This document shows, piece by piece, positions 1 through 64,000 of a stretch of 64,000 nucleotides of DNA (the stretch's first letter is position 1; each line of letters begins with the position of its first letter). The stretch spans positions 434,001 through 498,000 of the forward strand of contig NW_020845755.1 of assembly GCF_003704095.1 (NCBI RefSeq), read 5' to 3'. The DNA is from Pocillopora damicornis (lineage: Eukaryota). Both the position numbers and the translations under genes were made by a program. The notes below the pieces were generated by a model. It ran no database searches. It was not told the DNA's origin and saw only the letters and a list, made by a program, of their open reading frames with translations.

Positions 1-173
1 ATCTTTGTTCAAAGTTTGTCGTAACTGGAAACGTGTGGTCCGTTGCCACGTAGGTGTTCCAAGCATACCCTGGGGAATTTGATTGCTTTTGTCACGTAAA
101 CAATTTCTTTTGTCTCTTCAAATTTGCCTACCCATTGACCACGTGAGTCAACTGCACTCCACAGCGGTTGCAT

Positions 174-772
174 TGGTCATGATAAAACGCATACTGCAGA
201 CCATGCAGACTGCGCAGACCGCGCAGACCCTGCAGGCTGTGCAATTTTTTGTTCGCTTTTTTTAGACTGTGATTTACATATGATTAAGGTGTATACACCA
301 CTTTCTTGCTCTTTTGGTAACGTTTTTCCAAGTTTCGAACTCTCGTTACCTAGCAAAGCAAAATCACAGGCTCAAGTTTCTCAAGCTCATGGAGATTAGC
401 CCCACACGGCAAGATGTATCGCAGATGTTATTTTTGTGGACAGTGACGCTGATTTAGAGGTACGGAATGTGCTGTGTGAACGAAGTAAATGATTAACAGG
501 ATCTTCACAAGACAGCCCAAAGAACTTTACGGTAAAGAAAGTGCTGCAAGCTAAAATTGAACTTTACCAGGAATAAGATTTTTAAATCGGATTAGAAGAC
601 TGATTAATAGCTAGTAAGGAACTTTGGCCATTTCAGTATCGAAGTCGACTGGGTGATAGGTCATGACTGAATTTGTCGTTGTCACGCGGGCTGTAGCGGT
701 CAAAATTCTGCAGCGAACAAAGCGTACTCTATATGGTCTGCACGGTCTGCAGTCTACGTTTAAGCATGATCG
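174..772. mobile_element. Non-autonomous DNA transposon (MITE-like) with imperfect TIRs and a 9-bp target-site duplication
   Basis: Left end TGGTCATGATAAAACGCATACTGCAGACCATGCAGAC matches the reverse complement of the right end (CGATCATGCTTAAACGTAGACTGCAGACCGTGCAGAC). It is flanked by CGGTTGCAT (165-173) and TGGTTGCAT (773-781). Subterminal GCAGAC repeats are present. Confidence 0.7.
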
Positions 773-827
773 TGGTTGCATGGATGCGCATGAAAGCCGT
801 TAAGACGATTTGAAAATAATCTTCAGC

Positions 828-943
828 AAATGGATTCTGGATTCATTCTCTAGCGGGATTCTGGATTCCAATGCCCAGTATTCCGGATTCCACAAGCAAA
901 AATTTCCTGGATTCCGGAATCCGGATTACCTTATATGGGGCGA
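828..943. repeat. Short dispersed-repeat fragment with GGATTC(C/T) subrepeats
   Basis: Several TGGATTC/CCGGATTCC units ending in CCTTATATGGGGCGA; looks like one end of a MITE. Confidence 0.45.
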
Positions 944-2007
944 AACGGGACGGGTTGAATATTCGTCCGCTGATTATACATTCTTGATGAGCAAATAAAA
1001 GGAACTAAGAAATTCTCATACTAATCAAGGATCAACAAAAGAAAGGAAGAAATGGCCACGAAATGATAGCAAGGTGAACAAAGGAAGAGAATAGAAACCA
1101 AAGGGAAGACAAACCGAAGGTAAAATGAGGGTCAATATAAACTTGCTATAAAGGACAGGAAAATGGTTACGCCTATATAATCCTTACTTGTGCATGTCAG
1201 GAATTTCATGAACAAATAAATTCGCTTGTCTACGAAGTTAGTTTATGGTATTTGAAAGTGTTTTTTGGTTCTCTTTTTGTTCGTTTGTTCTTTTAACGAA
1301 TGAACATACTTCTTTTATCTGTACAAATGTAATTTTGCAGTCTCTAATACGTTAGAAGAAGTCGATTGACTTGCAGTATCATAAAGATTTGGTTAGAAAC
1401 ACGGAATGATGTGCCTGTGTTGAAATTTGCTCCATAGCAAAGCAATCAATGATCTAACTTAGATGCACATCTCTCATCGGTTGAGAGATATACTTTGATG
1501 AGAGTATGTAATCAAAGTTGTTCGATAGAGATTCTCGTGGTTTTTTTTCCGCAGGGGAGGGGGGAATCCATATTTAGAAATAAAAGAGGACTTTTTACGT
1601 GTTATATGGGCTCATAAAAACATTTAAGGGTTTGGATGTTTTGTCAAAATTACGAGAAAACTACTCAGGGGTTTGCATAACAGCCTCGAACTCGAAATCG
1701 TAGTTCCAGCTCATGAAGAAGAGATTCTAATTTTGATTTTGTAATCTTTATTGAACCAAAATTAAATTCACTGCAAAATTGTTGAAGAAATTACGGACAT
1801 GTGGGTGGACTAAAAAACTGCCTTGAAAACTGATCAGTTGCTATAAACTACTGCGCAAAATAAGAAATGGAAATCTCTAAAAAATCCGGCCAGATAGGCT
1901 CAATCATTGCTATATATCTCGCTGTACTGGTAAAAAAATCTACAAAATGTTCGTGTTATAGGGGATCCGTGCGTACCACATTTTGTTACAGAAAATAGTT
2001 TTACTGG

Positions 2008-3106
2008 TCATTCTTCATAATAGACAGCTAGAATTGCCGAACAGGTTCCAATAATTCTTCCTTGGAGCTGACGAATATTCTCAATGCTTCTTGCGCTGTA
2101 TTTTCGCTGATCTCTAACAACGCACGTGACTTCTTGACGTAACTGCTGAATCAAAGTACCCAGCTCTTCTGTGAAGGGAACTTCAGCGTCCTTCAGCTTG
2201 TCAATTCGTTTATTAAAGTCACTTTTCCTACTGCTCAAGGCAATGCGCTGTTTGGCTGTTGAAAGACAATAGCATAGAAATTCAGTACACCCGATTGATG
2301 GATACCGCCACTTTATTACAAGAAAGCTTCACTGCTGGGGGAAATTAAAATTGATTCATCAAAAATAAACTTTAAAATCAAATTTTTTTTGCATAAAAGG
2401 AAATGAAATACATGTTATAGGAAAGAATCACACATATATGCCATTTTGAAACTGGAATTTAGTGAGGGCCGCCACTGGCGGCGATTGTGACGCTATACGG
2501 ATGCTACAGATATCTGTACGATCCCCTAGGACTTTAGCAAAGAAAAGAGCTGTTTCTTGGTGATAACAGTGCCAACCATATGACGTCACGCAAGCCAAAA
2601 CGACAGCCAATGGGAAACTCAAGGATCTGTGTAACATGTAATTCTTTCCAATTTCTTACACATTTTGGTTGTTGTTTCCCATTTGTTCTCACAGAACTTC
2701 ATACTAGAGAAATTTTCATCAGTTTCACAACAAATTGCTTCACTAAGGGAGGCCTCTGTTAACAGTGGAGAAGGGTAGATGTAGGGAGGAAAGGGAGGGA
2801 AGGGAGGGAAGGGAGGAAGAAAGTAGAAAACTCACCCAGCAACTGCTTGATAGCCCGTATGTATGGGACACCTAAATTGGTTCTGTTAACCGCGCGTAAA
2901 TCCTCGGTCCAGTCATTGACTATCTGCAATACCGACTGCAGTTCAGACCTCTGTTGCTCCATTGTCTTCAACATCCCATTTAAATCATCTATTCTCTTCC
3001 GCAGAGCCTGTTGGTTACTGAAGATTTTCTTGACAGGTATGCGCTTTTGTTCATCACCGCTGGAACCTTCGTTGTCGCTGAGCCCACTATCTGACGACAG
3101 TGACAT
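2008..3106 (-). CDS. Uncharacterised 172-aa helical/coiled-coil protein (gene A), 2 coding exons
   Basis: Exons 3106-2836 and 2255-2008. Donor G|GTGAG and acceptor TTTCAACAG| join in phase 1 (519 nt). The spliced protein aligns across the junction with the ORF at 10153-10698. Start ATG 3106 is the best guess; 3139 is possible. Confidence 0.75.
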
Positions 3107-3820
3107 CTTTTTATCTGATATAATGGCAAGATGGAACATATTTATTGTCAAAATTTTTTTAAAGAAATTAAAACGACTACAATGTCTGAGAAAGTGTATT
3201 TCTCATCTACATCGGTAACTAGGACAACAAAGTACAGAGTACGTGCAGACAATTGGACGCATTCAACAGGACAAAAGTAAACACGTGAACACATACATTA
3301 CCACCATGGTTTACTGCACGAACATTTTAAGATTACAAACAAACGGACTCCATCAAGCTTGAATAACTGTAAAAGAAACTTGCAGGGTGGTCAGAGGGAT
3401 GAAGATCACAGTAACAAATTAGTCAAAGAGGGTACAGCCCTTAAATCGGTATACAATCCTATTAATTATACTTATACAGGTTTTCATTATACCAGTTCGT
3501 AAGAAAAGTCATTTAATTGTTTCAATGGATCAGCCATTGACTTAAAGAGTAAGATAAAGTCTTGTAAAGACGAACCTTTTGTTTACATAGCTGAATTATC
3601 TTCTTATTATGGTAATGTTCCTCAGAGCATGGCTAAGTGAGGAAGGAGGTTTGACGAAACTACTTTATTCACTGCATCCTTACTTCTTGGTTCGCCATTT
3701 TGCAATCAGAGTGTATTTTGTATATTGTCTTTGGCTAAAGAAGTCACAGATGTATCTCCCACCTCAAGAATCAATAAATCACCCTCCTAATTAGAGTTCT
3801 TATCTAACATGAAAGCTTTA

Positions 3821-5199
3821 TTAAAGCTTTTCACAAGGAATTGCAGACATACCTTTCTGTGACATAGCTTTGTTTTTCTTCGGCATCGCTGCGGCACACC
3901 TTACTCCTGCAGCCGAAGATTTAGAGTTACCGGGATATTTTAAAATACCTTTCCTTATAGGAGACTGATACTTAGACGTGGCGCTGCGTTGATCCTTTAT
4001 GATTATGTCCCCAAACAATTCCGGGACCTTATTTCGACGGGCCTGTCGTGGAGCTGGTTTAACGGAGAGTGCCCTGGAATGCTGAACTCTTTGAGGAAAA
4101 AACTGTCTTTGAAACCCTTTGGAGGGTACAATAGAAGGAAATTTCTCAGGGTAACTGTTACAGCTGTTCTTCTTTTGCTTCATCTCGTCTGGCACTCGTT
4201 GAGAATTTCGAGTCAATGATGTTTTGATTCGATCGTTTCGTGTCAGATGCGACTTAAGGTTTATGGGATTTAAAGTCATCCGGTAACTATTGGCAATCTT
4301 ATCCAGACTGACGGAATTTGGTTTTAGTTCTGTAGTTGACTGCTCAGTATTTGTTCTTAAAGTCTGGTTCGCAATGGCTGGTTCGAAGTCTTGCTCGATG
4401 CCGCTCTCTTCTTTGTCCTCTGTAGATGTTGAACTGTCACACCGTTCAGATTCGTCTAAAACAGAGAGTTCATCCTTGATACTCTCACTGTCTTTCGTCT
4501 CGCTACGACACATGAAATAAAATGAAACATAAGCATACTTACCACGAGCAGAGCAGGTTAGTTTTAAAATGAACAGGCTTTTGCTGTGGAGTCTTTCAGC
4601 TATTTTCTTTGAAATTCAATTAGAATAGTATCAAATAAAACAAGAAAGGGTGGAAAACTACAGACCGCTGAAATACACCTGTTAATTTGCTTTTGATCTC
4701 GCTTTTCCTTTTGCATTTGAACCAATCATGTTGCTTGGTGAAAGCTTAACACAGCACCTATCATGTGTAAAAGAACTGACGTGGCCATACCTCTCTGTAT
4801 CAGAAAGCGTCGAAGATTCCAAAACTAAACACAATTCGGATATTTCATGCTTCTTTTCCAAAGTTCTCTCCTCGGCTCTGTCGTCAAGTTTACCGACTGA
4901 GTCAGGGACATTTGGTTCAATGTAATTGCCCTCATATGATTCTCTAATCGCTTTTACGTCTGACGTAGATTTCAAAATACACGACATCGGCTGGTTTGCT
5001 TTCATGACTGGTTGAGCGGCTTCAAGTTCCTGAAGCAAGAGATGAACATGAGTGTCTTCCAGGATTGCATAGTTTACAATATGTAAATGTGTAAACTGAC
5101 CTGAAGCTGAGAGTTTGGGTCAACATTTTCTTTCTGAGATTCGGCGTTGTCATCGTCTTCCTGTTTTGATTTGCGAAAGCTGAACAACCTCCGGAGCAT
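3821..5199 (-). CDS. Uncharacterised ~339-aa low-complexity, probably disordered protein (gene B), 3 coding exons
   Basis: Exons 5199-5101, 5029-4791 and 4502-3821 with GT-AG junctions in phases 0 and 2 (1020 nt). This joins the 118-aa and 230-aa ORFs. Acidic middle, basic C-terminal part. The frame is also open up to an acceptor near 5234, so the 5' end is uncertain. Confidence 0.6.
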
Positions 5200-8100
5200 A
5201 TTTTCGCGAATAAATGCGTCCAGGACGAGGTAAACTGTTTAAGGGAAGAAATCATAACTTAGTTGGCTTATAGTTATAAAAAAAATGGTAAAGGAAAATG
5301 TTTCTAAACACTAAAAGACGGAAACTGAATTGGAAAAAGAGAATATACAAGTTTACAAGCTACTGATGGATAGGCGATCCATTTCTAAACTAAATAAATA
5401 CCAACAAAGAGAAACCAATAATGCTGGTTTTGGTCATTTGTAAGAAATAAAAGTCCCCGATGAGCAAGGTGTTCAACAGCTGTCTCGCTATCACGCGTCG
5501 CTTGCGAAATCGTGCAAGCGTGTAACAGGTGTTATAACTAATCACGTGTGTCTATCAAGGGCAGACTCAGTGAGTAGAACTTCAGTATAAAACTAAGGTG
5601 TAAACAACGCTGTAATTGATATTAAAAATTATGTAGGATTAATATGAAAGAAACAAAGAAACGGCTGGAAAATGTATTAAACTGTAGTTTGTTTAGAAGA
5701 GTGATTACGAGCGAGAACGAACTTGCAGCAGGCGGTACTAAAATTATTGACATAATGAGGCAATAAGAATACCTGTTGGATTTGTATCCTCGTTACCTTG
5801 CTATGGAAATATAAATACCTTTCTACATCAGTTAAGACGAGTTCCTTGCTGTAATTTACTTTACTCGTGTGGGAATTCTTAGGAAGCCGCAAATTTTGTG
5901 ACAAATTGCTCCCCTTACCACTTGTTTGTAAATAGCGGGTTAACGTGGGTGGAGTTTATCTTATTGTCAACCGCCTGATAACAAACACCTTACATCATAT
6001 ATTCTTTTAATTTGGTGGGTTAGGGAAATGAGGTTTAGGGCGGGATTTCTCTCACCGTTCAATTTATCAACAATGATTTTAAAGATGGTGATAACGTTGC
6101 AATAATGCTCTGAACTTTGAGAGTCTTTTGCCCTTCGCCACTGGTAGACGCTTATGAACTAGGAACTTAGACGGACGCAAAATTTTACCCACCAGCGGAA
6201 ATTTTCTTTTGCTTTTTGTACAAAAAGAATTTGTCATAACTTATAGTAAAAAACTTGATTGAAAACCAAGAGATAGGAATATTACCGAGAAATGCAGATA
6301 CAATTTATAGAAAAGTATTCATTTTCCCGCCCGATGCGGGTGATGTTCCCCAAACCTTACTCTATGAATTGAAAGTAATGACAAGGCATAAGAGCAGGTT
6401 GTAATATTAACTCAGTGACAATTCCTATTTGTTTCGCTCGAATTAAAACCATTTTTATTCAAACCTATCTGAGAGTGGTCTGCCCAATGACGAAGAAAAT
6501 ACAATGCCATGGTATATTTGAATCGAGACATTATGTTATGAGAGGGTGAATAAACACGAAACTTAAAGAACTTTAAATTTTGACATTTCTCTCAAATTCC
6601 TTTCCTGGTGTTTTCTTAGACAAATTACATTGTTAACACGGACACAACCAAAGTTAAGAAAGCAGTTAATATATCTCTCTGACTTACCTCCACGATTACG
6701 CTTCTTGTCCGCTGACTGTGATGATACCTTTACTAACGACATAATCAGCACAAGAACTTGTTATATCAACTCAGTGTTTAAAAATTCATGGAAACAACCA
6801 GCCTTGGAAGGATTCCACACGAACTCTTAAAATATCGATCAACCGCCTAATGAACTACCTCTTGCTACAGATCAGGTATATGAGGTGCAGCCGCAATCGC
6901 GAGGAGTTTGACAATTTAAGGCCCACCGTTTTCGCTTAATCAGCCGAGTTGTGATAAATATCTCACGCACCTGATTTGCCACAAAAAACTGACTTCTCCT
7001 GGGCGTTAACAGAGCTAAAGAGACAACCACGCCTTGGACGATAAGGTCACTCGAAAATTTTCCTCACCTGAAAAGCAAACAGTTCCTTAATCTACACGCA
7101 AATGTTTACAGAACTTATGACGAGGTCTTAGGAGCAAATAAAGCTGAGAGACATCTGTTCATTGCGCTAAACTCGTATTTGAAAGTACCTCGACTTATGC
7201 TGTACCACAAAAATTGTGATTTTTCATCTCAGCATTTTGAATAGAGATACGAAAAGGTGGCAAGAGTAAATTGAGTCACTTCACGTACCTTATACTGTGA
7301 GCTCTGTAGGACGCCAGGGGGCTTAAAGGGATTATCACACAACACAACGGAAACTGTCATAACTCTGGACGACTCAAACACGCAACAACAGGGTGGAACC
7401 ACGCCGTCTTTATTTCTAATCTCAGAGTGGTAGAATGGTACTCAAATTTTTTTAAATTTCGAGGCTGACAAAGGCTTGATTCAGAAAACGACAATTGTAG
7501 AAGGAAATGATACCTCAATTTTATGAATCTTAAGGGAACGTTTGGCAAATAAAGCATTCTGTCGTTAGGATTACTATTAACAGAGAAGCAATGTCCGAAA
7601 GATAAAGTCCTTAGCTCTAAATCTATGAAAACGCATCCTATTCTAAAAATTGTACATTGACGTTGGTCTATATCATTGTTTGTCGTGTAAGGACCCAGCT
7701 CAGCCCACTGGAAGTAGAATACTCAACACGGTAAACAATTCCCTCTCAAAAGTACTCTAACGTGCACTAATAAGTTAGTGAAATAATAACTCTGACCGTG
7801 ATTGGCGATTTTAAAGCACCTATGGGAAAAAAGTTAGGGAGCCTGATGTCTCTTAACTCATTATAATTGCATTACGTTTTTAATGGAGCCGTAATATTGC
7901 CGTGTAAAATAATAAGGATGAAAGTTCTGTCATGATTGGCTATTGTTAGCCTGTGAGCATTGGTGCTGCGCAGAAGCGCGCGAGATTCGAGCAGACGAGT
8001 GAAGCGAGCGAGGGATAAGTCTTTAAGGAGTCTGGCACTAAATACAGAAAGACTGGGTTGTATGAACATAAGTATTTCAATGTGGGAATAAGTTACCAGC

Positions 8101-8504
8101 GATGATGAGTTCGGAAGTTCGAACATAATCTTTCCCCAGTCTTTTTTTTTAAGATTGTTGTTTATTCCATAATCTCTTGACAACCTTTGAAAAAAATGGG
8201 CAATTATTTTCGTATAATATCGTCCAGCCCTTTGTTATCTAAGGTTGCTAAGTGTCATGGTAAACAAAAAAGAAATAAAAGGTCAGCATACTTTAAACAA
8301 GACAAAAAAAAATGGAATCTCATCTAATTGATATACGTGGAATAACTTACACCAGTGCCTCATGTTTTGGAAAGAGTTGAACGGGATATAATAACGATAG
8401 CGATATGCTGAGAGCGCTAGAACATTCACGAGAACCCGCACATTAAGGCTCAATTTAAGCCTAACCTGATCCGGCTTTGATTCAATAAACAACCATTCAA
8501 CGAG

Positions 8505-9033
8505 CTAACTACTTGAGTCTAACAGGATTAGACCTGCTGGTAGGTCATTGAGATATGTTCTGTTCACTTCAGTGATCCTATTCGCAGGATGTGAACGAGA
8601 ATTTTTCCTCCTTCTGTAAAGAGTAGCCCTCTGGCATTCACAGAAAAGTAAATTCAAGACGTGTCAAATAGTTCTTCTCATATTTGTAGAGTGCCTTGCC
8701 AGATAATCAAAATATCTCTTTAGCACAAAGTACACTATCAACCACAACTTCAAGACTTACGAAAATCCATTACCAGGCGTCATATTTGATTTCACATATT
8801 TTGGTCTTTAGGGACGAGATAAGGAAGAAGATACTGGAGACTTTTCACGATACTGTTCAACAGAAGGATTTTTAAACTTCGTCTTAATTCTAAATTTTTG
8901 TAATTGTCAGGATAGCCTGCATGGTATCCGCCCGTTCTTGAGAATTGTTTTGTACGTTTTCACTCTATCATCAGATAGACTTGTTGTTATTGCGGTCATG
9001 GTGGGGGTTATTTTGAGGCCTCTAGGTGTTCTC
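8505..9033 (-). pseudogene. Possible decayed gene: two phase-compatible exons, the first with two in-frame stops
   Basis: Exon-like segments 9033-8761 (273 nt, ACAG acceptor, GTAAGT donor) and 8613-8505 (TTTACAG acceptor, TAG stop) join in phase 2. Internal stops at 8909-8907 (TGA) and 8810-8808 (TAA). Confidence 0.25.
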
Positions 9034-10152
9034 CTGTTATGACGACCGACATACCATAAACAACATACCAATACTTTGTGGTAAAATGCAAAACAAGCTG
9101 AAAGTGACAAAGCGATTTTTTCCGTCGATCGAAACACAATTGGAAAATTGCTTGTTCGAAATTATCTTTATCCTGAAATCTCTTTCAGGCTGTGATCATA
9201 GTCAACGTTGTGGTAACAGCCTTATGAAAGCAGATAATCATCATGTCTTCATTTACAATGCCTGTTCTGTTCAGACGGAGATCGAACGTCATCTTTTAAG
9301 CTTGATGATGGCGAAATAAACAGGAAAGATCAGTAACAAATAGCACGGGGAGTTTAAGTCTGATTCAGTTGCCTACTTTCATAAGCAGAAGAACAGGTGT
9401 TGCTCTTAGTTTCCAGATTGGACTCCTACTACGAAAACCAACGATAAACGTTTTTAGAGAATTTCATACCGTTGCCATGGTTGGAAAGTTTCTTTCTGAG
9501 TTGCTCAGTGGACCATAAAACGGATCAGTGGCTCTTTTTTTCGTGACTATGTTTATTTACGCTATAATCGAAAAATGTAAATGATAATTTTGCTATCATG
9601 ACAATGTGTTAGTAGAGGGCTTTTTAAATCTTTTCGGTTGACGGAAAGATACAGTTAGCTTTATTTTTGAATTGCCTATGAAAAACCACAATTTTTCAGA
9701 TTGATTTTGCCGCAAAACAAGAGTCTAAGTAATCTGGTCGCTGATCTTTACTGCTCGATCAAAATTAGGCTGTAGTTTCAGTTGTACTGTTGAAGTCAAA
9801 TATTTCTGCAGTGACTGAAGGCACTCATCCTAGTTGTCAAATACGTCACTGCAGGTGACTGTGAATGAACAGGTGGTACCGCACAGTAAACAAACAATCT
9901 CAACCGAAGATAGTCATCTATGTATCTAACAGTTAATTGGGAATAAACTAAGCTTAGCTGGCACTTCCACAAGGCACTTAAATGAAAATCAAAAATTAAC
10001 TGAAACGATAGTAAACCGGCCCTGCAGTTTTCATCTAAGTTATTGACCCACAACTGACCTACGAATTTACAATTAATCAGTTTTAATTGTGGGGACAAAT
10101 AGACGCTGTACTGACTGTTTTATCAAAGTCTGAGATAAGTAGAATTATCCGG

Positions 10153-10698
10153 TTATATTTCCCGGTATTCCAAGTATAAGACAGTCTCTAGTGTTCCTAT
10201 CAGCTCTCCAAGACATTGCGTGATGTCCTCTATTCTAGCAATGTAATCACTTTCGTCACTCGCAATGGAATTGACAAGATTTTGTAGATTTTTGGCGCAG
10301 TCCGTGATTTTCTCATGTCCTGATACACTGGAGTCACAGAGGCGCTGTAATGTTCTGTTAAACATGCCGTGTTCGTTGTTAAGCTGGGGCCTTATCTTAC
10401 CGCAAAGTTCGCGCACTGGTCGAATGCATGGCACCTCAGGACCGTAACGGTCCACTCGTCCGAACGCCTCACTGAGTTTCTTAACAGCATGACAAATGGC
10501 CTCTAAATCTCTTTTTTCACCTTGTTTCATGACACTCGGATCTTCACTTTCTGATTTTGCTCTTTTTCTACAATTTCTGTTTCCACGCGCGTTGCTTCTT
10601 TCTTGAATTTCCATTGCTACTTTGTTGACATTTTCAAGACTCTTCCAGGTTCGACGCAAACTGCTCCATTGTGGGCGAGCGTCCTGTTTACAGCTCAT
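10153..10698 (-). CDS. Uncharacterised 181-aa protein (gene A'), single coding exon, paralogue of gene A
   Basis: Open frame from ATG 10698. The C-terminal ~118 aa align with gene A at about 36 identities with one gap (hand count). Confidence 0.75.
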   Translation of the reverse strand: MSCKQDARPQWSSLRRTWKSLENVNKVAMEIQERSNARGNRNCRKRAKSESEDPSVMKQGEKRDLEAICHAVKKLSEAFGRVDRYGPEVPCIRPVRELCGKIRPQLNNEHGMFNRTLQRLCDSSVSGHEKITDCAKNLQNLVNSIASDESDYIARIEDITQCLGELIGTLETVLYLEYREI

Positions 10699-11029
10699 TG
10701 CAAGCAAATTTGGCTTTTTTTCAAAATTATCAGGGCGTGGAGTCCGTTAACCAAGTTTGGATGTACGGTTTAAAGTAAGGTGAATCAAGGATATACAATT
10801 TTGTTAAATATAGATCCTGACCTCATGCCACCTGATCTTACTGGGTAATGCCTCCCAAACGAACGGAAACGGAGCGAACATTGCACGAACGGCCAACGAT
10901 CATTTACAATCTACACTTCGGCAGTGATCGACCAATCTCGTTCTCAGGCCTCCCCTCCTCCTCCAAAGTAATTGGGGAGAAAAAGGGTTGAAAATGAGGC
11001 TGTTTGAGCAGCTGCAGCTGCACAAATGC

Positions 11030-11363
11030 GTAAGTGACCAAACTTGAGGTCAAGATGGCTGATGTTGCATATTGGCTGAGTTCTTTTTTTTCTTTGTTTG
11101 CGTTTTTATGAACCGAGACTTTGTTGTGGTCCATGGCTGGATATTGGCCGAGTTCCTTTTTTTTCTTTGTTTGCGTTTTTATGGACCGAGATGATGTTGT
11201 GGTCGATAAAAAATTACGGACTTTATAAGTCCGCTCTCAAGCAATTTATTTACCTACGTGGGATCAAAGCAGGCAATCCCGAGCGGGCAAGATCGGCTCG
11301 GGTAGCCAATCAGAACACAGGATTCGCTTCATATTTATCCCGGGCACTGCCAGCGATGTAATT
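11030..11363. repeat. Dispersed repeat with an internal ~77-bp tandem duplication
   Basis: ATGGCTG..ATATTGGC.GAGTTC.TTTTTTTCTTTGTTTGCGTTTTTATG.ACCGAGA...TGTTGTGGTC occurs twice (about 11056-11131 and 11133-11204), followed by a CCCGAGCGGGC/GCTCGGG palindromic block. Confidence 0.6.
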
Positions 11364-13668
11364 AAGTGGTACCGCCCAACCAAAATCAATGCACATATAT
11401 AAAAGATCATTCGGATGAATAGCGTGGGCCATGACGGGAAATTTTTTTAGTATTTTTTAGTATTTCAGAGGTCTTTGGAGAAAGTCTTGCGTATCACTGT
11501 TTTGGAACGATGCCTTTTCCGATGATTGTCATTTCACTCTTTGAAATTCATATGGTGCTTAATAGTTTCCGACAGTTTACACGAGGTGGAAAGCAGTATA
11601 GCTGAAATGGTTCCCAAGAGAGTAATTTTTGTTCTTGAATGCTTTGTATGTCGGCTTAACGCTCTAAATAAAGGCGTCGGTCTTTCGGATGGCTTACCAC
11701 ATCCTGTTGACCCAGCTGATGACCCTGTGTTGTTTGTGAATAATTTTGTAACAAAAGCCTAATTCTTTGCACTTCCTTTACGAAGAAATTAAACACAGGA
11801 TTATTTTTAACATACCATTTAAAAGGATTGTAACTAGATCTGTGCACGTACCAACAACCCGGAAATTGTCTATATTCTGTAAAATGCCCAGATTTTTGCT
11901 CAAATTGTAATTTTCCTTTAAGTAGAGATTCTTCGTCCCTACGTAGTTACATTCTTCTAATTACTTGGTCAATATGAATTCAGAGGAAGTAGGCCAAAAA
12001 TAGTCTACAATCAAAGCTCACCCCTGTCTGAGCATAACAGGAATTAAGTCAGTGTCACGGCTTGTAAATTTTTTCTTCCGTAATGATCTGTCAATCGATA
12101 TTAATACCCCTTCTGAGTTTCCGCAAGGTTTGATACTACTTCCTGTCAACCTGAATTTGGTAATATTCCAAATTGCATGTTTCCGACCTCCATTACGAAC
12201 AAACAGATTGTTCTTGGAAAACAATCCTTATAACCTCGAAATTTGAACAAAGTTGTTTACTGCCGTTTTAATAGATTAAAAACAATTGGAACCACAAAAA
12301 TGTCTTTAAAATTTGTTGAATTTTATTGCTTATAACGTAACACTGCATTTAACGCAAAGTATAAGTGGGACATATTCCAATAGAATATTGTTATAAATAT
12401 ACTAACTATTTAATTCCCCATATCTAAACATAATAAATAAATGAAATCACTCAATTTAATTAGCAACTAAAAGAGGTGAAGCCTTGCTAGAAACAGAACA
12501 ATAAGTTACTGCTGTGATAAGAGCATATCTTGATAAAGAACTTCAATATTTCAGGTAGCAAACAAAGTCCATCTGAATTCAAGGAGACAAAATTTACAAT
12601 AATTTATTAATATGAACTTTATTGCTCTCAGGGAGTCAGACAAACTAAAGATAAAAGATAAAAATATCAAAATCAATTAACCACTGTTTATATCAACTAA
12701 AACTGTTAATTATAAGTTAAACAGACCAACCTAAAGAGTCAAATTCCTGTCAATAATAATGATGGCAAAATTATCCTTTAAATTCAATTTGTAGTGGTGC
12801 TTAGTTAAACCTAAGCAAAATTAGTGCAAATAAATATTTAGGTCACTTCTTTCTTGTATTTTTACATTCTTTAGTCACTCCCTACAATTTGGGTAGTGAA
12901 GTATAATTCTCCATAAATAAATTAAATTTTTGCAACTAAATTTGACTCTTTAGATGTCTTTAAGGGTGTTATACATAATAGTGCAAATGTAATTAAAATT
13001 CTGTGATATGCGAGGGATGGCCTCACCAATAAATAAGTTTAAATTCGAAGAAAAGTTTAGCTGCTATTTACACTAGTATGAGCTGTTTCAAATCCCTGTA
13101 AAAGTTATTTCTTTGAAAAAAGGAGCATCTTTAACTGGTGGCAATGAGTTTTCTCATAACAGTAATTAAGAAACTCTGTGCCGAATATTTCAACCTTTGA
13201 AGATTCTTTTTTTAAAAAAGAAAGTCTAAAAAATTAAGACTGTTTTATCTTTTATGCATGAGTAGGTATAGTCTTTGATTTGAAAACATATTTCTATTTC
13301 ACTTTCTGTATCATAAAAGATCATCCTACACTTGGAATAAAACACACCTACTGCACAAACAATAGTTGCCTTTGCTGGTTTTAAAATTCCCAAACAATTG
13401 TATAGTCTTGTGAACATAATTAAATTACCCTGGAAAATCACCTAGGGAAAAAAACCTTATCAAATATAATCAACCCTAATCTAAAGAATGATTTTATGGC
13501 TTTTCTTTCACATGAAAAAGGATGAAAACTAGCTCGGAAGAATTTGTTATCTTAACAAGTTTGATTAGGTTCTTGATCTTTAACAGAGGAATGGTTCAAG
13601 ATGCACCATTTAACACTGAAAAGGACAGCCACAATTTATGCTTTTTTTAAATTCCATGAAGCTGATTG

Positions 13669-16292
13669 TCACCAGCCTTGCTGGTACAATAGGTATTTCT
13701 TCATTGGAACTGGAATAGGAAGCTTGTCTACATTTCCTTTTGTTAGGTGCTCTTTTCCAATGGATTTGCGTATTGTACGTCTGCAGAGATCCATCAGAGG
13801 TTGAGGTTCAGCTACAAGAAAAAAAAGAAAAAAAGGATCATGAGCAAGGTTGGAAAAAAATTTTCTCCTAGTATATACATTTACCAATATTGCAAACACA
13901 GTCATGCAAATTCTATACTAAAGCCAATTGCCTCAGCTCAACTGCACAAGTTATCAACTTTCAGTTATTGACAGATATTTCTATTTTTCCATGATTATCG
14001 AAATCAGTCTATTCATTTTGCTGTTGTCATTTTTTTCTGGCCTGGAAATTTTATACCTCTATAAAAAACTACATTAGTCAGCACTTTATAAAGTAAAGAA
14101 CCTTCAGACAGCATACTACTCAACATGAAAAAAGGTTCTTAAGAAAAGAATTGTCTCATAAACATAGCAACAGGTGTCCTGGTCCAAAGCATGAGTGAGT
14201 CACTTAGTAACCAGGCAGCCTTACCAACTATTTCTTACTGTGTTGAGTTTTACAATAATTTCTTTTTTTCATTGTAAATACCTGGATATAAACTGATAGA
14301 TTTGATCGACTTGACTCAGAGGTAAATTTGCTCTAGAATCATTATATTGCTAAGACCGAAATCTTCTCAGTTTGAAACAACAATAAGGGTAAAAGTTTTG
14401 ATCACAAAAAAAATGTGAAATATCCTTCATATTTATTCTTAAGTGTCATCATTATTTCAACAGTATAGGATTTCTTTTTTGTCGGCAATGAATTTTGGTT
14501 TCCTGTGGTAGGAAATTTTGACAAGGTTGGTAAGGAAAGGTAATTCATGTTCTCATACCCTGCCTTATTAGAAAAATGTGCGATTCTTTGATATGATTTT
14601 TGAATTCTAAAAGCTGACCTACTTTTGAATGGTTTTGTGGCAAACGCTTTCAACGTTCTCTACATGCAACAGGTGGTTTGGCACGCGCCACGCTCATTGC
14701 ACCAAAATAGCTGCTATGTGATCTCATTGTTCCTTTGTTTGCACCCAGCTTTAGGGATAAAAAAATCTTACAGAGAGAGACAACTTCTCAAAGCCTCCGA
14801 TACAATACAAAGGCTATTTCCATATTGTTAAAATGGAAAAAAACAGTTATAGTGGAAACTTGACAAATTCTCTCAGGCGGAAATGACAAGTACGGTCCCA
14901 ACGGATAAGAAGACTTCGCTCCAAATGAAATATTAATTTCCATTCACCCATTGAAACAATAAAATCGGAAGCGAAGATACTGTCTTAATTTTGCTGAGCT
15001 TTTGAGATAAACTTTAAGCGAAAAAAAAATGATAAAAACCGCTAAAAACTATGGCAAATATATATTCAAGACATAAACAAAACGAATCCGCTCATCAAGA
15101 AGAGGCACATGAATCAATGAGACGAACGAAACTATTCCTACTAGAAAAGCATGGGCTTTCAGTTTCGATATCTTCTTGCTTCTTTAGAAACTATTTGACC
15201 GAATGGATTTGGAAAACGATAGGTTAAGGAAAAGCGAAATTTTTTGTTTCTCGAAAACCGTAACGCAGATCGATGAGGTCATTTTCTCATGTGACGTAAG
15301 GGAAGTTAAAATCACATGGGAATGAATATTTCAACCCCAAAACATGGCAATACATTTTTTTACGATCAATTTTAAATTCCTCTGTCAAAAGGATGAGGAA
15401 TAGAAGAACTGAATCAGTAAAAAATAAAGATCTGTTTCAACAGCTATTGACGGGCAAAACATACAATATGACAAGTTTAGTGAAAAAAGAACTGTAAACA
15501 ATGGGTCTGCGTTCATGCACGAAACAAAGGACTACTAACACAGAGAGAATTCGCTGGCAAAAAGAAAAAGTGCTACTTACGATCTAGTCCACCGATGTAT
15601 TTCATAGTGATTTCACAATGTCCCCACACGGCTGAGACTATAGGGTATACAGTTTTCCCTTTCATTCCACGGAAAGCGACTCCTAAATAGCGTCCATCGT
15701 TCGTTTCAAAAGCCATAGTTCCTTCATCCATGTCCAATATAACGCGAAATTTGTCAGGTACCACAAAGCTATGATCATTGTCAGACAAAACTGGATACTT
15801 TACTGACGAAACGTTCTTTTCGTTGTGGTAGAGCTTGTTTCTAACAATGTCCCATCCCCAACTATCCTCGTTGTTGCCGACCAAGGATTGATAGCCAGTA
15901 CAGTGAAGAAGGGCTTTTGATGTAGCTACCCCTACTACTGCGTGTGTCCCACGTTGTCGGGTTGACCACTGAATCTCCCAGACGTGAAAACCTCGACTAT
16001 AACCCTTTTTTCCTCGTATGCAGTCCGTACTCTGTGCTACTGGATGTCTGTGAAAGGTAAACGGGTCGTCGTCTTTGACGAAAATGTTAACCGATCGATC
16101 GTTCGGGTTCCAAGCATGTTCTAACAAAGCCTCTTCCGGTAGAGGTGGACGATCGAGTAAAATGTCTAATTTTTCTGGTCTCGCCAAGTCTCTGGCCCGA
16201 TCTTCTTCTTGAAAGACATTGAGCGATTTATAAACCCCTTGTCTATTGTCATTGTGGTCGTTCCTTTTCACGGCCGATATTCTTGATCCCAT
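13669..16292 (-). CDS. SPSB1: SPRY domain-containing SOCS box protein (SPSB1/4, gustavus type), 284 aa, 2 coding exons
   Basis: Exons 16292-15581 and 13811-13669 (phase 1, 855 nt). SPRY motifs [60 protein letters not shown] box [15 protein letters not shown]...[13 protein letters not shown]. Confidence 0.95.
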
Positions 16293-19200
16293 GTCGAGAA
16301 AGGGATAGTAGAAGAGAGAAGTGTAACTGGGATGTAAAGGATCCAACGTGGAGGCTTGACGCACTCTTGAAAATATTCTCAAGTTGTTTTCTCGAGGTGA
16401 TTACAGGTCCCAATTTCTACCTATCATTCAAACTTTCTTTGAGTCAAGATTTTACAACCTTTCCTCCGACCAAAAATATTTAAAGCGTTCCGACTTGTTT
16501 CAAAAGAACGTTCTATTCAACGAAATCAAAACTCGCATGAAATACGTGCGTGCTTGTCTGAATTGACTCACGTAATTTCTCGGTGAGAATGTGGTTGGCT
16601 TTAACTAAGACAGTGGTTAAGTCTTGGCTAAACCTTTGAAGGCGACTTTCGTAACTTACCAGTTCTTCTTAAGAATGAATGAGAGTTTTTGCTGAGACTC
16701 CTTTCAAGCGACCGATGAATGCCCTTTGTTGTGCTAAGAAAATTTTCAGTTCAATGTTATTTATATCCTCGAACAAGTGAATGGAGACTCTCACGCATGC
16801 GTTATAACCAGTCAAGCGTGAATGGTTTATTACAACGTGTATCACACGAGCTTCATACCGACTTCCGGTTTGCGTGAAAACACGTTCTCCCGGATACGAG
16901 AATTATCACAGGGATGGCTGTTGCCGTGTTCACCGCTTCAATAAGAAAGCATTTTTCATTTTCGAGATAAGTAAATGAAATTTCTCATTCTTTAACATAA
17001 TGATGAGAAAGTTAAAGCAAGATTTCCTTTAAATATTCTTTTTATTTTAAAGCTCGAAACCGAAGCGAATTCCATTCAACTGTTATCAGCGTCAAAGTTG
17101 TATGGCAATCAATATTTAATCGTTCAATAGCAAGGAGGACATTGACTCTAAGTGAAACAGGTGATTTTAGCACAAGTTCAATAGAGCATAAGAATAACAT
17201 GTGTTCGCTGTGTGCAACAGAACGACCAAAACAGTAAAGTAAACTGCTGTAAATTTCATTTTGAATCATCTACTACTTGATCGCGTGGCTTATTTTCGAT
17301 CGATTATATCATGACTTAAAAACTGTTTCGTGACCGATGGTTTTGAGTGCATAAAGAACTGATAATCCAAGGTTTTGTCAAACTGATGAGCAAGGCTTAA
17401 AAACAGTTAAATTTTCCTTCAGTGCTGAACGCATGAATGAGCCACACGCAATCGAAAGATAAATTTCAGAACTCTTTTGCACTTACCTCAGCCTTCACTT
17501 ATTACGATCATTTTAAATTTTGCCCAAAATTCGTGAAATGATACAAAAATTACAGTTATTTGTTTTTTTGAAGAAGACATCTTTTTCAGAGCCAAGGAAA
17601 TCCAAAGGGAGGAAAAAGCACGCTCCAGCGCCTAAAGTAACTGTCGGTTATGGCTTAATAAATGTCGTCGAGACGATTGCTGTGCATTTTAATTTCAAAA
17701 GCACTATTCACTTCCCTTTAGTTTTCATGCCAATTTAGTCCCAACCCTCCCCTTCAACATTTGTAGGCCAAACTCCACGACAAGTTTGTGACATTGCGTG
17801 TGCTACGCGCGCGTTCTGCGTGGGTTTACTTTTTTGCGTCATTCGGGCGTTTGCGGTTGACGTGATGAAATTCCCGCCCGGACGTAAACATTGCCGCTTC
17901 GTGAAACATTTCAAAGTAGCGAAGACTTCTCGTGAATTTCAAATTTTCCAGGAATGTCATTTTACTGTCTGTATTGTTCAAGATATTGGGTAGGAAAAAT
18001 CCTACATGATCGTGATCGAAGATTTGATCAAGAAAATTCATTGAGACGTGACATTGCATGATTGCCGTCATGTTTGCCTACTGATCCCATATTTATCGGG
18101 GTCACGGTTTCCATGACATTCAAGTACTTTCTCGTAAGTTCGATGCAGGGTTCAAAATTTCATTGAATAATGCTGGCTGTATCATTATTTTGACAAGCTT
18201 TCATCTGAGACAGCAATGAACAAAACCAAATTCGTGACTTTCACTTTAGTTGCGTGTAACGATTTGATGACTGCGATAAATGAACCGTTGAATATATAAT
18301 TAGTTCATGCAAACTGAAATAGAACGGAAAGCAGAAGGAAGTCAAGTGCTGCGAACCACGCAACTCCTGTTTATCGTTTGTATCAGGAGGTCATGCTCTG
18401 AATAAATTGAAAATAATGTCGGCCACTGTATATAACGGCATATAATTTTGCGCGTTGCTGTTGAATTGAGATTACAGTGTACATTTGAGACAAATTTCAT
18501 TGCGTGACCAGAAAATCAAACGTGTTAGTCAATCTATAGCATATATCATAAGTTTCTAAATTCTTTGTTTTCATGCAGTTTAAGACTAAAATGGCAAAGT
18601 CTTTAAAAACCTCTGTGATTACACAATAATGAAGGATTATGCTCTTATCTGCTGGGAGTTAATCCTTCATTGTCGAGAAGCACACGTAAAAATACTTTAC
18701 TGAGGGTCCTGTAGGGACCTCAATTCTATGGGTGTATCGGCTCTCAACCCACGAATAAGGAATTGTGGTCGTGGTCTTGTTACGAGACTAACCTGGCCTT
18801 TGGCTTCATACGACGTTAGCCACCCAGGCTTCCGTAGCAATTACGTCTCTCGTGAATCCTGTCACTCTTTCTCGATACTTTTCTAAAGTTCTCATAGAAA
18901 GCTCAGATATTGACAAAGTACAGGAGTCCATTGGCTCCTGCAAAGTATCACTCTAAATAAATTCTATTTACTTCGTACACAATCGAGAGGCCGTTGGAGG
19001 AAAGAGCGGGTGTGACATTGCACCCGTTTTCGAAAACGACTCCTACTGCTGAGAGCATTCACCCCAGAAAACACTTTATGAGTTTATCCACGCGTTTGTT
19101 CAAAACAGCAGAGACTAATAAAATGGATTGCCTAAAAGTTGTGTGCATTCGATCTAAATTTACATCTTCGATGAAAAAGAATCTGATTCACTAGCACTAA

Positions 19201-19317
19201 AGAATCTGTCCAATCTGCCAATAAACTTGTAAGGCAACCGCTAGAAAGAAGTTGTTGGTTGGGGGAAGCGGAGCGGGATCATTATTACATCGAAGAGAGG
19301 GGGTGGGCAAGGGGGGG

Positions 19318-19712
19318 NNNNNNNNNNNNNNNNNNNNNNNNNNNNNNNNNNNNNNNNNNNNNNNNNNNNNNNNNNNNNNNNNNNNNNNNNNNNNNNNNNN
19401 NNNNNNNNNNNNNNNNNNNNNNNNNNNNNNNNNNNNNNNNNNNNNNNNNNNNNNNNNNNNNNNNNNNNNNNNNNNNNNNNNNNNNNNNNNNNNNNNNNNN
19501 NNNNNNNNNNNNNNNNNNNNNNNNNNNNNNNNNNNNNNNNNNNNNNNNNNNNNNNNNNNNNNNNNNNNNNNNNNNNNNNNNNNNNNNNNNNNNNNNNNNN
19601 NNNNNNNNNNNNNNNNNNNNNNNNNNNNNNNNNNNNNNNNNNNNNNNNNNNNNNNNNNNNNNNNNNNNNNNNNNNNNNNNNNNNNNNNNNNNNNNNNNNN
19701 NNNNNNNNNNNN
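19318..19712. other. Assembly gap (395 N)
   Basis: Run of N. ORFs crossing it are artefacts. Confidence 1.
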
Positions 19713-20163
19713 GCTACGCTATTGGTGGGAGTATGGTGACGAGAAAATAGGAATAAAATAGTTGAAAAGCGCTCGTTGATACCGTGGGGATTAAGAGTGC
19801 CGATTTCGATTTGTTTTTGTTCTAGTGTTCTGTGGCTTTCCGAACTGCCTAGATGTAAGGAAAGGCCGCAAACTGCCATAGGGTTTTTTTGAACGATTAG
19901 GGAGATTAAAGTGTCTAGCGACTGGTTTGGATGCGTCCTTGTCATTTCTTTCCACGTCGCGAAGGTGTTCTCGGAATCGGTCACCTAGTCGTCGTCCTGT
20001 TTCGCCAATGTATAACTTATTGCAATAAGTGCAAGTTATGTAGTAAATGACATTGGCGGAGGTACACGTAAAGTGATCAGTGATCTTAATGGATCTCTTG
20101 CGTCCCGATATTTTCTCTACATTATGAATGAAAGGACAGGTTTTGCATCGTGAGCGAGCGCAT
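19713..20163 (-). mobile_element. Penelope-like retroelement fragment: Cys-rich linker plus GIY-YIG endonuclease, frameshifted
   Basis: CARSRCKTCPFI...FTCTSANVIYYITCTYCNKLYIGETGRRLGDRFREH...PVARHFN continues after a frameshift as MAVCGLSLH...GTLNPHGINERFS and runs into the gap. Confidence 0.9.
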
Positions 20164-20551
20164 AATTCCGCACACTTCAAAGCTGCCACTCTTGCCATCC
20201 AAACATAGCTGAAAGTTATCCAGAGTTAAACATACAAAAGTTTTCTTTAGGAAATCGTCTCCAAACTGACTCGCACCTCAATTATCTTTAGAAATCACGT
20301 GGAAGAGCGAGTCTCCCCTACGTCAAGTGTACTTTCAGTGGAGATAACCGAAAGAGAGTTAATTCTACATTGTTTTCAGTTTGAACCACAAAGCTGCCAA
20401 AAAGTCACAACCGAGCCATGTCGACCGCTGGTTAGTTCACGGCGGTGTTAATGAACGGTCAGCGGTACTTGCTTGCCCTAAGCAATAGTTAACGAGCGTA
20501 ACTCTAAGAGGAGCTTATTCGAGTAATAATACTTTGATCAACACTGAAACT

Positions 20552-23500
20552 ATGGGTGAAAAAAAGCTAGGGTACATTCCAAACTATGCCAGATTCATCA
20601 TGGGTGGATCAGCCGGGTGAGTATTGATTGGTGTTCATTTCAATGAGGTGAATACCCACAAGATCACGACTAACTTGGAATCGCGCGCCAGTCATAATGA
20701 ATATTTAGTAAATGTACGTGGCACTCTCTTTTGTTTGGTATCAATATCAAAGTTTTCATGGTTTACCATGCAACGCATCTTGCATGTGTAAATTTGAGGT
20801 TCTGACGGAGAGATCAACAACCACTGTTTGATGTTATTCCGAAATTGTCAGACATTTGCTAGTTGTTTCACGTGATAATCTTGGGATAAATTAATAGCAA
20901 TCTCAGTGGTTACATTTGCGCATCGCTACCCTTCGCTGCGCTAGGTTTTGTTTCTTGCTGACTCAGTGTTGTTTAGAAGCTATCCAATACAGGATTCTGA
21001 ACTTGCTGCTACGTTTTGCTGTATGTATGTGAGACCTTAAATTGACGTGCAAATTATGGACACTGCTTATGAGGGTCTCCAATAGGTTTTTCGGGATCCG
21101 GGATTGGGCTCATTTAAAGGCGGGATCCGGGAATTTAAACTAAGAAGGGAGCGAGATGTGGGATTGCTATTATGAATGAGACATGGGAATCGGCGATTTT
21201 GAGGAGTGGGATTTGGGAAATAATCGCTTAAATGAACCAAGAACTGGGATGTCTGTTGACAAAAATTTATGAAGAAATTTATCTTCTCAGTCACAAAAAG
21301 CACCAGGCATACAGGTTCTCTAGCATTCAAGAGCCGGTTGGGCTGTTTAGTGACATTTTTCAGTTATTGTGCAGGAATGAAAATTATATCAGATGTGAAG
21401 TTTGCCACTCCATCCTTGGAAAGAGAGGCTGATTTTTACCTCAGAAGAGGTTCCCACTTTGGAAGAAGTATCCGATTCAACAGCAGAATTTCTTTATCTC
21501 CATTGCTGTGACCTTTTGTGTTTTATGCACTAGTTGAAATTGTTATTCATTTCTTTGATAATGACCTGTCTGTACTTATACATTTGTCTGTGATTTAAGT
21601 TTAATGAAAGGAAGTCAATACTGTGACTAGCACTTGTTATGCATGCAAAACTTTTAAAACTTCTAAATTAAACAATATTATCATTTTGGTGAAAAGAGAT
21701 AAACTCACGCTTTACAGTGACTATGGACTTCAATGGATCAATGCTGGTTAAGAAAATCATCACCCACCAGAAATACCCTTCTAAGTTTAGGAAATGGGCT
21801 AAGACAAAATTGTATGATTGGGATCAGGATTGGCAGGTATAAACCATTGGGATTACAGGATTGAAAGAAAATTTTAGTCAGGATAATGGGATTGAAGAAC
21901 CCTATTGGGAACCCTCCTTGATCAATGGAATTATACTAGATTTTGATGCTCGCTGGATATGAACAATCCGACATGAATAGATTTCTCTAAAATGCCCTGT
22001 ATTTATTTTCACTGAACAAAGACCGGCTTGATATATTACAACTTTAATGCCAATCAACTTTAAAATAGCCCTCAAGCAGACTTTGCAGTGAAATAAGCTA
22101 TTACTAGGTCCATGTATGACCTATTGAGTCCAAGTATAAATAAACACAATATAAGAAATATGTAAACAAACAAGATAGAAAATCGCATGCGGAGAATTTC
22201 CATTTGAGGTAGATAGATGGTGCTATGGCTTGTGCTATGACGCCAAAAAAAGTTGTGAACGGAATATGCAAAAGTTGCAGCATTTGCAAATTTTCATTGT
22301 TAAATATGGAAGTGGAAGATCTGGCTTTGTATCTCTGGAAAATTTATGTGTCATGTCAATTTGTAATGGGAGCCATGGATGATCTTTGTGTTATAAGGAT
22401 ATAGAACACAGGATCAATCTTATCTCAGTCCAACCTAAGAAATTTTCTCTCTTGATCTTCAATGATATTGGGTAGCAGGCAAATTACTAATATCAAGGTA
22501 TTTTAGTGATTGTGCTCACAGATACCTTTGTAGTTACTGCAGTTTCACTAGTTGAAATCTGAAATGTTTACCATGTGCAGTTTGCATAACTGCAAAGAAC
22601 ATTCCATTAATTTAAAAGGCACTTCACTAGTTTATCTGATTGGTGTATAAGATCACCTACCGATTTTGCTTCTATTTATAGTGATCAAAAAGCTTCCACC
22701 ACCTAATCAACATTTGGATGTAGGGAATTCATGTTTGAACTTTAAGCCTAAAATGTTAAACATTCCAGTAGGCTGTGTGCAGAGGCTCGACTGATGTCAT
22801 CTGTTGAAAGTGGACAGAGGGCTCACTTTTGACTATAAATTTGTGATTAAATTCCATGGAGCATGTCTGTGTTCTTGTATACATCCTGGCAGCACTCCAG
22901 CAATGAAGGAGATTATAAGAGCTTGTTCCTTTTGTAGTGGGGAGAACTCTCAACTCATGCTATTTTTTCATTTAGTTTTTCCAATTTTGTTGCTGGGTTT
23001 TGGTTGTGAGTTAAAAGGTCAGCTTATGTATAGAAAACCCAAGAGGCTTTTAATTAGCCTTCTCATTTTAAGAAGTGGAATGGTATTATGGTATTGCCTC
23101 TGATAGTGAGACCTGTGATACCCATTGTTTCCATAAACACAGCCCCAGTGGATATGATAGGCAATCATGATTTCCAGTGACATACAGATCAATTTATATT
23201 TGATTTGAAGACGGTAACAAGTAAGTTATTTACAAGACATTGATAGTTTTGATATCATGTATAAACTTTATCAAGGTATTCAGTGGTCTTGAGGTTGAGT
23301 AGAAAATAAAAGCACTAAGGTTGATGGAATTGCAGACGTGCAACTGTAAGAGAAAACCACATCTGACCTCTATGCTGAGCAACCTGGCTATTGCAAATAA
23401 TCAACCTCTAAGCCTCATTTGCACCAAATTTTTCTCAAATCTTTGCCACCCTATTGTTGTTTCATAGGGTATTCTTTTGATCTTAATGCTAAAATTCATC

Positions 23501-26500
23501 AGTCTGCATCTTGGAAGGGAACCTAGGGTTGAGAATTGGACATACTGATTTTTATCAAGCATGGGACTTATCAAATTTCGTTGTAATCATTGTGTTTCCT
23601 TAATGTGATCCTTTGATTGTGTTTAAGTAACCCCAGTTAGGTGCACTGTAGAGGCTGTCAGTATGCAACCATAGTGCGTCCTTATTGAGCACTACTTGTA
23701 TCCAAGAGGATAACTGCTGCCTCCTGAGGTGCTCTTATTGTAGCTTAGGGGATCATTTCTTATCTCCCTTACTGTTCAAGATTTATTATTTTTGATAAAA
23801 TGTCATGTTTTCACTTCTATAAGTCAACTTGAAAAGTGTTGAACCTACTAGCTTTTCTGTTTCCAATAATTGTCATGATGTGTTTGAACTCTTAAAAGAT
23901 ACAGATTAGGTATTTTGTTATTTATTTGAACTACTGCTTCTGGGGACCAACAAAAATATTATAAAGCTCAGAAAAAGTGGTCTCTACAGCCACTTGGTTT
24001 GCTCCATTGGGAGAGCACTTGACTGCTCTATGGGAGGTTAAGAGTTCCAGCCTCAGAATGACTGCATCAGCAAATAGGATCTTAAAATAAAGGAGAATGT
24101 GCAGTCTTAGCATGTCCTCAGTAGATATTTGGACATCCTAGACTCTTGAATGAGAACTGTAAAGGGTAGGCCCTTTTTCTTGTATCTTCAAATTCAATCA
24201 GTTAATTAGCTGGAGTGATTAAAGAACCCAAGCAGATGTGCTATTTCTAAAGATTAGTGATTGAAATTATGCCTGTGGTAACCGGGTAGTCAGTCTGTGT
24301 TGCAGCAGGTCCAAATTAGATTATCACTGCCAAATTACAACCTGCTTAATCAACCAGACAAAGTGAATGAACAAGTGAACAGTTAAACAGAAATCAAATA
24401 TACAAAACTATCATAATTATTATTGTTGTTATTATTTACTAGAATGGGTGCAACTGTGTTTGTACAGCCCCTAGATTTGGTCAAAAACAGGATGCAGATG
24501 AGTGGTGAGCATTTATTTGTTATTTTTAAATTTCAAATTCCAGGTATTGTATTTCTGTTGTTCTGATTGGTTCACTCTACACTGCTTAAAAGCTCTTATA
24601 CAGAATTGCCTTATTTAGAAAATGTTTTATTCAAGTGTTGCTAAGCTGGATTAACTTTTGGCTGGAAACAAACACTTCTCCTGTACATTGTGGATAATTT
24701 AATGTAATAAAACAGTTATTCCATATGCATTTGTTGGATACAAGATTGATTGGCTGTGGCCAACAGGGTGCCATATCTAACGCATGCACATGGAATAACT
24801 GTTAAATGACAATCTGAATCAGTTACATTAAATTTAACTTAATGTTATCCCACGCAATGTCATCTGATATTTCCTGTTGTTTCTTATTCATCAGGACTTA
24901 AGTTTACCCTGGATTAAAACAACTGACTGTTTGAATGTTAATTCCTTTTAGTTTTATGTTTATGTTGGATTAATGTAGCTGTTAGCAAGCTAATTGGATG
25001 AACAATGATTTTTGTTAAGTGTTATCCAAGGTTTTCATGCACAGATAATTTCACCATTGAACAATTACAAAGTTGGACTTTGAGAGGTTAATATTGATGC
25101 AAAATACTCCCACATACAGGAAGCTGTTGTCTATAAATATTTCAATTGCCTGAAGACTTTTCAACATTACATGTGTCTCAATATTATTCATTTAGGGGTT
25201 GGTGGTGCTGCAAAAGCACACAAAAGTAGTCTACATGCAATTGCCTCCATTCTGAGACAAGAAGGAGTTTTTGGTGTCTATAATGGGTTAGTTTGTTGAA
25301 TAATGCAAACATGTAATTGAGCACTTATGGTCTTTTTTGTAATTATTGTATTTGCTGTGTTCGATAACTTAGCTATCTCTCTGTGACATAATGACTTACA
25401 GGGCTTGAATGAGTTAACATTTCTTTGTACAGATTATCTGCTGGTCTGTTAAGGCAAGCAACTTACACAACAACACGACTGGGTGTGTTTACTTCGCTCA
25501 TGGAAAAATTTAAGAGGTTGGTGATAGAAATTACCATTTTTAGAGCAGGGTCAGAACTATCTGAAATATTACCGTAAAGGGTCCCTTGATCTACATATAC
25601 CCTGACAAGGGTTTCAATAAGTTTTGATGTAGATGGTAAAGACTACAAAGTAATCAGCTAATGGAAGAGTGATCTGTTCTCTAATGGTGATGATTTCATG
25701 GAAAATAGGCAGCGATTTTGCTTAAGACTGATGGCAAATTTTGCAGATCACTGGCTCTTCTTGAAACCCCTGTATGAAAGGCCTGTCACAATGCTACATT
25801 TTACACTGATTATTGTACATCTATGCCTGACTTGCCATTGAAATATTTTCTACTTCAATTGTAACATCTTTGTTTAAAGAGCTTGAAATGATGAAAAGAT
25901 ATTGTGGCTCTCTGAAATTCTGACTTTAGTTTTAACATAAAACACTTTTCTAATTATTATGCCTTGACAATTCCTTTTTTAAACTATCAGCTGTTATCAG
26001 GTAATGTTTTAGGTAAGATGTATTGGGTGAGCTGGATGGAGAGAGAAAGCCACATTATTTACTTACAAGTCTTATTTGGCATTCTGTATATGACACAATA
26101 TTCTTTGCAAGCCTTTTCAAATTATTTGCCAATCTGCCTTATTTAGTAGTTTGTGGATAGGATCCGCGTAGAAAAACACATATCATCCATAAAGAACTGA
26201 GTCTGGCTCTCTAATTTCATGCCACAAAGCATCTAAGGTTATTAACCATTTACTACTGACCGTGCTTCATAAGCCAATGTGCCAACTGTCTTAAACTAAT
26301 CTTTCTGCATTGACCAAATCCAATTTGAAATAACTGACAAACTTGCTCAACAGCCAAATAAATGGAAACATGCTCTGTGTTGAGGAGCTGGTAGACCAGA
26401 TGAAATTAGGAGAACTGCATCTCAATCCACTGGTCATGAAGTAAAGAGGGGTGGGGAGAGTGCATTGAGGTGAATTGGTTAGTGAACATTGTGAAATTGT

Positions 26501-29500
26501 TTTTGAGCCTCTTCAAATGGACCTGCTAGGTGGATTTTTAGGCCCAAGGATGGGGACCCTCAACTCTCCTCCCTAATTGTTTGCTTTCCTAGCTTAATTA
26601 TTAACAGGAAATTAATTTTAAAAAGTTTGCATCTTATATTGTGCAAATAAACTACATGTAGTTAACGGTTTGGAATAGTATCTAGATAAACACTTATATT
26701 AACTTATGTATAAGATTTTTAGCTGTCATGTTTTATCTTTATAATCACTTCAGTTGTGATTGTTATGTTTTTTGTTTAGCCCTGATGGAACTCCACCTTC
26801 TTTTCTCATGAAATGTGCTCTAGGTTAGTGTTTCTACCTAATTGTTATTAACAATAGTAGCACAAGTGATAGGCTACTACAGTTTTGTTTTGATCAAATT
26901 TGATGGATTCTGCCCTGTTAGCCTGTTTAAAGTGTAAAAATGTGGAAATGTTTTTGACAACATATATGCAACAAGGGTAAAAGTGGCACAAGTTTCTTAA
27001 ATTGGTCAAGTGATTGGAAGTTGTAAAAGTAGAGAACAGTTAACTGTTTTTCACTACTGATGCATAATTGCAGTTGTAGGGTTGACCACAATTATCAGTT
27101 ACTGATGTAGGGAAGACTCGTGCAGTCTCACTTTCAAGAAGACATTCTCTGTATAAAGAGTGTATTTATTACAATGCAACATTTCTAAACAACTTGAGCA
27201 CCTTGAACCACTTTTCTTTGTACAAGTAAATGTTTGGAAATTGAAGGGTGATCATTGTTTTAATTCAGGAATGACAGCTGGAGCTGTAGGCTCATTTATT
27301 GGTACACCGGCAGAGATATCCCTCATAAGAATGACTTCAGATGGAAGGTTTGTTACAACATTATTTATATAGACGTAATATGTTGTAAGAAATCTAGATG
27401 CAGACAATACAATCAGTGGTATTGTAAGTGGAGTTTTCTTGGGGCAAGATAGCAATACCTGTAGATCTGTTCCTCCCATATAGCACAGCAGTTGGCATGT
27501 TTATTACTTCACATATAACAGTAAGAGTTGTATCCCACACCCAATAAGACCAGACTCTTTATTGTGCACTTAGGTCTGAGTATTACAATTGTATTAAGAC
27601 ATTATCCAACTCCAACTTGACAATCTTTCCTTTATCTTTCCCTGTCTGCTTGAAACCATGTTTTTGTAGTGAGAAACAGTAAGCTGTTAGCTCATTGGAG
27701 TCAGAGGGCTGTTAAACTACCTTTTTAAACTAAAGGTTACGTTTTCTTGTAGATTTTTGCAAGCTAAGGTGACATATTTACTGGTATTATCTTTCATTCA
27801 AATGAATTATGAAAGGTGATGTTTCTTTCACGAGCCCTTCGCTAGAGATGCGCTATTGGAAACAAGGAGGGGGCAGGTAGCACAGAACCCTTGAAATCAC
27901 TGAAACCTCGTACATGTACGTTCACCTCCTCTCAAAAAAAAATCAACCAAAAAAATACAGACAGTTTGTTTGCCTTCCCCCCCCCCTCCCCTTCTTTTTG
28001 GAGCAAAGATGTTTTGCTGTGATCCAGCATTAATAAGCAATACACAAAAATAGATAATTTTTAAAAATACCCTACTTAGCAATTGCTCGTTAATAGGCAT
28101 AACTGAACTAATTGTGTTGAACATAAATTCTTTGTTTTATTTAACAGGCTTCCTGTAGAACAACAGCGCAAATATACAAGTGTGTTCAATGCCTTGTACA
28201 GAATAACTAAGGAGGAAGGAATTCTGACTCTTTGGAGGGTAAGAATGATTCGATGAAAATAGTTTAAGATTCATTAACGCCGACAAGCCGTTTATGTATC
28301 CACTGATCCAACTGAGCACAGGGCTATAAAATGTTGAAAACTCTTTGGTGAACAAGGCTCTTTTGAAGATATCAGGCAGACAGGTCTCTAGGCGTCTCGG
28401 TGCTTTACTTTATTTTGAACTCTTTTGTAGGGATGTGGGCCAACTGTTTTTCGAGCTGTTGTAGTGAATGCAGCGCAGCTGGCGACATACTCTCAAGCAA
28501 AACAAGGCTTGCTCTCCACAGGTTTGTTGAATTACAGAAGCCTTTCATATCCTAATGTCTCCTTACTGTGGTCATGTCTTTAGCTCAAACGAATTTAAGA
28601 CCCATGTTTTCCTTGCTTTACAGTGTCGTTAACAAGATCTTAAATGCATGAAAAGATCTTAGATGCATGACGAAATGTCTGATGGTTTATTTGGTGTGTA
28701 GAAGAAAAACGTCCGGGTCCACATGAGATGAGCACATGTAGGATTCTAGTTTACACTTCGCACGCTGCACCTCACGATTATTAAAGGATCATATTAGTTG
28801 TGCAATAATTGAAAACATTGATGTTTGTGTTTGCAGCTTATTTTAAAGATGATTTGCTGTGCCACTTTGCAGCCAGCATGATAAGTGGTTTGGCGACTAC
28901 TTTAGCTTCTATGCCTGTTGATATCGCCAAAACTAGGTTAGTAATAACTTTTCTCATTTAAATAAATTGAGATGTATACTTGTACAGCTGAGAGTTGCAA
29001 CAGAATTACAACGCATGGCAACCACCTACTTGTGTAATAAAGAATTAATGGGCCTCGATAGCAGAATAACATTGAAACTTTCAACTTTAGTTGGTTGATA
29101 GCATCTAAGCCGTTCAGTATTTATCGTTCCAACCTTTTTTGTAGGATTCAAAATATGAAGATTATCGATGGAAAGCCTGAATATCGTGGAGCCCTGGTAA
29201 GAATCTTTTAAAGCTAATTGTTTTCAAAAGTGCGACGAACCCTTTTCGAATATGATTATTTATGGCCTGCACTATTGCCACTATGGTGTTCAAAGTCCGT
29301 TACACGTGATTGTTTTTCTTTTTCCAACTTTCTTTCACAGTCTCTAGCCGAGAGACCCAAGTTCCCTCTATCGCCGCCAAGTTTATAGTCCTCCTAGTTA
29401 TCCACAAGTAGACTCTGAAGTAAAGAAATAGCGCCATGAATTATCCTATTCATTCCTTTCTTTTGCTTGTGTTTCAGGACGTTTTTGTGAGAGTGATCCG

Positions 29501-29648
29501 TCAGGAAGGGATTTTCGCGTTGTGGAAAGGATTCACACCATACTATTTTCGTCTTGGTCCGCACACTGTTCTAACGTTTATCTTCCTCGAACAATTTCAA
29601 AAGCTGGCGAAAAACTTCTATGGTGTGTCTAGTGGTGGCGGTCTTTGA
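20552..29648 (+). CDS. SLC25A11: Mitochondrial 2-oxoglutarate/malate carrier, 309 aa, 11 coding exons
   Basis: Exons 20552-20616, 24443-24504, 25196-25286, 25433-25516, 26780-26823, 27269-27347, 28148-28238, 28431-28521, 28837-28936, 29145-29196, 29478-29648 (930 nt, all GT-AG). Three carrier signatures PLDLVKNR, PAEISLIR, PVDIAKTR, plus GLLRQATYTTTRLG and RLGPHTVLTFIFLEQ. Confidence 0.95.
21071..21916. mobile_element. Non-autonomous TIR element in SLC25A11 intron 1
   Basis: Starts GAGGGTCTCCAATAGG and ends CCTATTGGGAACCCTC (inverted). GGGAT(C/T) subrepeats lie near both ends. Confidence 0.6.
23988..24230 (+). mobile_element. Degenerate tRNA-derived SINE
   Basis: tRNA-like head TGGTTTGCTCCATTGGGAGAGCACTTGACTG...GGGAGGTTAAGAGTTCCAG with decayed A/B boxes, followed by a non-tRNA body. 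Too degenerate to be a tRNA. Confidence 0.4.
24711..24804. repeat. Short palindromic MITE-like element
   Basis: AACAGTTATTCCAT...ATGGAATAACTGTT inverted ends, with an inner GTTGGATA/TATCTAAC pair. Confidence 0.55.
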
Positions 29649-31490
29649 GGATAGGTCAGCTTGGCTGTGATGAATGATTCTTGTACAGTTACAAATTCAT
29701 CTTCTGAATGACATGGAGGGATCATTTGACAGAGGAAGAATTTATTAATAAGTTCAATAATGTTTAGGCGATGGTCATTGCAAATAGCTATGCAGAAATA
29801 ATTAATTTCAATGACGAATAAGACTCCATAGACCTACTGAGACGGCGATGGTCTCCGTCTTGGACAGTGAGCTCACCATGTCTTATTCTGAAGATACATG
29901 GATTAACGAATGAGACCTGAAAACTCTGCAAATACGTAATGACTGTATGAAACTCCTCTATAGGTAACTTATTGGTAAATTTTTGTGATGTTGGTATTAA
30001 ATTTGTTATGTTTTATAGCTTCAGCGATCATTTTTTCAAAAACAAATGTCTTTATACGTATGCCAATTTTTTCTTAACATCTCAAGCCAAGACTTGGAAA
30101 TGGGAATTTCGATCGTGAAACCTTATGGTTGATATCCTCATTATTTGTTTACTCCCATCGGTTTTTATTATTTTTTGGACAGAGACACTTAGTAAATAAA
30201 AAGATTATCGTTCATGTCTTTGAAACTCGGTAATTGAAAGACAAATTTCACACAAAAGTAATTTGGCTCAAGAATTTGTTAGATGGAGACGATAACGGGT
30301 TAGCTTGGCATGCAAAAAAAAAGGTGAGTGTGTCATTTGAATCTTGTAAACTCGAGCGATTTTAATCTGCTCTTTCGATACAATTCTGTGACCATTTACC
30401 CATCCTGATTAACCCTCATCTGAAAAATACATTTTTGCTTTCGATTCATAGTTTTTAAATTTGTTTTGTGGAAGGAACTGAAATTGCAGAAATGAAAGGT
30501 GTACAAGACAGCTCTATGTGGCTTCAAAAAATTGACAAAACAAAGATCAAATATTCTTCCGGGCGAGAGAGTAACCTTTGCATTCACTATCCGTTCACGT
30601 CACACAATTTCTGTCAGAAACAAAATTTAAAAGCAAGATCGAGGTTTTCGGTAAATGTTGAAGGCTGAGTAAAGCTTTGACAAAAGTTGGAAAATTTAAT
30701 CTATTTCCATTCATAGGAACATTTATTGCATAAAATTTAAGATAACTGTTGACAGTTGTTTACACAATATAAGACGCTGACCTGTATCCTCTCAGCAGTA
30801 TAAGAATGAGTCTTATTATCTTTGAGGCACCAAATCACTAACAAGCTTTGCCGAGTGTTCTGCTCCTTTTTTCAAGAGAGCGACAAACATTTTCTATCGA
30901 AATTATCCTTAATAGAAAACATTTGTTTTTGCAGCTGTTTTTAAGCTTGTTAACTAAATTTGTCTAGTGAGTAATCTGGTGGTTACAGAACACAAATGTG
31001 GTTAAATTTTCTTCGTAGTAAACATTCTAGCAAATAAGTGTCACAGCATTTGCGCAAGAAACCAATAGCCAGAGAGAAATTTCAGAGTATGCCTTCGAAC
31101 CGTCAACCATGAGAACACGGAGATATTCAAATATTCATAGATGAACTTTGTTATCAATTACTCTGACATAATTAGCCATTAATTATTTGCACAGAATGGG
31201 TGAAGTCTTAGAGGTAAACCGCAAGTTGCTGAAAAGGACATCGATTTTCTTAGCATAGAACTGATTTGAACCAGTGAAAAACCAAGTTGTTTTGTAACTG
31301 AAAGAGTAAGATAACTTGCTTTTCCCTGTAGAACTCTGACGGAGCGGTTTCAGCGATCTGAAAAAAACGTTCAGTGCAATCAAACACATGTTTATTACGA
31401 AATGAGCTCATGAATTTCAAATGACTTTTAGCTTGTAAAGGAATGAGAGCATTGCAAACGCATAATTAGAGCACCAGGGACGAATTGGAC

Positions 31491-34322
31491 ATGGAAAGAC
31501 TTCGCATTATGGGCCAGAATTCCAACGAAAATGAAGCAGAAGTGGCAGCAGTCATGAACAGAGATGACAAGTCTTGTCATAGGAAGATCGATTGGAACGC
31601 TGTAAACAGAGGGCCAAGGATTGTTATAAATATTTCTGGGCAGCGATACGAGACCTATGAAAAGACGCTTGAATTATTTCCTGAGTCACTTCTTGGAGAT
31701 AAAGAAAGAAGAAAGGACTTCTATGATCCGGTTAACAATGAATTTTTTTTCGACCGTAACCGCATTTGCTTCGAGTCGATACTAGCTTACTACCAAACAA
31801 ACGGAATTCTTATAAGGCCGCAAAGTATTCCACGGAAGGTATTTATAAGCGATGTTCGCTTCTTTGATCTCGGACCAAAGGCTTTGGTTCAAGCTGGTGA
31901 AGGATTGGAACAGCCTGTCGAACAAAATAAACGACTTTTACCAAAGAACAAAATACAGAGAAAAGTATGGGAGTTATTTGAACATCCAGACACTTCGAAT
32001 TTTGCACGAGGAATCGCCATTTGGTCCGTTTGTATAATTATCTTATCAATAGCTCTTTTTTGCGTCGAGACTTTGCCGCAGTTTCAGGAGGAGCCAGCTA
32101 AAACAGTTAATGGAACAGTCACTTCGTTTGCATCGAAAAAGAAAACAGATAACCCATTCTTCCTCATTGAAGCAATTTGCATCACCTGGTTTACATTAGA
32201 GTATGTAATTCGTTTCATTTTTAGCCCAAACAAGTGGAAATTCTTCATTTCAGTGCTAAATATGATTGACTTGGTTTCCATTATACCGTTCTATATAACT
32301 CTGCCTATGGAGGATTCAGGTAATGTTTCGTCACTCGCAGTTCTTCGCTCCGTCCGTCTCGTGCGAGTCTTTCGTATTTTCAAACTGTCGCGTTACTCGC
32401 GTGGACTTCAAATTCTGGGTCACACTCTGAGGGCGAGCTTGAGAGAGTTAGGCCTTCTGTTTTTCTTCCTCTGTATGGGAGTTGTTCTGTTCTCCAGTGC
32501 TGTCTATTATGCAGAAATCAGCAATGAGGATGGAAATGATTTCCTGAGTATTCCTCATTCATTTTGGTGGGCGATTATAACCATGACTACTGTGGGCTAT
32601 GGAGACATAACACCCAAGACTCTTGGTATGTATCCTATATGACTTTGGTTTTAAATATTTGCTCTTAAAGTTTGTTATTTTCTCATTATTGAATATTTCG
32701 TGGCTCTCGAAACTGATTACTATAAGTAAGTTTTGGTCACGAATCAAGAAATAACACACTTACGAGAATTGAATAGAAATCAAGGTATCTCTAGATGACA
32801 CTTTGTTTTAATCCATTGTTTACATCTGTGGGTAGAAATCAAACTGACCTTCATTTGTAGATCATTAAAAGGCAATCGTGTAAAAACAGAACAGTTGTAA
32901 GAATTACCGAAGCCTAAAATTGCAAGTCAAAAATTCCTGCCTTTGGTAGGAGACAATTTTTCTTAGAAAAATTCACGCGTCGATGATTTTCACGCGAAAC
33001 CTGGCGCTATAGGATTTTTTGAAACAATGCATTATTTAATTTCCATGTCATCTATTTTGACTGTGTAACTGTGGGATATGACATTCTTAAGAAAAGAACC
33101 CCTGCAAATGGAAACAGTGCTCGTCAGTAGTCTTGCAGAAAGCCGTGTATCTGATACAGCGATAAGCCTGATAAGTGACTTTCACTTAATTAAGGATCCT
33201 ATGAAAATCTTACATCTGAGTGATCTGTCAAAAGTGAGTGTTTGCTTTAGGTAAAGAATGCAATCAGAATGAGGCGTAAAAAAATCAGCAATTCTGACGC
33301 ATTCTACAAACAGGGCACTTCATTAGTTAAGTACGTTTTAAGACAAAAACAAATAAGGTATTTTAAATGTTCTCGCCAAAAAACCAGCATACTGCTCGCA
33401 ATTTGTGACTCAAGGCAGCATCCTTTGGGATGTTCACCTTGAATTTGATGTCGCCTATCGAGGGTCTGATAAACCACAACTCAGTCATATCGCAGGAAAA
33501 TCCAAATCTTTTATCCTCCCCTCATCATAACAAACAAATATCGCAATGATGTAAAACGTCCAAAAACGCACACTGAGGTAGACGCACTGGTGAAAGAGCG
33601 CGCGCCTTGATTCAGCGTACACCTACTAGTCAAGAGTCATGTCTAGAGGCCTGTGTTCCCGTGTTGGATAAAGACTTCTTTTATATTTTTTTTTTAAGAA
33701 AGAGCTATCTTATCGGGTTTTCATAGTTCTTATTTTAAAACAAGTTATAGGAAAAATGAAGTGGGTACAATTAAAACTCCTAAGATTATTAGCCTTTTGA
33801 GGCATCTTACTGAGTGTAGGGCTGTTTGTCTGGGAACTAGCGATTGACTCCGACTATTATTCACGTTATCCTGCAGGTGGAAAGTTAGTTGGCTGTTTCT
33901 GTGCCATCACAGGTGTGTTAGCCATTGCTTTACCAGTGCCAGTCATAGTCTCGAACTTCGCTTATTACTACTCGAAAGAGAATGATGGAAGGCATTCAAA
34001 CATGGATGGTGAGGATGAAGACGACGAAATAGAACAGGAAAATGAGCTAGTAAAGAAAGAAAAACATGTAAAGAAAAAAATCTCATTAAATTGTACTGCA
34101 AAGATATGTCGAACAAATAGAGGCAATGATACAGTACAAATAAAAAGAAAACGAAAATTTGCAACGGTGAATTATCCTGACACGCTGTATAATGCTTTAG
34201 ATTCCAACGCAAACAAGGATCACCAAAATGGATTGGCAAACGCCAACCCAGTTAAGGACGAAAACGATCAAAAGAGCTACGAAAAGGAGACTTCTTTGTC
34301 GCAAGTAGAGACAATCGTCTAA
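31491..34322 (+). CDS. KCNA: Voltage-gated potassium channel, Shaker/Kv1 subfamily, 526 aa, 2 coding exons
   Basis: Exons 31491-32625 and 33877-34322 (phase 1, 1581 nt). T1 domain ([20 protein letters not shown]), S4 [16 protein letters not shown], pore TTVGYGD, S6 [11 protein letters not shown] and C-terminal ETIV. The specific orthologue cannot be assigned. Confidence 0.95.
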
Positions 34323-35117
34323 ACACATTCTGGAATACAGGAAATGTCACGTGCGACTAGGGAGACATCACGTTCAGTCATTGGCCCACTCTCAGCTGGC
34401 GGGATACCACAATGAGGTTAATATGATGACTTACTCTGTTTTCCAAAGTAAGGGCATCTATCTATGGAAGGTTTTCTATGATTGGCAGCCCATTGTGGAA
34501 CATTCGGTATGACCACGAAAAGGGCTTCTCAAATGTTACCACTGAAATCTTAGCAGGTAGGAGGCCTTTAAGGCCTCATGAACGTCGGTTTTAAACGGCC
34601 TTTGTTGAAACTCATGTATCCCTTCCACGGCTGCGGATCAGTGTGTTATTCAGGTGATAAAATGAAAAATTTCAGCTCTGGTAAAACCAGCTGTGATCAC
34701 TGTCCGTTTAAAGACTTTAATTCTTCGTTGTCCTCCAGAAGAGGTTATAAAAGAGAAAGACGTTCTTTCCTCTAATAAACACGGTTTACAGTGACCGAGA
34801 CTGTGCGCAAAATACAAAAGATTTGTTGAAATTCTTGTTGAAATTTCTGTAGATAGAAGTTAGGCTTCGAGAGAACTGATGGTAGAAAGGGACGAGAGAT
34901 TTCCCTGCCTGGCCAGTGGTTTTGAACTTGGAACTGAAATTCACGGCAAATCATGCCGCGTTAGTCTTTGGACTTAAATAAATACCAAAAATATATTCAA
35001 ATCTGTTTCAGTTATTTGAAGTTAAACCTTATAATTTGCTCCTTCATTATTGAAACTATTAAATTTTTCTACTTTAGGAAACAACCTTCCCAATTCTATG
35101 ATAATTTGGTCAGATGT

Positions 35118-35562
35118 AAATTGGCCACCGTAAAGAGTTTTTAAAGCTGACATATACATAGAGCGCTATCCCTTCATCAGAGCAAATTTCTTTGGCATCG
35201 TGGTCATTACGAGTAGCAATTTTTCAGTTTTTTTTCTTTTTCTGTCAACTGGAGTAAATTAAAAACTTGAACGATTCTCTAATTAAAAACTAACAAACAA
35301 ACAAACCACCTAATAGTTACAAATCAACCTTACCGGAGCGATTCTCTGGTTATCATTTTTGTGTAGAACGCATGCGCAAGAGACCCGTGGTGGGGTGAAC
35401 GAACAGTATAAAAAGGGTAAGTTTCTTAAGAAACAGTGGTGCAGCGTCGGTGGATAATACTTAATTACATGGTAATTAAGTATTATCAAATGAGTCAATA
35501 ACGTAAATTGGCCATCGAAAAGAGTTTTAAAGATGACGTTTCGAGCATTAGCCGTTCGTCAT
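35118..35562 (-). repeat. Two degenerate copies of the hammerhead-bearing dispersed repeat (family 1)
   Basis: AAATTGGCCA.CG.AAAGAGTTT..AAAG.TGAC... at about 35118-35183 and 35412-35562, homologous to 39883-40215 and 61248-61444. Confidence 0.75.
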
Positions 35563-36355
35563 TATTTTGTCAAATAATGACTTGCTGTCGCTAAGGATTG
35601 TAGTTCCGCTTAATTGCAGGCTGCTTTAATTATTGTGGATTGGCTTCGTTTCTCTGCGAAGCATTTAGGAGCTTGTACATTGCAAGCTTTACTGATTCCT
35701 GAATAAAACACCCCTGTTAAAAAACAAAAGCGGCATTAATTGACCAGTTTTTTACCCCAAGTCAACTTCATGTTGAAGACGAATTTAAGTTTAAAGAAAA
35801 AGAATTGTTTACCGTTGTCACCAAATCCAGTGTTTTTTCTTTTGTTTTTGTTTTTGTTTTGTTTTTTACTTATTCATATCACGACAACTACACTTTGGAA
35901 AAATTTAGTTGGTTGATTTAACCCATTTGAGGCAATGCAAAATAATCATTTTGGTTTTATGAAAATGCCAGAACAAACCATAGAAACTCGATGAAAACGC
36001 CAAAAAAGAGCATTTTTACTTTTCTCTCTGACTTTTTAAGCTCCCCTGTACATAGCTTGTTCTGTAGATGCAATTCAGCGCCCGTATATTTTACAAGCCT
36101 CGAGGAAATCGTCAGTTTCATCCCTAACACCTGTTGTCAAATGCTTAGTTATGATTTTATGTTTTTAAAACCATTGTCGCTGTTGAAATACTAGGATCAG
36201 ATTGGAAAGACCCTTAGAAAAGTCACGAAACTGATAGAATCGTAGTCGTTTATGATCAATTAAGTGGGAAAAGGGTATGTCTGGTCAAAAAAAAAAAAAA
36301 GAACAATTATTGTTGTAAAGTGGGCGGGAAAATTGAGTATCCTCAGGGCCCTTAA

Positions 36356-36560
36356 CCCTTTAACTCCCAATATCTCTTTAGCAACTCTTCTTACTGTCTG
36401 CCATACAGTTCTTGTGATGTTAGTTTTGAGAATTTGGTATTGGATCAGCTAATAATCCTCTAACTGATATTTTTCTTTATTCTCATCAATTTGCCCGCTT
36501 GATATTGTCTTGATATCGTAAGGAAAAATTATGTCTTGGTCACTTATGGGAGTTAAAGGG
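36356..36560. mobile_element. MITE with CCCTTTAACTCCCA TIRs at a TTAA-like site (piggyBac-type ends)
   Basis: TTAA|CCCTTTAACTCCCA ... TGGGAGTTAAAGGG|CTAA. It lies about 260 bp upstream of the UBIAD1 ATG. A related copy is at about 56364-56582. Confidence 0.75.
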
Positions 36561-36823
36561 CTAAGATAAAAAAAAATTGTGAGGACTTAAGACTCATCCC
36601 TCAAGATCCACCTCTTCTCCAGCGCTAAGAATTTAACCCGACGAAAGTGAAGGAACAGAATTGAAAATAGAAGAGTTACACGTCCTACTGTTACCAATAT
36701 CAAGGTGCGAGGAGGCCTGGTCAAAAGTTCGCGGCTCAGGGGACTAAATGTGCTCCGTACATGAAGAATCTTAGGTAGAATCGTTGTACGCGCAGTCTAT
36801 TGACTCTAAGCACTTGAATTGTT

Positions 36824-37744
36824 ATGAATGGTACACAAGAACAGAAAAAGTCGACGAGAGCCTTTAAATTATCTGTCTACTTGTTAGCTTTGCGGCCATG
36901 GTCCTTCTCAGCGTCATTTATTCCGGTGGTTTTAGGGGCCGTTTTGTGTTGGAGGGCGACTGGTCTTTTCAGTGTCTCGTTGCTCGTATTGACAATGATA
37001 GCTGTTCTTGGAGTCCACGCGGCCGGCAATCTGGTAAACACGTATTACGACTACATGAAAGGAATTGATAGCAAAGTATCAGACGATCGTACTCTAGTTG
37101 ATCACCTTTTAACGCCTAAAGAGGTTGTCAATCTGGGCGTTCTTTCCTATGGCCTCGCCACCCTTGCCCTTGTGTCCTTGGTTGGATTATCATCAGCGAA
37201 AATGGAACATTTGTCGTTCTTGTTCTTCGGAGGACTATCTGGCTCGTTTTTATACACTGGTGGTGTTGGGCTAAAATATTACGGTGTCGGTGATATTGTT
37301 ATTGTTATCACGTTTGGTCCTTTAGCCGTCCTTTTTTCTTACCTGACTCAATGTGGTAATGTGGCGTTGTTTCCGCTGGTCTTTGCCATTCCTGTGGCTT
37401 TGAGCACGGAAGCTATTCTTCACAGCAACAACACGCGAGATATGGAGACTGACAAAAAAGCCGGTGCAGTAACGTTGGCTATCATTCTTGGCCAGCAGCT
37501 CTCATATGTACTCTATTGCCTCCTCCTGCTTGCTCCATACATGATATGTACTGTGCTCTCAGTCAACTTATCTGTACGTTTCCTTTTACCCCTTATCACG
37601 TTGAGAATGGCTTTCAAATTGGAAAGAAGCTTTCGGGAAGGAAAACTTATTCTGCTTCCTCAACAAACTGCTAAATTGAACTTAATGTTTGGGTTACTGT
37701 ACACTTTAAGTTGTTCAGTTGCCCCTCTAAGTCTACCCAGATAA
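36824..37744 (+). CDS. UBIAD1: UbiA prenyltransferase domain-containing protein 1 (menaquinone-4 synthesis), 306 aa, intronless
   Basis: LALRPWSFSAS, HAAGNLVNTYYDYMKGIDSKVSDDRTLVD, FLYTGGVGLKY, EAILHSNNTRDMETDKKAG; multiple hydrophobic helices. Confidence 0.96.
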   Translation: MNGTQEQKKSTRAFKLSVYLLALRPWSFSASFIPVVLGAVLCWRATGLFSVSLLVLTMIAVLGVHAAGNLVNTYYDYMKGIDSKVSDDRTLVDHLLTPKEVVNLGVLSYGLATLALVSLVGLSSAKMEHLSFLFFGGLSGSFLYTGGVGLKYYGVGDIVIVITFGPLAVLFSYLTQCGNVALFPLVFAIPVALSTEAILHSNNTRDMETDKKAGAVTLAIILGQQLSYVLYCLLLLAPYMICTVLSVNLSVRFLLPLITLRMAFKLERSFREGKLILLPQQTAKLNLMFGLLYTLSCSVAPLSLPR

Positions 37745-39947
37745 AGGTTAGCACATTGGTAAATGGATTGGTTAGTGACTGTGTAGTCTATGTGGCATTA
37801 TAATTTTTGGGGGAGTTCTATTTTTTCAGATTGAAGTTTTTTTGTTGTTTTGTTTGAATGAATGCTTGTGACTCCCCAGTAATGAATTGTTTTTAATTCT
37901 CTGTTCAATTAGAGGACCATAATAGTGTGCTTTTTTTTTTTAGGTGGTAGTTGGTAAAATTTCCCCTCTGTGGTACCTCTTATCACCCCTCCCTTAAATA
38001 ATTTAATTGGAATTCAACAGGCAAAAGAATTGTTCTTCCAGGTGAAAAATTTCTTTTAACTGATGTGCTTGAAGTAAGGAGGCCACTTTTACTACTTGTA
38101 GGGCTAGAAAAATGGACATGTCAAGTGTTTGATTAGAGTGAGTGAGAGAATTTTGCTGAGTTTTATATTAGGGCATTCCTTTTTCTTTGGAATTTATTAT
38201 TTTTTCGTTGATCAAGACCAACCCATTAGTCTTTATAAATCTGATGTTACTGCAGTCCATGGTCCTCAGTCATGTTAATTTTGGGGGCACCCATTGTAGT
38301 CTGTAGACCTGTAGTCAATGTTTGTGTAAGCATGCAAGGGTTATGGAAGTAGCATTGAAAGTTTGTATTGATTAGGTCAGGTATTCTGCAATCCAGCAAA
38401 TGGATTTATTGGGTATGTTCCTGGCAACTCCACTGGTAGCATTTCTTCAATAGTCATGTAATTGCCTCAATCAATCAGTGGACAGAGTAGTCTTAAAAAA
38501 GTTTTTAACTTTGGTTGTAAGTTGTAAATTAGGCCAACCTCATAAAGTGTTTTTTTAACACTGCCTGAACAAACCAGTTTTAGAAAAGAAGAACAAAAAT
38601 AAACCAACACCCAACAATAAAAAATGTAAAAAAAAAAGCATAAAGGAATGGAAAATTTTGCTTTGAATTCATGGTCTTGAACAACTCACACCTCTTATCA
38701 TTTTTTTGATACCATGGTCCAACCAAGCCTAAGAAAGAATCTGTTGATATCTGGGTTTTCATAGTATTTAAGAAAAAGTCATTTCAAACAAATTAAATGT
38801 TATATTGCATCAAAAGTTGACTTTGTATTTTTATTGTATTAAACCTCACCCTAGATAATAAATCATTATTGGATGGGGATGAGCATGATATCATGAATTA
38901 TCAATGCAGAGGTCTGAGTTATCTGGCAAAGGGGAAGGCTTGGACTTGACATGATAACCCAATGTTTGCTGCAGATATTGAGTTCAAATATCAACTTGAC
39001 ATTGTATATTGACTACATGCTCTCAACCAAAAATACCATAAATGTATTTATCAGTAATTGGTGATACAATTGAATCTGATCTTTTTCCATAGTTACATTT
39101 CATAGGATCAGACTGAGTGTTTCTTTAGGTACTAAATTGACACTGTTTTCCTTGAAATTCTTTACTAATAAATGTTTAGATTTGTAACCAGTATAGGAAA
39201 TTAGGATGACGCTTTCAATTGAAGAATTGTTTGTTGCGAATGAAATTTTCTGGGTTTTTAACCTCTTCCTTTGATTCTTTTGGTTGCAATTCACTACCTC
39301 AAAAGAAAAATGTACTTGTTTGTCTCACGATGTGGTCACTTCAGATGTAGATTGCTATTTGACATTCATAACTTGCCATAAGCGTAGATTCTGGCTCAAG
39401 AAAACCTACTGGTAAAAATAATCCAATTACCTAGTTAGTTAGAAAGAAGTCTCATTGATTCTCTGCATTAAATAATTAAAAAATTATGAGTTACAATAAA
39501 ACCAAAATAAATTTGTTTTCCCACTATTCCATCCATGTCCTCTGCAGAACATGAGAAGAAAAGTCATCCAAATTGAGCTATCAGTTTTTAAGAATAAGTT
39601 ACCTTTAAAGCTTATCTTTTTGCAATAACATTTTAGTCTCTTGTTATTGTTATTACATATTTTGTCAGCATTAGATTCACTATAAGCTTCTTTCAAAATT
39701 ATTCTGAATTTTTAAGAGAGAACACATTCACTTTTGTCTAAGAACTAGCAAAAGGAATATTTCAATTTATTCATTCACTAAATTAAAACCATCATAGGCG
39801 AAAAAATCAGGTTACATTTTTGTGCAACTTCAAAGAAGTCTTCAACCACCATTGAAGATTTATGGGGGGTAATAAATATAATAAGGTATTGTTCAGTGTT
39901 ACCAACTGACTTCAAAACATAAATTGGCCATCGTAAAGAGTTAAAAG

Positions 39948-39981
39948 GCTGACGTTTCGAACGTTAGCCCTTCGTCAGAAC
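39948..39981 (-). ncRNA. Minimal type I hammerhead ribozyme motif (family 1)
   Basis: GUU-CUGACGA-A-GGGC-UAAC-GUUC-GAA-ACGU-C-AGC: conserved core, stems I and II, palindromic ACGU stem III, GUC cleavage triplet. Confidence 0.7.
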
Positions 39982-40084
39982 GATTGGAGGTGTTGTGAGT
40001 TGCTTTTGGGTTTATATGCAGAAAATGGATCAACGCTATTGATGGGAAAAGTAAACCCCCGCATAACCCACAATTCCTCCAATC

Positions 40085-40118
40085 GCTCTGACGAAGGGAT
40101 TACGCTCGAAACGTCAGC
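40085..40118 (+). ncRNA. Minimal type I hammerhead ribozyme motif (family 1), weaker stem II
   Basis: GCU-CUGACGA-A-GGGA-UUAC-GCUC-GAA-ACGU-C-AGC. Confidence 0.65.
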
Positions 40119-41470
40119 CTTTAAACTCTTTAGGATAGCCAATTTACTTTTTTAACTCAGTTGATAACACAACATTACCCTGTCATTTTATACTATCCCA
40201 CCGACGCAGTAAACTGTGGTGCAGTTCCCCTTGATGCAAATTATGACCTTAAAAGCAACCACTCGAAGAACGTTTTGAGTAGATGTAGTTTAAAAGTGCG
40301 TGATATTTTCACAAATTGTATAACAAATTTTTCCATACGCTCGGTTCTTTTTACCGATCAATTTTGTTTTTTTATGTTACTTTAAACACCCTTGCTTCCA
40401 GCAACCTCAAAATGTACCGTGAACTGATGAAATGACGCGCGTGATTGGTGCCAGAACAGGTATGAGTGGGGTAAGTTTGTCTCATTATATTTCCTAAACA
40501 AGCACCGTGACCTATCTTTTAAATTGTATTTTTCGAAACAGATATTGGTAAGGAACATTTAAGGAAAGTTTAAGAAAAATTGTTCCATGCCTATTTTTTC
40601 TGATGAATCACCTTCAAGGAAAAATCTCAGAACTATTTCGACAAATGTTTCAGCATACGTGGGGGACTGCACTATTTTGTTTCAGTATGTGTTTAAGCGA
40701 TGATGAGACAAACAGAAAACCGAAGGATTAAAAAAATAATAACGGTAAGCACCCCAACTGTGTCATGTACATTTATTTTCATTAAAGTACTCATGTCATA
40801 AAGGGAACATTATTGAAGAGGATATCTCCTCTAGAGGCAGATCTCTTCTTTGGCCTTGCATTCAAAGGAAGGTTTGCTAATGAACCTGCTATTTTGGTCA
40901 CTACCGGTCACGGAGTACAACTGACAAAATTTCTTTCACAGAAAATAGCTTCACAAATAACAGCAAAAAAATTACTCTCCATTGATTAAAGTCTGTACTC
41001 TGGCTTCAGGGGGCAACACGTACGCACACTCTTCAATTACTTAAATCCAGGCTGCTTCTCAATTTTTGGGTGAGTAATGACCGCGGAAAGACTGAGTAGA
41101 AGTTCAAACAGCCAATCAAATTTCAGCTTATTTTCAAAGAATACATATCACCGGTAGGAGCCAGAGTGCAACAGTTTCTTATTTGTGTAAGTAGGGTACA
41201 CCGTTGACACGAGAGATCTCTCCATAAAAGTACGGTTTTCTGGCAATACACAGTTAAAACTTTACCGAAGAAAGTTGTATTTCATTTGTTAAAATCGAGA
41301 AGGTAAGCTGAGTTTCTCAAAAACACCCACTGAATATTTTTTACTCTTATTTTTCAGTATTGAAATTTCGACTTCCTCTTTGAGCATACCAAAGGGCGCT
41401 GGACGCATTTCTTTTCTTGTTATTGCATATATTATTTTATTTTCTCTTTTTCTCTTTTACAGTCTTGAAA

Positions 41471-44181
41471 ATGGCTAAAACTCTCAATTCTGATGGCGCT
41501 TTACTGAATAAAATGGAGGTGAGTTTACGGACTGTTTTCCAACTTAATTATATATTCAAACTTCCTTTCAGCTCGGCGAGGTGAAGCTCTCCTCAGCCCT
41601 AAAAAATCGAGTCGTTAAAAAAGACATCATCCTCGATTCGAACGTTTCACACCAAAATTCAGAATATATATTTCGTCAAAGGTATTCTTGTTGCAATATG
41701 GTGAAAAGACAGAAATAGCTATTTTTGTCACTATCGCGAGGTGGTTAGAACTTCCTGTTTCCTTTGAAATCCCCCTCGCGCAGCAGATGGTTCGATTTTG
41801 TTTTCTCTGTTGGTAATGCGATGTCTGAATTTTATTTTCCTTTTTCTTTTAGTGGTTCAACTATCTAACCACCTGTAAAATGGATCGGTTTGCACAGAAT
41901 CTTCTTCATGCAAACCAACCACTCGTGCCCGAAGCAACTCCGGTACCTGGATTTGAGCGCTTGATATGTGCTCCTCACATCAGTCGAAATCAGAAAATTC
42001 ACACCATGAGGCAACCAGGTTTGAAGTCGCTATATTTATGTCCTGAATCAACCTAAAACGTTCGTTTTCAGAATGCCTACTGCGTTCTAATTTAAAAATC
42101 GAAAGAGGAAAAAGTTTATAACTTGAAAATATTCGAGTTTGTTTGTGTTTTAATTTGCAGTTGAGTTTCCTCAAGAAAAGTCCTTCTTGGATGATCTGTA
42201 TGCCCTTCAAGGCGACGAAGTGGATGCTCTTTTCAATGGGATTTCGGCCAGTGGCTTTTCAGACCACTCTGTTTTCAATCCCGAACCAGAGAGATATAAA
42301 GGTATTATGACCTAATTTTTACTCAGTTTGCAATTGTTGTGTTTTCCGTTTTGAAAACGTCATTCCTTGTTTCCAAGGCGACCTTATTCTAATTGGTTTC
42401 GAGTCTCTCTTCATTGACACCTGGTCCAATTCGTTAAGACTTCCTGTTTTCGTTTTTCAAAATCGTCAGCCTTATTATTAAAATGTTGAATTTGTTTTTT
42501 GAATTTTATGTTTTTGACTTTTTAGTATGACCGCTTATTAAATTCTCATTCTTAAAAACTGATAGCATGATTCAGACATAAAAGGAATAAAAGAAAGACA
42601 GATGCATATTGGTTTTCTATCATTATCATGAAGTGTTGCATCATGTCTAAAATTAAAAGAGGAGGTGATTATTTTTTAAGCGGTTGCTGCTTAATCTTTT
42701 TCTCCCCACATCTTATTTACACCTCCCACAATTTATTAATTTCAGCCATGAACTTGTGATATTTAACCATTCAAAACTAAATTTCCTCATGTTTTGATTC
42801 TTATATTCTCATCACTCAGTTGATTAAAAATCAGTACACATTGAATGGAGAAGGTATGTGGATCAGTTCTGGTTCAAAGGAATATCAAGTTCGCACATGT
42901 CTAATCATATTACATGTTTATTTAACATTCCTTTCATTTTTCAGATATTGATCACCTACCAGACCCAGCAGTCTTTGATGGGCTGCTAGATGAAGTACCC
43001 ACTGTGCCATATACACCCAGTTTTGTCCCATTCATCTCGAAAGAGGAGGCTAAGTTCCAAGTTTGTGGTGATTCAGTGTACAATTCACCTGCTAGCAGCA
43101 GCCCTCCCTACAGTCCACCTACCAGTGAATCTGGTTCAAACACCAGTGCTGATGAAGGGATTCAAAGTGACCTTGAAAACATTGATGGTTAGTGAAAAGA
43201 AACCTCACCAAAACATACAGACACTATTGGACATATAAGAACAGCCCAGTGACTTGACTGCTTTATTCAAACCTGTTTTCTTAAAGGGTATTACTCATAG
43301 GTGTGAATTCTAGAATATTTTGTGTTATGATAACCATTTGAATTGTTTCTTCTGCATGTAAACTTTGTTTTAGATTTTTTTCTGGATAGAGTGAGTCAAT
43401 CTGCGGAGTCACCCTTATCAGTAAATGGTGAAGCTGTCACATGCAATATTAAACAAGGTATCATCATTTTATTCTCATTTTGAGTATCTTTAGTATTGTG
43501 AATTGATATCTTGATTTTTACTCTATTAACTCTAATTTTTAACAGAATCAACTGTGTCAGCTGTTGTGCCGAAGCCAGTGAGGAGACGAAAGCGTGGGCC
43601 AAGACCACTGGTCAAATATCGAGGTATGTGCAATAAGTATTGCAAGTTTGACACCTTTCTAGTTCTTTTTCATCTCTATTTCCTTCTTGTGCAATCACAC
43701 AATTTGTCCAATTTTAAGGTAGGAACTTGTGTTTTTCCATCTTTTAGGTGATGGACCAATTCAACTGTGGCAGTTCCTACTGGAGTTAGTCACTGATCCT
43801 AAATGTTCAAAACTGATCAAGTGGACTCAGGATGAGGACTACGAGTTCAAGATCCTTCAGCCCTCAACAGTGGCCAGGATGTGGGGGAAAAAGAAAAATA
43901 AACCAACCATGAACTATGAGAAGCTGAGCCGTGGTATCCGTTACTACTATGGCAATTCAGTGATTGAGAAGGTTCATGGAAAAAGATATGTTTACAGGTT
44001 CTTGTGTGATATCCCCAAAATTCTTGGCTATGATCCAATGGCCATTAAATGTGAAGACATTGTGGATGATGCTGTGTGTGGAGAAGCTGTACCTGAAGTC
44101 AATGATACACCACATGTTGCTCCTTCAGTTGAAGATAGCTTTCTTGCTGGATATCTTGACTTTAGTGTACTTTATAGTTAA
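41471..44181 (+). CDS. ETS-domain transcription factor (ETS1/2- or GABPA-like ETS domain, no recognisable PNT domain), ~397 aa, 7 coding exons
   Basis: Exons 41471-41518, 41853-42018, 42161-42301, 42945-43187, 43374-43457, 43546-43623, 43748-44181 (1194 nt, in frame). ETS domain [12 protein letters not shown]...[23 protein letters not shown]...KRYVYRF. The 5' exons are less certain than the last four. Confidence 0.88.
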
Positions 44182-47004
44182 ATTCTTACAGTTTATGTTG
44201 AGACCCAAAACGTTATGTAACGTTAAGTTGTGTTACTGTTATTGCAGTTATTGTTATTGCGGTGACACTTTTTGTAGCTTGTATCAAGCAGATTATGTGG
44301 TAGTCAGCCCAATGATTTATAAATCGTATCGATTTTATCCATGCAAATGTTGTGAAGTAAATTGTGCAATCACTCTGCCAAATCAAATTTGGTAAGGGCC
44401 CAGAGGGATTGGATGGTTTTCTTCGCAAGATTTGCAATAAACTGCATACTTTGTATGTGCCCTGTGAAAATAAAAAGATTGTAATTGTAAGTGTGAGATA
44501 TATTTAGACGAATGAAAGGAAATCTGTTTCCTTTTATTCTTTGCCATTTTGAAGGTCTTGCAATGTCTTGTGGATGCTGGCATCAAATGCTATGATTATA
44601 GTTACATCAATATTGTAAAAAATACCATAATTTCAATATTTACATTAGTACATGAGCTGCATAATCCAAGGCTCACTCAGGTGTTAAAAGGAATGATGAA
44701 TCTGTCTGTTTTCTAGGAAGTTGAAAAATATTTGCCATATCTTTGAAAGTTATTTCTATACACAATTTAAAGTAATAAATAATTATTGTTACACTGAACC
44801 AGTGAGCACTGTACTTTTTGCCTTTATATTGCTACCAGGTAGCTTTATTTGTTACAAATTAGTGTCTGTAATATGCTATTGAGTGGTTGGAAATAAAATG
44901 CTTCTTAAATGTACTTGAATGTGACAGTTATCTGAATATGTAATTATTGTACAGCAGAGCGATGGTTTTGTGATCAGGCTGTAGTAATACATTGTCACAG
45001 TAGGTATGTGATGGTGGTTGAAACTTGAGAATATCATCTCACAGTTGAACTCTTAGAGTCATGGTCAAGGTACTAGTTTTTAACATTTGGAGATATCTCA
45101 TCTCAACAGATGCTTGACAAAAACTTGGTTTCAGCTAGGTCTTTAAAATCTTTCTGAGAGAAATCAATCTGAATATTTTGTCTCAAGTACTAAGTTGAAT
45201 TGCTATTAAATTATAATTTGGTTTTCTGTCCAAAATTGATAAATAATTGTATTTGTTTGAAATATTTCTTTGTTTTTGATTATTTAAATTCATTTTAGCA
45301 ACTTTCAGTTGGGATGACATTGAGGTGAAGCGGTCTCAATAAATTTAGAAGGCTAGAATTGAGTGGGACAAAAACATTTCAATTTCTCTTCTGACAACTT
45401 TCAGAATGGAAGTCACATGGCACTTATTTTGTAGTAGAATGCAGATAGGAAAAATAGTAAGGTTAAAAAATTTCATACTTCTATTTCTTTGTTAGAATTA
45501 CTAAATACTCCCAGCGACACTTTCTTGAAAGCTCAATTGAAAGCCAACTATAAAATACAAAAAAACTAGGAGGAAAACCAGACTATTAAAAAAAAAATCC
45601 AAGGAGAAATCGAGAGATCCTTAAGGCCCTTTTCCAAAACAAATTCATGAGGAAGTGTAATTCTCCTCTCAAAGTAATGAATTACTCCTGAAGTTACCAG
45701 TATTATGTAACTAAATCCTTTAAAAAATTCTTCCAAATTTAGAACAGGAAATTATATATACAAACCACTTTTCCACTCAAGACATATAAAATGGGTTTAG
45801 CCAATGCTCCTCATCTTTCGCTGGCAAGGAGTTAGTTTTAGAGTTTTATCACTGTACTAAGAAGAAATAAGATAAATTTGTCTTCACAGTTATCTAGTAT
45901 GTATAGGGTGCACAAAACTTGAAAATGAAAAGCCCAGCACAATGACTTTATGGCTATAAATTCTACATAAAGAGGGAAACTCGTTATACTGATAATTCTA
46001 ATTTGAACAGAAAGCTCCCAAAAAAATATTATTATAATTAGTATCTTATATTTCAAATATACCCTTATTACAGAGCAGTTTTTGTTAGAATGTTGAGTAC
46101 AATTCAAGATTTATTTAGATTTTATCAACTAATAAGCTGTGGGAGTAGCTTTCGAAAGTAATATAATCTCCTTAACCAAACAGATCCATATCTAAACCGA
46201 TTAGTGCAATCAAAGCAGTCACAGTAATACATGCTTGTTGCTGGCCTGCCAAGCTTTAGGGTCTTCGGGGCACTAAACAAGAATTAAGACAGCTAAAGCA
46301 AAGACAAGAGTGAGGGGTACTACCACAGACACTGATGGACCTCTTGAACCTGAACAATCACAGAACAGTTTGTCAAATAAAACTTGTCCTGTTACGCACA
46401 TAAAAAAACATAATTATAAACTTTCATTGAGTGTTGGTGGCAAGTGCAGAACAAAATGCAAAGAAGAAGGGCCTTACAAGAAAACAAAACTTAGGCATCC
46501 AATTTGAAGGCAAATATTTTTAATTGACCTTTTATGGGGGAGAAAACACAATGCATTAATTTTGGCAAGGAGATAACGGGAGAATTCTATTTTGAAAATA
46601 ATAAATTGAACACTTGACTTTGTTTGATGCAAATAACATCCTTTGTGAATATTGATGAACACCTTTTCTTGCCAATAAGTCCTGAAAAACAGCCAACAGC
46701 AAAAGGAAAGTTTAAAGGTGGCTAGGTGTATTCTCATTCAAGTCTCAGTGGCTTTTTCTAGTGTTCTAATCTGCTCTAACTTGTGGTTCTTAAATTCTAT
46801 ATGGATGCCTTCAGCATGTAAACAGTGCCATGGAGCATTTGGATACTTCGATCAATTTCTTTCGAAACATGCAATCTGAGCCAAAAAAATGATAATTAGT
46901 TTTTTCATAAAATATTTACTAGATACATGCTACTTTTAGGGAGAATAACCACAAGTAATATCAAAAATCCCATTATAGCAACATTTTAATCTGGTTGCTC
47001 TCGA

Positions 47005-47640
47005 TTAAGGAAGGTCATGCAGATTATGCTTGGTGTAAAGTTCCTCTGTAAAATCGTAAACTTGTTTCATTGCATCTGTAACTTCTTTCAATAACTGCTT
47101 GGTTTTGCCCTTATCCATGTTTGGTTGTGCAATTTTCTTGATGAAATCTCCGACTTTCGGCAATGTGTACATAGCCCATAATGCCGCCTTTCGAATTATC
47201 CACGGATGGAAGTTAGCCAAAGATTCATTATAAGCATCTTTAGCCATGTAATAAGAGGAATCGTCGTCTGTTGATTGGCTTAATTTACTCATGAAGAGCA
47301 TAGTGAAAGCAAGAGCCCGGTGCAATCTTAGAAGAGTTCTTGATCCTGACAGAGGGTGCGTTGTTTTCCGTGTCAAATCATTTTCGATTTCAAAATCAAG
47401 CATTGCTTGAATGAACACATACTTCTCTCCGTGTTTTGACTTTCGATAATCTTGAAGAATGCCCATTTTTTCTCTCACATCCGATGTAATGAATCCAAAC
47501 ACAGTCCCAAGCATATCGAAAAATATACAAAGTTCTCCATATCCTCGTATGTATTCGTCCATGACAAGGCTTCCGTCTTCTTGAAGTGTTTTTTTGAAGG
47601 CATCAAGAACGATGGCGAGTTCAAACTTTCTCTCAGTCAT
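47005..47640 (-). CDS. CPTP: Ceramide-1-phosphate transfer protein (GLTP fold), 211 aa, intronless CDS
   Basis: GTVFGFITSDVREK, SGSRTLLRLHRAL and AYNESLANFHPWIIRKAA match the CPTP/GLTPD1/ACD11 pattern, with the Lys/Arg/Arg phosphate-binding residues. Confidence 0.92.
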   Translation of the reverse strand: MTERKFELAIVLDAFKKTLQEDGSLVMDEYIRGYGELCIFFDMLGTVFGFITSDVREKMGILQDYRKSKHGEKYVFIQAMLDFEIENDLTRKTTHPLSGSRTLLRLHRALAFTMLFMSKLSQSTDDDSSYYMAKDAYNESLANFHPWIIRKAALWAMYTLPKVGDFIKKIAQPNMDKGKTKQLLKEVTDAMKQVYDFTEELYTKHNLHDLP

Positions 47641-47920
47641 AATAATTAAAGTTATAGACCTTTGAGTAGGGTAATCTCTTCTTTGTCGTTACTACGCAAA
47701 TTATTTATGAGCTATTTTCATACCGCCGGCTGAGGCCGTATCGACGCGTATAAGCCATTTTAAATACCAGCGGTTTCATCTCTATAAAACAAGCTTACCC
47801 CTGTACTGCGCATATATCAAGGGGGGAGAACCCTGACCACATCGCTGGACGACTGAGCTGACGGCTGAGCTCACACGATGAGATGTGACACCATGGAGTT
47901 TTGAACCCTATTTTAAAAGA
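47641..47920. promoter_or_regulatory. Putative bidirectional promoter shared by CPTP and INTS11
   Basis: Only 280 bp separate the two divergent ATGs. The interval keeps CpGs relative to the INTS11 body. A minus-strand GTAAGC donor near 47797 suggests a CPTP 5' UTR intron. Confidence 0.7.
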
Positions 47921-61444: not shown

Positions 61445-61785
61445 CAAGGTCGAAGTACGTTTGGGCTTCTGCTTACAACTTGTAAATATGGCAATTAACT
61501 GTAAATAGTCCTTATTTTAAAATAATCACCACCTGAATAGTGACTGCAACTTCCAGTTTAATGGTATCACTGCGAAATTGAAATTATAGATCATCGCATC
61601 CGCGCCCAAATAAAAGGAAGGGCATTATTTCTTGTTTCCTGCTGCCGCTTGTTAAATAGTGGTTGAAACAAGGTTGATAAATCAGATAAGTGTAATTAAT
61701 AAGGAGACTACGAGCTCAAGATTTCAATCAGGAAGCTCTCCCTTGTGCTTCTACAGATATTTTTAGCAAACATTTTTTGGTACTT

Positions 61786-63853
61786 CTATGATAGGTACAT
61801 ACTAAAAACGTACAAAATTCCAAATGAAGCATATAAGACGGCAATTTTTTGTGGTAGAGTGAAATGTTTCCCTTCAAAACACGCTACACTTAAATTAAAG
61901 GCGAAAGGTAGAGTAAGCAAAGTTAACCCGAAATACAGCGAGGTAGTTGCAGCTTGTAAACCTACTATTACATATGGGAACAACATAAATAAAGTGTGAA
62001 AATAACATGCGCGCTGTGGTCCAACAAGTACTGCCAGTGTCCTGTAGCCAGCTCTGATGTCTGTCTTAAGATCACGTGTGTTTTGACTAGGGGGGAAAAA
62101 ACACGTCAAACGTCACATTGTATTAATAGGAACAATTTATGACCCTTAAGTCGTCTATTCTCAATATCTGACCCAGAGGAACAAGGACTCTGGGAACATG
62201 AATCAATAGTATTACGAAAGCTCAAACTATATGGCCGTACGCATGCGTGTAGAACCTGTGTCATCGGTGTCCACGGAAAGGTTTCGCAAATGGTCGATTT
62301 GTCCGTAAAAGTGCTGGTTGTTCTGCTGCCTTTCTTTTACTTTTCTCTTTTTTGAGACCTTTCAGTTGTGCGAAAAAAAACCCAGCATTTCGACGTTGGT
62401 AATTGGTGCTCTATATGCTGGTCCTATATATATATTCTATATTCTTATATAGATCTATATCTTATATATTGTGGGAATAAAAAGACAAATAAACTACTAG
62501 TTCATCCCTACAGACCTGTTTCGTGGTTGCCCACTCATCAGGGGATTTAATGAGAATAGATCTTTACCATAGTAGCGATGGTAAAGATCTATTCTCATTA
62601 AGTCCCCTGATGGGTGGGCAACCACGAAACAGGTCTGTAAGGATGAACTGGTAGTTTATTTGTCTTTTTCTTCCCACAATATATACATCGCTCTACTCCT
62701 ATGCATTGAGCACTGTCTTACGTAAAGTCAAAATTACTCTTTATATCTATATCTTATATATATCCTATATATATAATCTGTATTCTTAAAAATATTGTGT
62801 ATTGGATTTTTCCTTTATCCAGATCAACCACGAACTTTGAGATTAACAGCCCTTGACTTAAGAAGCGGGAATTTAATTTCGATTCATTATTCTGCCTGAT
62901 AATGGCTTGATTGAAGCCACTGTTACGATAAACGCAAACTTCCGCGGGTATAATGAGGTGCGTAGTGCGAAGTGCGTAGTGCAGCCAAGCGTAACAGGTG
63001 TAAGGATTAGATTCATTACACGAAGTTAGCTTTTTCTCATAATTGCGATGTCTGAGTAACTCAGTCACGAAAGAATATCACTAGCCTAAGAACCAATAGT
63101 AGAAACGAGAATATGTCCTTAGCCCTGTAACCTCGGTCACACTTGACTAGCTTTCGTCGACTTGACGATCTCGTGGGAGGCAACCCGAGTGGTAAGGGTT
63201 AAATTATTCAAGAGACAAGTAAACATGTCTCGCGCTTGAGGTGTCACGAATGAGTTAAAAAAGTAAGAGGCAACTTCCTACCTGTGAAATATAGCTTCTG
63301 TGAATAGCATAAAAGGCAAAGAGTAAGTTACCATCCAAGTATACGACAATTGCCGGTGAACGGTTCCAACCTGTTGAATGTAACTGAACACAAGAGACAG
63401 AGGACCGAATATCCCACAGGCTAACACGTCGCCGACTACAATGTTCTTCAATCCTCCACCATGTAACATTGAAGTGAGAAAACCAGTAGCGTACAGGCCA
63501 AATTCCAGCCTGAATTCTGCTTCAGAGACCACAGCTAGACAGCAAAACGCTGCTGAAGCAAGAACATAACTCCATACCGCCCATTTTGCGCTGATTTCGA
63601 GCGTGACTCGTCTTGTGGTAGACGAAATGAAAAACCTTCGGTCTTCGGCCTCGTAATACGAGTTTGCAAAGTTCCCTGCCGCGTGAGTGAGGAGGATAAC
63701 AAGAGCTGTGAGGAAACATTTCACAACATCAAACTTGCCGTCATGTTTCCAGGCGAGAACTGTCCCCAGAAGAAATGACAAAATCGACGCTGGGAAGGTC
63801 CATGGCTCCAATGATTTAATAAATATGTTGCGTTTGTTTGAGTTAAAAGACAT
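61786..63853 (-). CDS. Divergent UBIAD1-like prenyltransferase paralogue, 290 aa, 2 coding exons
   Basis: Exons 63853-63282 and 62086-61786 (phase 2, 873 nt). The junction rebuilds EAIFHSQNTRDLKTDIRAG. It is collinear with UBIAD1 at 36824 (LEPWTFPAS, HAAGNFANSYY, GD, FGPL, LPQKIA). Confidence 0.88.
62463..62685. repeat. Near-perfect palindrome: two 108-bp arms, 7-nt loop, 5 mismatches
   Basis: 62463-62570 is the reverse complement of 62578-62685, with loop AGTAGCG. It is flanked by TA-rich sequence. Confidence 0.95.
62504..62546 (-). ncRNA. Intact minimal type I hammerhead ribozyme motif (family 2)
   Basis: AUCCC-CUGAUGA-GUGG-GCAA-CCAC-GAA-ACAG-GU-CUGU-A-GGGAU: perfect core, 5-bp stem I, 4-bp stem II with GNRA loop, 4-bp stem III, GUA triplet. 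Confidence 0.8.
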
Positions 63854-64000
63854 AGTCAGCTGTTATTTTCATAGCTTCAATGTCATGTGATAAAACGTCA
63901 GAAAATTCGGTGAAAATGGCAAAGGTCGAAAGGAACAATTTTTTTTCGGTGACTATAATGAAATTTGGACGCAGTTTAGAGTGAAGTTCTCTCTAGACTA

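Follow-up and report, generated by a model that had tools for sequence, protein, structure and literature searches.

The window, a stretch of 64,000 nt from the coral Pocillopora damicornis (contig NW_020845755.1, positions 434,001 to 498,000), carries towards its right-hand end, on the minus strand, a UBIAD1-like gene whose two coding exons flank an intron with a near-perfect inverted repeat (Table 1). Its arms, 62463–62570 and 62578–62685, are 108 nt each, 95% complementary and separated by a 7-nt loop; they differ at five positions (62478/62670, 62498/62650, 62508/62640, 62535/62613 and 62546/62602), as the first-pass annotation had described from the letters alone. On the sense strand of the host gene, the left arm reads from 62546 to 62504 as a 5-bp stem I, the core CUGAUGA, a 4-bp stem II closed by a GCAA loop, the GAA element and the cleavage triplet GUA. 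In sequence and constrained fold, this segment has the conserved core, three stems and NUH triplet of a type I hammerhead ribozyme, so that the complete motif and predicted cut proposed earlier read as stated. The mirror copy in the right arm does, as also claimed, carry three of the five mismatches, with the loss of core A9 and of a stem I pair.

Is the motif a chance resemblance? Rfam reported no hammerhead family at the locus, returning generic hairpin matches below the gathering score and nothing else, and the lowest-energy fold of the 43-mer alone is not the hammerhead, which lies 2.9 kcal/mol higher. A 27-nt pattern derived from the motif, however, has 42 matches in the genome as compared to none for the reversed control, so the resemblance is not due to chance.

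Table 1. Coordinates of the host gene and of the parts of the insertion, numbered within the window
Feature	Position	Strand	Description
Coding exon 2, UBIAD1-like paralogue	61786..62086	-	Coding frame and splice joint
Host intron	62087..63281	-	1195 nt, GT-AG; joint 62086-63282 in 4/4 RNA runs
Left copy of 17-bp target-site duplication	62453..62469	+	Degenerate TA-rich tract; longest exact repeat between the flanks
Left arm: tailless, 5'-truncated pseudo-LTR copy	62470..62570	-	Sense to host gene; 3' end merges into the duplication
Type I hammerhead motif	62504..62546	-	Core and stems intact, self-complementary stem III (constrained fold, sequence inspection); predicted cut 62509/62508
Junction of head-to-head copies	62571..62573	.	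Gap of 3 nt
Right arm: tailed, 5'-truncated pseudo-LTR copy	62574..62744	+	Begins where the family's TATA-like box ends
Initiator-like TCATT	62595..62599	+	5' ends of family arms cluster 1-8 nt past its A; putative promoter role
Mirror hammerhead copy	62602..62644	+	Predicted inactive: A9G (62613), core-adjacent stem I mismatch (62640), A-to-G (62602)
Tail, about 59 nt	62686..62744	+	On right arm only; common to many other family copies
Right copy of 17-bp target-site duplication	62745..62761	+	Exact repeat of 62453-62469
Coding exon 1, UBIAD1-like paralogue	63282..63853	-	Pfam UbiA E 4e-6, below gathering score

Two canonical-looking UBIAD1 genes are encoded on the same contig as the host (window 36863–37423, plus strand, and G000:C2390:500588–501145, minus strand). 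Nine residues are missing from the host's first aspartate-rich motif, which bears out its earlier description as a divergent paralogue. Since the same loss is common to all eight homologues aligned (24 were found, at 66–99%), the host is an old and conserved divergent UBIAD1 paralogue; together with its homologues, it is a candidate for a conserved pseudo-enzyme or an enzyme of changed chemistry. Within the intron, the insertion leaves about 380 nt to the acceptor and about 540 nt to the donor. The intron is spliced in all four RNA runs (four studies), with a contig depth of 29–63 at the splice joint as compared to 2.5–8 in those parts of the intron that lie at a distance from the repeat. Elsewhere in the window, a high-copy repeat with a 26-nt inverted repeat, very deep in RNA contigs, closes the 3' UTR of the host (61249–61440), and 33848–33956 matches Rfam K_chan_RES above the gathering score, probably as a potassium channel coding stretch.

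Limits and reality of the insertion

The palindrome is not the whole of the insertion. Because an exact 17-bp repeat flanks the larger unit, we delimit the insert as 62470–62744, that is, 275 bp within a degenerate TA tract; in shuffled flanks, an exact repeat of 17 nt was reached once in 3000 trials (mean 8). The outer 7 bp of the palindrome's left arm thus overlap with the target-site duplication, and of the extent given in the first-pass annotation (62463–62685) the arms stand, whereas the full element does not, its tail and duplication having been overlooked. At other sites of the family, the duplication is mostly masked by (TA)n or unseen; it is legible here because the landing site is a degenerate TA tract, while pure (TA)n hides it.

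The first-pass annotation had itself named an assembly artefact or a polymorphic insertion as what would speak against its reading. In all four DNA runs, which stem from four studies, contigs anchored in unique flank cross both insert junctions, and a joint skipping the insert was absent among the contigs listed for these runs. The hairpin centre is spanned without a single difference by at least one contig. This contig belongs to run X1, possibly close to the assembled sample, and that the listed bridge comes from one contig of one run is what a fold-back chimera or a private polymorphism has in its favour. Against this stand the junction contigs from four studies, the five differences between the arms, and a tail and duplication that are asymmetric in the manner of the family. 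With both junctions crossed in four of four runs and no skipping joint, we regard artefact and private allele as effectively excluded. Two RNA runs likewise contain the right junction, their intron contigs being about 1% off the window (in one case, seven differences in 617 nt). A search of JGI metagenome contigs for an empty orthologous intron gave 215 pattern matches, none of which was confirmed. Presence in all four DNA runs fits an old neutral insertion, but also retention by selection.

Parent family and clade placement

What kind of element left this insert? The first-pass annotation had proposed to check copy number, and the repeat indeed belongs to a dispersed family, with at least 114 genome matches to the region (40 of 81 candidates scored) besides those to the motif, and with one partial tandem, at C1282. 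In longer copies, the sequence upstream of the hammerhead encodes SYDGAE and YRDDG (reverse transcriptase), CNCRQKNAC (linker) and VIY...YIGL (endonuclease half). In copies L054/L026 and L059/L025, the frames with SYDGAE/YRDDG, CxCx5C and YIGL are followed without a break by this hammerhead, which starts about 75 nt past the stop codon of the parent reading frame. At the motif level, the terminal repeat is thereby joined to a reverse transcriptase followed by GIY-YIG (L023, with a 392-aa frame, L054 and L059), the CxCx5C linker between the two being read as CNCRQKNAC in L054, L055, L057, L059 and L060. A further copy, L120, has DKT in place of DKG (ADKTT); it can be assigned to the family because it is 94% identical to L054 over 146 nt and shares an exact 27-nt tail match. 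Since its tail end leads (L120:1040–1500) into a 50-nt leader and then the ATG of the element's reading frame and the ADKT motif, the repeat with its tail also serves as leader at the 5' end of the element.

Among Penelope-like elements with a C-terminal endonuclease, the Hydra clade is said to be marked by DKT, CxCx5C, (TA)n targets and hammerheads (Craig 2021, 10.1101/2021.04.23.441226). The likeness extends to the order of reverse transcriptase and GIY-YIG, the hammerhead in the pseudo-LTR and the occurrence in stony corals; targets of our family include (TA)n, and most site ends adjoin (TA)n. By these marks, the family is Penelope-like and probably of the Hydra clade. The GIY-YIG motif halves, judged by eye, have no cysteine pair between them. 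The placement is one by motifs, as no full-length parent was found among the family copies and Pfam returned neither a reverse transcriptase nor a GIY-YIG match on the parent frames. Unlike the Hydra-clade elements so described, the window contains a non-coding stump only, and its tail of about 56–59 nt exceeds the 30–40 bp given for Penelope-like elements generally. The Naiad clade was ruled out by the C-terminal endonuclease and the presence of a hammerhead.

Two other groups of ribozyme-bearing repeats invite comparison. Metazoan Penelope-like hammerheads, as portrayed by Cervera and De la Pena (2014, PMC4209133), are likewise of type I, with a small palindromic helix III suited to dimers and many variable copies per genome, although helix III here can form 3 bp with a 4-nt loop and is thus less minimal. 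The non-LTR retrozymes reported from corals (PMC7229834; 10.64898/2026.07.22.740005) are also non-coding repeats, a few hundred bases long, that contain a type I hammerhead. Yet those accounts concern direct tandem arrays processed to circles, as opposed to a single inverted pair with a protein-coding parent; lacking direct tandem units that each contain a hammerhead, our element was ruled out as a retrozyme. The survey also turned up clusters in which inverted copies alternate (L038–L040, on C3635 and C3657); these copies belong to a more diverged subfamily with about 70–73% identity to the family body. Some of the sites, or places close to them, also harbour a second hammerhead family, which is unrelated to the first, adjoins TA tracts and has a stem III that is a perfect palindrome (L029:2137, L140 and L099).

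Head-to-head copies and the predicted masking of the ribozyme

Among the loci fetched, we counted 41 sites with a match of at least 83% identity (C918 was retained despite a deletion; C54 is an apparent duplicate of C1684). Head-to-head pairs occupy 21 of these, with a gap of no more than 10 nt in 14, and in 18 of the 21 the tail is on exactly one arm (two tails in one case, none detected in two). Some of the 'single' sites have inverted body pieces farther out. At one locus, L092 (C2983), the sequences beyond the two arms resemble each other when read outward, which points to an inverted duplication of larger size or to a misassembly of the locus.

This layout, an inverted copy with a one-sided tail and a junction palindrome, is already published for Penelope-like elements (Craig 2021, 10.1101/2021.04.23.441226; PMC3846280). 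Pen2a of the rotifer Adineta vaga, as depicted in the latter source, resembles our insert in its head-to-head inverted copy, its duplication and its tail at one end, pointing toward the reading frame, and differs from it in that no reading frame lies between the repeats here and the duplication measures 17 bp rather than 8–9 bp. Together with the parent that encodes reverse transcriptase and GIY-YIG, the tail, the duplication and about 20 sister palindromes, these parallels support what had been offered at the outset as the simplest reading, namely a remnant of inverted Penelope-like pseudo-LTRs.

The layout also accounts for the caging of the ribozyme without any special cause, because in a head-to-head pair the antisense arm precedes the sense ribozyme whichever strand is read. 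An intact motif is present in 20 of 36 full-length motif arms, and at nine other sites it lies opposite a full or partial antisense arm. For the present locus, the predicted penalty for adopting the hammerhead fold amounts to 70 kcal/mol within the hairpin and to 61 kcal/mol in a transcript that stops just past the motif. These energies agree with the suggestion that the complementary arm, transcribed first, would sequester the ribozyme, and predict that it is held inactive by its mirror arm. Such ribozymes may be weak as monomers in any case; Penelope-type hammerheads are reported to cleave poorly alone and one required the element's protein (PMC4209133; PMC11167929).

Could the hammerhead nevertheless act as a switch, the left copy escaping the hairpin under some conditions, or pairing via stem III with another copy, and cutting the pre-mRNA? 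Core and stems are intact, and stem III, initially described as near-palindromic and compatible with dimers, is self-complementary here and fully so in 41 of 53 family arms (in three common variants), its 10-mer duplex reaching −9.4 kcal/mol; a dimer model for ribozymes with such a stem is part of the account in PMC4209133. Release would, however, have to overcome the 61–70 kcal/mol penalty in context, the antisense arm covers stem III as well, and the poor cleavage reported for such hammerheads alone speaks against the switch, as does the finding that one of 40 family arm ends lies near the cleavage site. We therefore hold a folding-dependent cleavage switch to be extremely unlikely.

The mutations in the two arms carry no hint to the contrary. 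Two rare variants are common to both arms, which therefore derive from one source; compared with the family, the right arm has acquired three changes and the left arm two. None of the five hit the sense-strand motif in the left arm, an outcome with p ~0.33 for five random changes. Arm divergence is 5%, which ranks sixth from the bottom among 20 sites (median about 7%); C54 and one diverged C918 arm were left out of the divergence and motif comparison. The asymmetry between the arms is compatible with chance, and this copy bears no sign of selection. A family-wide conservation of the core (20/492 cells differ vs 120/1813 downstream, p 0.034) was discarded as evidence because many arms had been found with a hammerhead pattern in the first place.

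A further alternative is that the hairpin, rather than the ribozyme, has been co-opted, the 108-bp double strand being edited by ADAR or diced and thereby tuning the host paralogue or silencing the family. A long, near-perfect hairpin is indeed predicted in the pre-mRNA, the insertion is present in four of four DNA runs, intron-containing contigs occur at low depth in RNA runs, and Penelope copies are described as yielding small RNAs in a rotifer (PMC3846280). T>C differences in RNA contigs, such as A-to-I editing would leave, were located in the flank or in contigs resembling other copies. Against co-option, the divergence of the arms is typical of sister palindromes, the same structure recurs at about 20 sites, and the insertion is much younger than the host gene family; the hairpin may plausibly be edited or diced incidentally, yet this would be no proof of function. 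We consider a co-opted double-stranded RNA regulator unlikely. More specifically, that the host has kept the insertion as a device setting the level of the paralogue, be it through an edited or diced hairpin or a conditionally released hammerhead, seems very unlikely to us. The cleavage switch and the siRNA/ADAR substrate put forward in the first-pass annotation accordingly find no support: masking is automatic, the asymmetry has p ~0.33, and the intron is spliced.

Insertion mechanism and biological meaning

How, then, did the two copies arise? Informative in this respect are the 5' ends of the family, here taken as BLAST boundaries of arms that are not fully independent and counted without body-attached, gap-bounded and C54 arms. 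Forty arms have a free 5' end; of these, 18 begin at element positions 25–32, 4 at 1–24, 14 at 33–60 and 4 later; for the 22 arms beginning at or before position 32, the excess at 25–32 over a uniform distribution has p ~4e-8. The cluster corresponds to window positions 62598–62605 and follows a TATATAA box with TCATT about 20 nt on, reminiscent of the TATA-like box 20 bp ahead of an initiator-like site noted for Pen2a (PMC3846280). It is likely that many cDNAs of the family reached the 5' end of an RNA that had started inside the repeat. The arms in the window, in contrast, begin at element positions 1 and 5, upstream of the cluster, and so likely derive from a longer read-through RNA. That one of the 40 ends lies near the ribozyme cut is in line with uncut RNA as the template, as demonstrated in vitro for an element of another clade, where both DNA strands were extended (PMC11167929); the same work showed for a lizard element that two start sites of reverse transcription define the tail.

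From these parallels, we propose the following course of events. The element's endonuclease would have cut the two strands of the TA tract at staggered positions, whereupon reverse transcription would have begun at two places inside the element RNA, one start including the tail and the other leaving it out. Both cDNAs would have halted, about 110 and about 170 nt on, and been joined head to head, either as two products primed from opposite strands or as one that folded back. Later mutations would have struck both arms at random. In today's pre-mRNA, the antisense arm would be made first and zip onto the emerging ribozyme arm, and the hairpin would be removed along with the intron.

The insertion is thus, very probably, a 275-bp dead end: two short copies, placed head to head, of the terminus that bears the ribozyme in a likely Hydra-clade Penelope-like element, with a ribozyme that is predicted to be inactive and a likely neutral part in its host. 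With its ribozyme predicted to be locked by the mirror copy, the insertion is in all likelihood an unremarkable passenger of an intron that splices normally. A regulatory device, if true, would mean that a coral had domesticated a Penelope ribozyme as a switch; as things stand, the locus itself matters little and has modest value as a record of an insertion mechanism. In the family, the one-sided tails, the clustered 5' ends and the scarcity of ends at the cut agree with the in vitro work of PMC11167929, whose model they extend, by inference, to a family resembling the Hydra clade.
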